Shown here: piece by piece, positions 1 to 64,000 of the stretch
Position numbering within the stretch: the first letter of the stretch is position 1
How the letters are laid out: each line of letters begins with the position of its first letter
Origin: Gammaproteobacteria bacterium
Lineage (GTDB): Bacteria; Pseudomonadota; Gammaproteobacteria; Eutrophobiales; Eutrophobiaceae
DNA: 64,000 nucleotides
Assembly (NCBI GenBank): GCA_012103475.1
Contig: WLWS01000001.1
Coordinates: 641,881 to 705,880, forward strand
Direction of reading: 5' to 3'
Translations under genes and position numbers: made by a program
Notes under the pieces: generated by a model
What the model was told of the DNA's origin: nothing
The model's database searches: none
What the model saw: only the letters and a program-made list of their open reading frames with translations

Positions 1-21
1 TGAAAAATATTCCCGGATACG

Positions 22-1518
22 ATGAATTCTGAAACAAACGAGTTTTATGCTGCCATCGATATGGGATCCAACAGCTTCCATATGGTTGTCGCCGCATACA
101 GTGACAGGCAATTGCAGGTCATTGACAGAATAAAGGAGTCGGTGCGCTTTGCCGCCGGGCTTAATGAAAACCGCAAACTGGATGATGACTCCGTGGAACG
201 GGCACTGAAGTGCCTCGAACGTTTCGGTCAGCGTATTCGGGAAATCCCCAGAGTAAATATCCGGGCGGTTGGCACTAATACACTCAGACAGGCCAGAAAC
301 AGGAAATCCTTTTTACGTCTGGCACGCCAGGCCCTTGGTCATCCCATAGAAATCATCTCAGGTCGTGAAGAAGCCAGACTGACCTTCCTTGGCGTTGCAC
401 ATACTGTCTACAGTGAAACCGACCAGCGTCTCGTTATCGACATCGGCGGCGGCAGCACTGAATTTATTATTGGTAAATGTTTTGAACCTTTTTACATGGA
501 AAGCCTGTATATGGGTTGCGTCAATGTTAGTCAGAAGTATTTCAAAGACGGCAACGTCACGAATAAACAAATGCGTAAGGCCATGCTCTTTGCTCAGCAG
601 GAACTGGAATCTATCCAGGCCGCCTATAATAAGAAGGGCTGGGATGCGGTTTTGGGCTCATCCGGTACTATTCTGGCTGTTGATAGTATCGTCAGAGAGA
701 AAGGCTGGAGTGAATCAGGAATTACCAGTAGTGCGCTGAAAAAGTTGCGCACAAACCTGATAGAAACCGGCAGTTTTGAAGATTTCGATTTTGAAGGTCT
801 ATCTGACAACCGTAAGGCGATTTTCGCCGGCGGTGTCGCCATTCTGAGCGCCGCTTTTGAAGCACTTGAGATTAAGACGATGTCAGTATCAGACGGTGCG
901 GTAAGAGAGGGTCTGCTCTATGATCTTATCGGCCGGACCCATCAGCAGGACATTCGTGAAGCAACTGTTATTGATCTGGCTAATCGATATAAAGTGGATA
1001 TGGAGCAGGCCAGGCGTATCGAGACTGCTACCTTGAATCTGTTTAAGCAAGCGAAGAAAACCTGGTCGCTTGATTCAAACCAGGAAGCCCTGTTGCTTAG
1101 ATGGGCCGCAACAGTTCATGAACTCGGCCTTTCTATTGCTCATGCCCAATATCATAAGCACGGTGCTTATCTGATTGCCTACTCAGACATGCCAGGTTTC
1201 TCAAGCGAGGAACAATTACATCTTTCGATGCTGGTGCGGGCACATAGAAGAAAGTTTCCCTTAGCAGAATTTGAAACGATACCGGAAGAAGACCGGGAGC
1301 AGATTGTGAGACTAAGCCTGCTTTTCAGGCTGGCTGTGGTATTGAATCGCAGTCGCAGCTACAGCACCCTGCCCTTGCCAAAGCTGAAAATAAAAGACGA
1401 CAAAATTACACTTGGTTTCCCGGCGAAGTGGCTTGCCGAAAACCCGCTGACTCAGGCCGATCTGGAAATCGAAGCAGACTATATAGCTAAAACAAACTAT
1501 CGACTAATTTATAATTAG
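22..1518 (+). CDS. ppx: Exopolyphosphatase / guanosine pentaphosphate phosphohydrolase (Ppx/GppA family)
   Basis: 498-aa ORF. N-terminal AIDMGSNSFHMVV and DIGGGSTEF are ASKHA-fold phosphate-binding motifs typical of Ppx/GppA. The size fits, and it lies convergent with ppk. Confidence 0.9.
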   Translation: MNSETNEFYAAIDMGSNSFHMVVAAYSDRQLQVIDRIKESVRFAAGLNENRKLDDDSVERALKCLERFGQRIREIPRVNIRAVGTNTLRQARNRKSFLRLARQALGHPIEIISGREEARLTFLGVAHTVYSETDQRLVIDIGGGSTEFIIGKCFEPFYMESLYMGCVNVSQKYFKDGNVTNKQMRKAMLFAQQELESIQAAYNKKGWDAVLGSSGTILAVDSIVREKGWSESGITSSALKKLRTNLIETGSFEDFDFEGLSDNRKAIFAGGVAILSAAFEALEIKTMSVSDGAVREGLLYDLIGRTHQQDIREATVIDLANRYKVDMEQARRIETATLNLFKQAKKTWSLDSNQEALLLRWAATVHELGLSIAHAQYHKHGAYLIAYSDMPGFSSEEQLHLSMLVRAHRRKFPLAEFETIPEEDREQIVRLSLLFRLAVVLNRSRSYSTLPLPKLKIKDDKITLGFPAKWLAENPLTQADLEIEADYIAKTNYRLIYN

Positions 1519-1544
1519 TCCTGCCTCTGGTAATTTAGTCACCA

Positions 1545-3617
1545 CTATTTATCGGTGAAATGTTCTAGCAGTGTGTCCTGAGCACATTTCGGTTTCTGAT
1601 TACCCGGCTTGACTCGCTTGTACGAGCCGTCACTCAACAGAACCCAGGCCTGTGTGTTATCGGACAGATAATTCAGCAGTCCTAATTTCATAACCTGATC
1701 GCGTGGTCGTTTTTCATCAATTGGGAAACAGGCTTCAACTCTATGGTGCAGGTTTCTCGGCATCCAGTCCGCGCTGGAACAATACATGAGCTCCTCACCG
1801 TCATTACGGAAATAGTAAATACGAGTATGTTCAAGGAAACGACCGATAATAGAGCGGACCCGAATATTCTCCGAGACCCCCTTAATGCCCGGTCTGATAC
1901 AACAAATACCACGAATTATTAAATCGACCTTGACCCCCGCACACGAGGCTCGATAGAGCGCCTGAATAATATCCTGATCAACCAGAGCGTTCATTTTCGC
2001 AATTATCCTGGCTTCCTTGCCAGCTTTGGCCAGCTCAATTTCCCTGTCAATATTGGCCAGCAAAGTTTTGTACAGAGTGAATGGCGACTGCAGTAATTTT
2101 TTTAGCTTGCCAGCCCGGCCGAGACCGGTTAATTGATGAAACAATTTGTTAACATCCTCACCAACTGCTTTATCGCAAGTCAGTAAGCCGAAGTCGGTAT
2201 AAATTCGAGCCGTCCGCGTATGATAATTCCCGGTACTGAGATGAACATAGCGTCGCAGGTTTCTGCCTTCCCGACGCACTACCAGAATCATCTTGGCATG
2301 GGTTTTAAAACCAACCACACCATAAACAACATGGGCACCGGCATCCTGTAGATCACTGGCCAGCTCAATATTCGCTTCCTCGTCAAATCTCGCTCGCAGT
2401 TCAATAACAACCGTTACTTCCTTACCCAGACGTGCCGCGGCCATAAGCGCATCAACAACCGCCGAATCGTTACCCGTTCTGTATAAGGTTTGCTTAATCG
2501 AAAGAACATTCGGATCAGCTACTGCCTGCCGGAGAAAATCGATAACGGGTGCGAAAGACTGAAAGGGGTGATGCAAAAGAATATCACCATTCCTCAGCGT
2601 GTCGAAAATACTGGTGGCTTTGAGTAAACGCGGAGGCAAATCAGGTGTGAAACCACGGTAAATAAGGTCGGGCCTGTCAACGAGATCGACTACTGAAATC
2701 AATCGACTCAAATTAACCGGACCTTCAACCTGATAAAGTTCATCTTCACTCAGATTAAACTTCTCCAGTAGAAAATTGCTGAGTTCTTCCGGACAATTGT
2801 CTGCAACTTCAAGACGAACTGCATCGCTGAAACGTCGTGATGGTAGTTCGCCTTCAAGAGCGCGTAACAAATCATCCACTTCTTCATTATCTACAAATAA
2901 ATCACTGTCACGTGTCACTTTAAACTGATAGCAACCAGTGGTTGTCATACCCGGAAACAAATCAACAACGTGGGCATGTATGATCGAAGAGAGTAAGGCA
3001 AAACTGTATTTCGCCTTGGCCTGATCGGACGGTATGTGAACTACCCTTGGTAGCGAACGGGGCGCCTGCACAATGGCCAGACGAGACTGTCGGCCAAAGG
3101 CATCTTTGCCTTCAAGAGAAATTATAAAATAGAGGTTTTTGTTGAGTACGCGCGGAAAGGGATGTGCAGGATCCAGTCCGATCGGGCTTAATACAGGCAA
3201 CACATTATTAGCGAAATAGCGCTTTATCCAGCGCGCCATCCCCGGCTTCCAGTCTGAGCGCCTGATTATGCGTATACCTTCCTGTTCCAGTGAAGGCGTA
3301 ATACATTCGTTCATGACACGATATTGTTCAACTACCAGCTCGTGAGCTGTTTCACTAATCTTGTTTAATACCTCCTGAGGAGAGAGGTTATCTGAGCCGG
3401 TCTGAACTGAACCATACTTGACCTGCTGTTTGACACCAGCAACCCGTATTTCAAAAAACTCATCCAGATTACTACTGGCGATACAGAGAAAGCGAAGCCG
3501 CTCCAGCAAAGGCACAGACTCATCCGCAGCCTGAGCAATGACTCGTCTGTTGAACTCAAGCAAACTGAGTTCACGGTTAATATAGAGCTCAGGCGCTTTG
3601 AATTTTTCAGTATCCAT
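1545..3617 (-). CDS. ppk: Polyphosphate kinase 1
   Basis: 690-aa ORF. N-terminal YINRELSLLEFNRRV and the internal GTGNYH / HAKM region are characteristic of PPK1. It sits downstream of phoU on the same strand. Confidence 0.95.
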   Translation of the reverse strand: MDTEKFKAPELYINRELSLLEFNRRVIAQAADESVPLLERLRFLCIASSNLDEFFEIRVAGVKQQVKYGSVQTGSDNLSPQEVLNKISETAHELVVEQYRVMNECITPSLEQEGIRIIRRSDWKPGMARWIKRYFANNVLPVLSPIGLDPAHPFPRVLNKNLYFIISLEGKDAFGRQSRLAIVQAPRSLPRVVHIPSDQAKAKYSFALLSSIIHAHVVDLFPGMTTTGCYQFKVTRDSDLFVDNEEVDDLLRALEGELPSRRFSDAVRLEVADNCPEELSNFLLEKFNLSEDELYQVEGPVNLSRLISVVDLVDRPDLIYRGFTPDLPPRLLKATSIFDTLRNGDILLHHPFQSFAPVIDFLRQAVADPNVLSIKQTLYRTGNDSAVVDALMAAARLGKEVTVVIELRARFDEEANIELASDLQDAGAHVVYGVVGFKTHAKMILVVRREGRNLRRYVHLSTGNYHTRTARIYTDFGLLTCDKAVGEDVNKLFHQLTGLGRAGKLKKLLQSPFTLYKTLLANIDREIELAKAGKEARIIAKMNALVDQDIIQALYRASCAGVKVDLIIRGICCIRPGIKGVSENIRVRSIIGRFLEHTRIYYFRNDGEELMYCSSADWMPRNLHHRVEACFPIDEKRPRDQVMKLGLLNYLSDNTQAWVLLSDGSYKRVKPGNQKPKCAQDTLLEHFTDK

Positions 3618-3653
3618 AAACAGGTTTTATGATTATATAAAAACCAAACAAAA

Positions 3654-4367
3654 CTAGGCGCTCATTTGTTTCTGCATCTCTTCAATACTGAGGTGCCTTA
3701 CATCTTTTCCTTCTACAAAATAAATAACATATTCGCAAATATTACGAGCATGATCGCCAATCCGTTCCAGCGAACGAACAGTCCAGATGGCATCAATAAC
3801 ACTGGTAATACTGCGTGGGTCTTCCATCATATAGGTAACCAACTGTCGCAAAATAGCAGCATATTGTTCATCGGATTCTGGTTCTCGTGCAGCCGTTTTC
3901 AGTGCAGCCTCGGAATCCATTCTGGCAAAGGCATCGAGAGAATCACTGACCATTTCCCGCACAAAATTCCCCATTGAGTTGATTCCAATGTAGTAGGACT
4001 TGGCGCCCTGCTTTCCGGTCAGATAGATGGCCATTTGCGCGACCTTTTCCGCTTCGTCACCGATGCGTTCCAGGTCTGTAATAGTTTTTATAACAGCAGT
4101 AATCAATCGCAGATCACCCGCTGCCGGTTGTCGTCGCGCGAGAATCTTTGTGCACTCTTCATCAATAGACACTTCATAGGAGTTAACGCTGGGTTCTTTG
4201 CGCACAACTGCCTCACCTTTTTCGATATCCGAATCGGTCAGAGCCTTGAGCGCATCTACCAGCTGTTGTTCGACCAGCCCGCCCATATTCAAAACACGCT
4301 CGCGGATACTCTCCAGTTCATTATCGAACTGTCTGGAAATATGTCGGGGTAATTGTGAACTTGCCAC
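3654..4367 (-). CDS. phoU: Phosphate signalling complex protein PhoU
   Basis: 237 aa. Duplicated PhoU repeats carry the E(R)IGD motif twice (DLERIGDEA, SLERIGDHA). It lies directly downstream of pstB. Confidence 0.95.
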   Translation of the reverse strand: MASSQLPRHISRQFDNELESIRERVLNMGGLVEQQLVDALKALTDSDIEKGEAVVRKEPSVNSYEVSIDEECTKILARRQPAAGDLRLITAVIKTITDLERIGDEAEKVAQMAIYLTGKQGAKSYYIGINSMGNFVREMVSDSLDAFARMDSEAALKTAAREPESDEQYAAILRQLVTYMMEDPRSITSVIDAIWTVRSLERIGDHARNICEYVIYFVEGKDVRHLSIEEMQKQMSA

Positions 4368-4400
4368 TATATTTTCTCCGTGCTTATTTCTGGGAAACCT

Positions 4401-5270
4401 CTAACCGTAACGACCGGTTATATAATCTTCCGTCATTTTCTCGCCTGGCGTAGTAAAAAGGGTGTTAGTGTCATTGAATTCCACCATCTTGCCCAGATAC
4501 ATGTAGGCCGTATAGTCCGAGACACGGGCAGCCTGCTGCATATTATGAGTAACAATGACGATTGTATAATCGTGCCTTAATTCATATATCAATTCTTCGA
4601 TTTTCAGAGTCGAAATCGGATCCAGGGCTGAAGCAGGCTCATCAAGCAGTAACACTTCCGGCTCAATGGCAATCGCTCTGGCGATAACCAGTCTTTGTTG
4701 CTGACCACCGGACAGACCCATGGCGTTATCATCCAGTCGATCTTTTACTTCATCCCACAAGGCGGCACCTTGCAGGGATTTTTCCACAGCTTCGGCAAGT
4801 ACACGCCTGTCTTTCACACCCTGAATTCTGAGACCATAGGCTACGTTCTCAAAAATTGATTTTGGGAATGGATTGGGTTTTTGAAATACCATTCCAACCC
4901 GCCTGCGCAATTCAGCAACATTTATGTCCTTAGCGTAAATATCATGATCATAAAGACTCATCTTGCCATCGATTCGAACAATATCAATTAAGTCGTTCAT
5001 TCTGTTCATGCAGCGTAACAAAGTTGATTTGCCACAACCGCTGGGGCCGATAAAAGCCGTTACTCTTTTCTCCGGGATAGTAAGGTTAATATTTTCCAGA
5101 GCCTGCTTTTCGGCATAGTAAAGATTGAAGTCCTCTACCGTAATACAGGTCTGTTCCTTTTCCAGACTCAGGTGACTCGAGGACCGCGTTAATGAACTCA
5201 TGTCAATGGCATGTGTTTTGGCAGCACTCGACTCTGCATCATTCAATTGTTCTTCAATAGTATCGGACAT
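4401..5270 (-). CDS. pstB: Possible independently initiated PstB ATPase module inside the fused ORF
   Basis: In-frame ATGs occur at 5288 and 5270. AGGA lies 8 nt upstream of the ATG at 5270. From this Met the protein aligns in length with free-standing PstB proteins. Confidence 0.4.
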
Positions 5271-6971
5271 AGACGGATTCCTATCCATTATCTGGCTAGT
5301 GTTGCTCTGCTGCACGGTATTTTTCTCTCTCAGGTTATTACGAATCTTCACTGCTGTCAGGTTCAATGCAATGATAATAAGGATTAATAACAGGGCAGTG
5401 GCATAAACCAACGGCCTTGCGGCCTCCACATTGGGGCTCTGAAAACCAACATCATAAATATGAAAACCAAGATGCATAAACTTCCGGTCCATATGTAAAT
5501 AAGGGAAATTTCCATCCAGAGGCAGAGATGGTGCCAGTTTCACAACGCCAACCAGCATCAGCGGTGCCACTTCACCGGCAGCACGGGCAACTGCAAGAAT
5601 CAGACCCGTCATCATTGCCGAAGCGGTCATCGGCAGCACCGTCAGCCATAAGGTTTCCGCTTTGGTTGCACCAAGTGCAAGGCTACCCTCGCGAATGGAA
5701 CGCGGTACACGTGATAATCCTTCTTCAGTCGCAACGATCACGACGGGCACAGTTAAGATGGCCAGAGTCAGTGACGCCCACATCAAACCCGGTGTACCAA
5801 AAGTCGGTGTTGGCAAGGCCTCTGGAAAAAGTAACTGGTCAATCGAACCACCGAGAAAATACACAAAAAAACCCAGACCAAAAACGCCATAGACAACAGA
5901 CGGTACTCCGGCAAGATTATTAACTGCGATACGAATCAACCTGGTCACTGGTCCCTGAGTAGCATACTCCCGCAGATAGACCGCTGCGATTACACCAAAA
6001 GGCGTCACCAGTACTGCCATGATCATAACCATCATCACCGTGCCGAATATGGCAGGGAAAATACCTCCTTCCGTATTTGCCTCGCGCGGCTCTGCACTCA
6101 TGAACTCCCAGAGTTTTTCAAAATAGAAAAACAACTTGTCTACACGCGACATTGTATTCGGGCGGTGAGCGCGAATAACTTTAGCGGTGGGAATTTCAAC
6201 AATCTCACCACTTGCAAGGCTGGCGACAAAACTGCTTCGGTTCAGCTCGGTGTACAGCTCACTTAACTCCTGAGTGTAGCCCTCATACTCCAGCTGCAAG
6301 CCTGCCCGTTCAGAGGAGATTTCCTTTAAGGCCAAATCTGTGGCTTTGCCCTTCAACTCCAGACCTCTTTGTTTCAGTCGTAGACGTTCCATCTTGTAGT
6401 TGATGGCGCCGATCAAATCTTTTTCAATATGTCGAATCTGATCAAAGGTTTCACCCGCCTCTTTTATCTTCTCTTGAAACTGCAGCCATTGCTCTTCGGC
6501 AGCGGCCAGAGTCTTACCGTCTTCCTTGATTTCTTTGAGGAATCCATAAAGATTTCCCCACTCCCGACGCTCCACCACCATCACTTCAGCTGGAGTGTCG
6601 ATACTTCCCATATCTGCTTCAAGCACCCAACGAAAATCAAGACCAAGATAATCACGGTTACCGGTCTTCAACAAAAAGCGTTTTATCAAGCCATCGGCAT
6701 CAGCGCTGATCTCCTGCTCTGTATCAAGTTGCGATAGCGGTAATTTTTCTTCATCGACGACTTCACCTATGAGCACCGTGATAGCACTGCCGTCATTGTA
6801 TTCAAAACTTACTACCTGTTGTGGCCAGTAATGACCCAGCCCACGCACAGCTATCAGGCCAACCAGGCCAGCCACCATGATGATTGACAGACTTACGGCA
6901 CCGGCGTTTAACCAGATGTAGGGTTCACCACTGCTAATCCATTTTTTGATATTCATCGGCCGTTTACTCAA
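4401..6971 (-). CDS. Phosphate ABC transporter, permease PstA fused in frame to ATPase PstB (single 856-aa ORF)
   Basis: The first ~560 aa form a long-form PstA with multiple TM segments and an ABC permease EAA-like loop. The last ~290 aa form PstB, with Walker [10 protein letters not shown], signature LSGGQQQR and Walker B LLLDEP. No stop codon separates the two modules. Confidence 0.8.
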
Positions 6972-9247
6972 AGGCTACTGTACTTAACTCGCAAACGCTG
7001 ACGAACGACTTCGGCCATTGTGTTAAACACAAAGGTTGCGATAAACAATACCAGCCCGGCCAGGAACAAAATTCTGTAGTGGGTGCCACCTACTTCCGAC
7101 TCCGGCATCTCCACAGCAATATTTGCCGATAGTGCACGAAAGCCCTGAAAGATATTCATGTCCATAATGGCGGTATTGCCTGTTGCCATCACCACGATCA
7201 TCGTCTCTCCAACTGCACGACCCAGTCCTATCATGATGGCTGAAAATATTCCGGGGCTGGCAGTCAGTAACACCACCCGTATCATGGTTTGCCAACGCGT
7301 TGCACCGAGCGCCAGCGAACCCGTGCTCAGATGTCGGGGTACACTGTAAATGGCGTCCTCGCTGATAGAAAAAATTGTCGGTATCACCGCAAAGCCCATG
7401 GCTATACTAACAACAAGTGAATTGCGCTGGTCAAAATCAAAACCCATGGTATTACTTATCCATTCAGGCATATTGCCATTGAATAATGCCAGCTCAATCG
7501 GTGTGCTAAGTAAAATCGACAGATAAATGGCCAGGATGACAACCGGTATCAGGAGCGCGGCCTCCCAGCCTTCCGGTACCATGGCGCGGAGATCTTTAGG
7601 TAATTTTTGCCAGTAATAGGATGTGGCCAGAATCATCACCGGAATCGTTACAAGCATCAGGAACAGACCAGGCATATTCTTCTCAACGAATGGTGCAAAC
7701 CAGAGGCCGGCTAGAAAGCCGAGTATCACTGTTGGCAAAGCCTCCATAATTTCTATAGTCGGTTTTACCACACCACGCATTTTCGCCGACATGAAATAGG
7801 CCGTAAACATCGCGCCGCAAATGGCCATCGGCACAGCAAACAGCATTGCATAGAAAGCCGCTTTCAAAGTACCGAAAGCCAGGGGGGTAAGACTGAACTT
7901 GGGTTCGAAATCACTACTTGCCGATGAAGACTGCCAGATATATTCAGGCTTATCCCGACTTTCATACCAGACTTTTCCCCAGATTGACTGCCAGGAAATT
8001 TCCGGATGCTCATTGTCAATCAGCCAGTATTGAAGCTCTCCATTGCTATTTTCCAGCAGACTGGCATTCGCCCGCGGCGCAATGGCGACATGCGTCAAAG
8101 CCTGCGACCCCGCGTCTTCCAAAGCAACCGTCCGATGTGCGGTAGTGTGGTAAATACCGAGCTTGCCACTCTCGTCTATGGCCAGAAAACCTTTTCGAAA
8201 ATACTCAGAAGCGATATTCGTTATCGGGTGCTCCTGCGAGTCAAAATGCCGGATTTGCTGCAAGGTGTAATTGTTTTCCTGATCTCTGACAGGGAACCAC
8301 TGCGCAATGCGACCACTACTGTCTCCCACCAGAATCGACAAGCCTCCGCCGAGAAATTGCAAACTGGTAATACGTCTGCCGTCATCTACTGCTCTGACGC
8401 GCTGAATTAATCTCGGTGCCTGTTTGTCCGTGATATCGTAGTAGCTGATATGACCCTCTTTGTCAGCGAGATATAGCTCCCTTTGTTCAATGTCCATAAT
8501 CATATGACTTAAGGGGTGGTCAAAACTGATCTGACTTTCTACCCGCACCAGCTCGGCTTCATCACTGAGGAACGACTCTTCTCTGGCAAAATTCACCAGC
8601 TGAACTATTCCCCCAGGCACAGCAACGGCAATACTGGCCTGCTCTTCATCCCATTGCGCAGAAATAATATCGATTGCCGCGCCTTCACCCGATATCGGCA
8701 GCGGCGCCTTACCCAGAGGAAAGCTGATACTGGGTGAAATCTCTCTGATATCGTCGGGATAGCTGACTGAGTAATTATGCTGTGCCAACACGGCGCGGCC
8801 GTCATTCAAGCCCAAAGCCAACAGACGTTGCGAGGGATCGCCCGCCGCGAAAGTGCTTACAGCAATATCTTCTGCTGCGAGCAGAGATTCCTGGGCAAGC
8901 ACGGAACCGTCTGCAGTGCGAAAAAAAACAGCTGCTCCATTTTCTGTGACTCTCAGGCCAATCTCATGCTGCTCTTCCATGGCATAGTAAACACTGCGCT
9001 CGGCCACATCACCGGGCGTTGAATAACTTGTTATCAGCTCTATATCAGCCGGCTTGAACATGGGTAGTACTACATAAAGCAGATAAAACCCGATTAAGAC
9101 AATCGCGAAAATAACGCTGATACCACCCACTGCCATCAGATAACGAGTACTGATGTCTTTTACGTCACGCCAGTGCCGGTAACGCACAGCCGCTGCAGAG
9201 CTGAAATCGGGCAACAGGGAAGCCGTGTTTTGAGTGGTTTCAGACAT
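6968..9247 (-). CDS. pstC: Phosphate ABC transporter permease PstC (long form)
   Basis: 759 aa. It has an N-terminal TM, a large extracytoplasmic domain, and a C-terminal PstC permease core with an EAA loop. Its stop overlaps the pstA start by 4 nt. Confidence 0.9.
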
Positions 9248-9253
9248 CGATGC

Positions 9254-9287
9254 AGTGTAATGTCTAATTATGACAATCCTGTTACAG
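9254..9287 (-). promoter_or_regulatory. Candidate Pho box plus -10 element upstream of pstC
   Basis: The minus strand reads CTGTAAC-AGGA-TTGTCAT-AATT-AGACATT, heptamers phased at 11 bp as in the PhoB consensus CTGTCAT-N4-CTGTCAT. A TACACT -10-like hexamer lies 10 nt after the second heptamer. Confidence 0.4.
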
Positions 9288-9365
9288 ACCTTCGCTTAAA
9301 CGCTGAAATGCTTTGCAATTTTCTCACTGACACCAGTAATTCCCTACAGGCAGCAGGACAAAACC

Positions 9366-10127
9366 ATGCGTAGAAAAATCGTTGCCATTGGAGGCGGTCG
9401 CATCATGGTGCCGGCCGGGAAACTGCCTCAGACTTTGTCTATTGACAGGGAGATCGTCAGGCTTTCCGGTAGGCCCCGGCCACGCCTGCTATTTATACCC
9501 ACTGCCAACCTCGATGACAGTGGATATTGCGACAGAATCGAACAGCACTTTGGCGTTCGACTGGGGTGTAAGGTAGATCAGCTTCTACTCTACCGGGACG
9601 AGCCAAACCGGGTAGAAATCAGCCGGAAAATTCTTGCTGCCGACATTATATATGTAGGCGGTGGCAATACTTTACGTATGATGAATCTCTGGAAAAAACT
9701 GGGCATACCAAATCTGCTCGACAGGGCTCGTAAAAACGGTTGTGTGCTGTCAGGTTTGAGTGCCGGTTGTATTTGCTGGTTTCGTCAGGGCAACAGCGAC
9801 TCCAGAAAATTTGCCGATGCATCGAACAACACCCTGATAAAAGTCAGTGGTCTCAATTACGCGGACTTACTGGTTTGCCCGCATTACGATGTGGAAAAAC
9901 ACCGTCAGTCGGCATTAAAAAAAATGATGCAAAAGACTGCCGGAGTTGCTCTTGCGCTTGAAAACGGCGCGGCCATAGAAATAATAGATAAGCGCTTTCG
10001 CATTATCACTTCGATGAAAAACAAAAACGCCTGGAAAGTGTATTATCAAAAAGGCAAGTATCATAAAGAGAAACTACCTGAAAACGAGGGTTTTATGCCT
10101 CTCAACAAACTTCTGAGCCGGAATTAA
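9366..10127 (+). CDS. Peptidase S51 family protein (dipeptidase E / cyanophycinase-like)
   Basis: 253 aa. IYVGGGNT and GLSAG (nucleophile-serine context) are typical of the S51 peptidase fold. Confidence 0.7.
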   Translation: MRRKIVAIGGGRIMVPAGKLPQTLSIDREIVRLSGRPRPRLLFIPTANLDDSGYCDRIEQHFGVRLGCKVDQLLLYRDEPNRVEISRKILAADIIYVGGGNTLRMMNLWKKLGIPNLLDRARKNGCVLSGLSAGCICWFRQGNSDSRKFADASNNTLIKVSGLNYADLLVCPHYDVEKHRQSALKKMMQKTAGVALALENGAAIEIIDKRFRIITSMKNKNAWKVYYQKGKYHKEKLPENEGFMPLNKLLSRN

Positions 10128-10198
10128 GTGCTTAACAGACACTTGCCATGACTCAGAACTTAAGCCAATATCCGCGATTTTTCAAACAGGAATAGAAG

Positions 10199-11326
10199 AT
10201 GCCAGGTTTACTCCCCGAAGTTGATCCAGAAGGACTACTCGAATACTCCGTTGTCTATACGGACCGCGCCCTTAATCATATGTCGCTATCTTTTCAGGCT
10301 GTGATGAAAGACATCTCACAGACAATGAAAGAAGTTTACAGCTGCGAAGCGACTGTAGTTGTACCTGGCAGCGGCACTTTCGCCATGGAGGCCGTGGCCA
10401 GACAGTATGCCAATAACAAAAAATGTCTGGTCATACGCAATGGCTGGTTCAGTTATCGCTGGAGTCAGATTCTGGAAATGGGCGAAATTCCTGCATCCAC
10501 AAACGTACTCAAAGCCAGAGTGAGCCATGATAGTACACTGGCCGCTTTTGAACCTGCTCCTCTGAACGAAGTCCTGGCGACAATAAAGACCGAAAAACCT
10601 GATCTGGTATTCGCCCCGCATGTGGAAACCTCAGCAGGTATGCTGCTGCCAGACGATTACATCAGCGCCATCGCCAGTGCTGTACACGAGAGCGGTGGCC
10701 TGTTTGTACTCGACTGCATTGCCTCCGGTGCGCTCTGGGTAGATATGCAGAAGAGTGGCGTTGACATTCTGATCTCAGCACCACAAAAAGGCTGGTCTGG
10801 TTCACCCTGTTGCGGTCTGGTCATGCTTGGAAAACGCGCTCTCGACCTGCTGCCCGAAACCAGCAGTTCAAGCTTCGCCTGCGATCTGAAAAAATGGTGG
10901 CAGATTATGCAAGCGTATGAAAATGGTGGTCATGCCTATCATGCAACCATGCCAACCGATGGCCTGCGTCGTTTTCGTGACGTTATGTTCGAAACAAAAT
11001 CGTTTGGCTTCAAGAAAGCCAAACTGGCACAGCAAGCTCTCGGTGAACAGGTTCGACGTTTGCTTCAGGAAAAAAATATAGGCAGTGTTGCCGCCGAAGG
11101 TTTTCAGGCGCCCTGTGTTGTTGTTTGTTACACCGCTGATGCCGATATTCAGAACGGCAAAAAATTTCTAAGTGAAGGATTGCAGATTGCGGCTGGTGTT
11201 CCCCTGCAGTGTGATGAGCCTGAATCTTTCCAGACTTTTCGTATAGGTCTGTTTGGCCTCGATAAGTTGCAGAACATTGAGCGCAGTGTTGCCAGTTTGC
11301 AGGTTGCGCTAAACGAAATTTTTTAA
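10199..11326 (+). CDS. Class V (AGXT-like) PLP-dependent aminotransferase
   Basis: 375 aa. SAPQKGW is a candidate PLP-lysine motif, and the overall layout matches the alanine-glyoxylate / serine-pyruvate aminotransferase family. The substrate is not assignable. Confidence 0.7.
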   Translation: MPGLLPEVDPEGLLEYSVVYTDRALNHMSLSFQAVMKDISQTMKEVYSCEATVVVPGSGTFAMEAVARQYANNKKCLVIRNGWFSYRWSQILEMGEIPASTNVLKARVSHDSTLAAFEPAPLNEVLATIKTEKPDLVFAPHVETSAGMLLPDDYISAIASAVHESGGLFVLDCIASGALWVDMQKSGVDILISAPQKGWSGSPCCGLVMLGKRALDLLPETSSSSFACDLKKWWQIMQAYENGGHAYHATMPTDGLRRFRDVMFETKSFGFKKAKLAQQALGEQVRRLLQEKNIGSVAAEGFQAPCVVVCYTADADIQNGKKFLSEGLQIAAGVPLQCDEPESFQTFRIGLFGLDKLQNIERSVASLQVALNEIF

Positions 11327-11383
11327 AAACGACGATAAGGTGAGAATACTGAGCATTACCCGATTTTTAAAAATCACACAGGC

Positions 11384-12574
11384 ATGAAATTCAGACTTAT
11401 CCTTTTTTCTGCCGTTCTCTTAAGTACCGGCTGCAACTCAGCGAATATCCGCAATATCGCAGATATTGCTAATGCTGATGATCCGGTTAAACAAGCCGGT
11501 CGTGTGCTGGAACAAAAAGGCCGAGACATTGCCAGCAACCCCGCAGCATTGCCGGCAGAAATAAAAAAACTGAAGACACGCATAGCCAAGTTTAAAAAAC
11601 TCATCGACGCCATCTGGGGTGAAGAAGATGCACCGGAAGCAGGTCCGAAAGACTATGTGAAATATACGGATCAGTATTACAACCGGGCACATATCGATTT
11701 TGAAGCCGGACTGGTTACAGTAGAAACCATTGCCCCTGAGAAACAACGCGATTACCTGAAAAAGGCAATTGTCACCACACTACTGACGCCCGATGATCCA
11801 AGACATGTCGACCTGTATTCTGACTCCAGCCCTCCTGAAACCGAATCTGTAAAACCTTTTTTATACGAACAGGTGCTCGACCATGAAGGCAAGGCCATTG
11901 CCTGGGCATGGCGGGCGGGCCGCTACGCTGATCATCTGATAAAAACCAGAACGAGTACGATAAAAATCGGCCAGCGTTCAGGTTTACGGGTTCAGTTTCC
12001 ACTCATCGCCTCACACAATCAATTACGCGCGTACAAGTATGCTGTGCTGGTTCAGAAATACGCACGCAAATACAAGGTCACGGAAAGCCTGATATACGGA
12101 GTCATTAAAACTGAAAGCAGTTTTAACCCTTTTGCAGTGAGTAAGGCACCAGCCTACGGTCTGATGCAAATCGTACCGAGCACAGCAGGACGTGACGTAT
12201 TCGAAAAGATTAAAGAGCGTCCCGGACAACCGAGTCCCGATTACCTTTACGATCCTGAGAACAATATTGATACGGGTACTGCCTATATAAAGATTCTGCA
12301 GGAGCGTTACCTCGCTGGCATCGACAATTCAAACGCGAAACGCTATTCGGTAATATCCGCTTACAATGGTGGCGCCGGCAATGTGATGAAAACATTTTCC
12401 TCTGACCGCAGAAAAGCTATCGATAAAATAAACAGCCTTTCTGCAAGCCAGGTATATGATCAATTAACGAAGAAGCACCCGAGTTCGGAATCAAGACGCT
12501 ATCTCTACAAAGTCAACGAGGCGCAAAAAGAATTCTGGAGCACAAACGGCTTCAAACCCGCCAATGGAAAATAG
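11384..12574 (+). CDS. mltC: Membrane-bound lytic murein transglycosylase (MltC-like lipoprotein)
   Basis: Signal peptide with lipobox LLSTGC. The C-terminal SLT domain carries the catalytic motif ESSFNP and GLMQI. Confidence 0.8.
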   Translation: MKFRLILFSAVLLSTGCNSANIRNIADIANADDPVKQAGRVLEQKGRDIASNPAALPAEIKKLKTRIAKFKKLIDAIWGEEDAPEAGPKDYVKYTDQYYNRAHIDFEAGLVTVETIAPEKQRDYLKKAIVTTLLTPDDPRHVDLYSDSSPPETESVKPFLYEQVLDHEGKAIAWAWRAGRYADHLIKTRTSTIKIGQRSGLRVQFPLIASHNQLRAYKYAVLVQKYARKYKVTESLIYGVIKTESSFNPFAVSKAPAYGLMQIVPSTAGRDVFEKIKERPGQPSPDYLYDPENNIDTGTAYIKILQERYLAGIDNSNAKRYSVISAYNGGAGNVMKTFSSDRRKAIDKINSLSASQVYDQLTKKHPSSESRRYLYKVNEAQKEFWSTNGFKPANGK

Positions 12575-12584
12575 CAAGCCAGCG

Positions 12585-13289
12585 CTAATCTTCTGCCACA
12601 GCCTTAATAATTTTTTCCAATAGCACTTTGCCGGTTGGTGTTGATTTTGACAACCAGTCGATATAAAGATCGATTTTTTCTTCTTCTGCTAATTGCCACT
12701 CAATCGTTGATGCACGAAGACGAGCACCGAGTTGATGCAGAGTAATTCCTGCACTCACTGACAGATTGAGACTCTGAGTGAACCCAAGCATGGGAATCTG
12801 TACATACTCATCAGCCATTTCATGAACCAGTTCACTGAGACCGGGCTCTTCTGAACCAAAACACAGAGCCGTCGGCTTTTCCAGATTCAGCTCATCAAGA
12901 CTGCTGCTCTCATCGCGCAAAGTCATGGCCACAAGCGTATGGCCGCGCTCTCTAAGTCTGCTCAGACAGATCTCTGTATTATTAGCTCCCTCTTCTTTAT
13001 AACGATGTATATCCATCCATTTGGATGCACCCTGAACCACGGCCGGGTTGATTTGATAAGGGTTGGTGTTTTCAATAATGTGAATTTCCTGAACGCCCAT
13101 ACATTCTGCACTACGGATCACCGCGCTGGCATTTTGTGCCTGATAAATGTCTTCCAGCACAACACTAAGATGGCGGGTACGCTGAGCAAGTATATTCTGC
13201 AATAAGAGTTGGCGTTGCGGATTGATTACTGCAGACAAAGAGTCAATGAGCTTCTGCTTCTGCTCATCATTTAATTCACTGATTGCCAC
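12585..13289 (-). CDS. trmH: SpoU/TrmH family tRNA/rRNA 2'-O-methyltransferase
   Basis: 234 aa. SPOUT motifs are present (FGSEEPGLS, IPMLGFTQSLNLSVS). Confidence 0.8.
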   Translation of the reverse strand: MAISELNDEQKQKLIDSLSAVINPQRQLLLQNILAQRTRHLSVVLEDIYQAQNASAVIRSAECMGVQEIHIIENTNPYQINPAVVQGASKWMDIHRYKEEGANNTEICLSRLRERGHTLVAMTLRDESSSLDELNLEKPTALCFGSEEPGLSELVHEMADEYVQIPMLGFTQSLNLSVSAGITLHQLGARLRASTIEWQLAEEEKIDLYIDWLSKSTPTGKVLLEKIIKAVAED

Positions 13290-13296
13290 TAATAAA

Positions 13297-13737
13297 TTAA
13301 TCGTTCAGCCTTTTTCGCTCGTTGTCTTCCCAGAACTCGCCTTCAACAATAACCGAACCCTGTTGATTTTGTTGGGAGTGCCGCTGCAGGGCCTGACGCA
13401 ACAGACCATTGGCAATATGCTCGCGAAACTGCGGCAAAAGACAAACGAAGCCCACAATATCTGTCAGCAGGCCCGGGGTTAGTAGAAGGATGCCTGAACA
13501 AAGCAATATCAGGCCACCTATCATGTCTGTAGCAGGCATTTCACCTTGTTGAAGTTTTAGCTGTACGCGTGACATGGTTTCCAGGCCCTGATGGCGTAAG
13601 AGTGCTGCACCCAGCGCCGCCGTAAACAGGCACAGGACTATAGTAGGCAGAGCACCAAAATAACTGCCTACATGGATGAGCAGATAAAGCTCAGCCAGTG
13701 GCGTAAAAACAAACAGAAGAAAGAGTATTCGGAACAC
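13297..13737 (-). CDS. fxsA: FxsA family membrane protein
   Basis: 146 aa. The N-terminus, with PLAELYLLI and a following TM pattern, is typical of FxsA. Confidence 0.8.
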   Translation of the reverse strand: MFRILFLLFVFTPLAELYLLIHVGSYFGALPTIVLCLFTAALGAALLRHQGLETMSRVQLKLQQGEMPATDMIGGLILLCSGILLLTPGLLTDIVGFVCLLPQFREHIANGLLRQALQRHSQQNQQGSVIVEGEFWEDNERKRLND

Positions 13738-13832
13738 CGTATTCAGATAATTGTCAGAAAAATAGCTTATTGTTCAATGTATTGGCAAAATAGCAGTTTT
13801 CAAGTCCCAAAACAGAGTTATTTAAAACAAAA

Positions 13833-14132
13833 ATGGCCGATTCATCGACAGAATTATTGATAATGTTCTCCTGCAAAGGCTCTATCACCGCTAAAAAAAT
13901 TGCCACCGAAGTAATTGCGACTGAGCTTGGTTCAAGCGTACGCATAATTAACGGCGTGAATTCATACTTCCGCTGGGTCGGGAAAGTCGAGAATGCTGAA
14001 GAACAGTTATTACTGATAAGGACCAATAGCGGAGTTTATTCGGACCTCGAACAAACGATAAAAAGACTACATCATCATGAACTTCCGGAGATTAGCGTAG
14101 TCCCTATCAGTATCGGTTTTCCAGACATATAA
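13833..14132 (+). CDS. cutA: Divalent-cation tolerance protein CutA
   Basis: 99 aa. CutA1-like core (SYFRWVGKVE...HHHELPEI). It lies directly upstream of dsbD, as in E. coli cutA-dipZ. Confidence 0.85.
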   Translation: MADSSTELLIMFSCKGSITAKKIATEVIATELGSSVRIINGVNSYFRWVGKVENAEEQLLLIRTNSGVYSDLEQTIKRLHHHELPEISVVPISIGFPDI

Positions 14133-14147
14133 CTCTCCCGACAATTC

Positions 14148-16004
14148 ATGTTGCAACGGATCCTACAGATACTTGCTATTGCTCTGGTGCTTGGGTCACA
14201 AGTGGCCTTTGCCCAATCGCTGACAGACAGACTCAACGCTGCTTTCGGTGGTTCGACAGAGGAAGATGAAATTCTCTCGCCAGAAGTTGCTTTTCAGCTC
14301 ACTGCTGAAGTTGCCAGCTCCGAACTGATAAAACTGGAATTTCAAATCGAAGATGGTTACTACCTGTATCGGGATAAATTCAAATTTTCTATCGACGAGG
14401 CAGATAGCCGCATCGATCAAAATAAAGTAAGCATCCCTGCCGGTAAGATGAAAGAAGATCCGGCTTTTGGCAAAGTCGAGATTAATACCGGAGACATTCA
14501 GCTTGGCCTGCCTTTATATCGGGATCGGAGTCAGACTGAAGATGTAAGACTCAAAGTTGGCTATCAGGGTTGTAAAGAAGATTCTGTTTGTTATCCGCCA
14601 ATTACCCGTGAACTTACTTTATCCTTACCCGCACTGATTGCCAGCGCAAATGCCTCCACTGTTGATAGCGTCGTTCCAGTAACAACAGTCAAAACGCAGT
14701 CGGCTCAAGATGCGATCACAGACAAACTAAAAGCAGGAAATCTTCTGCTGAATATTCTCGCTTTCTTTGGTTTCGGTTTGTTGCTATCTCTGACGCCCTG
14801 TGTTTTCCCGATGATCCCCATTCTGTCCGGAATTATAGTTGGTCAGGGCAATGATATTAACCCGCGACGCGCTTTTAGCCTGTCTCTCTTTTATGTGTTG
14901 GCTATGGCCATTACTTATGCCGTACTCGGCGTTATCGCCGGTCTGTTCCACATCAACCTGCAGGCAGCCTTCCAGAACCCCTGGATTATCAGTCTTTTCA
15001 GTGCAGTGTTCGTTGGTCTGGCACTGTCCATGTTTGGTTTTTTTGAATTGCAGTTGCCGGCTTCTCTGCAAACCCGCCTCAATATCATGAGCAATTCACA
15101 AGAGGGAGGCACACTGAAAGGTGCGGCAATGATGGGCGCCTTATCAGCTATTATTGTCGGCCCCTGTGTTGCACCACCACTGGCAGGCGCGCTTCTCTAT
15201 ATAAGTCAGACCGGCAATGCCCTGCTTGGCGGTACGGCCTTGTTTGCCATGGGTCTTGGCTTCGGCGTCCCCTTACTCATCATCGGCAGCTCGGCCGGTT
15301 CACTGTTGCCCAAAGCCGGAGCCTGGATGGACAGCATCAAACGGGTTTTTGGTGTTGTCATGCTGGCTGTTGCAATCTGGTTTCTGGAACGGATTCTGCC
15401 CGCACAAGTTGGACTACTGCTGTGGTCAGCACTATTGATTGTTTCAGCTGTGTATCTTGGCGCGCTTGATGGTGTCGACAAAAAAGCCGGCTGGTCGCAA
15501 CTATGGAAAGGCCTTGGTGTTGTTTTTCTGATATATGGTCTGGTTCTGATCATTGGCGCTGCGAGTGGCGGCAAAAGTGTCTATCGACCGTTAGAGGCTC
15601 TGAGCACTGGCAACAACACCACGCAAACACAGCAACATTTGTCGTTCACCAGGATTAAGAATATTGAACAGCTATCAACGGCAATCGAAAAAGCCGGTGA
15701 GCAGGGTAAAACCCTGATGCTCGATTTTTACGCAGACTGGTGCGTCGTCTGTAAGGAAATGGAGGAATATACATTCTCCGATCCCGAGGTCCAGAAACTC
15801 CTGCAGAACACAATTCTTGTTCAGGCTGACGTCACCGCCAACGACGCAGAGGATCGCGCCTTGTTGAAAAAATATGATCTTTATGGCCCACCCGCAATTT
15901 TGTTCTTTAGCCACAATGGGCAGGAACAACTGCCTTATAGGGTGGTAGGCTTCCTTGAAGCGAGTAAGTTCGCCCGCCACATTACGGAATTAATGAAAAT
16001 CTAA
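14148..16004 (+). CDS. dsbD: Thiol:disulfide interchange protein DsbD
   Basis: 618 aa. It has a signal peptide, an N-terminal domain with a Cys pair, a central multi-TM domain (TPCVFPMIP / GPCVAPP), and a C-terminal thioredoxin domain (WCVVC). Confidence 0.92.
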   Translation: MLQRILQILAIALVLGSQVAFAQSLTDRLNAAFGGSTEEDEILSPEVAFQLTAEVASSELIKLEFQIEDGYYLYRDKFKFSIDEADSRIDQNKVSIPAGKMKEDPAFGKVEINTGDIQLGLPLYRDRSQTEDVRLKVGYQGCKEDSVCYPPITRELTLSLPALIASANASTVDSVVPVTTVKTQSAQDAITDKLKAGNLLLNILAFFGFGLLLSLTPCVFPMIPILSGIIVGQGNDINPRRAFSLSLFYVLAMAITYAVLGVIAGLFHINLQAAFQNPWIISLFSAVFVGLALSMFGFFELQLPASLQTRLNIMSNSQEGGTLKGAAMMGALSAIIVGPCVAPPLAGALLYISQTGNALLGGTALFAMGLGFGVPLLIIGSSAGSLLPKAGAWMDSIKRVFGVVMLAVAIWFLERILPAQVGLLLWSALLIVSAVYLGALDGVDKKAGWSQLWKGLGVVFLIYGLVLIIGAASGGKSVYRPLEALSTGNNTTQTQQHLSFTRIKNIEQLSTAIEKAGEQGKTLMLDFYADWCVVCKEMEEYTFSDPEVQKLLQNTILVQADVTANDAEDRALLKKYDLYGPPAILFFSHNGQEQLPYRVVGFLEASKFARHITELMKI

Positions 16005-16570
16005 TGAAAAAACTGACTCTCGTTGTAAGTGTTCTCGGTCTAAGTATCATTGCCGGCTATGCTGGTTTCAGCCTGAGTAAATCAACAAACAGTGACGACA
16101 GAAAGATTCCTGTCTCAGCCAGCATACCAACAATACAGAACGATCATATTATCGGCAGTCTTCGGCCCGATTTCAGCCTCCTCGACGTAGACGGCCAGAT
16201 GCGCAATGTTAGCGAATGGGACGGTAAAGTCGTCGCCATTAATTTCTGGGCAACATGGTGCCCGCCCTGTATCAAGGAAATACCAGAATTCGTCGAACTC
16301 CAGCACAAGTTCGAAGCCGAGGGTCTGCAATTTATTGGTATCGCCTTACAGCGCGCTGAGGAAGTCACTGAGTTTATGGAAAAAACCGGTATGAATTACC
16401 CGGTGCTTGTTGGTGAAATGGAGGTCATCAAGATCGCTGAGTCCTATGGTAATGACATCGGTGCACTACCCTACACGGTTATTCTCAATCGCGAGGGGCG
16501 GATTGAACTCGTCAAACGTGGGCCTCTGGCTGGTGCAGACGCTGAAGCCGCGATCAGCAAATTATTATAG
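16004..16570 (+). CDS. TlpA/ResA-family periplasmic thiol-disulfide oxidoreductase
   Basis: 188 aa. It has an N-terminal TM anchor and a thioredoxin motif WATWCPPC. The start overlaps the dsbD stop (TAATG). Confidence 0.8.
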   Translation: MKKLTLVVSVLGLSIIAGYAGFSLSKSTNSDDRKIPVSASIPTIQNDHIIGSLRPDFSLLDVDGQMRNVSEWDGKVVAINFWATWCPPCIKEIPEFVELQHKFEAEGLQFIGIALQRAEEVTEFMEKTGMNYPVLVGEMEVIKIAESYGNDIGALPYTVILNREGRIELVKRGPLAGADAEAAISKLL

Positions 16571-16664
16571 TTAATTAACTTAACTCTCCTAATTCCCGTT
16601 AATTTCTGCTAACCTGCGCTCAAAATCGCCGAACATGGCGGAAATTGAATTTTTGAGAGATAAG

Positions 16665-17102
16665 ATGGCTAATATTCTGGTCCTGCATGGCCCAAATCTA
16701 AATCTGCTCGGTTCGCGTGAGCCGGAAGTCTATGGCAGCACCACTCTGGCAGAAATTGACCAGATTCTTGGGGCTGAGGCGAAACAGCTTGGTCACCAGT
16801 TACAGACCTTTCAAAGTAACGCCGAGCATGATCTGATCAACCGTATCCACACGGCCAAAAGCGATGGTGTCAGCTTTATTCTGATCAACCCAGGCGCCTT
16901 CACGCATACCAGCATTGCCCTGCGCGATGCCTTTCTCGGCACACAATTACCTTTTATCGAGGTGCATATTTCCAATGTTTTTGCCCGCGAGGAATTCAGA
17001 CAGCAATCCTATTTGTCTGATGCCGCTGTCGGCATAGTCAGTGGCCTCGGTGTGCAGGGTTACCAGCTTGCTCTGCAGGCAGCCCATAAACAAATAAATT
17101 AA
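16665..17102 (+). CDS. aroQ: Type II 3-dehydroquinate dehydratase
   Basis: [24 protein letters not shown] is the canonical AroQ N-terminus. The ORF track starts 10 codons earlier, at 16635. Confidence 0.92.
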
Positions 17103-17119
17103 AAGAACGACAAAGTATT

Positions 17120-17596
17120 ATGGATATTCGAAAAGTAAAAAAACTTATAGAGTTACTGGAAGAGTCCGGTGTTGCTGAAATTGAGATACATGAAGGAGAA
17201 GAATCGGTTCGTATTAGCAGAGGTCATAGCCTTGCACCTGCTCCTGCTCCTGCTTCTGCAATACATCAGGTCGCGGCGGCAAATCCTGCTCCGGCTCCGG
17301 CTCCGGCGACTACGGACACTAGCTTTGCTGTTGCCAACGACGAACCCGAAGAGCTCGGCGACATTGTCAATGCACCCATGGTCGGAATTTTTTATGAAGC
17401 GCTGGCTCCTGGTAAACCTAACTTTGTCGAACTGGGGCAATCAGTAAAAAAAGGCGACGTACTTTGTATTATCGAAGCCATGAAAATCATGAACCAGGTA
17501 GAATCCGAGTACAGCGGTGTTATCAGCAAGATCATGGTTGAAAACGGCGAACCGGTGGAGTACGGCCAGCCCTTATTCCTGATTCGCGAAGCCTGA
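17120..17596 (+). CDS. accB: Acetyl-CoA carboxylase biotin carboxyl carrier protein
   Basis: 158 aa. It has an Ala/Pro-rich linker and the biotinylation motif EAMKIMN. Confidence 0.95.
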   Translation: MDIRKVKKLIELLEESGVAEIEIHEGEESVRISRGHSLAPAPAPASAIHQVAAANPAPAPAPATTDTSFAVANDEPEELGDIVNAPMVGIFYEALAPGKPNFVELGQSVKKGDVLCIIEAMKIMNQVESEYSGVISKIMVENGEPVEYGQPLFLIREA

Positions 17597-17660
17597 GCGC
17601 CTGCGCCTGTTTTCATAGTCGTTTTTTCAATATTACTCTTTCATAAGTCAATCACTATTC

Positions 17661-19004
17661 ATGCTTGAAAAGGTTGTTATCGCAAACCGGGGGGAAATCG
17701 CACTGCGTATTCTGCGTGCATGTCATGAACTCGGCATTAAAACAGTGGCAGTCTTCTCAGAAGTCGACAGAGAACAAAAACATGTGTTTCTCGCCGATGA
17801 AGCGGTTTGCATCGGTCCTGCTGCATCAGCAGAAAGCTATCTGAATATACCTTCTGTGATTAGCGCTGCAGAAGTCAGCGATGCCGTAGCTATTCATCCC
17901 GGCTATGGTTTTCTATCCGAGAATGCCGATTTCGCCGAACGAGTAGAAAAGAGTGGTTTTATTTTTATCGGTCCGCGCGCAGAAACGATTCGCCTGATGG
18001 GAGACAAAGTCTCTGCGATCAAAACCATGAAAGACGCGGGTATACCCTGCGTTCCTGGTTCCGATGGACCTCTGGGTGAAGATATGGATGAGATTAGCCT
18101 TATCGCCAGAGAGATAGGCTACCCGGTTATCATCAAGGCTTCAGGCGGCGGCGGAGGTCGCGGTATGCGTGTTGTTCATTCTGAAGCCTCGTTGAAAAAT
18201 GCCATATCCATGACCAAGAGTGAAGCTCTTGTCGCTTTTGGCAATGATATGGTTTACATGGAAAAATTTCTTGAGCACCCGCGGCACATAGAAATTCAGG
18301 TACTGGCTGATGAACATGGCAACGTCATTCATCTCGGTGAACGCGATTGTTCAATGCAAAGACGACATCAAAAAGTCATTGAAGAAGCACCAGCTCCTGG
18401 CATCACCGATGCGATCCGAAAAGAGATCGGTAATCGCTGTGTCGAGGCCTGCCGTGCTATAAGTTATCGCGGTGCCGGCACTTTCGAGTTCCTGTATGAA
18501 GACGGAAATTTCTATTTTATTGAAATGAATACGCGCGTGCAGGTTGAACATCCGGTGACGGAAATGATTACCGGAGTCGATATTGTTAAAGAACAATTGC
18601 GCATTGCCAATAGCGAAGAACTAAAAATCAGGCAAAAAGATATTCGTTTCAATGGTCATGCAATTGAATGTCGAATCAATGCTGAAGATCCCGACACCTT
18701 CATGCCTTCACCCGGCACCGTCGAACACTTTCATCCGCCAGGCGGTCCCGGCATACGTGTTGAAACTCATGTCTATCAAGGCTACAAAATCCCGCCCCAC
18801 TATGACTCCATGATAGGTAAAATTATTGCTCACAGCGAATCCAGAGAACTCGCTCTGGCGCGAATGAAAATGGCACTTGCCGAAGTAGTAATTGATGGCA
18901 TCAAGACAAATATTCCCCTGCACCAGCGTCTTATTGATGACGGCTCTTTCATGGCAGGCGGAACGGATATTCATTATCTGGAAAATAAACTGGGTCTGAA
19001 ATAA
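17661..19004 (+). CDS. accC: Acetyl-CoA carboxylase biotin carboxylase subunit
   Basis: 447 aa. It has an ATP-grasp fold with [10 protein letters not shown] and [14 protein letters not shown]. Confidence 0.97.
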
Positions 19005-19019
19005 ACGGCGCCTGAAACC

Positions 19020-19901
19020 ATGCCCTGGCTGCGACTAACACTTGACTGTAAAGAGGAGTTCGTAGAGCCGCTATCACAACTGTTTGAACAATTCTCAGCA
19101 ATAGCCGTCAGTCACGAAGCAATAAGCGACGAAAAACTCTATGCCGGCGTCGCCGCCGATCCCGTTTACTGGCATAAAACTGCTGTATCAGCCCTGTTTG
19201 ATGACAGCATCGATATGGACATACTACTTGCCTGTGCACGCAACCGTATCGGCACTGAGAACCTGCTTGGCAATCAAATCGAAGCTGTCAAAGACAACAA
19301 CTGGCTGGAAGCACACAAAGCCGATCATGGCGAACTGGTTTTTAACAACAAACTTTGTATTCACCCGCAATGGGTAGAGCCCGAGCGCGATTATTCACAC
19401 AAACTTGTACTTGAACCCGGCCTTGCTTTTGGCAGTGGACGTCATGACACGACTTCATTGTGTCTTGACTGGCTGGCCCGTACCGACTTGCAGGGGCAAA
19501 ATCTTATCGATTACGGATGCGGCTCTGGAATTCTGGCCCTGTCCGCCGCGCTGCTTGGCGCCAGTCACGTAACCGCAATCGACATTGATCCACAGGCGCT
19601 GGAGGCCAGTCGCTCAAACGCTGAAGTAAACTCGCTAACAGATGCTTTAACTATTCTTGATGCTGAAACACCTGACTTGCCTGAAGTAGATATCCTCATG
19701 GCCAATATTCTTCTGAATCCGCTGCTGGATCTGGCTGAGAAGATCAGTAGACTGGTGCGGGAAGATGGCCACCTGATTTTATCCGGCGTATTATCCGTGC
19801 AGGCGGAAGAGTGCGCGGCAGCCTATTCTCCCTGGTTCATTATGAATGAACCAGTCTTTCTAAACGAATGGGCACGACTTGAAGGCCGGCGTCGCGCCTA
19901 A
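19020..19901 (+). CDS. prmA: Ribosomal protein L11 methyltransferase
   Basis: 293 aa. It has the SAM motif DYGCGSGILA and conserved position after accBC. Confidence 0.9.
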   Translation: MPWLRLTLDCKEEFVEPLSQLFEQFSAIAVSHEAISDEKLYAGVAADPVYWHKTAVSALFDDSIDMDILLACARNRIGTENLLGNQIEAVKDNNWLEAHKADHGELVFNNKLCIHPQWVEPERDYSHKLVLEPGLAFGSGRHDTTSLCLDWLARTDLQGQNLIDYGCGSGILALSAALLGASHVTAIDIDPQALEASRSNAEVNSLTDALTILDAETPDLPEVDILMANILLNPLLDLAEKISRLVREDGHLILSGVLSVQAEECAAAYSPWFIMNEPVFLNEWARLEGRRRA

Positions 19902-19930
19902 GCCAGAAACGCTGTCTAAAAATATCAATA

Positions 19931-20908
19931 ATGTTTACTAATTGCCCAGCCTGTTCACGTCAGTTTCGAGTCAGAGCCAGTCAGCTGGCCAGCGCAGAAG
20001 GCCTGGTGCAGTGCGGTTTTTGTGGCCGGCAATTCAACGCTCTGGAACGTCTTTATGACAAACCGATACATCTTGAGCAAAAACCAGTTCCTGTCGTTGA
20101 TCAGGATACTGCCATCGAGTCGGAATTTTTTATTCCTGAGCAGGAAGAAAACTCTGACGGCGAAAATGATACAGAACCGGGTAAAAAAATCGATCCTGAT
20201 GACTTTCAGATTGAATTACCCGATTCTCTTTCTGAACATGAGAAAGACACAGAACCAGAAGTAAGTGCTACAGAAGACTCTACCTTCACCTTTGAACTGG
20301 CAAATGAACCGGTAATTGCCAGCTCTAAAGAATCACCTATCACTGCAAAACAGCCTGTGCCTGACAGCCAGGACGAGGTCGTCGAATATCCTTTCCCCGA
20401 AGAGCTCGTAAACGAAGAAGCTATAAAGCCCGGCAGATTATCCAGAGCCTTCTGGTCAATGGGCGTGCTGGTATTGCTCACAGGTGGTATAACGCAGGCC
20501 GTCTGGTTTCAAAGAGATATGCTGTTAAGTCAATATCCCGAACTGCTGCCCTACGCCAGAGAACTGTGTGATCAACTCGATTGTGTACTCATTCGCAACA
20601 GAAACGTGTCAGCAATAAAGTTGCTCAATCGAGATGTGAGGATTCACCCACGTTATGAGGATGCTCTACTCGTCAACGCTACCATTACTAATCTATCCAG
20701 ATACACACAACGCTTTCCAGATGTACTACTCAGCCTCCTGGACAGCAATGGCGAAGTAATCGGTTACCGGCAAATTCCGGCTAAGGAGTATCTCGACACA
20801 AGTATTGATATAGAGTCCGGAATGCCGCCAGACAAGCCAATCCACTTTGTCTTTGAAGTCGCTAACGCCAGCACTGAAGCTGTCAGTTTTGAGTTCGACT
20901 TTCTCTAA
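19931..20908 (+). CDS. Zinc-ribbon (MJ0042-type) / DUF3426 membrane protein
   Basis: The N-terminal CPAC...CGFC zinc ribbon is followed by an acidic low-complexity linker, one TM, and a C-terminal DUF3426-like beta domain. Confidence 0.7.
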   Translation: MFTNCPACSRQFRVRASQLASAEGLVQCGFCGRQFNALERLYDKPIHLEQKPVPVVDQDTAIESEFFIPEQEENSDGENDTEPGKKIDPDDFQIELPDSLSEHEKDTEPEVSATEDSTFTFELANEPVIASSKESPITAKQPVPDSQDEVVEYPFPEELVNEEAIKPGRLSRAFWSMGVLVLLTGGITQAVWFQRDMLLSQYPELLPYARELCDQLDCVLIRNRNVSAIKLLNRDVRIHPRYEDALLVNATITNLSRYTQRFPDVLLSLLDSNGEVIGYRQIPAKEYLDTSIDIESGMPPDKPIHFVFEVANASTEAVSFEFDFL

Positions 20909-21043
20909 GCAGGCCAGATTTATTCTTTCCGGGTAATTCTGCTGCCAGCACACAGGAACTGCTTTAATCCGCCACAGATTGTCGCTATCATTAAGTCCAT
21001 AAATAACCGCTCCGGCGTAAATAAGAAGCGGACGCCAATTCGG

Positions 21044-22027
21044 ATGAAAATAGGCTCTCACGTACTCAAAAACAATCTTGTACTGGCACCTATGGCAGGT
21101 GTCACTGATAAGCCCTTTCGGCAGCTCTGCAGAGAGTTAGGTGCCGGATTGTTGGTGTCAGAAATGATCACATCAAACCCGTCGCTGTTTAGTTCAAGAA
21201 AAACCCGACAAAGGCTTGACCACAGCAATGAAGCTGCACCGGTTGTTGTACAAATCGCCGGAGCCGATCCGATCATGATGGCGAATGCCGCTGTTTTTAA
21301 TGTTGAACATGGTGCCGATATTATTGATATCAACATGGGCTGCCCGGCAAAGAAAGTTTGTAATGTAATGGCCGGTTCTGCCCTTATGCAGGATGAAGCT
21401 TTAGTAACAAAGATTCTCGAGGCCGTCGTCGCTGCTGTGGATGTTCCGGTGACACTTAAAATTCGAAGCGGCTGGAATGATGAAAACAAGAATGCAAAAA
21501 CTATCGCCCTTATCGCAGAGAAGTGCGGCATTCAGGCACTCAGTATTCATGGTAGAACACGCGCCTCTAGCTTTAAAGGCAAAGCAGAACACGATACAGC
21601 AAAGGCCGTTAAAGCCTCGGTATCAATACCCATTATTGCTAATGGAGATATCAACAGCCCTGAGGAAGCCGCGCGGGTACTCAAGTACAGCGGGGCCGAC
21701 GCCATCATGATTGGCCGCGCCGCACAGGGCAGGCCCTGGATATTCAGGGAAATCGCCCACTATCTGGAAACCGGTGAACATCTGCCAGCACCGGACAATC
21801 TGGAAGTGGCTGATATTTTGAGTGGACATTTGCGCAGCCTCTACGATTTCTATGGTGAATATCTTGGTGTACGTATTGCCAGAAAACATATCGGCTGGTA
21901 TTGCAGGGAGCAGCACAAAGCGAAAACAATGCTTGGTCTTGTCAATCAGACCGAAGATTGCTCAAGACAGTTGAAAATAGTCGAAACGTATTTTCAGGAA
22001 CAAGAGCAAAGGAAGATTGCTGCATGA
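21044..22027 (+). CDS. dusB: tRNA-dihydrouridine synthase B
   Basis: 327 aa. LAPMAGVTD and INMGCPAKKV motifs are present. Its stop overlaps the fis ATG (ATGA). Confidence 0.93.
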   Translation: MKIGSHVLKNNLVLAPMAGVTDKPFRQLCRELGAGLLVSEMITSNPSLFSSRKTRQRLDHSNEAAPVVVQIAGADPIMMANAAVFNVEHGADIIDINMGCPAKKVCNVMAGSALMQDEALVTKILEAVVAAVDVPVTLKIRSGWNDENKNAKTIALIAEKCGIQALSIHGRTRASSFKGKAEHDTAKAVKASVSIPIIANGDINSPEEAARVLKYSGADAIMIGRAAQGRPWIFREIAHYLETGEHLPAPDNLEVADILSGHLRSLYDFYGEYLGVRIARKHIGWYCREQHKAKTMLGLVNQTEDCSRQLKIVETYFQEQEQRKIAA

Positions 22028-22320
22028 ACGTGGCCAGGAAAAAAGGCAAACAGAAGCGAAAGAAGGCAAAAGTCACGCCTGCGACAAAAGATAAATGCCT
22101 TTCTGAAAGTGTAAGCGACGCTCTGGAAAAATACTTCAAAGACATGGACGGACATGAACCGGCAAATTTGTATGACTTGATCATAGCTCAGGTAGAAAAG
22201 CCCCTGATTGAAAGTGTGATTGAAAACAGTCGTGGAAACATTTCGCGGGCTGCCCAGGTTCTTGGCCTGAACAGAGCAACACTTCGCAATCGCATGCAAA
22301 AATACGGCATCGATAAGTAA
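22024..22320 (+). CDS. fis: DNA-binding protein Fis
   Basis: 98 aa from the ATG at 22024. The C-terminal [29 protein letters not shown] matches Fis. The ORF-track N-terminal extension overlaps dusB and is not credited. Confidence 0.92.
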
Positions 22321-22367
22321 GAATTACACATTCTGATTCAGAATTATTAAACGCTCAAGGAGAGCCT

Positions 22368-23930
22368 ATGGCTTCTGTGCAATGCGCGCTGGTCAGCGTG
22401 TCTGACAAAACAGGTGTTGTCGAATTATGTAAAGAACTCGCCGCACTCAGAATAAAAATCCTGTCCACTGGCGGTACCGCCAAACTACTAAGCGACAACG
22501 ATATACCTGTCGTTGAAGTTTCCGACCACACCGGCTTCCCCGAAATTATGGACGGCCGGGTAAAAACTCTGCATCCGAAAATTCACGGCGGCTTATTGGG
22601 CAGACGTGGTCAGGACGATGCCGTAATGCAGGAAAATGATATCGAGGCCATCGATCTGGTGGTGGTAAATCTCTACCCTTTTGAAGCCACTGTCAGTCGC
22701 AGTGATTGCAGTCTTGACGAGGCGATAGAAAACATCGACATCGGTGGCCCGACTATGCTTCGATCGGCAGCAAAAAATCATGCTCATGTTGGCGTCGTGG
22801 TGGATGTTTCTGATTACAAAAAAATAATCGATGAGCTAAAACAAAACGATGCTAGTCTGAAAGACAGCACACGCTTCGAGCTTGCACAGAAAGTGTTCGC
22901 TCACACCGCGAATTATGATGCCACGGTGTCCAACTACCTTGGAGCAATTACAGCGGACGGTGGCTATCTTGCTTTTCCAAAAACCTACAGTATGCAATTC
23001 GCCAGATTGCAGGACATGCGCTACGGCGAAAATCCTCATCAGAGTGCCGCTTTCTACAAACAATTGAGTGTGCCGGGTGGCACCCTTGCCAGTGCCAGAC
23101 AACTACAGGGCAAGGAACTGTCATATAACAATATCGCTGACTCAGATGCGGCACTGGAATGTGTATTGGCTTTTGAAGAACCAGCCTGTGTCATTGTCAA
23201 ACACGCCAACCCCTGTGGCGTCGCCATCGCTGACTCGATACTCGAGGCTTACGAAGCTGCTTTCACGACTGATCCCACTTCCGCTTTTGGCGGCATAATC
23301 GCTTTTAATCGGGCACTCGATAGCACAACTGCCAGAGCGATCGTTGAGAAGCAGTTTACTGAAGTAATTATCGCGCCAACTATTGATGAAGACGCACTGG
23401 AAATATGTGCCAGCAAGGCCGGAGTCAGAGTACTGAGCGTGGGCGAACGCAGCAGCACAATTCATCAGATGGAGCTAAAGCGGGTAAGTGGCGGATTATT
23501 GATACAGGACGGTGACAACGGCACAGTCACAGAAAAAAATCTGAAAGTAGTCAGTCAACGAAAACCGGATGAGCAGGAATTAAACGACCTCCTGTTTGCC
23601 TGGAAAGTAGCCAAATATGTCAAGTCCAATGCCATTGTTTATGTCAAAGACGGTAAGACTGTTGGCGTCGGAGCCGGTCAGATGAGCCGTATCTACAGTG
23701 CCCGTATCGCCGCCATAAAGGCCGAAGATGAAGGTCTGCAGGTGAGCGGATCGGTTATGGCATCAGACGCTTTTTTTCCTTTTCGCGATGGCATTGATTC
23801 AGCTGCCAGCGTCGGTATACGTGCCGTCATTCAACCCGGTGGTTCAGTCAGGGATGATGAGGTAATCGCAGCTGCCAATGAACACGATATAGCCATGGTC
23901 TTTACCAGTATGCGCCATTTCCGGCACTGA
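22368..23930 (+). CDS. purH: Bifunctional AICAR transformylase / IMP cyclohydrolase
   Basis: 520 aa. [22 protein letters not shown] and the C-terminal FTSMRHFRH are PurH hallmarks. Confidence 0.97.
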
Positions 23931-23940
23931 TGCAGGTTAC

Positions 23941-25236
23941 ATGAAAATTCTTATTGTAGGCGGCGGCGGACGCGAGCACGCACTTGCCTGGAAAGCGGCG
24001 CAATCGGTCGAAGTCAGCCATGTATATGTCGCTCCCGGAAATGCCGGCACTGCGAGGGAGGCAAAAGTTGAGAATATCCCACTCGCTGCCGATAACATTG
24101 CCGGCCTTCTCGACTTCGCGCTCAAGAACTCAATCGACTTAAGCATTATTGGACCTGAAGTGCCCCTGGTTGAGGGCATAGTGGATGAATTTCAGAATCA
24201 GGGACTGGCCTGCTTCGGTCCCTGCAAACAGGCTGCGCAGCTGGAAGGATCAAAGTCATTCAGCAAGGATTTTTTTGTTCGACACAATATTCCGAGCGCA
24301 GACTATCAGCATTTCACAGACGTGACTGCAGCACTTGCCTATGTTCATGAAAAAGGTGCGCCTATTGTCATAAAGGCAGACGGCCTTGCTGCGGGAAAGG
24401 GTGTTGTAGTCGCGCAGACAGAAAGCGAGGCAAGCGCAGCCGTTACCGATATGCTCAGTGATAACAAATTTGGTGATGCGGGACAAAGCATTGTCATAGA
24501 AGAGTTCCTTGAAGGTGAAGAAGCCAGTTTTATCGTTGTCTGTGATGGTGAGCACAGCCTGCCTTTGGCCAGCTCTCAAGACCACAAGGCAAGAGACGAA
24601 GGCGACAGGGGGCCCAATACCGGTGGAATGGGAGCTTATTCACCCGCCCCTGTAGTGGATGACAAAATGCATGACATAATCATGCGGGAAGTCATTGAAC
24701 CCGCCGTAGCGGGTATGAAAAAAGACGGTAGTCCCTACGTCGGTTTTTTGTATGCAGGCATTATGGTCACCCCGAGTGGTGAACCGAAGGTACTCGAATT
24801 TAATTGTCGCTTCGGTGATCCCGAGACTCAGCCAATACTGATGCGTCTACAGAGCGACCTCATAGAAATGTGCAACATGGCACTGCAGGGCAAACTGGAT
24901 CAACATCAGTTGAGATGGGATGAGCGCGCCGCCCTCGGTATCGTCATGGCTTCTGCCGGCTACCCGGAAAATGCGAGCAAAGGTGATCTTATTGAAGGCC
25001 TTGATTCGATAGATAATGACAATGTGAAAACTTTTCATGCTGGTACCGAACTGAAAAACCAACAGGTCTTCACAGCCGGAGGACGTGTTTTATGTGTCAC
25101 CGCTCTTGGTGATTCTGTCAGCGAAGCTCAAAAATCAGCCTATTCAGGGGCTACAAAAATCTCTTGTACGGGCATGTTTTTTCGAAATGATATTGGTTAT
25201 CGTGCTGTGAATCGGGAAAAAAGCGAAAATAATTAA
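23941..25236 (+). CDS. purD: Phosphoribosylamine--glycine ligase
   Basis: 431 aa. [19 protein letters not shown]-terminus with an ATP-grasp core. Confidence 0.97.
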
Positions 25237-25265
25237 TAATTGTTTTAAAAAGCGTGAAATTACTA

Positions 25266-25294
25266 TTGGATTCGTTCGAGTAAAATAGGATAAT
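25266..25294 (+). promoter_or_regulatory. Candidate sigma70 promoter for the HU-like gene
   Basis: TTGGAT (25266-25271), a 17-nt spacer, then GATAAT (25289-25294). It lies ~120 nt upstream of the ATG at 25413. Confidence 0.35.
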
Positions 25295-25412
25295 CTCCGC
25301 GCCTGATAGCTGAAGCTCAAAGGCAAATACCAAATCCCCTGCCGCTGTTTGATAAAAAACAACGGTGTAATTTTAACAAGAAAACTTTATCGGAAATTAA
25401 TGAGGTTATAAA

Positions 25413-25745
25413 ATGGCGAAAAAACCAGCTGCAATTGCAACCAAACAAACCAAGTCACAAATCCTTAGTTCTTTATCAGAGGATACCGGTCTAACCAAAA
25501 AAGAAGTCGCGGCTGTTATGGACGCTATGGCAGATCTGGCACACCGTCACCTTAAGAAAAAAGGTTCTGGTGAATTTACTGTTCCATCTCTCGGTATTAA
25601 ACTACGCCGGGTTATGAAACCTGCACGTAAAGCCCGCAAAGGTGTGAATCCTTTTACTGGCGAAGAGATCATGATCAAGGCAAAACCTGCGACTACAAGT
25701 GTTCGCGCTGTTGCCCTGAAAGCGATTAAGGATGCTGTAGCTTAA
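25413..25745 (+). CDS. HU/IHF-family DNA-binding protein with basic N-terminal extension
   Basis: 110 aa. The HU core includes the GVNPFTGEEI arm region. It is preceded by about 15-20 extra Lys/Ala-rich residues (MAKKPAAIATKQTK). Confidence 0.8.
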   Translation: MAKKPAAIATKQTKSQILSSLSEDTGLTKKEVAAVMDAMADLAHRHLKKKGSGEFTVPSLGIKLRRVMKPARKARKGVNPFTGEEIMIKAKPATTSVRAVALKAIKDAVA

Positions 25746-25761
25746 TTGGTTTCAGGCTTGT

Positions 25762-26406
25762 TCAAAAAGGCCGCCAATCGAGAAAATTACTGAGTAAACG
25801 CAGGCCCGCCTGCTGACTTTTTTCCGGATGAAACTGGGTTGCAAAAAAATTATCACGGGCTATTGCAGAGGTAAAATCCAGGCCATAATCGCTTAAGGCC
25901 GCACAATCCTCCCGCCTGACCGGCTCTACATAGTAGCTGTGAACAAAGTAAAAACGCTCCCCGTTCTCAATACCGGACCAGAGTGGATGTGCATGTTGCT
26001 GATGCACACGATTCCAGCCCATATGCGGAACCTTCAGGGTATTTCCCGCTTCATCCATCAGCTTGTGCTGAAAACGGCGAACCTTCCCGCTGACGATCCC
26101 AAGTCCGTCTGTGCCTCCGTTTTCCTCACTGAAATCCATTAGTGATTGCAAACCCAGGCAAATACCAAGAAAAGGTTTTTCCGCAATACTCTCGGCAATC
26201 AGCCCCTGAAGATCTTTTTCTGCAAGCGCCTGCATACACTGCCCCATTGCTCCCTGACCGGGGAAAACAATCTTGTCCGCAGCAAGAATCTCTTTTGCCT
26301 TGTCGCTGACAAGAATACGAGTGTCGGCGTCAGCCACATACTCGAGTGCCTTGCTAACTGAACGGAGATTACTGGAACCGTAATCGATTACAGCTAAAGT
26401 CTGCAT
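25762..26406 (-). CDS. hisH: Imidazole glycerol phosphate synthase, glutamine amidotransferase subunit
   Basis: 214 aa. It has the class I GATase motif GICLGLQ and HSY..., and lies downstream of hisB. Confidence 0.95.
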   Translation of the reverse strand: MQTLAVIDYGSSNLRSVSKALEYVADADTRILVSDKAKEILAADKIVFPGQGAMGQCMQALAEKDLQGLIAESIAEKPFLGICLGLQSLMDFSEENGGTDGLGIVSGKVRRFQHKLMDEAGNTLKVPHMGWNRVHQQHAHPLWSGIENGERFYFVHSYYVEPVRREDCAALSDYGLDFTSAIARDNFFATQFHPEKSQQAGLRLLSNFLDWRPF

Positions 26407-26417
26407 ATCAGGCTGGC

Positions 26418-27014
26418 TTAAAGAGCCCCTTTAGTCGAAGGTAATGTACCCTGCATACGCGGGTCGATTTCAACAGCCATACGTAGTGCCCGGCCGAATG
26501 CCTTAAAAATAGTTTCGGCAATATGATGAGCATTTCGTCCACGCAGATTATCAATGTGCAGTGTGACCTGAGCATGATTGACAAATCCCTGAAAAAATTC
26601 GCTGAGAAGATCAATATCAAAGTCGCCGACTCGTGCACGCGGGTAATCAATCTGGTACTCAAGACCAGGTCGTCCGGAGCAGTCCAGAACCACACGGGAC
26701 AGTGCCTCATCGAGAGGCACATAGGCATGACCATAACGACGGATACCCTTTTTGTCTCCCAATGCTTCTTTGAGAGCCTGACCAAGCGTAATACCGACAT
26801 CCTCGACGGTGTGATGAGCGTCGATTTCAAGATCACCTCTGGCGACGATGTTCAGATCAAAAAGACCATGGCGAGACACCTGATCCAGCATATGCTCCAG
26901 AAAAGGCACGCCGATATCGTAGCTGGCCTCCCCTGTACCATCCAGATTCAGTTCCACACTGATTTGTGTTTCTTTGGTGTCCCGGTTTATTTTTGCCGTA
27001 CGCTTCGTAGTCAT
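26418..27014 (-). CDS. hisB: Imidazoleglycerol-phosphate dehydratase
   Basis: 198 aa. [17 protein letters not shown] and NAHHIAE motifs are present. Confidence 0.95.
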
Positions 27015-27148
27015 TAGTCCTGCTCAAAGTTTATAATGGTTTCCACCAGAGCTCGCTGATTCTGTATATTGGTGGCTTGAACGGCGTAGGATAACCCGAT
27101 AAGAGGCTGGACAAAAATTTATTATGGGAAAACCCCTGGAGTATTTGA

Positions 27149-29168
<2,020 letters not shown>

Positions 29169-29193
<25 letters not shown>

Positions 29194-29531
29194 ACAACAA
29201 GAACATTCAAAAGGGCAAGAAAGACGGCAGCCGATCCTATATCTTTTGCTCTGCCGGAAAGTTCGTGAGGCTCGTCGCCAATCCGATCAACAGCGGCTTC
29301 GACGGCAGAATTGAGCAGTTCAACTATTAGCACCAGGATCAGCACGGAGATCAGCAAAGCCTTCTCCATGCCGCCTTTTCCGAATATCAGCCCAATTGGT
29401 GTCAGGATGGCAGTGAGATAGCTCTCCTGTCTAAAAGCGGCTTCATTCCTGAAAGCGGCACAAAGACCTTGCCAGGAAAATTGTGTCGCGTTCATAACTC
29501 GTTTAAATCCGGTGATTCCTGGTTTTGGCAT
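29169..29531 (-). CDS. dgkA: Diacylglycerol kinase
   Basis: 120 aa from the Met at 29531. GFKRVMNATQFSWQGL...NEAAFRQE and ELLNSAVEAAVDR match DgkA. The ORF track extends 16 codons further upstream. Confidence 0.9.
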
Positions 29532-29634
29532 TAGAACCTTTCTGGTAAAATCAGAAAAACTAAACTGAATCGCCTGCAAGCGCCTCAGAAACTCGGGGAA
29601 GAATACAACATTTTAAGCTGCCTGGAACAGTCGG

Positions 29635-30708
29635 CTAATAATCATCAGGTGCAAAAACAACCAGATGATCGAGTTCAAGACGAATACCAATGGCTTCGTC
29701 AATAGCGTGATTATGATGACTTGGCACCAGTGACAGTACCTGAGCATGACTTTGCAATTCCAGAGTATAAAGAAACTCAGCTCCTCTGAAGGACTTGTCC
29801 AGCACCTTTGCCTGCATATCGCTATTGTCATCATGAATAATATCATCCGGCCGAATCAGCACCCGGACTTTATCGTTTGTCTTAAACCCGTGATTGCGGC
29901 GACCGTTTATTATACCCAGTTCGGTTTCAACCCTTTTGCTATCAATAACTGTACCGCCTATGAATACACCGTCACCGATAAAATCAGCGACATAAGTGCT
30001 AGCTGGTTGATGATATAAAGTGAAAGCATCGTCCCATTGCAGGAGAGTGCCGTCGCGCATTACACCGATTGAATCGGCCATTGCAAAAGCTTCCATTTGA
30101 TTGTGTGTCACCAGTATTGCCGTTATGCCGTTTTTCTTAAGCACCTCCCGCATTTCCCTGGCAATCTGCTCACGCAGTTCTATATCGAGACTGGCGAAAG
30201 GCTCATCCAGTAAAAGGATATTGGGGCGGGTAGCAATCGCCCTGGCAAGCGCGACGCGTTGTTGTTGCCCGCCGGAGAGACGATGAGGATACTCATCGAG
30301 CAAAAGCTGCACTTCCAGTAAATCCGCCATTTCGCTAACGCGCTCATCTTGCTCACTTCGGCTCAGTTTGTGAATACCAAAGGAAATGTTCTCACGCACT
30401 TTCAGATGTGGAAACAAGGCGTAATCCTGAAAGACCATACCGACGTGACGATTTTCTACCGGCACCGATCGGTCTGGGTCACTGACCAGACGCGATTCGA
30501 GCCAGATTTCTCCCGCGTCTGCTTGTTCAAAACCGGCAATACTGCGCAATAAGGTCGTTTTTCCACAGCCGCTCGGACCCAGCAGGCAACCAATCTCGCC
30601 TTTTTCAAGGGAAAACGACAGAGACTTAACTATCGATCGCCCTTCCAGGGCCACGCTGACTTCTTTCAATTCGAGTGTATTAGTCATGTCCTGGTCGTGA
30701 TTTGGCAA
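29635..30708 (-). CDS. fbpC: Fe(3+) ABC transporter ATP-binding protein
   Basis: 357 aa. It has Walker A GPSGCGKTT, signature LSGGQQQRV, Walker B LLLDEP and a C-terminal TOBE-like domain. The start could instead be the Met at 30687. Confidence 0.85.
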   Translation of the reverse strand: MPNHDQDMTNTLELKEVSVALEGRSIVKSLSFSLEKGEIGCLLGPSGCGKTTLLRSIAGFEQADAGEIWLESRLVSDPDRSVPVENRHVGMVFQDYALFPHLKVRENISFGIHKLSRSEQDERVSEMADLLEVQLLLDEYPHRLSGGQQQRVALARAIATRPNILLLDEPFASLDIELREQIAREMREVLKKNGITAILVTHNQMEAFAMADSIGVMRDGTLLQWDDAFTLYHQPASTYVADFIGDGVFIGGTVIDSKRVETELGIINGRRNHGFKTNDKVRVLIRPDDIIHDDNSDMQAKVLDKSFRGAEFLYTLELQSHAQVLSLVPSHHNHAIDEAIGIRLELDHLVVFAPDDY

Positions 30709-32356
30709 TCGAGCGGCTCAATATAATAACCGGAATAATACCAGCCAGCACAATTGCTAGCGCCGGGCTCGCCGCATCAGCCAGTCTTTCCTCATTGGCA
30801 AGCTCATAGGTTCTGATAGCGAGGGTATTAAAATTAAATGGTCTGAGGATTAATGTTGCCGGCAGTTCTTTCAACACATCCACAAAAACCAGTAGCAGTG
30901 CTGTAAGAAGCGACCCCTTTAACATTGGCACATGCACCCGCCGCAAAATGGCGAGCGTGGGTAAACCCATGCTGCGGCCGACTTCATCCATAGTCGGTCG
31001 AATCTTGCTCAGACCGGCCTCAACCGTGTTCATAGACACCGGCAGGAAGCGAACCAGATAAGCAAACACTAGCGCGAAAAGCGTCCCGCTGAAAAGCAGA
31101 CCTGTACTGATATCCATATTTTCCCGCATCCAACCGTCTATCCGGTTATCCAGCCAGCTAAAGGGAATTAGCACACCGACTGCAATCACCGTGCCCGGAA
31201 TGGCATAACCGGTACTTAGCAATCTGACGATAAAACGGCTTAATGAATTAGACAACACGCGCTTGCCGTAGCAAATAAAAACAGCAAGCACCAGAGCCGC
31301 AAGCGAGGCCAATGCCGCTAATTCAAGACTGTGAGCAAGCAAGCTCAGAAACTCGTCATCAATCACATCCGACCAGGTTTGTTTTGCCCAGACGAGCAAC
31401 TGAATCGCGGGCACTATAAAACCGAAGGTAAGCGGTACTATGCAAATCAATGTCGGTACGAATCTACGCCAACCAGTAAACTGCGTGCGCCGCAGTTTGC
31501 TGTAACGTGTGCTGGTGTGATGATAGCGTGCCTGCTTTCGTGACCAGGCTTCCAGCAACACGACCAGCGTGATAAAACCCAGCAGCACGGCGGCAAGCTG
31601 AGCCGCGGCGACGCTACTGCCAAGACCAAACCAGGTGCGGAATATTCCGGTGGTAAAAGTCTCCACACCGAAATACTGTACGGTACCGTAATCAGCCAGC
31701 GTTTCCATCATAACCAGAGAAAGACCCGCTATGATGGCAGGCCGAGCCAGCGGCAGAGCCACCTTAAAAAAAGAACGGCAGGGTCCGCAACCAAGCGATC
31801 GGGAGACTTCAAGGACGCAGATGGATTGCTCATTAAAAGCCGCGCGACAGAGCAAATACACATAGGGGTACAGAACCAGTGCCAACATCAATATGGCTCC
31901 GCCTATAGAGCGTATTTCAGGAAACCAGTAGTCACCGAATTGCCAGCCAAACAAATCCCTGAGTTGTGATTGCAGCGGGCCGGCCGCATCCAGCATACCG
32001 GTATAGGTATAGGCAATGATGTAAGCAGGCATGGCCATCGGAAGCAACAAGCCCCAGGACAGCACTTTCCTGCCGGGGAAATCATACATCGTCGTCAACC
32101 AGGCCGGAACAGTACCCAGCACCATCGCAAGTGCACACACACCAGCAAGCAGTATCAGGGAATTAACAACGTAAGAAGACAGTACCGTTTCATAAAGATG
32201 TTGCCAGACATCTGCACCTGGCAAGAACACTGAGAAAACAATACAAACAACCGGTATTGCCAGTACCAGCGACAGTAACATGAGCAACAACAGCCAGGGA
32301 TGAAAATTGCCTGTCGCTAAGGAAGGAGTTGGCGCCTCAAGAGTGGCACTGGTCAT
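30680..32356 (-). CDS. fbpB: Fe(3+) ABC transporter permease (duplicated permease domains)
   Basis: 558 aa. It shows a 12-TM-type pattern with two ABC permease modules, and sits between fbpA and fbpC. Confidence 0.85.
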   Translation of the reverse strand: MTSATLEAPTPSLATGNFHPWLLLLMLLSLVLAIPVVCIVFSVFLPGADVWQHLYETVLSSYVVNSLILLAGVCALAMVLGTVPAWLTTMYDFPGRKVLSWGLLLPMAMPAYIIAYTYTGMLDAAGPLQSQLRDLFGWQFGDYWFPEIRSIGGAILMLALVLYPYVYLLCRAAFNEQSICVLEVSRSLGCGPCRSFFKVALPLARPAIIAGLSLVMMETLADYGTVQYFGVETFTTGIFRTWFGLGSSVAAAQLAAVLLGFITLVVLLEAWSRKQARYHHTSTRYSKLRRTQFTGWRRFVPTLICIVPLTFGFIVPAIQLLVWAKQTWSDVIDDEFLSLLAHSLELAALASLAALVLAVFICYGKRVLSNSLSRFIVRLLSTGYAIPGTVIAVGVLIPFSWLDNRIDGWMRENMDISTGLLFSGTLFALVFAYLVRFLPVSMNTVEAGLSKIRPTMDEVGRSMGLPTLAILRRVHVPMLKGSLLTALLLVFVDVLKELPATLILRPFNFNTLAIRTYELANEERLADAASPALAIVLAGIIPVIILSRSIAKSRPGHD

Positions 32357-32387
32357 AGAGCCTGAATCCCTGCTCAGCGAGACCCGA

Positions 32388-33395
32388 TTACTTCCAACCG
32401 GCTCGATCCATTAGTCTTACTGCGCTGGCATTCAATTCTCCCAGCCGACTAAGTGCCAGATCATCGGCTTTAAAGTCGCCCCAGGAGCGCAGGATCTCGC
32501 TGACTGGCACATCGCTGCGCACCGGATACTCATGATTATTCTCCGCGTACCAGAGTTGTGCCTCGGCACCGCTCAGGTATTCCAGTAACTTCCGGGCTTC
32601 CTCTTTGTGCATGGATGAGCGCGTCACACCGGCGCCACTGATATTGACGTGGACACCTCGACCGTTCTGGTTTGGCCAGAACAACGCAACCTTATTAGCC
32701 GCGTTCACTTCCGCTTCAATTTTCGATGACAGCATGCCTGCCAGATAATAGGTATTCACCAACGCGAGCTTGCACTGACCAATGGCCACCGCCTTAATCT
32801 GATCACGATCACCGCCCTTTGGCGAGCGTGCCAGATTGGCGACCAGACCGCGGGCCCAGCCCTCCACTTTCGCCTCCCCCAGATGTACCAACATCGCACT
32901 CACCAGCGACTGGTTGTAGATGTTTGAAGAGGATCGCACGCAAACTTTCTTCTTCCAGACAGGATCGGCCAGCGCTTCATAAGTGGATAAGTCCTCAGCC
33001 GAAACGGTCTCCTTTGCATAGACAATCACTCTTGAACGCAATGACAATGCGAACCAGTAATTCTCAGGATCCCGATAAATTGACGGAATGTTTTTTGTCA
33101 GTTCCGCTGAATCCACAGCAGCCAACAAATTCAGTTGCCGGGCCCGGTGCAGACGACCCACATCAGTTGTCAGCAGAAGATCGGCGGGTGAATTCACGCC
33201 TTCCAGTTCAAGACGCTTTATCAGCGCATCGGCTTTACCGGTTATCAGGTTTACTTCAACCCCGCTTTGCTCTGTGTATTTATCCAGCAGGGGCTTAATC
33301 AACGCCTCTTTGCGCGCCGAATAGATGTTGACTTCGGCCGCAAACGACGCTTCAGCGCCAAGCAATGTAAACAGTAACAGCAGACAAATTCTCAT
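32388..33395 (-). CDS. fbpA: Fe(3+) ABC transporter periplasmic substrate-binding protein
   Basis: 335 aa. It has a signal peptide and the ferric-binding-protein pattern VNIYSARKE...LLTTD. It is the first gene of the operon and lies behind a Fur box. Confidence 0.85.
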   Translation of the reverse strand: MRICLLLLFTLLGAEASFAAEVNIYSARKEALIKPLLDKYTEQSGVEVNLITGKADALIKRLELEGVNSPADLLLTTDVGRLHRARQLNLLAAVDSAELTKNIPSIYRDPENYWFALSLRSRVIVYAKETVSAEDLSTYEALADPVWKKKVCVRSSSNIYNQSLVSAMLVHLGEAKVEGWARGLVANLARSPKGGDRDQIKAVAIGQCKLALVNTYYLAGMLSSKIEAEVNAANKVALFWPNQNGRGVHVNISGAGVTRSSMHKEEARKLLEYLSGAEAQLWYAENNHEYPVRSDVPVSEILRSWGDFKADDLALSRLGELNASAVRLMDRAGWK

Positions 33396-33438
33396 TCTTT
33401 ACCTCATTTATTCGGAAACGGGACTTTCATAATTTAAT

Positions 33439-33463
33439 GATAATGATAATGATAATCGTTCTC
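33439..33463 (-). promoter_or_regulatory. Fur box upstream of fbpA
   Basis: GATAATGATAATGATAATC matches 17/19 of the Fur consensus GATAATGATAATCATTATC. It is three tandem GATAAT hexamers, 44-68 nt upstream of the fbpA ATG. Confidence 0.75.
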
Positions 33464-33642
33464 ATGTACTTCGTCTATTTATCTGATTCCTAAGACACTG
33501 GTATCAAGCTCAAGAAACTTCTCGAGCTCGTCGCTATAGTAGTAAGTAATTTCTAAAAAATGGCTGTAAAACAGCCTATGCTATAGTATTTGCCACTTAG
33601 GCTTCACCCCCCAACTAACAATAATTAAGGAGGGATGCTTGT

Positions 33643-34215
33643 ATGGACGTATCCACTTTTATTTTTCTAGGTGTTCTGGGTGCAGCGGCGCTCTATGCCG
33701 TCACCATTTATAACAATCTCGTTTCTCTCAAGCACAACGTCGAAAAAGCCTGGTCAAACATCGATGTCCTGCTTAAACAAAGACACGACGAACTGCCAAA
33801 ACTGGTAGAAACCTGCAAGCAATACATGAAGCATGAGCAGGAAACCCTGGAAAAAGTCATGCAGGCACGCTCAGCTGTTGCCTCTGCCCGCCAGCAAAGT
33901 GATGTCGGAGCACTCGGTCCTGCAGAAACCCAACTGAGAATGGGTCTTGGCAACCTTTTCGCTCTCGCCGAGGCCTACCCTGACCTGAAAGCGAATGATA
34001 ATTTTCAGCATCTGCAAAGCCGGATTTCCGGGCTCGAAAATGCGATTGCCGACCGTCGTGAATTTTATAACGAAAGCGTTAATACCAATAATATCCGGGT
34101 CGAACAATTTCCCGACGTCATCATTGCCCGCAACCTCGGTTTTGGCGCCAAGCCTTTGCTGGAGTTCAGTGAGGAAGAGAAGAAAGACGTCAATATGAAA
34201 GAATTATTCACCTGA
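33643..34215 (+). CDS. lemA: LemA family protein
   Basis: 190 aa. It has an N-terminal TM and the LemA core (YNNLV...VEKAWSNIDVLLKQRHDELP...RREFYNESV). Confidence 0.9.
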   Translation: MDVSTFIFLGVLGAAALYAVTIYNNLVSLKHNVEKAWSNIDVLLKQRHDELPKLVETCKQYMKHEQETLEKVMQARSAVASARQQSDVGALGPAETQLRMGLGNLFALAEAYPDLKANDNFQHLQSRISGLENAIADRREFYNESVNTNNIRVEQFPDVIIARNLGFGAKPLLEFSEEEKKDVNMKELFT

Positions 34216-34246
34216 TACATCCGCACTAGCCAGGAAAACAGGCTTC

Positions 34247-35164
34247 GTGTCTTCGATGGCGACATGGGTACAAAACAGCCCCGCTGATGATTTCTGGCTC
34301 GGGGTAACTGTACTCGCTGCCTTGTCAGTCGCCGCATTTTACTTTTTTATGCGCAAGCGCGTCATGGAAGACATGCCCACATCCAAAATTCGCTCAGCCG
34401 CTCAAGGTTATGTTGAATTGGTTGGACATGGCAGGCTCATGGAAGGCCCGCTAATCATTTCACCACTCACCGGCCTGCCCTGCACCTGGTATAGCTACAA
34501 GGTCGAAGAAAAACGCCGCTCTGGAAAAAATAACAATTGGGCAACTGTCCGCAAAGGCCGCAGTGAAGAATTGTTCCTGCTCGTCGATGAAACCGGTGAA
34601 TGTGTGATCGATCCTGAAGGCGCGAATGTTACCAGCGCTGAAAAGGATGTCTGGTACGGCAACACAGCACAACCCAGCCGGGGCGCGAAAAGCGGTGCAG
34701 GTTTTTTCTCCGGGGGACGTTACCGCTACACCGAACAACGACTTCGACCAGCCGAAACACTTTATGCAATCGGCCTGTTCAATACGGTTGGTGGCGCCGG
34801 TGACGTTTATGATCCGGGCAGTGATCTGAGAGATCTTCTAAAAGAATGGAAACAGGATAGCGAAGCATTGCTGGAAAAATTCGACACCAATAAGGATGGC
34901 GAAATTGACATGCAGGAATGGCAAGCAGTGAGGGATGCTGCCCTGAAAGAGGTCATGTCTCATCATAATGAGCTAAAAACGGAAACGCCTGTGCATATGC
35001 TCGGTCGCACACGGGATAAACGCAGGCCTTTCCTGCTTTCCGCTCTGGATCAGGACTCCCTGATAAAAAAGTTCCAGCTCTACGCCGGTGCTTCTATATT
35101 TGTATTTTTCAGCTGTGGCGCACTGGCCACCTGGCTGGTAAACCTGCGTGTCACTGGCGCCTGA
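34247..35164 (+). CDS. GIDE-domain membrane protein with an EF-hand calcium-binding loop
   Basis: 305 aa (GTG start; an alternative ATG lies at 34256). It has an N-terminal TM, a GIDE-like segment (GYVELVGHG...SPLTG.PC.WY.Y) and a C-terminal TM. DTNKDGEIDMQE fits the canonical EF-hand loop. Confidence 0.65.
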   Translation: MSSMATWVQNSPADDFWLGVTVLAALSVAAFYFFMRKRVMEDMPTSKIRSAAQGYVELVGHGRLMEGPLIISPLTGLPCTWYSYKVEEKRRSGKNNNWATVRKGRSEELFLLVDETGECVIDPEGANVTSAEKDVWYGNTAQPSRGAKSGAGFFSGGRYRYTEQRLRPAETLYAIGLFNTVGGAGDVYDPGSDLRDLLKEWKQDSEALLEKFDTNKDGEIDMQEWQAVRDAALKEVMSHHNELKTETPVHMLGRTRDKRRPFLLSALDQDSLIKKFQLYAGASIFVFFSCGALATWLVNLRVTGA

Positions 35165-35225
35165 GACAGACTTTCTTTAGTATGTCGGCCTCTTATTACA
35201 CAGGCCACTTAATTACAAAACCCTT

Positions 35226-37282
35226 ATGACCAAGCCACAAATCGATAAAAGCGCACTACCGCAGTTCAGTACAATCCAGCCCGCACAAATTCAGGCAAGC
35301 ATAGAAAAGCTAATCTGTGACAACAAGGCTTCGATGGAAAAGTTGCTGGCCGCCAACACAGTCTACAACTGGGAAAATTTGATCCAGGTACTTGAAAATG
35401 ACGCAGACCGACTTAGTCGTGCCTGGTCGCCAATCAATCATCTGCACTCGGTCGCGGATAACGACGAGCTGCGTGAGGCTTATAACGCCTGTCTGCCACC
35501 ACTCACAGAATACGGCACTGAACTGGGACAACATGAAGGGCTGTTCCGTGCCTATCAGCAAATCAGAGATAGCGCCGGCTTCCAGAAACTGCATGCGGCT
35601 CAGCAAAAATCGATCGAAAATGAACTGCGCGACTTTCACTTATCCGGAATTGGTCTCGCAAACGAAGAACGCGAAAGCTATCGCTCGATCAAACAAAAAC
35701 TCTCAAAACTGCAAACACGCTACGAGGAAAACCTTCTCGACGCCACTCAGGCCTGGCAGAAACTTATCGTCGATCAGAAACAGCTGGCAGGGATGCCAGA
35801 GTCGGCTATCGCATTAGCCGCACAAACAGCAGAGAGAGAGAGAAGCAGACAGGCTGGTTGTTAACACTGGATTTCCCCAGCTATCTGCCGGTTATGCAAT
35901 ACGCAGATAATCGCGAATTGCGCGAAGAAATGTATAAGGCTTACGTTACCCGCGCCTCCGAGCAGGCAGCGAATGCGGAGCAGTGGGACAATGGTGAGTT
36001 GATGGTAGAGATTGTTGAGCTACGCCAACAGCTTGCTCAATTACTTGATTTCGACTCTTATGCCGATTATTCATTGGCCAGAAAAATGGCCTCAACACCA
36101 GCGGAAGTTCTTGGCTTCCTTGAGGATCTGGCTGAACGTTCAAAACCAGTCGCTGAAACCGAACTCGCTGAACTGCAACAGTTTGCCCGCGAGCAGTTTC
36201 AAGTTGATGAGCTACAGGCCTGGGATCTTGGCTACTATTCAGAAAAACTACGCGTACATAAATTTGATATTTCTCAGGAGGAGCTGCGCCCCTATTTTCC
36301 CGCCCCAAAAGTTATCGAGGGAATGTTCGCAGTCGTTAAACGTCTTTACGGTATCACCATCAAGGAAGTGGAAGGCATCGACAGTTGGCACGAAGATGTG
36401 CGTTTTTATGAGATTCAGGACGACAGCGGACAACTGCGTGGTAGTTTCTATCTTGATCTCTATGCCCGCCCGCAAAAGCGGGGCGGAGCCTGGATGGATG
36501 AATGCCTGGTGCGCAGATTCGCTGGCAAAAAGTTGCAGACTCCGGTTGCCTATCTGACCTGTAACTTCAGCCCACCAATAGGAAGCGATCCTTCACTGCT
36601 GACACACGATGAAGTAATCACACTATTCCACGAGTTTGGCCATGGTTTACATCATATGTTAACGCTGGTCGATTACCCGGAGGTGTCCGGCATCAATGGG
36701 GTTGCCTGGGATGCAGTCGAGTTACCCAGCCAGTTTATGGAAAACTGGTGCTGGGAACGTGACTCCATTGCCCTTATTTCAGGTCATTATGAAAGTGGCG
36801 TCCCTTTGCCTGATGAGCTTTATGAGAAGATGTTAAAGGCCCGAACCTTTCATTCCGGCATGCAGATGGTCAGACAACTCGAGTTTTCCTTGTTTGATTT
36901 CCGTCTTCACCATAAACAGAAGGTTTCGAACACAGCTGAGATTCAGGCTTTATTGAATCAGGTTCGTGAGCAGGTGGCTGTCGTCCTCCTACCCGAATAC
37001 AATCGATTTCAGCACAGTTTTTCGCATATTTTCGCCGGCGGCTACGCAGCTGGTTATTATAGTTACAAATGGGCCGAAGTATTATCCGCTGATGCCTTTT
37101 CTAAATTCGAAGAAAACGGTATCTTTGACAGAAAAACAGGGGAACAATTTTTGAACTCGATTCTGGAACAGGGTGGATCGCGCGAACCAATGGAATTATT
37201 CATCGAGTTCAGAGGTCGCAAACCTTCTATCGACGCACTCTTGCGTCATTCAGGGATTCTTCCTGAAGAGGCCGCTGCCTGA
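35226..37282 (+). pseudogene. prlC: Oligopeptidase A, interrupted by a frameshift in an (AG)6 tract
   Basis: ORFs 35226-35864 and 35858-37282 together are collinear with E. coli PrlC. The zinc motif HEFGHGLHH is in the second ORF. The frames switch inside AGAGAGAGAGAG (35831-35842). Confidence 0.85.
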
Positions 37283-37283
37283 A

Positions 37284-38057
37284 ATGAAATCAACACTACT
37301 TTTATTCCTGTCCATCTGCTTTACCGGCCCGTTATTGGCGGAGGATGTCTTTATCACCGACAAGTTAAAAGCCGGTTTGCACGAGGACAAATCGCTGGAT
37401 AGCCCGATTGTCAAGATTGTCGCTACCGGCACTCGACTGGAAGTGGTGAAAAAGGAAGATCGACTGACCTATGTGCGCGACGCGGATGGGAGCATGGGCT
37501 GGATTAATAACGACTATCTGATGGCACAGGCACCCACAGGCGCCAACATCGGGACCATGCAGAACCGGGCCGACAATCTGGAAAAACGTCTTAACGAAAG
37601 CCGCGAGACCATTATCACTCTGGAAGCAGAGCTGAAGAATCAGGGCAAAGTCTTGCCTGCTGAAACACGCGAACTACTGGATCTCAAGGCAAGTCATGGT
37701 GAGCTGCAACAACAGTTTAATGCGCAAAAGCTGGAAAATGGTGAATTGCAGGTCGAACTCACGGAACTGCGGAACCGTCTCGGTCAGGACGCCGACACCG
37801 ATGCCTTATACAAACAGATCAAAAGCCTGCAGGAAGATAATAAGACACTGGAGATTAAGCTAGCCAGAACCCTCGAGAAATTCGATGCTGATGCGGCTTC
37901 TGACTCCGGCCTACTCAGCGTCAGCGGCGACAGCTTTTCCCCGGGCATGCGCAATATGAGCATTTATCTGCTGATTACGCTGGTAATTGGCCTGTTTGCC
38001 GGCGCCTACCTGCTTGATATGATTAACCGACGCCGGCACGGCGGTTTTCGTATCTAG
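37284..38057 (+). CDS. SH3-domain membrane protein (YgiM/TIGR04211-like)
   Basis: The start at 37284 (MKSTLLLFL...) gives a signal peptide, a bacterial SH3-like domain (GWINNDYL), a long coiled coil and a C-terminal TM. The ORF track extension overlaps prlC. Confidence 0.7.
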
Positions 38058-38148
38058 CCGGCAAGATTTGCAAGTATTCGGGCTTTCTACTACACTCCTC
38101 GGCCCTGTCGATCAGGCAGACTCAGAAAACATTAAAAGGTTAGTAAAA

Positions 38149-38352
38149 ATGAAGGCAGATACACATCCGACTTACACTGATACTTCAGTCACCTGCAGCT
38201 GCGGAAACGTTTTTTCGACGCGTTCGACTCTGGAAGACAACGATCTCCATATCGATGTCTGTTCACAGTGCCATCCTTTTTACACCGGCAAACAGAAAAT
38301 GCTGGATACCGCCGGTCGGGTTGATAAATTTCGCCGTAAATACGGCATGTAA
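38149..38352 (+). CDS. rpmE: 50S ribosomal protein L31 (zinc-binding type)
   Basis: 67 aa. MKADTHPTY..., a CSCG...[12 protein letters not shown] cysteine pair and the ending RFRRKYG-like are present. The ATG is at 38149. Confidence 0.95.
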
Positions 38353-38383
38353 AACCTTCATCGGGACCCTTCCTGATTTACTA

Positions 38384-38410
38384 AAAAGCGCCTTTATCGG
38401 GCGCTTTTTT
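38384..38410 (+). terminator. Rho-independent terminator after rpmE
   Basis: AAAAGCGCC-TTTATC-GGGCGCTTTTTT forms a GC stem followed by a T6 run. Confidence 0.75.
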
Positions 38411-38419
38411 GCTTATTAC

Positions 38420-39157
38420 TTGCTTTTATTCCTCTGCTCTTTCCCGCATACCAGTAACGCCTGCGATAGTAGGGCCTACGATCGGACCGCGTCGGCACGA
38501 CATATTATCGACGGCGACACGCTTGTCCTCAGCGATGGCAGAAAATTACGTCTGATAGGAATCGACACGCCTGAACTCGCTCGTAAAGGGCGACCGGCCG
38601 AAAGCGGTACGGATGCCGCACGCTTGTATCTGAGCAAGCTGCTAAAGGACAAAGACCGCCTGGGGCTTAAATATGGTCCCGAGCGCAAAGATCGTCATGG
38701 TCGCTTACTGGCCCATCTGTTTCTCGAAGATGGCAGTAATATACAAGCCGGATTACTGCGCGAAGGCTTGGCCTTACCACTGAATATCCCGCCTAACGTT
38801 CTTTTCAGCGACTGCTACGAGGAGCAGATGCTGCTGGCCCGGGCTGCCGGCCGGGGTCTGTGGCAACTCCCGCAGTTTCAAACGATCCGGGCCAAGTCGA
38901 TGCAGCCGGACACTCACGGCTATCGGCTTGTTCATGGTGTAGTCAGTAAACTCGGGTTCAGCGATTCAGCAGTATGGCTTAACCTGAACAAGCATCTCGC
39001 TATCCGAATCAGGCGAAAACACCTCTCATATTTAGCAGGACTGGACCTGAATAATATTATTGGTGCTGAAATTGAAGTACGCGGAGTAATTTATCAAAGG
39101 AATAAACAAATGCGTGTCAGCGTCCGTCATAAAAACGATCTAAAAATACTAAAGTAG
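38420..39157 (+). CDS. Secreted thermonuclease (SNase-like) family protein
   Basis: IIDGDTLVL...LRLIGIDTPE...DRHGRLLAHLF are staphylococcal-nuclease-fold motifs. The start is uncertain: no in-frame ATG follows the rpmE terminator, so TTG at 38420 is assumed. The ORF track starts at 38255, inside rpmE. Confidence 0.7.
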   Translation: MLLFLCSFPHTSNACDSRAYDRTASARHIIDGDTLVLSDGRKLRLIGIDTPELARKGRPAESGTDAARLYLSKLLKDKDRLGLKYGPERKDRHGRLLAHLFLEDGSNIQAGLLREGLALPLNIPPNVLFSDCYEEQMLLARAAGRGLWQLPQFQTIRAKSMQPDTHGYRLVHGVVSKLGFSDSAVWLNLNKHLAIRIRRKHLSYLAGLDLNNIIGAEIEVRGVIYQRNKQMRVSVRHKNDLKILK

Positions 39158-39258
39158 AGACAAAATTGAAGCACTTTCAGTGCATGACTTAGCCGCCCTT
39201 ATTGAGGTGTTTTCTAACATAAAAAGCTTAAGTCATTGCAATGTCGAGGAATCAAAAA

Positions 39259-39293
39259 CTATCCACAAATTCTGTGGATAAGTTTGTGGATGT
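39259..39293. promoter_or_regulatory. Cluster of three DnaA boxes
   Basis: CTATCCACA (39259-39267, 8/9 to TTATCCACA), a 5-nt spacer, TGTGGATAA (39273-39281, perfect reverse box), a 3-nt spacer, then TGTGGATGT (39285-39293, 7/9). It lies in an ORF-free AT-rich spacer. Confidence 0.55.
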
Positions 39294-39464
39294 AATGCTA
39301 ACAGAACGCTCAAATCAGCGTTTTTACTGGATATTTAACAAAACTGTCATTTTTTGTGCAATTATTATTAACCTATATTAATCAGACAGTTATACTATTT
39401 TTATAGTCTAAAACGCACCTTACTTAAGATGCGATCTGAACTTCGATCAAAAATTGGCTTTCAC

Positions 39465-39473
39465 TGTGCATAA
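39465..39473. promoter_or_regulatory. Isolated DnaA box (TTATGCACA in reverse)
   Basis: TGTGCATAA fits TGTGNATAA exactly. Two GATC sites (39432, 39444) lie just upstream of it. Confidence 0.35.
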
Positions 39474-39500
39474 AATTGTTTGTCAAGCATTTATTTTAAA

Positions 39501-39527
39501 AAACTTTTGAACAAAACCGGTATCTGT
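39501..39527 (+). promoter_or_regulatory. Candidate ECF sigmaE/AlgU-type promoter
   Basis: AAACTT (39501-39506), a 16-nt spacer, then TCTGT (39523-39527). The consensus is GAACTT-N16/17-TCTGA. Confidence 0.4.
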
Positions 39528-39533
39528 CTGTCG

Positions 39534-39656
39534 AAAACAACAGATAGCAAATTTCTCGTTCCTCCTCTAGAACGTGACAGAACCCCGGTCTCCCCAGCCG
39601 GGTAATCTTGGCCCCGGTTACCTCCCCCTTAAATTAAGCCGGGGCCTTCTTTTTTT
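39534..39656 (+). ncRNA. Predicted ~120-nt small RNA convergent with engB (Spot 42 / ErsA positional analogue)
   Basis: It is bounded by the sigmaE-type promoter and an intrinsic terminator: GGCCCCGG 39610-39617 pairs with CCGGGGCC 39639-39646, followed by TTCTTTTTTT. There is no ORF. C/U-rich anti-SD-like stretches lie at 39559-39567 and 39620-39628. Confidence 0.4.
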
Positions 39657-40248
39657 CATCGAGCATCCAGGCATCAAGTGCCTGCACAAGCTCATCAACA
39701 CCGGTTTTTTTTAATACAGAGAACAATTGCACGCTATGAGCACTGGATCCGAATTGATTCTGCGCTCGCTGCAGCGCCTTTCGGCTTGCGCCAAAGGCCA
39801 GTTTGTCCGATTTATTCAGTAATATGTGAACGGCAAGACCGGCTGATTCACACCAGGAGAGCATTTGCTCGTCAAACTCCGTCAAGCCCCGTCTAATATC
39901 CGTAATCAACACCACCCCGGCTAAACAACGCCGTGTTTGAAAATACTCGCCGAGAGTTTCAGCCCAATGCGCCTGTACTTTCTCCGGAACCTTTGCATAC
40001 CCATAACCCGGTAAATCAACCAGACGTATCTCCTCATTCACCGGAAAAAAATTGATTAGCTGGGTTCGGCCCGGTGTTTTACTGATTTTTGCCAGTCGTT
40101 TCTGCCCGGTCAGTGCATTAATGACGCTTGATTTACCGGAATTAGAGCGACCTGCAAAAGCGACTTCACGGCCGCTGTCCGGCATCAACTGCGCCAGAGT
40201 GTGGGCACTGGTTTCATAACTAGCCTGTCGATATCGATTATTGAGCAT
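39634..40248 (-). CDS. engB: Ribosome biogenesis GTP-binding protein EngB/YihA
   Basis: 204 aa. It has G1 GRSNSGKSS, G3 DLPGYG and G4 NKSD motifs. Confidence 0.93.
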   Translation of the reverse strand: MLNNRYRQASYETSAHTLAQLMPDSGREVAFAGRSNSGKSSVINALTGQKRLAKISKTPGRTQLINFFPVNEEIRLVDLPGYGYAKVPEKVQAHWAETLGEYFQTRRCLAGVVLITDIRRGLTEFDEQMLSWCESAGLAVHILLNKSDKLAFGASRKALQRAQNQFGSSAHSVQLFSVLKKTGVDELVQALDAWMLDEKKKAPA

Positions 40249-40425
40249 ATCTGCCGAAACCAGTTGTAATTCTCATTGCGCAAAATTTCCTTTTATTCTC
40301 GTCCACTACTCGTCATTTTTTCGGTAAGATACCCGTGCTGGGGCAAGGGCTGTTCATATATGAATCAGCCTCACTATACCGTCGCCGGCTGAGATATAGC
40401 CAGATGAATTAAAGGAAACCAAGGC

Positions 40426-41040
40426 ATGCTAAGAAATTTCTGTTTTTTAATGAGTGTATTATTACCGCTTTTTGGTGGTTCTGTGCTGGCAAATGGTGAT
40501 ATCGCTGCCGGTAAATCAAAGTCTGTCACTTGCAGTGCCTGTCACGGTCAGGATGGTAATGGCGTAGAGAGTCTGCCAATGCAGCCCCGGCTCGCAGGTC
40601 AGCACGCAGAATATACCGCCAAACAGCTACGGGACTATCAATCGAAGGCCCGCGAAAACGCCATCATGGCACCGATGATTGCTGCACTCAGTGAAGAGGA
40701 TATTAACGACATTTCAGCTTACTATGCCAGCCTGAAAGGCACCATTGGCTCGAGTTCTGCGGAACTGCTGGAAACAGGTGAAACACTCTATCGGGCTGGT
40801 AATGCGGAAACAGGCCTTGCCGCCTGCATGGCCTGTCATGGTCCTTCCGGCCGGGGCAACCCGGCAGCCAAATACCCCGCCCTGAGTGGTCAATGGGCAG
40901 AATATACGAAGATTCAGCTAATGGCCTTTAAATCCGAGACCCGTAGCAACGATTTGAGTGCTGTAATGCGTGATGTCGCAACGAAAATGTCTAAAGAAGA
41001 GATTGAAGCTGTCAGCAATTACATTCAGGGACTGCACTAA
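40426..41040 (+). CDS. cc4: Dihaem cytochrome c4
   Basis: 204 aa. It has a signal peptide and two CxxCH motifs (CSACHG, CMACHG), each followed by a distal Met region. Confidence 0.9.
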   Translation: MLRNFCFLMSVLLPLFGGSVLANGDIAAGKSKSVTCSACHGQDGNGVESLPMQPRLAGQHAEYTAKQLRDYQSKARENAIMAPMIAALSEEDINDISAYYASLKGTIGSSSAELLETGETLYRAGNAETGLAACMACHGPSGRGNPAAKYPALSGQWAEYTKIQLMAFKSETRSNDLSAVMRDVATKMSKEEIEAVSNYIQGLH

Positions 41041-41142
41041 ATCAGGCTCTGGCTGAAACTCAAGCCAAACTCGGGGGTCAAATCTGAAAGAGCCTCACCG
41101 AGAACCGGCCGGGCCGGTATAAATAACAACAGGAACATTATA

Positions 41143-41751
41143 ATGAACAAATTCGTTGCCGCTTTCGCCGGAATACTATTACTTTGTGCTACTTCTGTGG
41201 CCATGGCAAAAGATTCCTACACAAATATTATTCCCGCCCAACCGACACAGACCGACAAAATAGAGGTAGTCGAAGTATTCTGGTATGGCTGCCCGCACTG
41301 TTATGACTTCGAACCTCATGTGAAGAAGTGGCTGAAAACCATGCCTGACGATGTCGAGTTTCGTCGTATGCCCGGAATCTTCAACAAAAACTGGGTTGGA
41401 CACGCCAGAGCCTACTACACGGCCGAAAAGATGGGTGTACTGGACAAAATCCACACGCCGCTTTTTGAAGCCTTACATAAAGATCGCAAACGCATTTTCA
41501 GCGAATCAGAAATTAAAGACTTTTTTATCTCTCAAGGTGTAGATGGCAAGGAATTTACCCGTGTCTACAATTCCAGCGAAATTGAAACCAAATTCAAACA
41601 GGCCTTTCTGATGGGTCAGCGTTACAAAATCACCGGCGTACCAGCTGTCATAGTGAACGGAAAATACATGACCAGCGCCTCTCAAGCCGGATCTTTTGAA
41701 AATATCCTCAAGACCATCAACGAGTTGGTCGCTAAAGAAAGAGGAGAGTAG
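41143..41751 (+). CDS. dsbA: Thiol:disulfide interchange protein DsbA
   Basis: 202 aa. It has a signal peptide, the active site WYGCPHCY and GVPAVIVNGKY. Confidence 0.93.
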   Translation: MNKFVAAFAGILLLCATSVAMAKDSYTNIIPAQPTQTDKIEVVEVFWYGCPHCYDFEPHVKKWLKTMPDDVEFRRMPGIFNKNWVGHARAYYTAEKMGVLDKIHTPLFEALHKDRKRIFSESEIKDFFISQGVDGKEFTRVYNSSEIETKFKQAFLMGQRYKITGVPAVIVNGKYMTSASQAGSFENILKTINELVAKERGE

Positions 41752-41788
41752 GCGGGCAACGCTTACCAATCTCGCAGGACTGAGCCAG

Positions 41789-41823
41789 GACCGATAAACC
41801 GGGTTTATCGGTCTTTCCGTTTT
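41789..41823 (+). terminator. Rho-independent terminator after dsbA
   Basis: A perfect 11-bp stem GACCGATAAAC / GTTTATCGGTC with a 3-nt loop, followed by TTTCCGTTTT. Confidence 0.8.
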
Positions 41824-41901
41824 ACTCCCTATTTGCACGATGTGTGTCTGTCGTAAAACAGACGCCGCGGATTTTTGCCGGCTGAAAATGGGTGATGAAA
41901 C

Positions 41902-43437
41902 ATGTCCACACAATTACAGGAACTTGAAGAAGATTCTCAATGGAAGCAGAAGTATGTTGAGGCGATAAATGAACTTGATGATCAGGGGAAGAAGTGGGCT
42001 GATGAAGAGGCTGTACTTTATAAGTCAATCCTGAGGCTGGTATTGAGCTACTCCGGGGCTGACGAAAACCTCGATCTTAGTCTCGCCTCCATGCGACAGC
42101 GTCTTCGACAAGAAACCGGTAGTGAAGCACGTAAGAAAATCATCAACCCTGTCATAGACGAAATTATTCATTTCAGCACGGACAGGACTACTGCCCCTGA
42201 AAATGATCCACTATTGTCTCTACTCGAAAACCTGTCTCTACCGGGCGAGTCGGGAATAGAAATTATGGGGCTGCGCAAACGGGCTCGCGATATTAAAGAA
42301 GAGCAGGAGCGTCTGCAGCTGACTCAGGATCTGGTTGAAATACTCAGCCGAAAAAACTCAGAAGCAGAAGGTCATGAGAATTCTGAAGAAAATTTTCCAC
42401 ATTTGCGAGATACACTGCTGGAGCTTTTTCAGTGGCTATCGATTCCCGATGAGTATTCAAACCGGGTCGAACAACTCAAGACTCAAATCTCCAAACTTCA
42501 AAGCGATCCGGACTTGTCTGCAACATTGCGTGAGACCGCCATCGTCATCAACGACCTGCAAGCGGCTTTGCAAGTGGAACTCGGTGACATTCAAAGTTTT
42601 CTGGCGAGGGTAACAGACAGACTTGAAGACGTTGAAAGCAATTTTATCGAACTCATGTCTACAGACGGTGAGAGCTTGCTTGAAACGGAAAAAATGAACC
42701 AGCAGGTTGAGGAAAATGTAAAACGTATTCGCGATGGCCTGGCAACCAGTGATGATGTAGAAACAATAAAACAATCTATTGAAAGCCGTTTACAGTTTCT
42801 TGAACAAAGCACAAATAATTATTTTCAGTCTATGCAGCAGCATCGTCAGGTATTTGATGATCGGGTAAGAATACTCAAGTCCAGGCTAAAACAGATGAAG
42901 GGTGAATCAATAACGCTTCATAAACGAATTCTGGAAGAATATCGAAAAGCGAAAACCGATGCGCTGACTGGAATCGCCAACCGGCTTGCCTATAACGAAA
43001 AACTAAAGCACGAGATCAGCCGTCGACAGCGCAACCACAAACCACTCTCTATTTGCGTAGTTGACGTTGACAAATTTAAAGGTGTGAACGATACCTATGG
43101 TCATAAAGCTGGTGACAAGGTATTACAAACCATTGCGCAAGTGTGTTCAAAAAATGTTAGAGAGGTGGATTTTTTTGCACGCTATGGTGGTGAAGAATTT
43201 GTCCTGCTTCTGCCTGAAACCAGAGTCGAACAGGCTCGCGTCGTCGCAGACAATCTGCGCAGACAAATACAGGTATGCAAATTTCATTATGCGGGGCAAC
43301 CAGTCAGTATCACGATCTCCTGTGGTATCGCAGAGTTTAGCGGAGAGGATAGTGGTGATACTGTCTTCAAGCGTGCAGATAAAGCCCTCTACCGGGCAAA
43401 ACAGGAAGGGCGTAACCGGGTTATCGTTGCAGACTAG
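41902..43437 (+). CDS. Diguanylate cyclase (coiled-coil N-terminal region + GGDEF domain)
   Basis: 511 aa. The active site is RYGGEEF, with an RxxD I-site (REVD) five residues upstream. The N-terminal ~330 aa are helical or coiled coil with no TM. Confidence 0.9.
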   Translation: MSTQLQELEEDSQWKQKYVEAINELDDQGKKWADEEAVLYKSILRLVLSYSGADENLDLSLASMRQRLRQETGSEARKKIINPVIDEIIHFSTDRTTAPENDPLLSLLENLSLPGESGIEIMGLRKRARDIKEEQERLQLTQDLVEILSRKNSEAEGHENSEENFPHLRDTLLELFQWLSIPDEYSNRVEQLKTQISKLQSDPDLSATLRETAIVINDLQAALQVELGDIQSFLARVTDRLEDVESNFIELMSTDGESLLETEKMNQQVEENVKRIRDGLATSDDVETIKQSIESRLQFLEQSTNNYFQSMQQHRQVFDDRVRILKSRLKQMKGESITLHKRILEEYRKAKTDALTGIANRLAYNEKLKHEISRRQRNHKPLSICVVDVDKFKGVNDTYGHKAGDKVLQTIAQVCSKNVREVDFFARYGGEEFVLLLPETRVEQARVVADNLRRQIQVCKFHYAGQPVSITISCGIAEFSGEDSGDTVFKRADKALYRAKQEGRNRVIVAD

Positions 43438-43438
43438 A

Positions 43439-44746
43439 TCACTGTTTCAGATAATCGACCACCAGTGTGGACAAAGCCTTTACACCTAAAGGCAGCACAT
43501 CTTCATTAACATAAAACAGGGGAGAGTGGTTGGAAGCCGCTTCTTCAGGCCCGACACCTTCTTTGTTAACGCCCAGAAAAAAATAAAGCCCTGGGATTTT
43601 CTCCTGATAAAAAGAGAAGTCTTCAGAAGGGGTCAGAGGCCGTACTTCCGTTAAGCCCTTACCGGCAACCCGACGCAGACTCGGTAACATACGTTCAGTC
43701 AGTTCAGGATCATTGTAGGTAACCGGGGCATAGGGCAGTATATTGACCTGGGCTTTAGCGCCAGCACTGGCAGCAATATTCGTTGCGGTTGTGTGAATCC
43801 GCTGCAAAACATCTTCCCTCACTGTGGTATCAAGAGTGCGAATCGTACCTTCCATCTCCACCGTATCCGGAATTATGTTTGAACGCAGGCCACCATGAAT
43901 ACTGCCGATTGAAATGATCGTCGGTACCAGCGTCGAATCCAGTTGCCGGCTCGGGATCATCTGTAAGCCCATTACAATTTGCGAGGCGACTACAATCGGA
44001 TCGTTTCCTGCCCAGGGTCTTGCTCCATGAGTCTGCGCACCAGTCACTGTGATTTTAAAGGAATCAGCCGCTGCAAGAGTACCGCCCTTTCGATACCCGA
44101 TTACCCCGGGTGGCGCCGGAAAAGTGTGAAGACCGAAAATAACCTCAGGCCGGGGTTTAGCCAGCACACCTTCTTTAATCATCAATTTTGCGCCGCCTTC
44201 TTCACCAGCAGGCGGGCCTTCTTCCGCCGGTTGAAAAATAAACTTCACTGAGCCCTGTAACTCATCTCGCATCGCGTGCAAAACTTCGGCCACCCCCATC
44301 AACACGGCTGTATGTACATCGTGCCCGCAGGCGTGCATCACCCCAACTTCTTTGCCGTTGTAACTGGTTCTTACTTTCGAAGCGAAAGGTATGTCAACGC
44401 GCTCCGTTACCGGCAAGGCATCCATGTCAGCACGTAAAGCCACAACCGGCCCCGCCTTGCCGCCCTTTAACAAACCAACAACACCTGTGTGTGCTACTTC
44501 TGTCTGAACCTCCATACCGAGACTACGCAGATGCTCCGAGACCAGTTTCGCAGTGCGCGTTTCCCGGTTCCCTAGTTCCGGGTGCTGATGAATATCTCGC
44601 CGCCAGGCTACTACTTTTTTACTAAGCTCTTTTGTGTAAGTGGCTATCAGTTTATCGCTATCAGCTGCCAGCGCTTGCGTCGCATTTAGAAAAAAGAAAC
44701 AAAGAAGCAGTGCTTTGTATTCGTTACGAATTGTTATTTGTCTCAT
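43439..44746 (-). CDS. Secreted M20-family amidohydrolase (hippurate hydrolase / N-acyl-amino-acid amidohydrolase-like)
   Basis: 435 aa. It has a signal peptide, HACGHD metal-binding motif and the FQPAEEG pattern of the M20D subfamily. Confidence 0.85.
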   Translation of the reverse strand: MRQITIRNEYKALLLCFFFLNATQALAADSDKLIATYTKELSKKVVAWRRDIHQHPELGNRETRTAKLVSEHLRSLGMEVQTEVAHTGVVGLLKGGKAGPVVALRADMDALPVTERVDIPFASKVRTSYNGKEVGVMHACGHDVHTAVLMGVAEVLHAMRDELQGSVKFIFQPAEEGPPAGEEGGAKLMIKEGVLAKPRPEVIFGLHTFPAPPGVIGYRKGGTLAAADSFKITVTGAQTHGARPWAGNDPIVVASQIVMGLQMIPSRQLDSTLVPTIISIGSIHGGLRSNIIPDTVEMEGTIRTLDTTVREDVLQRIHTTATNIAASAGAKAQVNILPYAPVTYNDPELTERMLPSLRRVAGKGLTEVRPLTPSEDFSFYQEKIPGLYFFLGVNKEGVGPEEAASNHSPLFYVNEDVLPLGVKALSTLVVDYLKQ

Positions 44747-44807
44747 AGTGTTCCTGCTCCGATATAATCAAATTTGATGACTTACTTTCGCGCTTCGCTA
44801 TTTCTAA

Positions 44808-45821
44808 TCATTTTCCAGTTCCTTTACCTGACTTGATAATTCGCCCGGATTCTCCCCGCAACTTAATAAAATTATCGTAGCGCTCAGTATCAATCTCTCT
44901 TCGATCCAGAGTATTCTTTACAGCACAGCCCGGCTCCCTGGAATGAGTGCAGTCGCGAAAGCGGCACTGCGAGGCCAGTTCAAGAATGTCAGCATAGCTT
45001 GCCTCAATTCCATCTTCTGCACCAAATACACCGAATTCCCTCATACCTGGATTATCAATTACCATTGCACCATTCTCCAGCACAATTAGCTCCCGTCGCA
45101 CTGTGGTATGCCTGCCTTCGCCGGAGTCGCTTACAGCTTGCGTTTCCATAACATTCCGACCCACCAGTCCATTAACAATCGTACTCTTCCCGACACCTGA
45201 TGAGCCGACAAAACAATAGGTCCTGGCGGCAGATAAAATACCCTTGAGATCATCAAAACCTTCTTTAGTAACATTGCTAATCGCTATTACAGGATCAGTA
45301 ATGTCTGCATTTCTGATCTGTTCAATTTGCTCTGCCAATACTTCCGTTGTAACCAGATCAGTTTTGCTTAGAAGAATTACCGGCGTCGAACCGCCTTCCT
45401 CTATCATTACTAAATAGCGCTCCAGTCTTTTCAGATTAAAGTCGTAGTGACACGATTGTACGATAATGACAACATCAATATTTGCGGCAATCATCTGATA
45501 TTCGACTGAACCACCGATTGCTTTGCGACGCAGATAAGTCCTCCGCTCGAATACCTTGTGAACTACACCAAATTTCTCGAGTTCTGATTTTTCAATATAC
45601 ACCCAGTCACCAACACAGGGACGATCCGATGCTGATTCGAATTCATAGATACATTTGCCGGAGAGTTTGGCGCGGAAGAACCCGGTTTCACCAAGCAGAA
45701 GCAACTGATCGCGATCTACTGACGCCACCCGCGCTACAGTTAATTCATTCTCAGAGAATTCGTATGCTTGTTGTATAAACCAGTCACACCAGCCTAAAGA
45801 ATCAAGAGTCATTTCCGTCAT
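44808..45821 (-). CDS. rsgA: Ribosome small-subunit-dependent GTPase A
   Basis: It has circularly permuted GTPase motifs (LSKTDL, then GSSGVGKST) and a C-terminal zinc knuckle CRFRDCTHSREPGCAV. The start is taken at MTEMTLD (45821), overlapping the upstream gene by 20 nt. Confidence 0.85.
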   Translation of the reverse strand: MTEMTLDSLGWCDWFIQQAYEFSENELTVARVASVDRDQLLLLGETGFFRAKLSGKCIYEFESASDRPCVGDWVYIEKSELEKFGVVHKVFERRTYLRRKAIGGSVEYQMIAANIDVVIIVQSCHYDFNLKRLERYLVMIEEGGSTPVILLSKTDLVTTEVLAEQIEQIRNADITDPVIAISNVTKEGFDDLKGILSAARTYCFVGSSGVGKSTIVNGLVGRNVMETQAVSDSGEGRHTTVRRELIVLENGAMVIDNPGMREFGVFGAEDGIEASYADILELASQCRFRDCTHSREPGCAVKNTLDRREIDTERYDNFIKLRGESGRIIKSGKGTGK

Positions 45822-46845
45822 ACAATTTTTTACAACCCTCAAACAATGCCTGCAGTTTGTGCCGTCCAAAGCTATTCATTAGCACCACGTTTCGTGCTGG
45901 TATTTGCTCAACATCCGGGTATTCCGCAATAGCTCGTTCGAGACTCTCCTCCCTGAGGATATGTAACATAGGGTAAGGGGAGCGATTTGTATAATTCTCA
46001 GCATCATCCGCGTTCGTGCCATCAAACTGGTAGTCTGGATGAAAACTGGCTATTTGATAAACACCTTCGAACCCCGAGTCCAGAAGAAATTTATCGACGT
46101 AATTCAAAAACTGATTGTAGTCATGAAAGTCCTGCAAAACATCCGAGTGAATCAGCAATGTAGTTTCAATTGAGGGATCTTTATTAAGCAAGCTCAACTC
46201 GTCTTGTAGAGACATCAATAATTGTTCCTCTGTTCTCGCCTCGGTGGTCACAAAGCGAACCCGATTATTCAGCATCTCATTTCTGGCAAACGGGCAAAGA
46301 TTCATTTCCACCACAAAAGTTTTAATCCACTGTCGTACTGTCAGAACTGTTTTTTCGTCGTTGTAAAGCTCATTTGTTAATTCGATAATAAACAGAGGTA
46401 AGTTACGTCCGGGTATGCTTGCAGATTTCCGCATTCCGACTGGGCTGCCGCCCGCTGCTCGATAAAACTTTTCCGCATTTGGATCACCCTGAATCAGCAG
46501 TGTTTTGCCACCCAGTTCCTTAACCGTGTTTTTTGCATGATCTATTAATGCCTTTCCCACACCTGTTCCAATATGTGCAGGTTCAACAAACAATGCTTCA
46601 AGTTCGTATTCGTTCTCAGTAAGTTTTTCAATCGCATAATATCCAAGTAATTTTGAGTCTTGCTCTGTAAGCATATAGCGGAAATCGCTCATGGCGATAT
46701 CATTAGCTGTAGCGGTCAGTTCTTCTCGACAAGCCTCCATAAACTCCTGTGAATACCCCCAGTACGCCTTTGAGCGCATTGCTAAGGCGCTGATATCTCC
46801 GGCCTCATGTGTTTTGGCATTTCGAATTGTCAGCGAACTATTCAT
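45802..46845 (-). CDS. Fusion protein: N-terminal GNAT acetyltransferase + C-terminal DUF1415 domain
   Basis: Residues ~1-158 carry the GNAT motif A region (LFVEPAHIGTGVGKALI). Residues ~165-340 match my recollection of DUF1415 (NLCPFA...FHPDYQF...NYTNRSPYP). Confidence 0.65.
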   Translation of the reverse strand: MNSSLTIRNAKTHEAGDISALAMRSKAYWGYSQEFMEACREELTATANDIAMSDFRYMLTEQDSKLLGYYAIEKLTENEYELEALFVEPAHIGTGVGKALIDHAKNTVKELGGKTLLIQGDPNAEKFYRAAGGSPVGMRKSASIPGRNLPLFIIELTNELYNDEKTVLTVRQWIKTFVVEMNLCPFARNEMLNNRVRFVTTEARTEEQLLMSLQDELSLLNKDPSIETTLLIHSDVLQDFHDYNQFLNYVDKFLLDSGFEGVYQIASFHPDYQFDGTNADDAENYTNRSPYPMLHILREESLERAIAEYPDVEQIPARNVVLMNSFGRHKLQALFEGCKKLYDGNDS

Positions 46846-46962
46846 GTCACTTAAAGCCTCGCATCAGCACCTGACAAAGCCTGTAGTGATTTGGCAGTCC
46901 GTCTGTAATCTTTTTTCGTACAGTATATTTTCTCGTTGATCTCGAGATATTCGGAAGAATTA

Positions 46963-47946
46963 TCAGATGTTGCCATAGTAATCTGCGCGTACACAGGCGC
47001 CAATGAAATTACAAATGAGCCGTTCGGCATGAATCATCGTCGTATTCCCAACGTCATACTGCGGTGCAATTTCTACAATATCCATGCCCAGTACCTTTCC
47101 TTTATTCACCAGGCTATGGAGCAGCTTTCGGATTTGAACCCAGGTTAATCCCCCCGGTGTTTGTGCCATCACAGCAGGCATGATGCTCGGGTCCAAGCCA
47201 TCTGCATCAATTGTTATATAGTAAGGCCCGCCATCCAGAATTCGATCGATCGTTGCCTCGATCCCCATTTCATGCATCTCGTAGGCATCTATAACAGTTG
47301 CCCCATAAGCCAGGGCATCTTCCACCTCCGAGCTGCGTGCACTCCCAATACCCCTCATTCCAATTTGCACAATCTTGTCGATCCATGGCATTTCTGATGC
47401 CCGGCGGATAGGACTAGAGTAACCCTGGGTTTCGCCATTGATTTCATCGCGCCAATCCAGATGCGCATCAATGTGCACAAGAGTTATTGCCGTTTCAAAG
47501 ACCTCAAGTTCTCGTAAAACAGGAATCGGGACGCCGTGATCTCCCCCTAAAGTGATCAAAGTGGTGTTTTGAGCAAATATTTTTCTGACAGCCTGTTCTG
47601 CTCGAACATAATGCTGGCGGTGATCAGACATGTCGGCCGTGACATTTCCGCAATCCACTACTTTAACATTTCGATTGTCCAGTAAGGGCCCGCGCAAATC
47701 CCAATCATAATGATTCAGGGTATAGGCTATGTCGGTCTTGTTTGTGAAATGTCGAATTGCATCCGGTGCACGGCTTTGATCATTGGCCATAGTATCTGGT
47801 GAATATGGCATTCCAAACGGAATACCGAGTAGCGCAATATCGGCTTCAAAATCATCTAATTGATCGACAAAAGGAAAATCTAAAAACGTACATGGTGACT
47901 CGCCGGGTAGCTCGACAATCGGAGAGTGAATTTGTTTTTTGTTCAT
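46963..47946 (-). CDS. Ureohydrolase (agmatinase / guanidino-acid hydrolase family)
   Basis: 327 aa. Arginase-fold Mn-binding motifs are present: GGDHG, HIDAHLDWRDE and TIDADGLDPS. Confidence 0.85.
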   Translation of the reverse strand: MNKKQIHSPIVELPGESPCTFLDFPFVDQLDDFEADIALLGIPFGMPYSPDTMANDQSRAPDAIRHFTNKTDIAYTLNHYDWDLRGPLLDNRNVKVVDCGNVTADMSDHRQHYVRAEQAVRKIFAQNTTLITLGGDHGVPIPVLRELEVFETAITLVHIDAHLDWRDEINGETQGYSSPIRRASEMPWIDKIVQIGMRGIGSARSSEVEDALAYGATVIDAYEMHEMGIEATIDRILDGGPYYITIDADGLDPSIMPAVMAQTPGGLTWVQIRKLLHSLVNKGKVLGMDIVEIAPQYDVGNTTMIHAERLICNFIGACVRADYYGNI

Positions 47947-48081
47947 ATTGCGATCTCAGTTGAAGGACACGGGAATAGATTATATCTGTGATTCTGGAAC
48001 TGCATGAAGCCGTGGTTACCCGAGTTAGAATTATTATCGCGAAGCGGCATCATGAAAGGGCCGGGCCGGTTGACTGCCGTG

Positions 48082-48417
48082 TTATCCCTTTTTAAAGAAT
48101 TTTTCATTTGGGTGTTCTGGCTTATTTGCCATTTCGACCATATGGCGCTTTTGATCTTCTTTGTCAGCATTTATACGGGCTCTGCAAATCTGGCAACGCT
48201 TTGCAAAAGAATTAATGGTTTTTCCTAATTCTTCATACCAGTGTTTTTGTTGCAGAGCTGTCCAAACCGATCTTTCAGAACAATCTGAGCATTCGTACTC
48301 CACGTCATAATAAAAATCCGGAGGGATTGCGTAAGTATTGTCGTTAACACCCCACTTTTCCTTATCTACGACTATTCTTGTTTCAGCCTTATTTTTAGTT
48401 CGCTTTCTATTTCTCAA
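48082..48417 (-). CDS. Hypothetical zinc-ribbon protein
   Basis: 111 aa. It has a basic N-terminus and two CxxC pairs (CSDC...CQIC). It lies immediately upstream of the ureohydrolase gene on the same strand. Confidence 0.5.
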   Translation of the reverse strand: MRNRKRTKNKAETRIVVDKEKWGVNDNTYAIPPDFYYDVEYECSDCSERSVWTALQQKHWYEELGKTINSFAKRCQICRARINADKEDQKRHMVEMANKPEHPNEKFFKKG

Positions 48418-48465
48418 GGCATCATCTCTATTCGCAACATAACAGTTTATTCTATGGTCAAGGTC

Positions 48466-49470
48466 TTAGTTGAAAGCCACGCCCCAATCGGCCACGGCAT
48501 GGCGAAACGACGGCCTCTCTGCCAGACGTTCAGCGTACGCCCGAACATTATAGCGATAGACCGCTCTCTCGTGCGGGTAGGCCTCGGGATCCCACAAATA
48601 GCCCATCCCCAGCTTTTTCAGACGATAGAGGTTGATACCCCAGAAAAGGTCGGCCATTGTATAACTATCGCTGCATAGCCAATCTGTTGTCGCACTAGCT
48701 AGCGCACTCTCCAGGGTGCCGATAAGGTTCGCTGTTCGTGCAAGCACACCGTTCATGAAGTCGGCATCCTCCAGGAAATCGACAGCAGCTTGCTCCTTCA
48801 CCATCTTGGCTTCGATAGCCCTGACTATAGTCTCGTTAGAACTATAAATCCCACGCACCTTTTTAAGAGCCTTGAGCTTGCGGGGCATGGCACCGTCGGC
48901 ATACTTCCTGATACTCGGTGGGCGGGGGTCAACACCAGGGTGTGTACCAAAGGAAAGTGCGATATTGGGGATGTCGTCCACGATCGCCGTCTGTGCATCA
49001 ATCTCTGTTACCAAGGCTGCAGGTCGCAGCGTTGATTGGCCGATTTGTGAATCGATGTAGCGGCAGATACGTTGCGAATCGATCACAATATTCTCTGCTT
49101 CACAATCAATAAAAGTGGGAACAACGGTAGGATCAAAACCATACTTGCTGGTAGAGCTACTACCCGTATGTCCGCTGACAAAATCTTGACCCCTGCTTCC
49201 GGCGATACGCAACTTCACATAGTCAGGATGATAAGTTGGCCAGGGCTCTGCAACGATGGGGATGTCGTGTGATAAGTAAGGCACGGCCAACTCGGCAAGC
49301 ACGGTTCGCACTTTCTGCGCACAAATCGAACCGACATTGTGGTAAAGCTCATATTTCGCCTGTTCATTGGAAGCCAAACCACCCTGCAGTGTTCTTGTAT
49401 CGCAGTCGGTCAACGCAGCTTCGGCGTCGGCAGTCAACTTGTCGAAATGCTCAATCTTGGAAATTGTCAT
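48466..49470 (-). CDS. Glutathione S-transferase-like protein (extended)
   Basis: 334 aa. It has a thioredoxin-like N-domain pattern (YELYHNVGSICAQKVRTVLAEL) and a helical C-domain. It carries long insertions relative to a ~220-aa GST. Confidence 0.55.
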   Translation of the reverse strand: MTISKIEHFDKLTADAEAALTDCDTRTLQGGLASNEQAKYELYHNVGSICAQKVRTVLAELAVPYLSHDIPIVAEPWPTYHPDYVKLRIAGSRGQDFVSGHTGSSSTSKYGFDPTVVPTFIDCEAENIVIDSQRICRYIDSQIGQSTLRPAALVTEIDAQTAIVDDIPNIALSFGTHPGVDPRPPSIRKYADGAMPRKLKALKKVRGIYSSNETIVRAIEAKMVKEQAAVDFLEDADFMNGVLARTANLIGTLESALASATTDWLCSDSYTMADLFWGINLYRLKKLGMGYLWDPEAYPHERAVYRYNVRAYAERLAERPSFRHAVADWGVAFN

Positions 49471-49555
49471 ATGTCCTACCTTCTCATATTGGAACTGGGA
49501 GCTTTGCTGGCTAATGCCAGAGATTGAATACGATATTGGATTGATAATATGTTAA

Positions 49556-49576
49556 TTAATATTGATATTTTATTAA
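49556..49576. promoter_or_regulatory. Candidate LysR-type T-N11-A operator dyad
   Basis: A perfect TTAAT-N11-ATTAA dyad in the divergent spacer between the GST-like gene and the LysR gene. The background is very AT-rich, so a chance match is plausible. Confidence 0.3.
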
Positions 49577-49613
49577 TATTTGTTAACTTTTAGTTAAATT
49601 ATGAGGTTTCAAT

Positions 49614-50513
49614 ATGAAACTGAATCAACTTAAAGCACTGATTGCTCTAGCTGATGGCCATGGAATTGCTGGCGCAGCCGAACAATTACACGTTTCGAAG
49701 CCAGCGATCACCAAGACCATTGCCAATATTGAGGACGAACTGGGCGTCAAGTTATTCGATCGCTCGAAATACCGCTTACAACCGAACAAATACACAGAAA
49801 AACTGCTAATACGAGCCAGAGCAATTTGTGCAGAGCATGAGCAGGCGTTACGTGATATTGAATCGCTGAAAGAGCACGACCAACATATTGTCCGCCTGTC
49901 TGGATCTCCTGGAACTCTGCCCGTCTTGATTCCGAAAGCCCTGCAATTGGCGCATCATCAAAAACCGGGACTCATGCTGGATTTTGTCGGTGATGCCAAC
50001 GCGCCCTTTAGTCAAAAATTTAAAGAGTTACGAGAAGGAAAGTTTGATCTGTTGATCTCTGCAATCGATGAAAGCATTGATCTCAGCGAATTACACTTTG
50101 AATCATTGATGACGATACAGGTCTCGATCATTGCCAGTAAAAATCACCCCATCAGGCAGCTTTCTCGACCAACACTAAAAGATGTGAGTGGCTACCACTG
50201 TCTTGCTCCTCACAGCCTGTCGGAAAACTCTTTAACACGAAAAGCGTTTTACCGGGCCGGCGCACACTTTCCTCAATTGTTTACAGTCCTGCCCATGCGC
50301 GAAATGATCGCCACCATGCTACACCATGGTGAATACATTGCCTTCTTACCTTTGCACAGTGCCTTGATCGACAGTGATCTAATTGTTTTTGATGCCATCG
50401 ACGTCGCTGAAGAATTACCAGCATGGCCCTTGTATTTAATTCGGCGAAAATTGAGTGAACCTTCAGCTGCTCAGCATTTGTTTGTAGATATGCTGAAGGA
50501 GCTGATAAATTAA
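49614..50513 (+). CDS. LysR family transcriptional regulator
   Basis: 299 aa. It has an N-terminal wHTH (LKALIALADGHGIAGAAEQLHVSKPAITKTIANIEDELGVKLFDR) and a C-terminal substrate-binding domain. Confidence 0.9.
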   Translation: MKLNQLKALIALADGHGIAGAAEQLHVSKPAITKTIANIEDELGVKLFDRSKYRLQPNKYTEKLLIRARAICAEHEQALRDIESLKEHDQHIVRLSGSPGTLPVLIPKALQLAHHQKPGLMLDFVGDANAPFSQKFKELREGKFDLLISAIDESIDLSELHFESLMTIQVSIIASKNHPIRQLSRPTLKDVSGYHCLAPHSLSENSLTRKAFYRAGAHFPQLFTVLPMREMIATMLHHGEYIAFLPLHSALIDSDLIVFDAIDVAEELPAWPLYLIRRKLSEPSAAQHLFVDMLKELIN

Positions 50514-50647
50514 TCCCGAGAGACCAAAAACAGTAAACTAACCAGAATCTGAAAATAATTCTGACAGTCTCTCATCGGTCGATGACGGACACCTCTAACT
50601 AGACTGAATGTCTGCTTCCGAGTGTGCAGTGGAGATTCAAAATAAGA

Positions 50648-50724
50648 TGGCGCGCCCGACAGGAGTCGAACCTGTGACCTCTGCCTTCGGAGGGCAGCAC
50701 TCTATCCAGCTGAGCTACGGGCGC
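50648..50724 (-). tRNA. tRNA-Arg (anticodon CCG)
   Basis: Hand-folded cloverleaf. The acceptor is GCGCCCG/CGGGCGC, the anticodon stem CTGCC/GGCAG with loop CTCCGAA, and the T-loop TTCGACT. The discriminator is G and CCA is encoded. Length 77 nt. Confidence 0.95.
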
Positions 50725-50835
50725 CTTTTGTAATTCGTCGAAATATCGAAATTATTCTATCTGAAGTTTTCAGTCTGAGCGACAATGGGTATACTGCTTG
50801 CTCCAATAATAAAGTTACCGGCGTTAGGAGTGGTT

Positions 50836-51363
50836 ATGAGCCAGGAAAAAGATAAAGTATTTTTTAGAAATTATTCGATCGTTATCGGCATTTTAACCAT
50901 ATTCATTGTGATATTTATTGTTGCGGCCAGAATGGTTGTGCCTTCGGACGATGGCTTGAATCCGCGCCAAATGGCAAAAGCTGATAAGAACACTACTCCG
51001 GTTGGCGAGGTCCGTCTTGAAGGCGAAGCCTTACCGGCAGAAGAGCCCGCCGAGGAAATGCTTGCTGCAGCGGAAGAAACTGCTATGGGGGCAGGTGCTG
51101 AAACTGCCGATCCGGGTAAACAGGTCTATAGTAGCTTATGCTTCTCCTGTCATGGCACCGGCTTACCGGGCATCCCTCAGCTAGGTGACAAAAGTGCCTG
51201 GGCAGAGCGTGTCGCAAAAGGGACTGATACTCTCTATGCCAACGCCATAAACGGCTATGTCGGCAGCAGTGGTATACCAATGCCGGCGAAAGGCGGCAAC
51301 ACTGCATTGAGTGATGATGAGGTCAAGGCGGCTGTTGATTATATGGTCTCCAGTGCCGAGTAA
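50836..51363 (+). CDS. Membrane-anchored cytochrome c5-family monohaem cytochrome
   Basis: The start is at MSQEKD (GGAG-type RBS upstream). It has one N-terminal TM, an Ala/Glu-rich linker, CFSCHG haem motif and the ...MPAKGG... distal Met region. Confidence 0.8.
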   Translation: MSQEKDKVFFRNYSIVIGILTIFIVIFIVAARMVVPSDDGLNPRQMAKADKNTTPVGEVRLEGEALPAEEPAEEMLAAAEETAMGAGAETADPGKQVYSSLCFSCHGTGLPGIPQLGDKSAWAERVAKGTDTLYANAINGYVGSSGIPMPAKGGNTALSDDEVKAAVDYMVSSAE

Positions 51364-51378
51364 GATTATTTGAAAACC

Positions 51379-51407
51379 AAAAAGGAGGCCTCTGCCTCCT
51401 TTTTTTT
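51379..51407. terminator. Bidirectional intrinsic terminator between convergent genes
   Basis: AAAAAGGAGGC-CTCT-GCCTCCTTTTTTTT has a GC-rich stem flanked by an A-run and a T-run. Confidence 0.8.
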
Positions 51408-51424
51408 GCGCGTCGCATAACTCT

Positions 51425-52513
51425 CTATTGCTTGGTACGTTGGTAAGCGGCCTCGGTCATCTCTCCCCATTTTGCGTATTCTGTCTGGAAACCTTTATAG
51501 GCTTCGTAAACACGCTTAAATTTCGGGCTCGCCTCTGCTTCTTCTTCCAGTGTCACAACAGTAAGTTTGCGCAACTCCGCCATCACTTCGGCGGGAAATT
51601 CCAGCACTTCTACATTCTTCTTTGTGTTCAATTCAGCCAGTGCCTGGGTATTCAGGTACTCCATGGAAATGTACATCCAGTCTGTCGTTGCGGCAGCCGC
51701 CGTCTCGACAATTTTTTTAAGATCATCCGGCAACTGCTGCCAGTGAGCCTGATTAATCAGCAATTCAAATTCTGTACCCGGTTCATGCCAGCCCGGATAA
51801 TAGTAATATTGCGCAGCGCGATTCAAACCCAGACGCATATCGTGGAAAGGGCCGACCCACTCGGTCGCGTCAATGATGCCGCGTTCGAGGGCGGTATAAA
51901 TCTCACCACCCGACATCAGCACCGGATTGCCTCCGGCTTTCTTCAACACTTTGCCACCGAGTCCGGGCATACGCATACGTAAACCCTGCAAATCAGCGAC
52001 GCTGTCAACACGCTTGTTGAACCAGCCACCCATCTGTATACCAGTGTTACCCATGGGTATAGGATGAATATTGAAAGGCTGATAAATTTCCCGCCACATT
52101 TCCAGACCACCGCCATGAAATAGCCAGGCATGCATACCGCGCGCTGTCATGCCAAAGGGGACGGTCGAGAAAAACTGTGCTTCAGGAATCTTGCCGGCCC
52201 AGTAGTAAGGCGAGCCATGTCCCATCTCAATGGATCCTTGTGAAACCGCATCAAAAGTCTGCAAGGCCGGCACCAGTTCGCCGCCGGCGAAGACCTGAAT
52301 ATCAAGACGACCATTGCTCATGGTGCGGACATCGTCAGCAAATTTTTGCGCGCCTTCCTGGAATACCGGAAAGTTGGCTGGCCAGGTTGTTACCATTTTC
52401 CAGCGAAAGGTTTTACCACTGGCTGCAGCGGATCCGCTTCCCTGCTGACTACCGCTGCCGCAAGCAAGCAGGGACAGACAAAAAAGAATCAGTGTAATGT
52501 TTCGTAGCATCAT
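51425..52513 (-). CDS. TRAP transporter substrate-binding protein (DctP-type), lipoprotein signal
   Basis: 362 aa. It has a signal peptide with lipobox LLAC and a DctP-family core. No dctQ/dctM is adjacent. Confidence 0.8.
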   Translation of the reverse strand: MMLRNITLILFCLSLLACGSGSQQGSGSAAASGKTFRWKMVTTWPANFPVFQEGAQKFADDVRTMSNGRLDIQVFAGGELVPALQTFDAVSQGSIEMGHGSPYYWAGKIPEAQFFSTVPFGMTARGMHAWLFHGGGLEMWREIYQPFNIHPIPMGNTGIQMGGWFNKRVDSVADLQGLRMRMPGLGGKVLKKAGGNPVLMSGGEIYTALERGIIDATEWVGPFHDMRLGLNRAAQYYYYPGWHEPGTEFELLINQAHWQQLPDDLKKIVETAAAATTDWMYISMEYLNTQALAELNTKKNVEVLEFPAEVMAELRKLTVVTLEEEAEASPKFKRVYEAYKGFQTEYAKWGEMTEAAYQRTKQ

Positions 52514-52541
52514 AGTTTTTACTCTCTAATGGTTATGAGAT

Positions 52542-54426
52542 TCAACACGCAGCCTGTAAACCAGCGTAGGCCAGCACCAGCCATTTACTACCAGCACCTT
52601 CGAAATGCACCTGTACTCTGGCGTGACTGCCACTGCCCTCCAGGTTGAGTACCACACCTTCTCCAAAACGATTGTGCACAACACGCTGACCTAGCGAAAA
52701 ATCACCTTCTTCCTGTAACACTTCCTGTTGCTGCTGGGAGAACATCTGCTGACTCACACCACCGCCACCCAGACGAATTTCATTTAGTAGTTCGCCCGGA
52801 ATTTCTCCGATAAAACGAGAGGGTGTCGGGTAATAATCAGAACCATGCAGTCTGCGGTGTTGGGCAAAGGTCAGAGTCAGATTGCTCCTGGCCCGGGTAA
52901 TACCGACGTAACAGAGTCGACGTTCTTCTTCCAGTTGCACCAGATCAATGTTCAACCAGACCACTATGTTTGATGACCGTGTCGACTGCCTCATCCAGTG
53001 TCAGACCCTGAATTTCCGAAGCGATTAACTGAATGAGTTTAAGAAAGCGTTCCAGTGCCCCAAGTGCTCTGGCAGATAGCGATTTATCATGGAGAATCTG
53101 CACGGCTGCCTGCCACATCGGTACATTTTCCCGCCGCGCAATAATACGTAACTCCTCGAGAGTGCGCTGACCGATACCACGAGTGGGCGTGTTAACGATG
53201 CGTTCAAAAGAGGCGTCGTCATCATTAAAACTGGCAAGCCGCAGGTAGGCGAGGGTGTCTTTTATTTCGGCGCGTTCATAAAAACGCATGCCTCCGTATA
53301 CACGATAAGGAATACTCGCCTGCATCAGCGTCTCTTCAAGTACACGTGACTGTGCGCTTACCCGATAAAGCACGGCATGATCGTTATACAAGAGAGTGTC
53401 CTGTTTTGCCGCGCGAATGGATTCAATCACATAGCGGGCTTCATCGTGTTCGTTGTAAGCAGAATAAAGACCGATCTTTTCGCCATCTTCATCTTCCGTC
53501 CAGAGTTCTTTACCAAGACGGGAATCATTATTTGCAATCAGTGTATTGGCCGCTTTCAGAATATTGGCAGTGGAACGATAGTTTTGTTCCAGTTTCATTA
53601 ATCTGGTACCGGGAATATCTTTTTGAAACTGCTGCATATTCTCAATCCGCGCACCGCGCCAGCCATAAACAGACTGATCATCATCGCCGACAGCAAACAG
53701 GGCACCAGTGTCACCGACCAGCAGGCGCAACCAGGCATACTGCAGGGCATTGGTGTCCTGAAACTCATCCACCAATACGTGACGAAATCGCTCACGGTAA
53801 TTCTTCAGCAACGCATCGTTGTCACGAAACAACTCGTGCGCACGTAAGAGTAGCTCAGCGAAGTCGACCAGACCGCTACGCGCACAGGTTTGCTCATAGA
53901 CCTGATATATATGGATAAGCTGAGCCATGGTTTGATCGCCATCATCATCGAGGTGCTGCGGTCTTAAGCCCTCATCTTTGCGACCATTGATAAACCATTG
54001 CGATTCGCGTGGTGGAAACTGGCTTTCGTCCAGTTGCATGCCTCGTATGACCCGGCGGATAGTCCGGTACTGATCATCACTATCGAGAATCTGAAAACTC
54101 TCCGGCAAACCTGCTTCCTGCCAGTGCGCACGCAAAAGTCTGTGCGCTATACCATGAAAAGTCCCCACCCACATCCCGCCAATCGGTCTATCCAGTAAAG
54201 TCTCAATACGCGAGCGCATTTCCGCAGCGGCTTTATTGGTAAAGGTGACAGCGAGAATCCCATAAGGGCTGGTCTGATTGGTTTCGATATACCAGGCGAT
54301 GCGATGGACCAGTACCCGGGTCTTGCCACTACCGGCTCCGGCCAGCAACAGAATATTGCCAGTCGGTGCGGCCACAGCTTCACGCTGAGCTTCATTAAGG
54401 GGATCAAGTACGGCAGAAACATCCAT
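52542..54426 (-). pseudogene. uvrD: DNA helicase II (UvrD) with ~100-codon internal deletion and frame change
   Basis: The N-part (from MDVSAVLDPLNEAQREAV, GAGSGKT, DEFQDTN) ends at ...IKHSGLVEH*. The C-part resumes in another frame at LEEERRLCYVGITRA. The segment that carries helicase motif V (TLHSAKGLEF in E. coli) is absent. Confidence 0.85.
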
Positions 54427-54543
54427 CGTCCGGATTTTAACAGAATGCCCGGCAAAGGTTTGCATGATGAATTCTTTTTCCATCACCAGAGCGCCGGCGC
54501 AGGGAAGAATGTTAGACTAGCGCTTTTTTACAAAGGACAGGCT

Positions 54544-55881
54544 GTGACAACTTCTGAAAACTCGGATAAGCAACAGGATCTTGCCGGAATCGTTCAGCTG
54601 GTGCTGGACACGGCAAAAACCTGTGGTGCCACCTCAAGTGAAGCCGACATCGGTGTTGGTGAAGGTCTCTCGGTGACTGTGCGTATGGGTGAGCTGGAAA
54701 CAATCGAACACCAGCGTGACAAAGGCATGAGTGTCACCGTCTATGTTGGTCAGCGCAAGGCCAGTGCCAGTACAACGGATTTCAGTGACAAGGCGATTCG
54801 CGAATCGGTTGAGGCGGCCTGTGCGATTGCAAAAAATGCCAGCGAAGACAAGTATGCCGGCTTGATTGATGCCCGTTATATCGCCACCGAGCTGCCCGAT
54901 CTGGATCTTAATCACCCCTGGACCATTACTGCAGAGCAGGCGACGGAGTTGGCACTCGAGTGCGAAACCATCGCACGGATGAGTGACAAACGAATCAATA
55001 ATGCCGATGGCACACTGGTGAATGCCTATTCCGGTCAGCACATGTACGGTAACTCACACGGTTTCATCGGTGGCTGGGACTGGTCCAGCCACAGCATCGA
55101 TTGCACGGTTATTGCCGAAGAAAATGGCATGCAACGCGACGGCTGGTACAGTAAGGCAAGGGCCTCTGAAGATCTCGAACCTGTAGCCAGTATAGGCAGA
55201 AAGGCCGCTAAACGAACAGTAGAACGCCTTGGCTCGCGAAAACTGAGTACGCGCCAATGTCCGGTGTTGTTTGAGGCGCCGCTTGCCAGCAGTCTGTTCG
55301 GTGCCTTTATTGGTGCCATTTCCGGCGGATCCTTATATAGAAAAGCGAGTTTTATGCTGGATAAGATTGATCAGCAGATTTTCGCGGATCACATCCATAT
55401 CCATGAAAATCCCTATCTGCCACGCGCCATGGGAAGCGCACCTTTTGATTCTGACGGAATGACCACCCGCACACGCGATATTGTCAAAGACGGCATTCTG
55501 CAGGGATATGTGCTGAGTGCCTATTCAGCCAGAAAACTCGGTCTTGAACCTACCGGAAACGCGGGTGGCGTGCATAACCTGCATATTACTCCCGGGGAAC
55601 AGAACATGGATTCCTTAATCAAAACCATGCATGAGGGTCTGCTGGTCACCGATATGATCGGTTTTGGTGTGAATCAGGTGACTGGTGATTATTCACGTGG
55701 TGCCGCAGGCTTCTGGATTGAAAACGGTGAAATTCAGTATCCGGTTGAAGAAATCACAGTGGCAGGAAATTTGCTTGATATGTACATGCAAATAGTTGCG
55801 GTTGGCAATGATGTCGACAACCGCGGCAATACCCGAACCGGTTCGGTATTGATAGAAAACATGACCATCGCCGGAGAATAA
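54544..55881 (+). CDS. pmbA: Metalloprotease PmbA (TldE)
   Basis: 445 aa from the GTG at 54544, matching the length and pattern of PmbA. The ORF-track 5' extension overlaps uvrD and is discounted. Confidence 0.88.
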   Translation: MTTSENSDKQQDLAGIVQLVLDTAKTCGATSSEADIGVGEGLSVTVRMGELETIEHQRDKGMSVTVYVGQRKASASTTDFSDKAIRESVEAACAIAKNASEDKYAGLIDARYIATELPDLDLNHPWTITAEQATELALECETIARMSDKRINNADGTLVNAYSGQHMYGNSHGFIGGWDWSSHSIDCTVIAEENGMQRDGWYSKARASEDLEPVASIGRKAAKRTVERLGSRKLSTRQCPVLFEAPLASSLFGAFIGAISGGSLYRKASFMLDKIDQQIFADHIHIHENPYLPRAMGSAPFDSDGMTTRTRDIVKDGILQGYVLSAYSARKLGLEPTGNAGGVHNLHITPGEQNMDSLIKTMHEGLLVTDMIGFGVNQVTGDYSRGAAGFWIENGEIQYPVEEITVAGNLLDMYMQIVAVGNDVDNRGNTRTGSVLIENMTIAGE

Positions 55882-55929
55882 AATAAAAACGGCGACACAA
55901 TTAACAACGAGACTTTATAGACAGGACTT

Positions 55930-56883
55930 ATGACGGCTTCACAGGAAAATATTATTGCGCTCGATGTCCAGAGCCGATTCGAGCGGGTGATCGAGAAGGC
56001 CAATCAGATCATTCTTGGTAAAGAACACACAATACGACTTGCACTCAGTTGCATGCTTGCCCAGGGACACGTTCTTATCGAAGATCAGCCGGGCGTCGGC
56101 AAAACCACACTGGCCAATGTGCTGGCGACGCTGCTGGGATTGAGTATTCAGCGCATTCAGTTTACCAGCGACTTATTACCGGCCGATATTCTTGGCGTAT
56201 CGGTTTATAACCGGGATTCCGAATCCTTTAGTTTTCATCCCGGACCTGTTTTTTCACAGGTGGTACTTGCCGATGAAGTCAACCGGGCCACCCCGCGCGC
56301 GCAAAGTGCCCTGCTTGAAGCCATGGAGGAATATCAGGTCACCATTGAAGGTGAAACGCGCAAACTACCCGAACCCTTCTTCGTGATTGCGACACAAAAC
56401 CCTTCCAGTCAGGTTGGCACCTTTCCTTTGCCGGAGTCACAACTGGATCGCTTCATGATGCGTCTCGAACTCGGCTACCCTGATGGCGAAGCCGAACGCG
56501 AGTTGTTAAAAGGCCGGGATCGACGCGAGCTACTTGCCGAAACCTCCGCGCTTATCAGCGTTGAAGAACTTCGTGATATTCAGGCGCGGGTAGAATCTGT
56601 TTTTGTCGCTGATGCCCTGCTGGATTACCTGCAGAACCTGCTCGACTTCAGTCGCATGAGCACTGATTTCGCAAATGGTTTATCACCGCGCTCAGGCCTC
56701 GCTGTCCTGCATTGCGCGCGCGCCTGGGCCTTGCTGCATGGACATGAACAGGTGCTTCCCGAAGATATTCAGACTGTACTGCCAAGTATCATCGGTCATC
56801 GTTTAAAACTGAATCAGGAAAGTGGTGACAGTAAAGCGGATTCGGTGGCAGATGTTTTGATCAGGCAGGTTCCTATTCCCTAG
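55930..56883 (+). CDS. MoxR-family AAA+ ATPase
   Basis: 317 aa. It has Walker A QPGVGKT, Walker B LADEVNR and the ATQNP motif. Confidence 0.92.
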   Translation: MTASQENIIALDVQSRFERVIEKANQIILGKEHTIRLALSCMLAQGHVLIEDQPGVGKTTLANVLATLLGLSIQRIQFTSDLLPADILGVSVYNRDSESFSFHPGPVFSQVVLADEVNRATPRAQSALLEAMEEYQVTIEGETRKLPEPFFVIATQNPSSQVGTFPLPESQLDRFMMRLELGYPDGEAERELLKGRDRRELLAETSALISVEELRDIQARVESVFVADALLDYLQNLLDFSRMSTDFANGLSPRSGLAVLHCARAWALLHGHEQVLPEDIQTVLPSIIGHRLKLNQESGDSKADSVADVLIRQVPIP

Positions 56884-56890
56884 TGCTAGC

Positions 56891-57895
56891 ATGAGTAACA
56901 GCGTTGTTCTTGAACGCCTGCCGAAACCGGCCGCTACGCACTACACCAGCCGGGCCGATTCTCCGAGGCGCCAGCGCGTTTATATTTTTCCGACCCGCTA
57001 TGGCCTGATATTCAGCGTCAATTTGCTGGTTATGTTGATCGGCGCTATCAACTACAACAACAGCCTCGCCTATGCCCTGACATTTTTACTTGGCGGCCTG
57101 TTTCTGATTGCCATGTTACATACCTACAGCAACCTGCGCGGCCTGATCATCAATGCCTCGCCAGCTGAGCCGGTGTTCGCTGGTCAGATCGCCAGTTTTC
57201 CACTCATTGTGAATAATCGCTCTGGTAAAATCCGGCTTGCGATAAAAATTAGCCAGCCGGAAATACGCAAGAAATTTTTCCGCAAAAAAAAGTATTACCG
57301 GACGCTGACAACACTGAACCTGCACGCCGATAGTATTCACTCCACTGGCCTTGAATTCGCAACGACAAAGCGCGGTTATTTATATCCCGGTCGGGTACGT
57401 ATTTCTTCAAACTGGCCACTTGGCCTGTTTCAGGCCTGGTCCAACATGACAATTGAACAGGGCGATCTGGTTTATCCGAAACCAGCAGGCCGACGCACAC
57501 TGCCTGCCACTACTGCTATTGACGAAGATGAGCAGACAGGCTCAGGCAGCGGTACTGAAGACTTCGTTGGCGTGCGTCAGTATCGTAATGGTGACTCTAT
57601 GCGCAGCGTTGACTGGAAAGCCTACGCCCGCGAACGTGGTTTGCACAGTAAACGCTTCAGCGGAAAGGGCAGCAGAAAAATATTACTCGACTGGTCACAA
57701 ACGGAATCGCTTACTGATATAGAAGCGCGTCTGTCTCAACTTTGTCTGTGGTTACTCGAAGCCGAAAAATCGCAGTGCCAGTATGCCTTACAGTTGCCGG
57801 GTGCCGGAGCTGTGACGTTCGCACAGGGTGAGGCTCATAAACAGATCTGCCTCAGCGCTCTGGCAACATATGGCCTGAAAGATGAACAGCCTTAA
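56891..57895 (+). CDS. DUF58 domain protein
   Basis: 334 aa. It has N-terminal TMs and the DUF58 core (EDFVGVRQYRNGDSMRSVDWKAYAR). It lies downstream of moxR. Confidence 0.85.
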   Translation: MSNSVVLERLPKPAATHYTSRADSPRRQRVYIFPTRYGLIFSVNLLVMLIGAINYNNSLAYALTFLLGGLFLIAMLHTYSNLRGLIINASPAEPVFAGQIASFPLIVNNRSGKIRLAIKISQPEIRKKFFRKKKYYRTLTTLNLHADSIHSTGLEFATTKRGYLYPGRVRISSNWPLGLFQAWSNMTIEQGDLVYPKPAGRRTLPATTAIDEDEQTGSGSGTEDFVGVRQYRNGDSMRSVDWKAYARERGLHSKRFSGKGSRKILLDWSQTESLTDIEARLSQLCLWLLEAEKSQCQYALQLPGAGAVTFAQGEAHKQICLSALATYGLKDEQP

Positions 57896-59879
57896 ATCCA
57901 CGCTGTTGGCTTTACGGGCTGATCTGCTCTGGTTAAGTGCGGGCCTCAGCCTCGCAGTTGTCCCGCACGCGCAACGCATACCCTTGTGGATGCCCTTCAT
58001 GTTTCTTAGCCTCGCTATCTGGCGTTTGTACATAGAACACACTATGCGCGGCAAAATCGAAAAACCTTCTTTCATGGGCCGGCTTGGGCGTCAGATCATC
58101 ATGCTGGTCATCGTAGTTGGCGTTTTTAACACTTATGGCACTCTGGTCGGCCGCGATGCCGGTGTCGCTTTGCTGGTACTGCTGGCTGGCGTGAAACTGC
58201 TCGAATGTCAGACTGAGCGCGACTATTACATCGCCTCTTTTATCGCCATGTTTTTAGTACTCACCAACTTTCTTTATTCACAGACCATTCTTGCCGCCCT
58301 GCATATGTTGTTGGCAATCACTGTCATTATTACCGCACTGGTCAACCTCAACGATCAGTCACACTTCATCGGCAGCCGCCTACGATTAAAGATCGCGGGT
58401 TCCATGTTGTTACAAGCAGTTCCCCTGTTGCTGGTTCTCTTTGTGCTTTTTCCGCGAATAGACGGCCCGCTCTGGGGCTTACCAAAAGATGCTCTCAGCG
58501 GGAGTACAGGACTCGATGATGAAATGTCACCCGGACAAATCAGCCAGCTGAGCCTTTCCGATAAAGTCGCCTTTCGGGTTGAATTTTTCGATGAGATTCC
58601 GAGTCCCTCGTCTTTGTACTGGCGCGGCCCGGTACTCTGGTACAGCGACGGCGTAAAATGGGTTCGAAATAAAAGACGAATTGAGGCAGCAGCGGTAAAA
58701 GTTCGCGGTGAACCGGTAAAGTACGCGGTGACAATGGAAGCCACAGACAAGAACTGGCTGTTTGCTCTGGAAATGCCCGTCACACTGCCAGACAGATCCT
58801 TCTACAGTCATGACATGCAAATACTCTCACGCAGCATTGTGCGCTCGCGGCAACGTTATGAAGTAAGTTCCTTTACCGACTACATTATGCCTGAGGTTGA
58901 TGAAACCGGTCTGCAAAACGGTCTGCAGTTACCACAGGGTCGCCACCCGCGCGCCAGAGCTCTGGCAGAGGAGTGGCGCAATGAGGGGAAAAGTAGTCGC
59001 GAAATAGTTAACACTGCACTGAGCATGTTTAATACCGAAGCCTTTTATTACACGCTGCAGCCATCTTTATTACTTGAAGACAGTGTCGATCAGTTTCTTT
59101 TTGATACACGTCAGGGCTTCCGTGAACACTATGCTTCGGCTTTCGTTGTTTTAATGCGGGCCGCGGGTGTGCCGGCAAGAATAGTGACCGGCTACCAGGG
59201 TGGCAGTATTAACCCTGTCGGTGAATATCTTGTGATTCGTCAACGAGATGCTCACGCCTGGGCTGAAGTCTGGTTAGGAGAAGAGGGCTGGGTGCGTGTT
59301 GATCCCACTGCTGCAGTTGCACCGGAAAGAATCGAGGCTGGTATCGAAAACGCCCTGCCGGAAAGCATTATTGAAATTCCTCTGGGCATTCGAAACAATC
59401 CGGCCGCTCTCGATCTCTGGCGCCGAATCAGTTTCAGACTGGATGCCCTGAACAACCGCTGGAACCAATGGATATTGGGTTACAACAACAAGCGTCAGAA
59501 CCTGTTTCTGAATTACATCGGCTTCGGTGATGTTAACTGGCAGAAAATGACTACAGTCTTGTTACTTCTGTCTGCACTGGTGTTATTTACAGTTTGTTTT
59601 TATCTATTCAGAACCGATAACCGACACAAAGACGAGGCCCTCATTCTTTATAATAAATTTTGCGAAAAACTTTCTCACTGTGGCATAAAACGCCTGCCAA
59701 GCGAAGGCCCAAGAGACTTTGCCAGACGTGCAAGCTCGCTTCGCAGTGATCTTTCGAACGCGATCAAAGAAGTAACGAATCTTTATATCGAAACCCGCTA
59801 TGCGGAAAAGCAGGAACGGATCCTCGCACTGAAAGATGCGATAAAACGATTCAAACCTGAGTCCAGTCCGGCAACTTGA
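57882..59879 (+). CDS. Transglutaminase-like membrane protein (TgpA-type: DUF3488 + transglutaminase core)
   Basis: 665 aa. It has multi-TM N-terminal and C-terminal anchors and a periplasmic domain. A RDAHAWAEVW His-containing segment matches the transglutaminase core. At the expected catalytic Cys position I see FREHYA rather than a Cys-containing motif. Confidence 0.8.
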   Translation: MNSLKSTLLALRADLLWLSAGLSLAVVPHAQRIPLWMPFMFLSLAIWRLYIEHTMRGKIEKPSFMGRLGRQIIMLVIVVGVFNTYGTLVGRDAGVALLVLLAGVKLLECQTERDYYIASFIAMFLVLTNFLYSQTILAALHMLLAITVIITALVNLNDQSHFIGSRLRLKIAGSMLLQAVPLLLVLFVLFPRIDGPLWGLPKDALSGSTGLDDEMSPGQISQLSLSDKVAFRVEFFDEIPSPSSLYWRGPVLWYSDGVKWVRNKRRIEAAAVKVRGEPVKYAVTMEATDKNWLFALEMPVTLPDRSFYSHDMQILSRSIVRSRQRYEVSSFTDYIMPEVDETGLQNGLQLPQGRHPRARALAEEWRNEGKSSREIVNTALSMFNTEAFYYTLQPSLLLEDSVDQFLFDTRQGFREHYASAFVVLMRAAGVPARIVTGYQGGSINPVGEYLVIRQRDAHAWAEVWLGEEGWVRVDPTAAVAPERIEAGIENALPESIIEIPLGIRNNPAALDLWRRISFRLDALNNRWNQWILGYNNKRQNLFLNYIGFGDVNWQKMTTVLLLLSALVLFTVCFYLFRTDNRHKDEALILYNKFCEKLSHCGIKRLPSEGPRDFARRASSLRSDLSNAIKEVTNLYIETRYAEKQERILALKDAIKRFKPESSPAT

Positions 59880-59907
59880 TGATTTCCCACAGGAGAAAAC
59901 AATACCA

Positions 59908-60525
59908 ATGAGTTTTTACGAAAAACATTGCCTGCCTCACATTATAAACTTTGCCTGCAGTATGAAGCCGATACTCCGTAAACGTCAGGAAGTGGTACCA
60001 CTTGCCAGCGGTCGTGTGCTTGAAGTGGGAATGGGTTCAGGCCTGAATTTACCCTACTACAATGAGGAAAATGTAGACATGGTGTGGGGTCTTGAACCTT
60101 CTGAAGGTATGCGCAATAAGGCACGCTCCAGACTTGGTGATTCTTCAATCAAGGTTGAAATGATCGACTTGCCCGGAGAAGAAATACCACTGGAAGATAA
60201 CAGCGTGGATACTGTCTTACTGACCTTTACCCTTTGCACAATCCCCGACTGGCAAAAAGCACTGGAACAAATGCGCCGGGTTCTAAAGCCGGAAGGCAAA
60301 CTGATCTTTTGCGAACACGGTAAATCACCTGATCAGTCTGTCGCAAAGTGGCAGGACAGACTAAACCCCTACTGGAACAAGTTTGCCGGTGGTTGTAATT
60401 TAAATCGGCCAATGCCTGAGCTTATATCAGGTGGTGGATTTAAAATCGAAGAACTGGAGGCCGAGTATCTGCCCGGACCACGCCCCATAAATTATTTCTA
60501 CAGGGGTATTGCCCGGCAGATTTGA
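59908..60525 (+). CDS. Class I SAM-dependent methyltransferase
   Basis: 205 aa. Motif I is VLEVGMGSGLN, with post-I and motif II patterns. Confidence 0.85.
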   Translation: MSFYEKHCLPHIINFACSMKPILRKRQEVVPLASGRVLEVGMGSGLNLPYYNEENVDMVWGLEPSEGMRNKARSRLGDSSIKVEMIDLPGEEIPLEDNSVDTVLLTFTLCTIPDWQKALEQMRRVLKPEGKLIFCEHGKSPDQSVAKWQDRLNPYWNKFAGGCNLNRPMPELISGGGFKIEELEAEYLPGPRPINYFYRGIARQI

Positions 60526-60534
60526 ATCATAAAA

Positions 60535-61659
60535 CTAAAGCTTCATTTCTCCCATTCGAACTTCGATGTTATCGCGGGTAAATAACAGACGCGCACGTGT
60601 ATTACTTTGTTTTACGCGTTTGCCGTCTTTTACTTTCGGCTTAAAGCGCCATTTTTTCGCCACATCGAGGCTAACCTTATCAAATAGTTTTGCCGGCCTG
60701 GATTCGACCACTTTGGCTTTTTCCACTTTGCCATCGGTATTCACATCAAACTGTAAGAGCACCCAACCCTGAGGCTTTTTGCCATCCTTAAAAATAGGGT
60801 AAAGTGGCTGCATGATAAACAAGGGCTGTGACTCACCTTCCTGACCGGTGTAGTGTTTGAGCACTTTGTCAGCATGTTCCGTAAAACGATCATCGCGCAT
60901 GGCAATAAAAATCTTCGCCATTTTAGCGTGGGCAGAAAGTAGTATCGGATCATCTTCAACAAGATTGGTTTCATAGATACTCAAGGTACGCTTATAAAGC
61001 TCCTCGGCCCTCGGAAATTCCTGCTTCATCAAATGTAGATCGCCAAGTAAAGAAATTGTACTTGCTGTGCTTAAGGAGTTTTTTCCATATTTCTTGTCGA
61101 GTATCGCGAGTGCCTTCTCGTAATTTTTCTGTGCTTCATCGGGCTTTTCTGTTGCTACATCGAGTGTGGCCTGCTGGATAAGAAAATTAGCAATTTCCGG
61201 ATCTTCAGCACCTCGGGCTTTACTAATAATATCAATTGCCTTACCAAGTGCTTTACGTGATTTCGCCAGATCTTTTTTACTCGCGTATATTTTTGCCAGA
61301 TCTTCATGCACAGTAACCAGGCTGATGTGATCAGCGCCGTGAATCTTTTCAATTTTTTTCCTGGCCGAATTAATAATCGGTTCGGCTTCTTCTGTTTTCC
61401 TGATCAGAACCAGCACATGGCCATAGTTAATCTGCATGATAGCGGTCTTCTCATGCTCGGGACCAAGCTCTTTCTTTGCCATTGCCAAAGCTTTCTCGGC
61501 AAGCTCTGCAGCACGCGGATAGTTGCCTCTGGCATAGGCATTATTGTAAGCCTTGTAGGTTTTCGCAAAATCGTTGGTTATTTCCTGCGCTGATAATAAT
61601 AAGCCGGGACCAGACATCAGCAGGGCTAGCAGCAGACTAAAAATCTTTCTTACTCGCAT
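60535..61659 (-). CDS. Secreted TPR-repeat protein with C-terminal TonB-like domain
   Basis: 374 aa. It has a cleavable-type signal peptide, ~260 aa of TPR-like helical repeats, and a C-terminal ~80 aa resembling TonB_C (GWVLLQFDVNTDGKV...VESRP...FD..SLDVAKKWRFKP). Confidence 0.65.
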   Translation of the reverse strand: MRVRKIFSLLLALLMSGPGLLLSAQEITNDFAKTYKAYNNAYARGNYPRAAELAEKALAMAKKELGPEHEKTAIMQINYGHVLVLIRKTEEAEPIINSARKKIEKIHGADHISLVTVHEDLAKIYASKKDLAKSRKALGKAIDIISKARGAEDPEIANFLIQQATLDVATEKPDEAQKNYEKALAILDKKYGKNSLSTASTISLLGDLHLMKQEFPRAEELYKRTLSIYETNLVEDDPILLSAHAKMAKIFIAMRDDRFTEHADKVLKHYTGQEGESQPLFIMQPLYPIFKDGKKPQGWVLLQFDVNTDGKVEKAKVVESRPAKLFDKVSLDVAKKWRFKPKVKDGKRVKQSNTRARLLFTRDNIEVRMGEMKL

Positions 61660-61817
61660 TCTTTCATCCTTTGTTTATTGACGCTCTAATTGCGCTTATC
61701 TTACTAAAATTATTACTTTTGTATCGGAAGGATTTCAATTTTAAGGTTTTATTCAGAAGCCACCTTCTCTAATACATGACCGCGAGGCAGTCTTCGAGTT
61801 CAGACTTTTGCAGCAGC

Positions 61818-62564
61818 TCAGGGTTTTCCACAGACAGGGCAGGCTGGATTCTTTGGCAATATTGCCGTATTCCAATCCATATTGAGGATATCGATCAGCA
61901 TGAGCTTGCCCTGCAAAGTCTGGCCGATCTGCATGATCAGCTTCATGGCTTCGGCCGCCTGTATACTGCCGACAATACCAAGCAGCGGCGCCATCACCCC
62001 GTTTTCAGTACAGGTTTCGTCCGTTGCAGCGTTTTCACCGTATAAACAACGATAACAGGGAGAATCTGGATCGGTACTGTTGAAAACACTGATCTGGGCT
62101 TCAAAGCGTATGGCCGCGCCCGAGACCAGCGCTGTCCTGCTACTTACACAAGCCTGATTTATGGCAAAGCGCGTCTGAAAATTATCACTCGCATCAAGCA
62201 CTACATCGGCTAGTTGTACCTGCTGCAACAGCTCCTCTTGATCCAGAGCGTGGTCTATCAGAATCAGTTTCACATCCGGATTCAGTGCCAGTAGACGATC
62301 ACGCGCTGACTCCACCTTAAGCCGGCCGATATCATTTTCGCCATGCACAATCTGCCGCTGCAGATTGGATACATCAACCTTGTCAAAATCCACCAACACC
62401 AGTTCGCCAACACCAGCGGCACACAAATAGATGGAGGCGGCCGACCCGAGTCCACCAATACCGATAATCAGAACCCGCGACTCGGCCAGCCGAATCTGTC
62501 CTTGTGCATCAATCTCCGGCAACATTATCTGGCGGCTGTAACGAAGTAATTGTTTGTCTTCCAT
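61818..62564 (-). CDS. moeB: Molybdopterin-synthase adenylyltransferase (HesA/MoeB/ThiF family)
   Basis: 248 aa. It has RYSRQI, the nucleotide-binding GIGGLGS motif and two CxxC pairs (CYRC, CPVC). Confidence 0.85.
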   Translation of the reverse strand: MEDKQLLRYSRQIMLPEIDAQGQIRLAESRVLIIGIGGLGSAASIYLCAAGVGELVLVDFDKVDVSNLQRQIVHGENDIGRLKVESARDRLLALNPDVKLILIDHALDQEELLQQVQLADVVLDASDNFQTRFAINQACVSSRTALVSGAAIRFEAQISVFNSTDPDSPCYRCLYGENAATDETCTENGVMAPLLGIVGSIQAAEAMKLIMQIGQTLQGKLMLIDILNMDWNTAILPKNPACPVCGKP

Positions 62565-62610
62565 AGCAGAGGAGTATATTCCAGCAGACGCCTACTTGTA
62601 AGCGCCGGCT

Positions 62611-63021
62611 CTATTCAGAGCGATGCGTTAGCTGATGCTTACGCCATAAGTGCTTTTGATTGTTCGCGTTCGTGGCCTGTCTGAGCGCATGGTGATGAAC
62701 GTGAATGTCACGCACAAAGAACTGCCAGTGGGCGGGATTGAACAGATGTTCTTTTTCGTTCTCCTGCATATAAGCGACGAGATTCAAACACCCTCTCTGA
62801 ATCAGACCCAGCTTATTCTTGTCAAGATAAGAATTCAGCAAAGACCAGATTTCTGCAAAACAGATCTGCGGAAAATCGTATCTGATTTTTATACGCTGAT
62901 CGGCGAGCTCTGCCGCACTCACTCCCTCAAGCGCCAGAAGCTCCGACAACAATGCTTTTTCTGTGCTCTCAGTCAAAGGCTCTCGCAATTTGATAACTTT
63001 CTTTTCTATCCGCTTTTCCAT
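62611..63021 (-). CDS. Hypothetical protein, translationally coupled to prmC
   Basis: 136 aa from MEKRIEKK. Its ATG overlaps the prmC stop (TAATG). It has a His-rich C-terminal third (HVHHH...H...H). I recognise no family. Confidence 0.45.
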   Translation of the reverse strand: MEKRIEKKVIKLREPLTESTEKALLSELLALEGVSAAELADQRIKIRYDFPQICFAEIWSLLNSYLDKNKLGLIQRGCLNLVAYMQENEKEHLFNPAHWQFFVRDIHVHHHALRQATNANNQKHLWRKHQLTHRSE

Positions 63022-63851
63022 TATTTGATTGCACAACTACAACGTTGCAGGCCAGCATAATCCTGCAAAGTCCGGATTTGTGAATAATTATTCTGCGCCA
63101 GAAGATCCTGTAATGCTGTTGCCTGTTTATATCCATGCTCGACTAACAACATGCCGTCGTTTTTGAGAAAATCCCTTGCTTGTGGAATGATTACTGAAAA
63201 GGCATTCAAACCATCTTCTCCGCCATCAAGCGCGAGTCGCGGTTCAAAAGAGATCTCACCATCCTGTAATCCCTGATCAGCACTTTCAACGTAGGGAGGG
63301 TTGGAAACAATGAGATCAAACTGGCTTAACTTTATTTCCGAAAACCAGTTTGAATGCTGAAAATCCACATTCCTTATTTTTAGTCGTGTTGAGTTTTCTA
63401 TTGCCACCTGCAAAGCGGCCTCGCTGACATCGACAGCCAGTACTTGTGATGATGGACGCTCGCTGGCGACGGCCAGGGCAATCGCGCCACTGCCGGTACC
63501 TAGATCAAGAATACGACAACTTTGCCTGTCTGGAATAAACTCCAGTGCCTGCTCGACCACTATCTCCGTTTCGGGTCTGGGTATCAGGGTATTGCTATCA
63601 AGATCAAAATCCATCGACCAGAATTCTTTGCTGCCGAGTAGATACGCGAGCGGATAGTTCTGCTGTCTCTTTTCCAGTAAGGTAAAAAAATACGTCTCGA
63701 CATCTTCACTGACGCTCAGTTCCGGGTGCGCATAGAGCGATGCCCGACTGCTTTCCAGACAGTGCGCCAGCAATACTTCGGCTTCGAGTCTGGCCGAGTC
63801 CATGGTCTGTAGATCCTGTTCAGCCTTGAAGAGCAAATCCCGTATATTCAC
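63021..63851 (-). CDS. prmC: Peptide chain release factor N5-glutamine methyltransferase
   Basis: 276 aa with a GTG start. It has the SAM motif LDLGTGSGAIA and catalytic NPPY. Confidence 0.93.
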   Translation of the reverse strand: MNIRDLLFKAEQDLQTMDSARLEAEVLLAHCLESSRASLYAHPELSVSEDVETYFFTLLEKRQQNYPLAYLLGSKEFWSMDFDLDSNTLIPRPETEIVVEQALEFIPDRQSCRILDLGTGSGAIALAVASERPSSQVLAVDVSEAALQVAIENSTRLKIRNVDFQHSNWFSEIKLSQFDLIVSNPPYVESADQGLQDGEISFEPRLALDGGEDGLNAFSVIIPQARDFLKNDGMLLVEHGYKQATALQDLLAQNNYSQIRTLQDYAGLQRCSCAIK

Positions 63852-63869
63852 GGTGTCAACGCGCTGAGC

Positions 63870-64000
63870 TTAGTCAGACATTGCCGCAAGCTGATCGGCC
63901 TGATACTCATTTATCAGGGGCTCGATCACCATATCCAGATTACCCTGCAAAAATTCATCGAGCTTATACAGCGTCAGGTTGATGCGGTGGTCGGTTACCC
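63870..64000 (-). CDS. prfA: Peptide chain release factor 1, C-terminal fragment (runs off window)
   Basis: The translation ...[42 protein letters not shown] matches the RF1 C-terminus. It lies upstream of prmC, as usual. Confidence 0.9.

What the first reader, a model, noticed from the sequence alone, without database searches (positions are those of the whole stretch)
39259..39473. Tight DnaA-box cluster in a spacer between two convergent gene ends
Seen in sequence:
- CTATCCACA, then aattc, then TGTGGATAA, then gtt, then TGTGGATGT (39259-39293). That is one forward box followed by two tandem reverse boxes, and the middle box matches TTATCCACA perfectly.
- A further consensus-compatible box, TGTGCATAA, lies at 39465-39473.
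- Two GATC sites lie at 39432 and 39444.
- A very AT-rich stretch spans 39340-39410.
- Boxes 1 and 2 also form the palindrome TATCCACA-N5-TGTGGATA.
- The region lies between the 3' ends of the nuclease gene and engB, so it is not an ordinary promoter.

Established knowledge, from memory and worth verifying: E. coli DnaA-reactivating sequences (DARS1/2) have a core of three DnaA boxes with one inverted relative to the other two. datA is also a non-origin box cluster.

Inference: this could be a DARS/datA-like DnaA-regulatory locus, or a DnaA-controlled element upstream of the candidate sRNA.
Basis: partly seen in the sequence, partly recalled or inferred. Interest (0 to 1): 0.6.

Follow-up and report, generated by a model that had tools for sequence, protein, structure and literature searches.

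The report
DARS-type DnaA recharging site beside engB
The three DnaA-binding sites are real, unique in this genome and strongly conserved, and they form the core of a roughly 215-bp element built like the E. coli DARS sites that recharge the replication initiator DnaA, so this is a candidate replication-timing element in an uncultured gammaproteobacterial lineage whose activity is untested.

Summary
CTATCCACA-5 bp-TGTGGATAA-3 bp-TGTGGATGT (39259-39293) is the only 9-5-9-3-9 DnaA-box trio in the 4.19-Mb assembly.

Its orientation and spacing are those of the E. coli DARS1 and DARS2 cores and differ from datA. It is kept in all six genomes of the genus and across the family. Its spacers vary, and box II varies at the consensus N position.

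The trio is the left end of a larger element:
- a Fis-like site at +86;
- an IHF-like site at +121;

In 109 trio loci from Gamma/Betaproteobacteria, in different gene contexts (priA, rpmE, xseA, uvrB, engB), these sites recur at the same offsets. Mirror controls give 1-3 hits. A trio with up to 2 mismatches occurs in 314 of 401 class genomes. The reversed pattern occurs once.

The locus lies 59-98 kb from the GC-skew trough and the dnaA-dnaN spacer, so it is not oriC. The GATC sites are neither enriched nor conserved.

The host encodes DnaA, Hda, IHF, Fis and DiaA. Its DnaA has Ala where E. coli needs Gln208 for DARS activity, so ADP release is inferred, not shown.

Verdict: a DARS2-like variant of a known kind, of moderate interest.

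The parts
39228..39233 (+). TTAAGT, at offset -31 from box I. It is a one-mismatch version of a CTAASY motif that recurs at exactly -31. Its function is unknown.
   Evidence: CTAA[CG][TC] sits at exactly -31 in 15 of 109 trio loci and at +51 in 8 of 109, and is scattered elsewhere. The block cTTAAg-N4-TTGC is conserved in the family alignment.
39259..39267 (+). DnaA box I (CTATCCACA), oriented opposite to boxes II and III.
   Evidence: It is TTATCCACA in the other five genus genomes and in nearly all family members.
39273..39281 (-). DnaA box II (TGTGGATAA on the + strand, a perfect TTATCCACA on the - strand), 5 bp from box I.
   Evidence: Within the genus it reads TGTGGATAA, TGTGCATAA, TGTGTGTAA or TGTGGATAT, so it varies mainly at the N of TTATNCACA. 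The 5-bp spacer varies in sequence but not in length.
39285..39293 (-). DnaA box III (TGTGGATGT), 3 bp from box II. Boxes II and III together form a 'double DnaA box'.
   Evidence: TGTGGAtga is conserved in the family. Pairs of boxes 2-3 bp apart are the preferred DnaA target in vivo in E. coli (PMC11317965).
39345..39359 (.). Fis-like site TGTCATTTTTTGTGC, at offset +86. It has 1 mismatch to GNNYAWWWWWTRNNC (first G replaced by T).
   Evidence: A match with at most 1 mismatch lies at +84..+88 in 56 of 109 trio loci, 46 of them at exactly +86. The mirror control gives 1. Exact matches occur only in the +80 bin.
39380..39392 (+). IHF-like site AATCAGACAGTTA, at offset +121. It has 1 mismatch to WATCAANNNNTTR and lies inside the AT-rich stretch.
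   Evidence: A match with at most 1 mismatch is found in 63 of 109 loci, 59 of them at +118..+122. The mirror control gives 3. Exact matches occur only in the +110..+129 bins.
39465..39473 (-). Distal DnaA box IV (TGTGCATAA), at offset +206, in the same orientation as boxes II and III.
   Evidence: It is invariant in the genus and reads TGTGnATAAa in the family. A match with at most 1 mismatch is found in 76 of 109 loci, mostly at +203..+206. The mirror control gives 2. E. coli DARS2 box V sits at +211 in the opposite orientation.
39509..39656 (+). Neighbouring feature, not part of the element: a sigmaE-type promoter (GAACAA-N16-TCGAA, 39509-39535) and a small RNA of about 115 nt with a terminator that overlaps the engB 3' end.
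   Evidence: gAAC...TC..A and the hairpins CCCGGtCTCCCCAGCCGGG plus terminator are conserved in the family. There is a weak Rfam anti-hemB match (E = 0.017). The earlier finding e1-2781312 covers it.

Best explanation
The SNase-engB spacer carries a DARS-type DnaA-regulatory element of about 215 bp (39259-39473).

Shown here: the sites, their geometry and their conservation.

Inferred mechanism:
1. DnaA binds the perfect box II and recruits further DnaA to box III (head-to-tail, 3-bp gap) and to the inverted box I (head-to-head, 5-bp gap).
2. Fis at +86 and IHF at +121 bend the flanking AT-rich DNA back onto this complex.
3. The distal box IV at +206 adds a further DnaA contact, possibly for feedback.
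4. By analogy with E. coli DARS2, the head-to-head complex releases ADP from ADP-DnaA. Apo-DnaA then rebinds ATP, so the locus raises the level of initiation-competent DnaA.

The element is a self-contained cis-acting module. It is not tied to its neighbouring genes and is separate from the sigmaE-type sRNA that follows it.
For: Geometry and orientation
- They are identical to E. coli DARS1 (TTATCCACT attcc TGTGGATAA cca TGTGTATTA) and to the DARS2 core (TTATTCACC ttttc TGTGGATAG agt TGTGAAGAA).
- They fit the published definition: box I opposite to boxes II and III, the same spacing in both DARS, and a 5-bp gap between boxes I and II.

Uniqueness
- It is the only such site in the genome.

Selection on boxes and spacing rather than on sequence
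- The trio is kept in 6 of 6 genus genomes and across the family, while the spacers vary.
- Box II varies at the N position of the consensus.

Fixed-offset accessory sites in 109 independent loci
- Fis-like at +86: 56 loci, control 1.
- IHF-like at +118..+122: 63 loci, control 3.
- Box IV at about +205: 76 loci, control 2.
- The window has all three at the modal offsets.
- E. coli DARS2 has the same parts over the same span: IHF-like sites at +93 and +109, a Fis consensus at +145, box V at +211.

Independence from neighbours
- The same module lies beside priA, rpmE, xseA, uvrB or engB in different lineages.

Distribution
- 314 of 401 class genomes have a trio, usually 1-3 copies. The reversed control gives 1 hit.

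Host factors
- The host encodes DnaA with E. coli-type DNA-contact residues (R399, D433, H434, T435, H439) and Leu290.
- It also encodes Hda, IhfB, Fis and DiaA.
Against: - No binding or nucleotide-release data exist for this or any non-E. coli element that I could find.
- The host DnaA has Ala at the position of E. coli Gln208, and Q208A impairs DARS-dependent ADP release in E. coli (PMC6868365). Most trio-bearing genomes sampled also lack Gln there, while a congener has it.
- The Fis-then-IHF order is the reverse of the E. coli order as I read it from consensus matches.
- Box IV is inverted relative to E. coli box V.
- The window's Fis-like and IHF-like sites each have one mismatch.
- The locus is origin-proximal (59-98 kb from the skew trough and dnaA). 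E. coli DARS1 and DARS2 are mid-replichore (PMC5742627).
Confidence: 0.6

Rival explanations
1. The locus is a DnaA sink, or a datA-like inactivation site. It is a high-affinity, origin-proximal DnaA/IHF platform that titrates DnaA or promotes DnaA-ATP hydrolysis after initiation, rather than reactivating it.
For: - The locus lies 2-9% of genome length from dnaA in G000 and in five of six complete or near-complete relatives.
- An IHF-like site lies next to the DnaA boxes, as in datA.
- Gln208, needed for DARS activity in E. coli, is absent from the host DnaA.
- DnaA boxes are enriched near oriC in E. coli, which has been read as titration (PMC12371093).
Against: - The box geometry is that of DARS, not datA. 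datA has a direct pair with a 3-bp gap and a head-to-head pair with a 3-bp gap, and no 9-5-9-3-9 trio.
- The strict 5-bp head-to-head spacing kept across hundreds of genomes is not needed for simple titration.
- One relative has the element 680 kb from dnaA.
Confidence: 0.17
2. The locus is a transcriptional operator. DnaA, with IHF and Fis, bound here regulates a nearby promoter: the sigmaE-type sRNA 250 bp downstream, or in other lineages priA, rpmE, xseA or uvrB. This would couple replication status to gene expression.
For: - Box IV lies about 70 bp upstream of the predicted sRNA start.
- In other lineages the trio lies 35-235 bp upstream of replication or repair genes: priA, xseA and uvrB.
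- E. coli DARS1 overlaps the uvrB regulatory region, and DnaA regulates uvrB and polA (PMC11317965).
- Oxalobacteraceae copies are followed directly by a strong -35/-10 pair.
Against: - The module keeps its internal offsets while its neighbours, and its distance and orientation to them, change.
- In this genome no protein gene starts in the spacer, because both flanking genes end there.
- The sRNA hairpin motif accompanies only 2 of 110 trio loci, while box IV is present in about 70%.
- A dual role cannot be excluded.
Confidence: 0.12
3. The locus is a replication origin, primary or secondary: DnaA boxes, an IHF site, a Fis site and an AT-rich tract acting as oriC.
For: The parts list resembles an origin: four DnaA boxes, IHF-like and Fis-like sites, and a 79% AT stretch.
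Against: - The cumulative GC-skew minimum is a trough at 740-780 kb on contig C17, and the locus is at 681 kb.
- The densest cluster of DnaA boxes with at most 1 mismatch in the assembly is the AT-rich dnaA-dnaN spacer at C17:778,934-779,084.
- Many genomes carry 2-5 copies of the trio.
- GATC is not enriched.
- The AT-rich stretch is accounted for by the Fis-like and IHF-like sites, and I did not look for repeated 13-mer-type unwinding elements.
Confidence: 0.03
4. The cluster is a chance occurrence, or the box I/II palindrome is merely an intrinsic terminator on the minus strand.
For: The terminator scan lists TTATCCACAGAATTTGTGGATAG followed by TTTTTGATTC on the minus strand.
Against: - The hairpin has only 3 G-C pairs.
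- The T-run is absent in relatives, where the flank reads for example ataTTGATCTTG or cggCTGATCTGT.
- No minus-strand gene ends there.
- Conservation and genome-wide uniqueness rule out chance.
Confidence: 0.01

Closest known systems
E. coli DARS2 (DnaA-reactivating sequence 2, rppH-mutH spacer; activated by IHF and Fis)
   Same: - Three-box core with box I inverted, a 5-bp and a 3-bp spacer, and even the common ttttc-type first spacer in relatives.
- Non-coding location outside oriC.
- An IHF-type site about 90-120 bp from the start of box I.
- A Fis-type site, and a further DnaA box at about +206 to +211.
- An overall span of about 215-256 bp (PMC4245941, PMC11724364).
   Different: - The order here is core, Fis (+86), IHF (+121). 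In E. coli my consensus scan gives core, IHF (+93 and +109), Fis (+145 and beyond).
- The distal box is inverted relative to E. coli box V.
- The core boxes here are closer to consensus than those of DARS2.
- The genomic neighbours differ (engB and an sRNA rather than mutH).
- The locus is origin-proximal rather than about 20% of the chromosome away.
- The host DnaA has Ala at residue 208.
E. coli DARS1 (bioD-uvrB spacer, 101 bp)
   Same: - Identical 9-5-9-3-9 geometry, with a perfect box II.
- A trio upstream of uvrB in Pasteurellaceae (Rodentibacter) turned up in the same pattern scan.
   Different: DARS1 works without IHF or Fis, and my scan finds no IHF-like or Fis-like site at the +86 and +121 offsets. 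The element here has both, plus a distal box.
E. coli datA (DnaA-inactivating locus, glyVXY-queG spacer)
   Same: A non-origin cluster of DnaA boxes with an IHF site. It lies nearer to the origin than the DARS sites do.
   Different: datA has no inverted box at a 5-bp gap beside a direct pair at a 3-bp gap. Its head-to-head pair is 3 bp apart. Its function, ATP hydrolysis, is the opposite of DARS.
ColE1/pBR322 origin DnaA-box cluster (TTATCCACAGAATCAGGGGATAACGCAGGAAAGAA, recalled from memory)
   Same: The same 9-5-9-3-9 layout. From memory, this plasmid sequence was the first shown to release ADP from DnaA in vitro.
   Different: It is a plasmid context, and its boxes II and III are more degenerate. 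I did not check it with any tool here.

Membership tests
DARS (DnaA-reactivating sequence) core | Three 9-bp DnaA boxes, with box I oriented opposite to boxes II and III. | tested here: met
   Boxes at 39259-67 (+), 39273-81 (-) and 39285-93 (-). Definition from PMC5742627 and PMC6868365.
DARS (DnaA-reactivating sequence) core | Fixed spacing: 5 bp between boxes I and II and 3 bp between boxes II and III, as in both DARS1 and DARS2. | tested here: met
   The window's spacers are aattc and gtt. The same lengths are seen in E. coli DARS1 and DARS2, read from NC_000913. The lengths are invariant in all relatives while the sequence varies.
DARS (DnaA-reactivating sequence) core | Intergenic, non-origin location. 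| tested here: met
   The locus lies between two gene 3' ends. It is 59-98 kb from the GC-skew trough and the dnaA-dnaN spacer.
DARS (DnaA-reactivating sequence) core | Promotes ADP dissociation from ADP-DnaA, and stimulates initiation when supplied in excess. | not testable with these tools
   This needs biochemistry or genetics. I found no report for any non-E. coli element in the held library.
DARS2-type (regulated DARS) | IHF-binding and Fis-binding sites at fixed distances from the core. | tested here: met
   Consensus-level matches at +121 (IHF, 1 mismatch) and +86 (Fis, 1 mismatch). The positions are shared by 58% and 51% of 109 loci, against 3 and 1 in mirror controls. The order differs from E. 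coli. Binding itself was not tested.
DARS2-type (regulated DARS) | An additional DnaA box about 210 bp from box I (box V in E. coli). | tested here: met
   TGTGCATAA at +206. E. coli has TTATCCACA at +211, in the opposite orientation.
DARS system (host side) | DnaA Gln208, required in E. coli for the head-to-head ADP release. | tested here: not met
   The host DnaA reads SERFVADMV, with Ala at position 208. A, S, T, G or V predominates in the other trio-bearing genomes, and Gln is found in a congener. Leu290, Phe239 and Lys243 are conserved.
DARS system (host side) | The host has the DnaA-ATP/ADP cycle and the accessory factors Hda, IHF, Fis and DiaA. | tested here: met
   tblastn with E. coli proteins gave: Hda 44% identity (C8), Fis 45% (C17:663973-664194, about 22093-22314 in the window), IhfB N-terminus 70% (C3), DiaA 50% (C8).
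DARS system (host side) | Mid-replichore chromosomal position, as for DARS1 and DARS2 in E. coli and its relatives. | tested here: not met
   The locus is about 97 kb (2.3% of the assembly) from dnaA here. In relatives the distance is 42-226 kb in five and 680 kb in one.
datA | The datA box arrangement (direct pair of boxes 2 and 3, an IHF site, box 7) that promotes DnaA-ATP hydrolysis. | tested here: not met
   The datA sequence read from NC_000913 has a different geometry.
oriC | Location at the GC-skew switch, with an array of DnaA boxes next to an unwinding element. | tested here: not met
   The skew trough is at 740-780 kb and the locus is at 681 kb. The best box array is the dnaA-dnaN spacer.

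The most novel reading that the evidence does not exclude
The 215-bp module (trio, Fis site at +86, IHF site at +120, distal box at about +205) would be the ancestral, near-universal DnaA-cycle element of Gamma/Betaproteobacteria, and of some neighbouring classes. E. coli DARS2 would then be a rearranged derivative.

Most carriers, this genome included, have DnaA with Ala or Ser at the position of E. coli Gln208. So one of two things would follow:
- the Gln208-based head-to-head model of ADP release is an enterobacterial special case; or
- the ancestral job of the module is not nucleotide exchange, for example a dosage-sensitive, origin-proximal DnaA, IHF and Fis timing device.
Probability: 0.25. 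Interest if true: 0.65.

Novelty: new variant of a known kind. Interest (0 to 1): 0.5.

Why it matters
DARS sites are one arm of the switch that sets when a bacterium starts copying its chromosome. Their function has been shown only in E. coli, and the published conservation of the DARS2 core with its IHF and Fis sites covers eight close relatives (Kasho 2014, Fig. S10A).

This locus, and the comparison it prompted, show a position-precise DnaA, Fis and IHF module in about three quarters of sampled Gammaproteobacteria (GTDB sense, Burkholderiales included). Several experimentally tractable genera carry it.

That makes two questions directly testable:
- Is DnaA recharging by DNA a general mechanism?
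- Does it really depend on Gln208?

For annotating this genome, it explains a 215-bp conserved non-coding block and separates it from the neighbouring stress-controlled small RNA.

Tried and rejected
- Rfam scan of 38000-41000 at E <= 1: nothing over the trio. The only nearby match is a weak anti-hemB hit on the downstream sRNA.
- Terminator reading of the box I/II palindrome: rejected, because the T-run is not conserved.
- oriC reading: rejected by GC skew and by the box density at dnaA-dnaN. A box group at C17:716,669-716,768 appears to lie in coding sequence; I judged this by eye and did not annotate it. No window of 400 bp in the assembly holds four or more exact TTWTNCACA boxes.
- Second DARS in this genome: none found with up to 6 mismatches. 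The assembly is only 87% complete, so one could be missing.
- E. coli polA promoter as a possible ortholog, since engB and polA are neighbours in E. coli: it has only a double box and no inverted box I.
- mutH, rppH and ygdQ neighbours among the 120 trio loci: none. I therefore could not bridge to the enterobacterial DARS2 through synteny.
- Fujimitsu et al. 2009, the paper that defined DARS, is not held. Its content is cited only through later papers.
- Literature searches for DARS function outside E. coli, or for DnaA boxes at priA or rpmE: nothing relevant.

Full report
**What is there**

- Box I: CTATCCACA, 39259-39267.
- Spacer aattc, then box II: TGTGGATAA, 39273-39281. It is a perfect DnaA box read on the minus strand.
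- Spacer gtt, then box III: TGTGGATGT, 39285-39293. It has two mismatches, both in the first two, weakly specified positions.
- A further box, TGTGCATAA, at 39465-39473.

The spacer lies between two gene ends. An SNase-like gene on the + strand ends at 39157, and engB on the - strand ends at 39634.

Two details need correcting. The GATC sites are at 39433 and 39445, one base off. Two in 476 bp is the window's average density (4.27 per kb), and they are not conserved in the genus. The AT-rich stretch is real: 78.9% AT, in the top 0.1% of 71-bp windows.

**Is it more than chance?**

The window is C17:641881-705880 of a 4.19-Mb, 17-contig, 46% GC assembly.
- Single DnaA boxes are no commoner than composition predicts: 34 perfect against 39 expected.
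- Three ATCCACA cores within 150 bp occur only here. My estimate of the expected number of triples within 40 bp is about 0.007.
- Against the full 9-5-9-3-9 pattern the locus has 3 mismatches. The next best site has 7, no better than the reversed-pattern control.

So the genome has exactly one such site. The assembly is 87% complete, so a second copy could be missing.

**Not the origin**

- dnaA is at C17:777,573-778,922.
- Cumulative GC skew bottoms in a trough at 740-780 kb.
- The AT-rich dnaA-dnaN spacer (778,934-779,084) has the highest density of boxes with at most 1 mismatch in the assembly.

The finding sits at 681,139, which is 59-98 kb away and still in the negative-skew arm.

**Conservation**

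A DNA search of 60 relatives found two conserved islands about 310 bp apart. One is the trio, at 85-97% identity even in other families. The other is the 3' part of a small RNA next to engB.

All six genomes of the genus keep the trio. Box II reads TGTGGATAA, TGTGCATAA, TGTGTGTAA or TGTGGATAT, so it changes mainly at the N of TTATNCACA. That is what selection for DnaA binding predicts.

Across the family the consensus is TTATCCACA-N5-TGTGGATAA-N3-TGTGGAtga. The spacer sequences vary and the spacer lengths do not.

**Geometry equals DARS**

Reading the E. coli K-12 record gives:
- DARS1: TTATCCACT attcc TGTGGATAA cca TGTGTATTA.
- DARS2 core: TTATTCACC ttttc TGTGGATAG agt TGTGAAGAA.

The literature defines the DARS core by these features (PMC5742627, PMC6868365):
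- three boxes, with box I opposite to boxes II and III;
- the same spacing in both DARS;
- a 5-bp gap between boxes I and II that suits a head-to-head DnaA dimer.

datA has a different layout. Pairs of boxes 2-3 bp apart, like boxes II and III here, are the preferred DnaA target in vivo in E. coli (PMC11317965).

**A larger module**

They came from Xanthomonadales, Woeseiaceae, Ectothiorhodospiraceae, Legionella, Pseudomonas, Nitrosomonas, Rhodocyclaceae, Oxalobacteraceae, Pasteurellaceae and others.

I aligned 109 of them on box I without gaps and scanned for consensus sites, using the mirror-image upstream interval as control.

| Site | Loci with a match (at most 1 mismatch) | Offset from the start of box I | Mirror control |
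|---|---|---|---|
| Fis-type, GNNYAWWWWWTRNNC | 56 | +84..+88 (46 at +86) | 1 |
| IHF-type, WATCAANNNNTTR | 63 | +118..+122 (59 of the 63) | 3 |
| Fourth DnaA box, same orientation as II and III | 76 | mostly +203..+206 | 2 |

The window carries all three at the modal offsets:
- TGTCATTTTTTGTGC at +86 (39345-39359);
- AATCAGACAGTTA at +121 (39380-39392);
- TGTGCATAA at +206.

E. coli DARS2 has the same parts over the same span, counted the same way:
- IHF-like sites at +93 and +109, next to the PciI site that the authors place beside IBS1-2;
- a Fis consensus at +145;
- box V at +211.

The Fis/IHF order is reversed there, and box V has the opposite orientation.

**Independence from neighbours, and distribution**

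The module's neighbours differ by lineage:
- priA upstream region in 22 of 120 loci;
- rpmE;
- xseA in betaproteobacteria;
- uvrB in a Pasteurellaceae genome, which is the DARS1 position;
- engB plus the sRNA in this family.

Only 2 of 110 loci carry the sRNA hairpin motif downstream. About 70% carry box IV. Box IV therefore belongs to the module, not to the sRNA promoter.

In an even sample of the class, 314 of 401 genomes have a trio with at most 2 mismatches, usually 1-3 copies. The reversed pattern gives a single hit. In a phylum-wide sample 78 of 151 genomes have one, with zero control hits. Outside the class the hits are concentrated in a few families.

**Host side**

- DnaA is 62% identical to E. 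coli DnaA. The DNA-contact residues R399, D433, H434, T435 and H439 are unchanged, as are Leu290, Phe239, Lys243 and Arg285.
- Hda, IhfB, Fis and DiaA homologues are present. The ATP/ADP cycle and the DARS2 cofactors are therefore plausible.
- One feature fails. E. coli Gln208, required for DARS-dependent ADP release (PMC6868365), is Ala here.
- In 30 other genomes of the class, residue 208 is mostly Ala, Ser, Thr, Gly or Val whether or not a trio is present. A congener has Gln.

This is the main reason for holding confidence in the nucleotide-exchange step at about 0.6. Confidence that this is a DnaA-binding member of the conserved module is much higher.

**Position**

The locus is about 97 kb from dnaA here. 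In complete or near-complete relatives the distances are 42, 105, 107, 148, 226 and 680 kb. It is mostly origin-proximal, unlike the mid-replichore E. coli DARS sites (PMC5742627). This may simply reflect the origin-proximal position of engB. It also keeps a titration or datA-like reading alive.

**Rivals**

- A DnaA sink or datA-like site (0.17) fits the position and the missing Gln208, but not the geometry.
- A transcriptional operator (0.12) fits the promoter-proximal copies elsewhere. It does not fit the constant internal offsets with changing neighbours, nor a spacer bounded by two gene ends.
- An origin (0.03) is contradicted by GC skew.
- Chance or a terminator (0.01) is contradicted by conservation.

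**Known or new**

- DARS is a known kind.
- Fujimitsu et al. [quoted passage not shown]
- Kasho et al. 2014 showed the DARS2 core, IBS and FBS conserved in eight E. coli-proximal species.
- I found no report of function, or of this Fis-then-IHF-then-box layout, outside that group.

I therefore class the locus as a variant of a known kind.

After I had fixed my reading, notes from other agents in this scan turned out to describe the same module in other genomes. They agree with my counts, but they are not independent evidence.

**Limits**

- Everything about binding and activity is inferred from sequence.
- The paper that defined DARS could not be read.
- The organism is known only as an uncultured gammaproteobacterium. 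Its closest named relatives in the scan are labelled Ectothiorhodospiraceae or simply Gammaproteobacteria.

Noticed in passing
window 39509-39656: A sigmaE-type promoter (GAACAA-N16-TCGAA) is followed by a small RNA of about 115 nt. The RNA has C-rich loops (CUCCCC, CCUCCCCC) and a terminator that overlaps the engB 3' end. It is conserved across the family, always 310-327 bp after the trio. It occupies the position that Spot 42 has in E. coli (spf lies between polA and yihA/engB).
   Followed up: partly
window 39171-39240: An imperfect hairpin follows the SNase gene. Its right arm (CTTAAGTCATTGC) overlaps a motif, CTAASY, that sits at exactly -31 from box I in 15 of 109 unrelated trio loci and at +51 in 8. 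This may be an unrecognised further site of the module.
   Followed up: partly
G000 C17:778,934-779,084 (outside the window): The AT-rich dnaA-dnaN spacer holds the densest group of near-consensus DnaA boxes in the assembly and lies in the GC-skew trough. It is the probable oriC. No classic gidA-type or rpmH-type origin cluster was seen.
   Followed up: partly
window 35226-37282: Oligopeptidase A (Peptidase_M3 with its TOP_N domain) is split into two ORFs of 212 and 474 aa that meet at about 35858-35864. This is either a frameshift or an assembly error.
   Followed up: no
window 38068-38352 and 38255-39157: The listed rpmE (L31) ORF and the SNase-like ORF overlap by about 100 bp in different frames. 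The L31 domain starts at residue 28 of its ORF and the SNase domain at residue 97 of its ORF. The mechanically listed start codons may therefore be too far upstream for both ORFs.
   Followed up: no
L036 (E. coli NC_000913) about 2455-2489: The E. coli DARS2 region contains a second unit with the same 9-5-9-3-9 geometry (TTATCCCAG ctttc TGTGGATAA cat GGTGTAAGA), about 320 bp from the functional core. It coincides with the strongest DARS2 ChIP peak listed in PMC11317965.
   Followed up: no
L092, L102, L109, L113, L130, L155 (Oxalobacteraceae and related loci): In these betaproteobacterial copies the trio is followed within about 10 bp by a strong sigma70-type promoter (CTTGACA, about 17 bp, then TAnnnT) pointing away from it. 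DnaA may also act as an operator protein there.
   Followed up: no
DnaA of G000 (L001 1162-2511) and G004 (L183): Residue 208 (E. coli numbering) is Ala in this genome and Gln in a genome of the same genus. The position that is critical for DARS function in E. coli therefore changes within one genus.
   Followed up: partly

What the first reader, a model, noticed from the sequence alone, without database searches (positions are those of the whole stretch)
39499..39656. Candidate sigmaE-driven small RNA convergent with engB, in the position of Spot 42 / ErsA
Seen in sequence:
- AAACTT (39501-39506), 16 nt, then TCTGT (39523-39527) resembles the ECF sigmaE/AlgU promoter consensus GAACTT-N16/17-TCTGA.
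- About 85 nt downstream there is an 8-bp all-GC stem (GGCCCCGG 39610-39617 / CCGGGGCC 39639-39646) followed by TTCTTTTTTT. This gives a ~120-nt transcript with no ORF.
- The RNA would contain two C/U-rich anti-Shine-Dalgarno-like stretches: UUCCUCCUC at 39559-39567, and ACCUCCCCC at 39620-39628 in the terminator loop.
- It also has an internal CCCGG/CCGGG hairpin.
- The terminator 3' arm and T-run overlap the last codons of engB, which is convergent.

Established knowledge, from memory:
- E. coli spf (Spot 42) lies between polA and engB/yihA.
- P. aeruginosa ErsA, which is AlgU-dependent, occupies the polA-engB spacer.
- Both sRNAs pair at ribosome-binding sites.

Inference: the neighbouring engB-cc4-dsbA-GGDEF synteny here is Pseudomonas-like, so this is probably an envelope-stress sRNA of that positional family. 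In this lineage polA is no longer the neighbour.
Basis: partly seen in the sequence, partly recalled or inferred. Interest (0 to 1): 0.7.

Follow-up and report, generated by a model that had tools for sequence, protein, structure and literature searches.

The report
SigmaE-type small RNA gene beside engB
The spacer next to the GTPase gene engB very probably encodes a ~115-nt regulatory RNA that an envelope-stress-type promoter switches on; it is a divergent relative of the Pseudomonas RNA ErsA and the beta-proteobacterial 'anti-hemB' RNA, so it is a new member of a known kind rather than something new.

Summary
The sequence features are all at the stated coordinates. Comparative data support a real, non-coding plus-strand sRNA gene at about 39540-39656, with no expression data.

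- **Conservation.** 14 distinct homologous spacers from related uncultured Gammaproteobacteria (EngB 62-85% identical) keep the same parts: an ECF/sigmaE-type promoter, three hairpins with C/U-rich loops, and a terminator with its U-run on the plus strand only.
- **Structure.** 17 of 21 base pairs show compensatory changes. No ORF is conserved.
- **Family.**
  - No Rfam family reaches its threshold: anti-hemB scores 23.4 bits, and Spot 42 and ErsA give no hit.
  - Intermediate sequences link the RNA to anti-hemB (44-51 bits).
  - A model built here finds annotated Pseudomonas ErsA at E about 1e-5 to 1e-3.
  - A sigmaE-type promoter followed by sRNA-like sequence (C-rich loops and a terminator in those inspected) lies convergent with engB in 28 of 79 distant gammaproteobacterial loci (P about 5e-16).
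- **Likely mechanism (inferred).** Under envelope stress, the C/U-rich loops pair with G-rich ribosome-binding regions of target mRNAs.
- **Kinship to Spot 42** is positional only.

Side finding: a DARS-like trio of DnaA boxes at 39259-39293.

The parts
39509..39514 (+). -35 element GAACAA of an ECF sigmaE/AlgU-type promoter, preceded by a TTT that all but one relative (L172) keep
   Evidence: GAAC is invariant in the 13 distinct relatives whose sequence covers this stretch (L109 is cut upstream of it). It is always exactly 18 nt before TC, and the 18 nt between them vary. The most distant relative, L172, has GGAACCT-N16-TCATA.
39531..39535 (+). -10 element TCGAA, read as GTCGAA with the preceding G
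   Evidence: (G)TC[G/A][A/T]A is invariant in all relatives. It matches the sigmaE consensus GTCnAA (established knowledge). Distant loci carry GGAACTTT-N16-GTCTTA or GTCAGA at the same place.
39540..39553 (+). Predicted transcription start (about 39540-39543) and single-stranded A-rich 5' leader (ACAGAUAGCAAAUU)
   Evidence: The start is inferred from the usual 5-7 nt distance downstream of a sigmaE -10 element; it has not been mapped. AAACAACAG is kept in 12 of the 15 aligned sequences. AAC-AAC-AGA fits an (ARN)n Hfq-type motif (inference).
39554..39577 (+). Stem-loop 1: stem CGUUC 39557-61 / GAACG 39570-74 plus two outer pairs; loop CUCCUCUA 39562-69
   Evidence: Fold. The stem co-varies: L109 has CGCUC/GAGCG, L172 CCGC/GCGG, L162 UCACGU/ACGUGA, and L001/L169 CAUCAGU/ACUAAUG. 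All 7 pairs show double changes in the family alignment.
39584..39602 (+). Stem-loop 2: CCCGG/CCGGG; loop UCUCCCCAG 39589-97
   Evidence: The sequence is nearly invariant within the clade. All 5 pairs show compensatory changes and 100% of cells are paired once distant members are added.
39610..39656 (+). Stem-loop 3, an intrinsic terminator: GGCCCCGGUU/AAGCCGGGGCC; loop carries ACCUCCCCC 39620-28; U-run UUCUUUUUUU 39647-56
   Evidence: The U-run follows the hairpin on the plus strand only; on the minus strand the hairpin is followed by AAGAUUACCC. U-G pairs are compatible only with the plus strand.
39634..40248 (-). engB (yihA), convergent; its last 23 nt, stop codon included, overlap the terminator
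   Evidence: Most relatives have a 197-aa EngB that stops just outside the terminator, so the overlap is specific to this lineage.

Best explanation
Positions 39509-39656 hold a self-contained gene for a trans-acting small RNA of about 115 nt, made up as follows.

- **Promoter.** An ECF sigmaE/AlgU-type promoter (-35 GAACAA 39509-14, 16-nt spacer, -10 TCGAA 39531-35).
- **Transcript.** It is predicted to start at about 39540-39543 and to end at the intrinsic terminator at 39610-39656.
- **Structure.** A short A-rich single-stranded 5' end is followed by three hairpins. Their apical loops carry C/U-rich sequences: CUCCUC, UCUCCCC and ACCUCCCCC.

The most likely mechanism has two steps.

- Envelope stress releases the ECF sigma factor, and the RNA accumulates.
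- Its C-rich loops pair with G-rich Shine-Dalgarno or nearby regions of target mRNAs and lower their translation. Xanthomonas sX13 and other C-rich-loop sRNAs work this way.

In evolutionary terms it is a divergent member of a wide engB-linked family with sigmaE-type promoters. That family includes Pseudomonas ErsA and the gammaproteobacterial relatives of the Rfam 'anti-hemB' RNA.

Shown here: conservation of the gene, promoter architecture, RNA structure, strand, and family links. Inferred: transcription, the inducing sigma factor, the targets and the direction of regulation.
For: **Conservation.**
- The whole gene is conserved in 14 distinct homologous spacers from relatives whose EngB is only 62-85% identical. 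Model R1 scores them 76-140 bits, and the window holds a single copy at 132.5 bits.

**Promoter.**
- GAAC and (G)TC[GA][AT]A are invariant and exactly 18 nt apart across a variable spacer. That is the signature of a two-part promoter.
- GAAC-N18/19-TCnnA occurs on the convergent strand within 500 nt of engB in 28 of 79 distant loci. The opposite strand has it in 1 of 79, and other 540-nt windows of the same loci in 5.5% (P = 5e-16).

**Structure.**
- 92.4% of cells are paired, against 54-58% when partners are slid by 1.
- 17 of 21 pairs show double changes, and 0 of 500 shuffles reach the observed values.
- The SL1 stem is replaced by unrelated complementary sequences in L001/L169 and changes in register in L109, L162 and L172.

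**Strand.**
- The U-run and the G-U pairs fit the plus strand only. Fold z-score is -3.41 on plus and -1.49 on minus.

**Non-coding.**
- Indels shift the frame between relatives, stops occur in all frames, and the RNA has no ATG.

**Family links.**
- The window scores 23.4 bits against anti-hemB RF02837 (E = 0.0034).
- Intermediates L076, L025, L064 and L011 score 50.6, 48.6, 44.2 and 35.0 bits against anti-hemB. L064 matches R1 at 48.5 bits (E = 5e-9).
- Model R2 finds the two loci Rfam annotates as ErsA at 32.5 and 24.8 bits (E = 7e-6 and 1e-3). It finds 27 of 79 loci at the engB-convergent position at E < 0.01.

**Mechanistic analogy.**
- sX13 is 115 nt, has three hairpins with CCCC/CCCCC loops, and needs those loops for activity (PMC3771888).
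Against: - There are no expression data of any kind: no mapped start, no Northern blot, no metatranscriptome.
- The organism is an uncultured MAG. No rpoE gene lies in the window, so the cognate sigma factor is assumed.
- The window's -35 element (GAACAA) lacks the TT of the GGAACTT consensus, and the motif is not significant in a single sequence.
- Within the close clade the SL2 and SL3 stems never vary. Their covariation therefore rests on distant members in an alignment fitted to the model, which favours the structure.
- No Rfam family reaches its gathering score.
- ErsA acts through a U-rich single-stranded domain that is missing here, so the mode of action cannot simply be copied from ErsA.
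- Target prediction could not be done on a 64-kb window. A naive duplex scan was uninformative.
- The RNA lies next to a conserved DNA-level element (the DARS-like block), so part of the conservation upstream of the promoter may have nothing to do with the RNA.
Confidence: 0.75

Rival explanations
1. The GC-rich hairpin is only the transcription terminator (or 3'-end stabiliser) of the convergent engB gene, and no independent plus-strand RNA exists.
For: The hairpin overlaps the engB stop codon. Its stem is a near-palindrome, so it also forms in the engB mRNA.
Against: - The U-run follows the hairpin on the plus strand only; on the minus strand it is followed by AAGAUUACCC.
- In most relatives engB ends outside the hairpin.
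- This reading does not explain two further conserved, co-varying hairpins and a conserved two-part promoter upstream on the plus strand.
- The G-U pairs fit only the plus strand.
Confidence: 0.05
2. The RNA is the 3' part of a longer transcript that starts upstream. One candidate start is the sigma54-like -24/-12 element TTGGC-N8-TGCAT at 39454-39471, which would give a transcript of about 175 nt. Other starts inside the conserved upstream block are possible. The sigmaE-like motif would then be incidental.
For: - TGGC-N8-TGCA has exact sigma54 spacing and is identical in the window, L001, L081 and L169.
- The block has a sigma54-like layout: an upstream palindrome, an IHF-like site at 39380-39392, then -24/-12.
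- The stretch from 39472 to 39508 is also fairly well conserved.
Against: - The essential GG at -24 is lost in L085 (CCCC), L159 (TCGC), L163 (AGCC), L165 (CCGC) and L172 (no match). All of these keep the RNA and the GAAC-N18-TC promoter.
- The upstream palindrome is a perfect trio of DnaA boxes in DARS geometry, not a known enhancer site.
- Distant family members carry the sigmaE-type promoter directly in front of the RNA.
Confidence: 0.08
3. The region acts in cis or at the DNA level rather than as a trans-acting riboregulator. Either it is an antisense or convergent-transcription control of engB, or it is simply the distal part of the neighbouring DARS-like replication-control element.
For: - The sRNA terminator is complementary to the last 23 nt of engB, stop codon included, in this genome.
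- The whole 450-bp spacer is conserved as one block, and the DnaA-box trio sits about 250 bp upstream.
Against: - The overlap with engB is not conserved; EngB is 197 aa in most relatives.
- Compensatory base-pair changes and G-U pairs point to selection on an RNA fold.
- Distant relatives, ErsA included, have the RNA without any DARS-like trio within 4 kb. ErsA is an established trans-acting sRNA (PMC8575079).
Confidence: 0.1
4. It encodes a small protein. The candidates are the 41-codon TTG ORF at 39480-39605 and the 46-codon GTG ORF at 39574-39714.
For: Both ORFs exist. E. coli Spot 42 is now annotated as dual-function, encoding SpfP.
Against: - There is no ATG in the RNA.
- Indels that are not multiples of three move the conserved segment between reading frames in different relatives.
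- Stops interrupt every frame in several relatives.
- Substitutions follow base-pairing, not codon, patterns.
Confidence: 0.02

Closest known systems
ErsA / Pseudomon-1 (Rfam RF01719), the AlgU (sigma22)-dependent sRNA of Pseudomonas
   Same: - It lies convergent with engB directly downstream of it, and has three hairpins ending in a terminator whose loop is C-rich (CCUCCCCUCCCC in L078).
- It has an ECF sigmaE-type promoter: GGAACTT-N17-GTCAGA in L078 and GGAACTA-N16-GTCACA in L073.
- My family model R2 finds both Rfam-annotated ErsA loci, which were not in its seed, at 32.5 and 24.8 bits.
   Different: - The window gives no RF01719 hit at E <= 10.
- The 34-nt U-rich unstructured domain II, through which ErsA pairs with anr (predicted; PMC8575079), is absent. 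The SL1-SL2 linker here is about 6-9 nt.
- polA is not the other neighbour.
- ErsA is about 130 nt, against about 115 nt here.
anti-hemB / Burkholderia RNA 7 (Rfam RF02837; ncS04 of B. cenocepacia)
   Same: - It is the best Rfam match (23.4 bits, E = 0.0034), aligned end to end over three hairpins, with a CUCCUC-type loop in SL1 and a terminator.
- Gammaproteobacterial intermediates at the same engB-convergent place score 35-51 bits against it. The best of them, L064, matches my window-clade model R1 at 48.5 bits; L025, L076 and L011 match it more weakly, at 31.5, 20.9 and 19.4 bits.
- It is a candidate non-coding RNA with a terminator, and it is expressed in biofilms (PMC1950547, PMC5688073).
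   Different: - The score is below the gathering threshold of 49.5 bits.
- The family was described for beta-proteobacteria, upstream of hemB. No function or promoter type is established for it.
- Whether its beta-proteobacterial loci also adjoin engB was not checked here.
sX13 of Xanthomonas (PMC3771888)
   Same: - It has the same size (115 nt) and an unstructured 5' end followed by three stable hairpins.
- Each hairpin has a C-rich apical loop (CCCC, CCCC, CCCCC), and activity requires those loops.
- It accumulates under stress.
- It sits at the polA/engB-type locus that also hosts Spot 42.
   Different: - No sequence or covariance-model similarity was detected.
- sX13 lies downstream of polA and next to a hypothetical gene.
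- It is reported to be Hfq-independent and constitutively expressed, and no sigmaE promoter is reported.
- It is restricted to Xanthomonadaceae.
Spot 42 (spf, Rfam RF00021)
   Same: A ~110-nt sRNA gene convergent with engB/yihA, immediately downstream of it.
   Different: - Rfam gives no hit.
- R2 scores E. coli spf at only 17.8 bits, through the terminator, and skips 75 nt in the middle.
- Spot 42 is CRP-repressed rather than sigmaE-dependent (PMC3771888 cites this).
- It pairs through single-stranded regions, and it now has an annotated small ORF, spfP.
Other C-rich-loop sRNAs that pair with ribosome-binding sites: Betaproteobacteria toxic sRNA RF02278, alpha-r14/CcsR 'cuckoo' RNAs RF02344, RsaE/RoxS
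   Same: - They carry CCUCC(C)-type motifs in hairpin loops that mimic the 3' end of 16S rRNA.
- Covariance-model hits are weak: RF02278 at 16.6 bits in the window, and ar14 at 30-35 bits in L064 and L048.
   Different: - All scores are far below threshold.
- Their genomic contexts and regulators differ.
- The similarity may reflect convergence on a shared motif.

Membership tests
ErsA / Pseudomon-1 (RF01719) | Covariance-model score at or above the gathering score (50 bits) | tested here: not met
   No RF01719 hit in 39150-39750 even at E <= 10. The positive controls L078 and L073 score 76.4 and 74.8 bits.
ErsA / Pseudomon-1 (RF01719) | AlgU/sigmaE-type promoter (GAACTT-N16/17-TCTGA) | tested here: met
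   GAACAA-N16-TCGAA at 39509-39535. GAAC and TC and their spacing are invariant in all relatives that cover the site. This is sequence evidence only; dependence on the sigma factor was not tested.
ErsA / Pseudomon-1 (RF01719) | Location in the polA-engB spacer, convergent with engB | tested here: inconclusive
   Convergent with engB: yes. The other neighbour is an SNase-family gene (rpmE in L001, L169 and L172). No polA among the window's ORFs of at least 550 aa.
ErsA / Pseudomon-1 (RF01719) | [quoted passage not shown] | tested here: not met
   The linker between SL1 and SL2 is ACAGAA (39578-39583), or GUGACAGAA counting from the core stem, and it is not U-rich.
ErsA / Pseudomon-1 (RF01719) | Hfq-dependent trans regulation (algC, oprD, amrZ, anr) | not testable with these tools
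   Needs experiments, or at least the complete genome.
anti-hemB (RF02837) | Covariance-model score at or above the gathering score (49.5 bits) | tested here: not met
   23.4 bits, E = 0.0034, full-length alignment over model positions 1-81. The related loci L076, L025 and L064 score 50.6, 48.6 and 44.2 bits.
anti-hemB (RF02837) | Three hairpins, the first with a CUCCUCCC-type loop and the last a terminator | tested here: met
anti-hemB (RF02837) | Position upstream of, and antisense to, hemB in beta-proteobacteria | not tested
   hemB was not searched for in the window. The immediate neighbours are an SNase-family gene and engB.
Spot 42 (RF00021) | Covariance-model match | tested here: not met
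   No hit at E <= 10. In the reverse test, R2 scores E. coli spf at 17.8 bits through the terminator only.
Spot 42 (RF00021) | Position between polA and engB | tested here: inconclusive
   The engB side matches; polA is absent.
sX13 | About 115 nt, unstructured 5' end, three hairpins with 4C/5C apical loops | tested here: met
   Loops CUCCUCUA, UCUCCCCAG and ...ACCUCCCCC.... This is a resemblance in architecture only.
sX13 | Sequence homology; location downstream of polA; Xanthomonadaceae | tested here: not met
   No Rfam hit of that kind at E <= 10. No polA. The organism is an unclassified gammaproteobacterial MAG.
DARS (DnaA-reactivating sequence), for the neighbouring element at 39259-39293 | Core of three 9-bp DnaA boxes: box I, a 5-bp spacer, oppositely oriented box II, a 3-bp spacer, box III in the orientation of box II | tested here: met
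   CTATCCACA-aattc-TGTGGATAA-gtt-TGTGGATGT. The same regular expression recovers E. coli DARS1 (TTATCCACT-attcc-TGTGGATAA-cca-TGTGTATTA) and DARS2 (TTATTCACC-ttttc-TGTGGATAG-agt-TGTGAAGAA). PMC6868365 confirms the geometry.
DARS (DnaA-reactivating sequence), for the neighbouring element at 39259-39293 | Promotes ADP release from ADP-DnaA; for the DARS2 type, requires IHF and Fis sites | not testable with these tools
   One IHF-consensus site lies at 39380-39392. Activity needs biochemistry.

The most novel reading that the evidence does not exclude
The most novel reading has two parts.

1. ErsA (Pseudomonas), anti-hemB (beta-proteobacteria and some Chromatiales) and this clade's RNA are one ancient family. 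Its members are engB-anchored, sigmaE-controlled sRNAs with C-rich loops, spanning gamma- and beta-proteobacteria. Rfam currently lists them as unrelated families with no clan. Spot 42 and sX13 would be replaced or strongly diverged occupants of the same locus.

2. In this lineage the sRNA gene has additionally become fused, in one conserved 450-bp block, to a DARS-type DnaA-reactivating element. That raises the possibility that envelope-stress transcription and control of replication initiation are coupled at this site.
Probability: 0.3. Interest if true: 0.6.

Novelty: new member of a known kind. Interest (0 to 1): 0.4.

Why it matters
- **For this genome.** It adds a likely envelope-stress riboregulator to an uncultured gammaproteobacterial lineage, defines its promoter, ends and structure precisely, and so makes it testable.
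- **More broadly.**
  - A sigmaE-type promoter followed by sRNA-like sequence recurs convergent with engB in about a third of distant gammaproteobacterial loci sampled.
  - These sequences bridge two Rfam families, ErsA and anti-hemB, that are not grouped in a clan.
  - Together this points to an old, position-anchored sRNA lineage. Such cases help in studying how sRNAs keep a promoter and a scaffold while their seed regions change.
- **Side finding.** The neighbouring DARS-like DnaA-box trio would extend DnaA-reactivating sequences to a lineage far from E. coli.

Tried and rejected
Rejected: no relative whose sequence covers them conserves either hexamer. The conserved motif lies 8 bp downstream.
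- **Sigma54 promoter at 39454-39471 with an upstream activator palindrome.** It looked attractive at first. I rejected it as the sRNA promoter because the -24 GG is lost in five lineages that keep the RNA, and because the 'palindrome' is a DnaA-box trio.
- **Sigma70 promoter.** The scan found only weak sites at 39032 and 39368, and none in front of the RNA.
- **RpoH-type promoter (TTGAA-N13-15-CCCCAT).** There is no conserved -10 element.
- **Replication origin.** Rejected: only three DnaA boxes, few GATC sites, and no GC-skew switch at 39 kb.
- **Metagenome DNA-pattern scan on the two loop motifs.** It returned 73 loci, of which only one (L109) was real.
- **RNAalifold on the close clade alone.** It showed no covariation in SL2 or SL3, whose stems are invariant.
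- **Naive RNA duplex scan of the sRNA against translation-start regions in the window.** It produced only artefactual long duplexes that open the GC stems, so it was uninformative.
- No hit.
- **Repeat or mobile-element explanation.** The window holds a single copy.
Full report
**1. What is in the sequence**

- AAACTT 39501-06, 16 nt, TCTGT 39523-27.
- UUCCUCCUC at 39559-67.
- A CCCGG/CCGGG hairpin at 39584-39602.
- An 8-bp all-GC stem, 39610-17 with 39639-46, whose loop holds ACCUCCCCC (39620-28).
- TTCTTTTTTT at 39647-56.
- The engB stop codon at 39634-36 on the minus strand, so the terminator overlaps the last engB codons.

Pfam confirms the neighbours: SNase (38255-39157, +), EngB (-), a di-haem cytochrome c, DsbA and a GGDEF protein. 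None of the six ORFs of at least 550 aa in the window is DNA polymerase I.

The plus-strand RNA from 39540 to 39656 folds into three hairpins. MFE is -36.4 kcal/mol, z = -3.41, and 0 of 200 shuffles fold as well. The minus strand gives z = -1.49.

**2. Known RNA families**

- Rfam at gathering thresholds finds only a tRNA in the window.
- With permissive thresholds on 39150-39750 there is no Spot 42 hit and no ErsA hit.
- The best match is anti-hemB (RF02837): 23.4 bits, E = 0.0034, against a gathering score of 49.5 bits. The alignment runs end to end through all three hairpins.

**3. Relatives**

- EngB-based searches and contig look-ups gave 14 distinct homologous spacers, one of them (L109) from a DNA-pattern scan.
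- They come from uncultured Gammaproteobacteria whose EngB is 62-85% identical to the window's.
- The non-coding spacer is far better conserved than that protein divergence would predict.

**4. The promoter**

- In every relative whose sequence covers it, GAAC (preceded by TTT in all but L172) is followed by exactly 18 variable nucleotides and then (G)TC[G/A][A/T]A.
- In the window this reads as -35 GAACAA 39509-14 and -10 TCGAA 39531-35.
- The most distant relative, L172, has GGAACCT-N16-TCATA.
- This is the ECF sigmaE/AlgU architecture, GGAACTT-N16-TCnnA (established knowledge).
Elsewhere AAACTT reads ATATTT, TAATTT, ATTATT and so on, and TCTGT reads TTTGT, CTTGT or CTGCT.
- The motif is not significant in one sequence: 4 matches against 2.2 expected. 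Its weight comes from conservation.
- Among 79 more distant engB loci, GAAC-N18/19-TCnnA lies within 500 nt downstream of engB on the convergent strand in 28. The other strand has it in 1, and control windows in 5.5% (binomial P = 5e-16).
- Typical distant forms are GGAACTTT-N16-GTCTTA, and for Pseudomonas GGAACTT-N17-GTCAGA.
- The predicted start is about 39540-43, which is an inference, giving an RNA of about 115 nt.

**5. The RNA structure**

- Within the close clade the SL2 and SL3 stems never vary.
- SL1 does vary while staying paired. It is CGUUC/GAACG in the window, CGCUC/GAGCG in L109, CCGC/GCGG in L172, UCACGU/ACGUGA in L162 and CAUCAGU/ACUAAUG in L001/L169.
- I built a covariance model, R1, from 15 sequences. 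It finds exactly one copy in the window, at 132.5 bits.
- R1 also gives weaker hits in about 25 distant loci, nearly all immediately downstream of engB on the opposite strand.
- In the 22-sequence model-guided alignment, 92.4% of cells are paired, against 54-58% when the partners are slid by one column.
- 17 of 21 pairs have changes on both sides, and 0 of 500 shuffles reach the observed values.
- Caveat: this alignment was fitted to the model, which favours the structure.
- The G-U pairs and the U-run fix the strand as plus.
- No reading frame is conserved.

**6. Family relations**

- Rfam calls the corresponding element Pseudomon-1/ErsA in the two Pseudomonas loci (76.4 and 74.8 bits) and anti-hemB in an Ectothiorhodospira locus (50.6 bits).
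- Other intermediates score 48.6 (L025), 44.2 (L064) and 35.0 (L011) bits against anti-hemB. L006 and L064 score 33.4 and 29.2 bits against ErsA.
- L064 matches the window-clade model at 48.5 bits, E = 5e-9.
- A second model, R2, was built from the 22-sequence alignment with no Pseudomonas sequence in it.
- R2 finds the two ErsA loci at 32.5 and 24.8 bits (E = 7e-6 and 1e-3). The alignment covers all three helices.
- R2 also places 27 of 79 distant loci at the engB-convergent position at E < 0.01.
- E. coli Spot 42 scores only 17.8 bits, through its terminator, with the middle skipped.
- The window's RNA is therefore a divergent member of a wide engB-linked family with sigmaE-type promoters and C-rich loops that includes ErsA. 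It fails the formal Rfam thresholds of ErsA, anti-hemB and Spot 42.
- It also lacks ErsA's 34-nt U-rich pairing domain (PMC8575079).

**7. Mechanism**

- Shown: gene conservation, promoter type, structure and strand.
- Inferred: induction by an ECF sigmaE-like factor, and pairing of the loops with G-rich Shine-Dalgarno regions. The loops CUCCUC, UCUCCCC and ACCUCCCCC mimic the CCUCC at the 3' end of 16S rRNA.
- The closest working analogue is Xanthomonas sX13. It is 115 nt, has three hairpins with CCCC/CCCC/CCCCC loops that are needed for activity, and lies at the polA locus (PMC3771888).
- The A-rich 5' end (AAC-AAC-AGA) and the 3' U-tail are compatible with Hfq binding, which is also an inference.
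- Targets cannot be predicted from 64 kb, and a naive duplex scan was uninformative.

**8. Rivals**

- *Terminator of engB only.* The U-run is on the wrong strand for this, and it leaves the promoter and the two extra co-varying hairpins unexplained.
- *Longer sigma54-driven transcript from TTGGC-N8-TGCAT (39454-71).* The -24 GG is lost in L085, L159, L163, L165 and L172, all of which keep the RNA.
- *Small protein.* No frame is conserved.
- *Purely cis or DNA-level role.* The overlap with engB is specific to this lineage, and distant family members lack the DARS-like block.

**9. Neighbouring element (outside the finding)**

- Positions 39259-39293 read CTATCCACA-aattc-TGTGGATAA-gtt-TGTGGATGT.
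- This is three DnaA boxes in exactly the geometry of the E. coli DARS1 and DARS2 cores: box I, 5 bp, inverted box II, 3 bp, box III (PMC6868365).
- The trio is present in all 16 clade loci whose sequence reaches that far, and in none of the 79 distant loci.
- Most of the variation in box II (G, C or T in the fifth base of TGTGGATAA) falls at the degenerate N of the TTATNCACA consensus.
- Downstream of it lie a co-varying hairpin with a T-run (about 39310-39335), an IHF-consensus site (39380-92) and further conserved sequence up to the sRNA promoter.

**10. Verdict**

It is wrong in the promoter coordinates and in the implied closeness to Spot 42.
- Novelty: a new member of a known kind.
- Interest is moderate. 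It comes mainly from the evidence that ErsA, anti-hemB and this clade form one old engB-anchored family, and from the adjacent DARS-like element.

Noticed in passing
window 39259-39293 (conserved block continues to about 39480): A trio of DnaA boxes, CTATCCACA-aattc-TGTGGATAA-gtt-TGTGGATGT, has exactly the geometry of the E. coli DARS1 and DARS2 cores (box I, 5 bp, inverted box II, 3 bp, box III). It is conserved in all 16 clade loci whose sequence reaches that far and absent near engB in 79 distant loci. Most of the variation in box II falls at the degenerate N of the DnaA-box consensus. It is probably a DnaA-reactivating (DARS-type) element.
   Followed up: partly
window 39380-39392: An IHF-consensus site, AATCAGACAGTTA, lies about 88 bp downstream of the DnaA-box trio. 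Most relatives keep it as WWTCA(A/G)NNNNTTA. Directly after it comes the conserved palindrome CTATTTTTATAG (39395-39406). This may be a DARS2-like regulatory region.
   Followed up: partly
window about 39310-39335: A small hairpin, AACGCT-caaatc-AGCGTT, is followed by TTTTT on the plus strand, between the DnaA boxes and the IHF site. Its stem co-varies among relatives: GCT/AGC becomes GCC/GGC, TGC/GCA, or AATGCT/AGCATT. Its function is unknown; it could be a terminator of a short transcript or a DNA cruciform or binding site.
   Followed up: no
window 39454-39471: A sigma54-like -24/-12 element, TTGGCTTTCACTGTGCAT, has exact GG-N10-GC spacing. It is identical in some relatives, but the GG is lost in five lineages. 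The invariant part is CTGTGCATAAA, plus TGTCAAGC about 10 bp further on (TGTCAATA in L001 and L169). The meaning is unclear.
   Followed up: partly
window 39634-39656 (engB 3' end): EngB is 204 aa here but 197 aa in most relatives. The extra C-terminal ...KKKAPA is encoded by the complement of the sRNA's U-run and the 3' arm of its terminator, as if a stop codon had been lost and translation now reads into the terminator.
   Followed up: partly
window 35226-35864 and 35858-37282: Two abutting, overlapping plus-strand ORFs (212 aa and 474 aa). The second holds a complete Peptidase_M3 domain. Together they look like an oligopeptidase A (prlC) gene split by a frameshift or a sequencing error near 35860.
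   Followed up: no
L007 (about 4627-4748 and about 240 nt further from engB), L076 (4626-4752 and 4819-4931), L063 and L058 (three hits each): Some distant genomes (Endozoicomonas, Ectothiorhodospira, Microbulbifer) carry two or three tandem or nearby copies of the sRNA. The two Endozoicomonas (L007) copies each have their own GGAACTTT-N16-GTCTTA promoter; promoters of the other copies were not examined. These are sibling sRNAs.
   Followed up: no
window 50651-50724 (-): A tRNA gene, the only Rfam hit in the window at gathering threshold (67.6 bits).
   Followed up: no

What the first reader, a model, noticed from the sequence alone, without database searches (positions are those of the whole stretch)
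52542..54426. uvrD (DNA helicase II) appears inactivated by a ~300-bp internal deletion plus frame change
Seen in sequence:
- The N-terminal ORF (motifs GAGSGKT, DEFQDTN) stops at ...IKHSGLVEH* (stop at 52945-52947).
- Homology resumes in a different frame about 10 codons later at LEEERRLCYVGITRA.
- Compared with E. coli UvrD as I recall it (HSGLWTMY...TLHSAKGLEFPQVF...LEEERRLAYVGVTRA), about 100 residues including helicase motif V are missing.
- The junction lies within about 52935-52965.

Inference:
- UvrD is required for methyl-directed mismatch repair and for nucleotide excision repair, so loss predicts a mutator and hyper-recombination phenotype.
- The same window contains a frameshift in an (AG)6 tract (prlC) and a gene fusion next to an A5 run (pstA-pstB).
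- Simple-repeat indels of that kind are expected in an MMR-defective lineage. They could equally be signatures of a low-quality assembly.
Basis: partly seen in the sequence, partly recalled or inferred. Interest (0 to 1): 0.6.

Follow-up and report, generated by a model that had tools for sequence, protein, structure and literature searches.

The report
Recent uvrD knock-out in sponge bacterium
The DNA-repair helicase gene uvrD of an uncultured bacterium from the sponge Mycale hentscheli has been knocked out by one recent 284-base deletion that several independent assemblies reproduce; this is ordinary gene decay, notable mainly because its bacterial family has no second helicase of this type.

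Summary
The window's uvrD carries one 284-nt out-of-frame deletion, with the junction at 52946-52948. It removes the equivalent of E. coli UvrD residues 491-590, including motif V. A TGA stop forms at the junction, and motif VI and the C-terminal Tudor-like domain end up out of frame.

It is not an assembly error. The junction is identical in the MaSuRCA hybrid MAG, two ENA re-assemblies and a Logan contig built only from Illumina run SRR10090331.

The genome is a Pseudohongiellaceae (UBA9145) MAG from the sponge Mycale hentscheli.

The loss is very recent. There are no further lesions, and dN/dS against 96%-identical intact orthologues is 0.03, the same as between those orthologues.

- mutS, mutL, uvrA, uvrC, mfd, recA and recFOR look intact.
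- Essential genes are unbroken.
- About 2.2% of 628 orthologues are disrupted, against 0.7% in a congener (p=0.035). That is an ordinary pseudogene load, and all hits are in accessory genes.
- The prlC (AG)6 frameshift and the pstA A5 frameshift are both real.

One twist: all 30 other high-quality genomes searched in the family have an uninterrupted uvrD (28 have just this one match) and none has a Rep-like gene.

The parts
52948..54426 (-). uvrD 5' part: codons 1-493 from the MDVS start, equivalent to E. coli UvrD 1-490. It covers domains 1A and 1B, the first 2A segment and most of 2B, with motifs I (GAGSGKT) and II (DEFQDTN).
   Evidence: Translation. phmmer against PDB 3lfu/2is1, E=3e-199, query 21-510 matching chain 1-490. 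Precomputed Pfam hits PF00580 and PF13361 on the same ORF in ENA and Logan contigs.
52946..52948 (-). Junction of the 284-nt deletion (...GAACAT[T]|GATCTGGTG...), with 1 nt of microhomology. The missing segment encodes FRKEKGEK...MTLHSAKGLEFP...HQRSSD in relatives: the end of domain 2B, the start of the second 2A segment, and motif V.
   Evidence: DNA alignments A1. Intact relatives. The junction is identical in four assemblies. The missing segment is nowhere else in the assembly.
52945..52947 (-). TGA stop created directly at the junction. It ends the product after residue 493 with no missense tail.
   Evidence: Sequence; ORF list.
52542..52945 (-). uvrD 3' part, out of frame with the 5' part. 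It is equivalent to E. coli UvrD 591-720 and holds motif VI (LEEERRLCYVGITRA) and the C-terminal Tudor-like domain. There are no further stops or indels.
   Evidence: phmmer against PDB 2is1 residues 591-679, plus the UvrD C-terminal domain structures 6yi2 and 7egs. Pfam PF21196. tblastn q591-719.
35226..37282 (+). prlC (oligopeptidase A), split into 212-aa (TOP_N) and 474-aa (Peptidase_M3) ORFs by a frame change inside (AG)6A at 35831-35843. Removing one AG unit restores collinearity with the orthologue.
   Evidence: The same split is present in the ENA contig, the Logan contig and GCA_012263305.1.
4401..6971 (-). pstA read through into pstB as an 856-aa ORF (BPD_transp_1 plus ABC_tran). One extra A in the run at 5320-5324 causes it. 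Only the last ~7 codons of pstA change, and pstB keeps possible starts of its own.
   Evidence: Pfam. In congener G004 pstA ends ...REKYSAAE* and pstB starts in another frame. Sequence.

Best explanation
uvrD in this genome is a real and very recent null allele. One illegitimate deletion of 284 nt, with 1 nt of microhomology and no flanking repeat, removed codons 494-588. These encode the end of domain 2B, the start of the second 2A segment and motif V. The deletion also shifted the frame, so a TGA at the junction ends translation after residue 493. Motif VI and the RNA-polymerase-binding C-terminal domain are no longer translated with the rest.

Shown here:
- the lesion and its exact size;
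- its presence in the DNA of the sampled population, seen in four assemblies, one of them from Illumina reads alone;
- its absence from every relative examined;
- its recency.

The organism is an uncultured Pseudohongiellaceae bacterium (GTDB genus UBA9145) that is abundant in one specimen of the sponge Mycale hentscheli.

Inferred from established knowledge of UvrD:
- The 493-residue product cannot act as a helicase.
- The cell should therefore be defective in the post-incision step of nucleotide excision repair, in strand removal during mismatch repair, and in removing RecA from DNA. It should also lack its accessory replicative helicase.
- These defects predict UV sensitivity, a higher mutation rate and hyper-recombination.

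The other broken genes in the genome are best read as an ordinary, slightly raised load of recent pseudogenes in accessory genes. They are not a proven consequence of the uvrD loss.
For: Lesion.

Relatives:
- Four same-genus genomes have open uvrD frames of 729-798 aa.
- Among the ~120 closest database proteins, nearly all full-length entries are 716-735 aa. The nearest are 96% identical and intact.
- All 30 high-quality family genomes (29 genera) have an uninterrupted uvrD frame.

Not an artefact:
- The truncated ORFs are on record from ENA ERZ23499467 (615-kb scaffold), ENA ERZ23499434 and Logan SRR10090331.
- 200 nt across the junction are identical in all four assemblies.
- Flanks are 100% identical over 12-21 kb.
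- SRR10090331 is the Illumina PE150 run. The MAG comes from a MaSuRCA hybrid of Illumina and PacBio reads (PMC7157528).
- The missing 284 nt are not elsewhere in the assembly.

Recency:
- There are no extra stops or indels in 1885 nt.
- dN/dS is 0.029-0.032 against intact relatives, and 0.032 between those relatives.
- Lineage-specific amino-acid changes are 13 against 11 and 17.

Base-level quality of the assembly: rpoB, rpoC, secA, alaS, fusA, ribosomal proteins, the dcw cluster and about 140 other E. coli orthologues are single unbroken alignments. Long ORFs cover 92% of the genome, against 93% in the congener.
Against: - The allele frequency in the population is unknown.
- All read sets came from one DNA extraction of one sponge (PMC7157528), so the four assemblies are technical replicates, not biological ones.
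- The genome is incomplete: 87% by this tool's figure, 94% by the authors'. A second helicase gene in the unassembled part cannot be excluded outright.
- Losing the only UvrD/Rep-type helicase is expected to be costly. E. coli rep uvrD double mutants are inviable on rich medium (PMC4999830), and PcrA is essential in B. subtilis (PMC7385302). No obvious suppressor was seen: recA, recF, recO, recR and mfd are intact.
- No phenotype has been measured.
Confidence: 0.8

Rival explanations
1. The deletion is real but only one allele in a mixed population. Cells with intact uvrD coexist in the sponge, and the null clone is transient (for example a hitch-hiking or mildly deleterious variant), so the species as a whole is not UvrD-deficient.
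For: - The lesion is extremely young.
- uvrD is kept in 30 of 30 family genomes, which implies strong selection against loss.
- The short ENA S001 scaffold carries 2 SNPs in 2.5 kb relative to the MAG, so some strain variation exists.
- A 99.99%-identical contig from another assembly (GCA_012263305.1) ends about 1.2 kb before uvrD. That could reflect a graph break at a polymorphic site, but this is speculative.
Against: - Every assembly that crosses the site shows the deletion allele, including a 20.5-kb Illumina-only Logan contig that runs straight through it.
- No intact protein more than 96% identical is on record in the 15-billion-protein collection.
- The variant S001 scaffold with 2 SNPs also carries the deletion.
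Confidence: 0.13
2. One reading: this is a long-standing mismatch-repair-defective mutator lineage, and the simple-repeat frameshifts in prlC, pstA and elsewhere are its footprint.
For: - There are three indel lesions in one 64-kb window.
- G000 has about three times more disrupted orthologues than congener G004: 14 of 628 against 5 of 682, Fisher p=0.035.
- The events include homopolymer +/-1 changes, an (AG)n change, an 11-nt tandem duplication and a 13-nt deletion between GAAATGG repeats. From my own knowledge, uvrD mutants of E. coli show these classes at raised rates.
- uvrD inactivation is a recognised cause of hypermutation in P. aeruginosa (PMC9355025).
Against: - uvrD shows dN/dS 0.03 and no excess of amino-acid changes on this branch, and it has a single lesion. 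It was functional until very recently.
- mutS and mutL are intact.
- A load of about 2% pseudogenes is within the normal range for bacteria (my own knowledge).
- 6 of the 14 events are nonsense substitutions, and the affected genes are all accessory. That pattern fits relaxed selection as well as it fits a mutator.
- The prlC frameshift is shared with a second, slightly different assembly, so it may predate the uvrD deletion.
Confidence: 0.1
3. Assembly or consensus artefact: a collapse or mis-join created the 284-nt gap, and the organism has an intact gene of about 720 codons.
For: The genome is a metagenome-assembled hybrid (Illumina plus PacBio Sequel CLR) of 17 contigs with 87% estimated completeness. 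Reads could not be inspected.
Against: - Four assemblies made with different software and read sets give the identical junction.
- No repeat flanks the site that could cause a collapse.
- The missing segment is absent from all contigs.
- Base-level quality is high in about 250 checked conserved genes.
Confidence: 0.03
4. The two ORFs still give function, either as a split helicase or as a truncated protein that keeps a useful activity.
For: Both parts are free of further lesions, and the 3' ORF has an in-frame ATG at 52994.
Against: - Motif V and about 95 residues of the 2B/2A core are simply absent, not encoded elsewhere.
- No relative has such an arrangement.
- The lack of further lesions is explained by recency.
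Confidence: 0.02

Closest known systems
Natural uvrD-inactivated hypermutators, the mutS/mutL/uvrD class, in Pseudomonas aeruginosa chronic-infection isolates (PMC9355025)
   Same: Both are gammaproteobacteria of the order Pseudomonadales without MutH, in which a spontaneous inactivating lesion in uvrD arises in a host-associated population. The lesion is recent and strain-level.
   Different: There the mutator phenotype was measured and P. aeruginosa also has Rep (my own knowledge). Here no phenotype is known, the organism is uncultured, and the family has no Rep.
Loss and pseudogenisation of NER genes, including uvrD, in vesicomyid clam symbionts (Shimamura et al. 2017, PMC5310779)
   Same: A marine-invertebrate-associated gammaproteobacterium loses uvrD by deletion or frameshift. 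The authors discuss this as a driver of further genome erosion.
   Different: Those symbionts are obligate intracellular bacteria with ~1-Mb genomes (stated for related Calyptogena symbionts in PMC3202245), and the paper reports loss of further NER genes. This genome is 4.2 Mb with 92% ORF coverage, has a single young lesion, and keeps most repair genes intact. I read only the abstract of that paper.
E. coli rep uvrD double mutant and B. subtilis pcrA depletion (PMC4999830, PMC7385302)
   Same: Both genotypes lack every UvrD/Rep/PcrA-type accessory helicase, which is what this genome appears to be.
   Different: Those are laboratory constructs. They are inviable on rich medium unless rescued by slow growth or by RNA polymerase, spoT or recFOR/recJ/recQ mutations. 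Here the genotype occurs naturally, its viability is only inferred from its abundance in the metagenome, and recF, recO, recR and recA look intact.

Membership tests
UvrD / DNA helicase II (SF1A; PF00580 + PF13361 + PF21196) | N-terminal ATPase core with motif I (GxGxGKT) and motif II (DExQD) | tested here: met
   GAGSGKT and DEFQDTN are in the 5' ORF. phmmer against E. coli UvrD structures gives E=3e-199.
UvrD / DNA helicase II (SF1A; PF00580 + PF13361 + PF21196) | Orthology: best match to UvrD rather than Rep or PcrA, and conserved neighbourhood | tested here: met
   UvrD scores 666 bits, PcrA 385 and Rep 317. pmbA lies next to uvrD in G002, G004 and GCA_025491055.1, and dctP follows uvrD in the last of these.
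UvrD / DNA helicase II (SF1A; PF00580 + PF13361 + PF21196) | Uninterrupted ~720-residue frame collinear with E. coli UvrD | tested here: not met
   E. coli residues 491-590 have no counterpart, and the remainder is in another frame.
UvrD / DNA helicase II (SF1A; PF00580 + PF13361 + PF21196) | Motif V (TLHxAKGLEF) present, and motif VI (VGxTRA) in frame with the ATPase core | tested here: not met
   Motif V lies inside the deleted 284 nt (relatives). Motif VI is present only in the shifted frame.
Recent unitary pseudogene | The lesion is in the DNA of the organism, not made by the assembler | tested here: met
   The junction is identical in four assemblies, one of them Illumina-only (Logan).
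Recent unitary pseudogene | No second intact copy in the genome | tested here: met
   A search of the own genome finds only uvrD and an AddA/RecB-like helicase-nuclease on C5. The missing segment is absent. An E. coli Rep query hits only uvrD. Caveat: the assembly is 87-94% complete.
Recent unitary pseudogene | Relaxed selection after inactivation (raised dN/dS, secondary lesions) | tested here: not met
   dN/dS is 0.03 and there are no secondary lesions. I read this as recency, not as evidence of function.
Mismatch-repair-deficient natural mutator | Inactivating lesion in mutS, mutL or uvrD | tested here: met
   uvrD is null. mutS (C6:362340-364856) and mutL (C9:211275-212795) are single unbroken alignments.
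Mismatch-repair-deficient natural mutator | Genome-wide excess of simple-repeat indels and transitions | tested here: inconclusive
   14 of 628 genes are disrupted, against 5 of 682 in a congener, p=0.035. The spectrum is mixed. Synonymous sites are saturated against all available relatives (dS 0.8-1.0), so no substitution spectrum could be derived.
Mismatch-repair-deficient natural mutator | Measured elevated mutation rate | not testable with these tools
   The organism is uncultured.
Symbiont reductive genome evolution with loss of repair genes | Reduced genome, low coding density, many pseudogenes | tested here: not met
   The genome is 4.19 Mb, long ORFs cover 92% of it and the mean ORF is 338 aa, much as in the congener. 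About 2% of orthologues are disrupted.
Symbiont reductive genome evolution with loss of repair genes | Several repair or recombination genes lost | tested here: inconclusive
   uvrA, uvrC, mfd, recA, recF, recO, recR, mutS, mutL, lexA and ssb are intact. uvrB was not found, but its whole 40-kb neighbourhood in G004 is also missing from this assembly. ung, recBCD and mutH were not found in this assembly; relatives were not searched for them, so lineage-typical absence and incompleteness cannot be told apart.

The most novel reading that the evidence does not exclude
The dominant in-sponge population of this Pseudohongiellaceae species is a viable natural null for the only UvrD/Rep/PcrA-type helicase its family has. 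That makes it a wild counterpart of the conditionally lethal E. coli rep uvrD double mutant, perhaps tolerated because the bacterium grows slowly inside the host. It would be a currently hypermutating, hyper-recombining clone caught at the first step of the repair-gene loss that precedes symbiont genome erosion.
Probability: 0.3. Interest if true: 0.55.

Novelty: new member of a known kind. Interest (0 to 1): 0.3.

Why it matters
Spontaneous loss of uvrD is a known route to hypermutation and has been reported in eroding symbiont genomes, so the event is not new in kind.

It matters in a modest way for three reasons.
- It is a well-authenticated case caught very early: one lesion and no decay.
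- It sits in a large, otherwise healthy genome of a sponge-associated bacterium.
- In this family uvrD is universally kept and is the only UvrD/Rep-type helicase.

If the null genotype is fixed and viable, it bears on how essential accessory replicative helicases are outside fast-growing model bacteria. It also gives a natural starting point for studying how repair loss begins in host-associated bacteria.

For annotation, uvrD, prlC and about a dozen other genes in this MAG should be marked as pseudogenes, not as sequencing errors.

Tried and rejected
I substituted exact-protein look-ups in independent public assemblies.
2. Searching the second near-identical assembly (GCA_012263305.1) for its uvrD. 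The record is not held. Exact look-ups with the neighbouring DctP and PmbA proteins found only the MH-PAT assemblies. Its 46.6-kb contig ends about 1.2 kb short of uvrD.
3. Looking for an intact conspecific allele (>97% identity). None is in the protein collection; the nearest intact proteins are 96% identical.
4. Repeat-mediated deletion. I rejected this because only 1 nt of microhomology is present. A 10/13 imperfect direct repeat (GGTCTGGTTGAAC / GATCTGGTGCAAC) lies on both sides of the junction, but both copies are retained, so it did not mediate the event.
5. Low G+C as a sign of mutational decay. The genome is 46% G+C against 52% in G004, but the uvrD loci of congeners span 49-55%. No inference was drawn.
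6. Apparent in-frame stops in rpsC, murF, lpd and mltB, and the half-length trpS hit, in the E. coli-based census. All turned out to be natural gene ends or a longer TrpRS type, not lesions.
7. Several 'stops' in the G004-based census (r314, r700, r874, r712, r641). These were shadow ORFs on the wrong strand and were discarded.
8. The 558-aa ORF at 30680-32356. I first suspected it was the pstA-pstB fusion. It is an ordinary two-domain ABC permease.
Full report
**1. What is in the sequence**

On the minus strand, an ORF runs from 54486 (the likely true start is MDVS at 54426) to a TGA at 52945-52947. It carries GAGSGKT and DEFQDTN and ends ...VIKHSGLVEH. A second ORF (52542-52994), in another frame, reads ...IDLVQLEEERRLCYVGITRA... 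and continues to the normal UvrD C-terminus.

- phmmer against the PDB aligns the first ORF to E. coli UvrD residues 1-490 (E=3e-199). It scores far better against UvrD than against PcrA or Rep.
- The second ORF aligns to residues 591-679 and to the isolated UvrD C-terminal domain structures.
- tblastn with E. coli UvrD gives q1-490 and q591-719 in two frames.

**2. One event, not two**

The window was aligned with four genomes of the same genus and with two much closer relatives at 86% nt and 96% aa identity. Both alignments show a single gap of exactly 284 nt, which is 94 codons plus 2 nt.

- The junction is ...GAACAT[T]|GATCTGGTG... at 52946-52948.
- Only one base of microhomology is shared.
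- The TGA that ends the 5' ORF is created at the junction itself.

In relatives the lost segment reads FRKEKGEK...HLMTLHSAKGLEFP...FPHQRSSD, so it contains helicase motif V. By the E. coli domain boundaries as I recall them (2B = 378-550; second 2A segment = 551-647), the deletion takes the last ~60 residues of 2B and the first ~40 of 2A. Motif VI and the Tudor-like tail (Pfam PF21196) are left out of frame. The 493-residue product cannot be a helicase. That last step is an inference from established knowledge of SF1A helicases.

**3. Where the genome comes from**

The exact truncated proteins are on record from several public assemblies. The run and sample accessions lead to Storey et al. 2020, mBio (PMC7157528).

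- The window's genome has 17 contigs, a largest contig of 1,168,214 bp and 46.06% G+C. It matches their MAG SAMN12903686, classified as Pseudohongiellaceae, GTDB genus UBA9145.
- It was assembled with MaSuRCA from Illumina PE250, Illumina PE150 and PacBio Sequel reads, all made from one DNA extraction.

**4. Is the deletion real?**

Other assemblies served as a substitute. The same pair of ORFs occurs on:

- a 615-kb scaffold of ENA assembly ERZ23499467;
- a 2.5-kb scaffold of ENA assembly ERZ23499434;
- a 20.5-kb Logan contig built from run SRR10090331 alone, which is the Illumina PE150 library.

Across the junction, 200 nt are identical in all four assemblies. The flanks are 100% identical over 12-21 kb, and the small ENA scaffold differs by 2 SNPs. 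No repeat flanks the site, and the missing 284 nt are nowhere else in the assembly. An assembler artefact is therefore very unlikely. The allele frequency within the population remains untested.

**5. How unusual, and how old?**

How unusual:
- All four congeners with the locus have open uvrD frames of 729-798 aa.
- Among the ~120 nearest database proteins, nearly all full-length entries are 716-735 aa.
- In 30 high-quality genomes from 29 genera of the family, an E. coli Rep query finds an uninterrupted uvrD in every one.
- In 28 of the 30 this is the only match, at 38-41% identity and at the uvrD locus. The family therefore lacks Rep and universally keeps uvrD.

How old:
- Against the two 96%-identical intact orthologues, dN/dS over the 628 retained codons is 0.029-0.032, the same as between those two (0.032).
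- The window's lineage has 13 private amino-acid changes, against 11 and 17 for the two relatives.
- There is no second lesion in 1885 nt.

uvrD was under strong purifying selection for essentially the whole branch (dS about 0.4-0.5). The deletion is very young.

**6. Is the genome riddled with such lesions?**

I ran two censuses.

(a) E. coli reference. About 170 E. coli K-12 proteins were searched by tblastn against the whole assembly.
- Every essential or housekeeping orthologue checked is a single unbroken alignment. This includes rpoA/B/C, secA/Y, alaS, fusA, tufA, ribosomal proteins, the dcw cluster, dnaA/N/B/X and gyrB.
- Only uvrD and kefB change frame.
- Apparent stops were natural gene ends.

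(b) Congener reference. 1.2 Mb of the near-complete congener G004 was fetched and compared in both directions.
- Of 628 orthologue-like genes, this genome has 8 frame-breaking events and 6 nonsense mutations.
- The frame-breaking events are: uvrD; prlC; the pstA 3' end; +1 in a C run in a Ser/Thr kinase; T6 to T5 in an acyl-CoA ligase; -1 G in a hydantoinase; an 11-nt tandem duplication in an ABC-2 permease; and a 13-nt deletion between GAAATGG repeats in a PilC-like protein.
- The nonsense mutations hit a LytS-type kinase, a nucleotide cyclase, an MFS transporter, a 730-aa protein (signal-peptide-like N-terminus; not scanned against Pfam), a PEP-CTERM-type protein and the tail of a ParA-like protein. 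Four of these families were named by Pfam.
- The reverse comparison finds 5 frame breaks and no nonsense mutation in G004 among 682 genes.
- The difference is about threefold (Fisher p=0.035).
- Long-ORF coverage is 92% against 93%, and mean ORF length is 338 against 346 aa.

This is a normal-to-slightly-raised pseudogene load, confined to accessory genes. It is not the signature of a poor assembly. Nonsense substitutions and an 11-nt duplication are not typical consensus errors, and the prlC break recurs in ENA, Logan and a further NCBI assembly that is 99.99% identical.

**7. Repair context**

- Intact, as single alignments with no stops: mutS, mutL, uvrA, uvrC, mfd, recA, recX, recF, recO, recR, lexA, ssb and a Dam-like methylase.
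- Not found: mutH, recBCD, ung, priC and rep.
- The only other UvrD-fold protein is an 1133-aa AddA/RecB-like helicase-nuclease on contig C5.
- uvrB is also not found, although congeners have it. The whole 40-kb neighbourhood of uvrB in G004 has no counterpart in this assembly, so loss cannot be separated from incompleteness.

**8. Interpretation**

The best-supported reading is a genuine, very recent null mutation of uvrD in the dominant genotype of a sponge-associated bacterium.

The predicted consequences come from model organisms and are not shown here: defects in nucleotide excision repair and mismatch repair, hyper-recombination, and loss of the accessory replicative helicase.
- uvrD inactivation is a recognised cause of hypermutation in P. 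aeruginosa (PMC9355025).
- E. coli lacking both Rep and UvrD is inviable on rich medium. It is rescued by slow growth on minimal medium, by RNA polymerase or spoT mutations, and weakly by recFORJQ defects (PMC4999830).
- PcrA is essential in B. subtilis (PMC7385302).
- A slow-growing sponge associate might tolerate the loss. No recFOR, recA or mfd lesion is present that could act as a suppressor.

It is weakened by the youth of the uvrD lesion and by the presence of the prlC break in a second, slightly different assembly.

**9. Comparison with known cases and verdict**

The closest known cases are natural uvrD mutators in P. aeruginosa and the uvrD/NER pseudogenes of vesicomyid clam symbionts (PMC5310779). 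This is another instance of a known kind of event. Its modest extra interest comes from its authenticated early stage and from the absence of Rep in the family.

Interest is 0.3. The decisive test is read-level allele frequency in this specimen and in the four other sponge specimens.

Noticed in passing
G000 whole assembly; G004:C1:470001-510000 (L173-L174): uvrB is not found in this assembly, although congeners G002, G004 and G005 have it. The entire 40-kb neighbourhood of uvrB in G004 has no orthologues here either. This is either a large missing or unbinned region or a real loss; the two could not be told apart.
   Followed up: partly
G000:C17:516108-516141 (outside the window): kefB is split into two frames at ...GGTCAGCTACTGCTGACCTTCTGA... 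There is no homopolymer run; the context is a short CTG repeat. This is another apparently real frameshift in a non-essential gene.
   Followed up: partly
G000:C17:~809282-809317 and C17:~861341-861356: An 11-nt tandem duplication (TCTTCTGTTTT x2) breaks an ABC-2 permease. A 13-nt deletion between GAAATGG direct repeats breaks a PilC/T2SS-F-like gene. Both are slippage-type lesions, not typical sequencing errors.
   Followed up: partly
G000:C5:235398-238799 (L002): A 1133-aa AddA/RecB-like helicase-nuclease (UvrD-helicase + UvrD_C + PDDEXK_1) is the only other UvrD-fold protein. No recB, recC or recD orthologues were detected, so end processing is probably AddAB-type.
   Followed up: partly
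G000:C6:277788-278585: A Dam-like adenine methyltransferase (50% identical to E. coli Dam) is present although no MutH was found. Methyl-directed strand discrimination is therefore unlikely. The methylase may be an orphan or part of a restriction system.
   Followed up: no
G004:C3 (L102-L161), e.g. concatenated positions 98735-99674: The near-complete congener G004 has its own frame breaks, in rsmH, a 257-aa gene, a 2256-aa gene and two adjacent genes near position 1195200. It was used only as a control. Whether these are real or assembly errors is unknown.
   Followed up: no
L181 (GCA_012263305.1, WLWD01004649.1:21199-42587): A 46.6-kb contig from another NCBI assembly is 99.991% identical to window 25894-47282 (2 SNPs, no gaps) and shares the prlC frameshift. 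It ends about 1.2 kb short of uvrD. Which sponge specimen it comes from could not be established.
   Followed up: partly
whole genome: Completeness is 87.4% by this scan's table but 94.26% in the authors' Data Set S2. thiC, thiE, thiG, murI, corA, wecA, mltA and rlmM gave no tblastn hit with E. coli queries. The columns of the held copy of Data Set S2 appear partly shuffled between rows.
   Followed up: no
window 54304-55881: The listed 525-aa pmbA ORF is over-extended at its 5' end and overlaps the uvrD start region. Gene callers and relatives give 445 aa (start near 54544), so uvrD and pmbA are divergent neighbours with a short shared spacer.
   Followed up: partly
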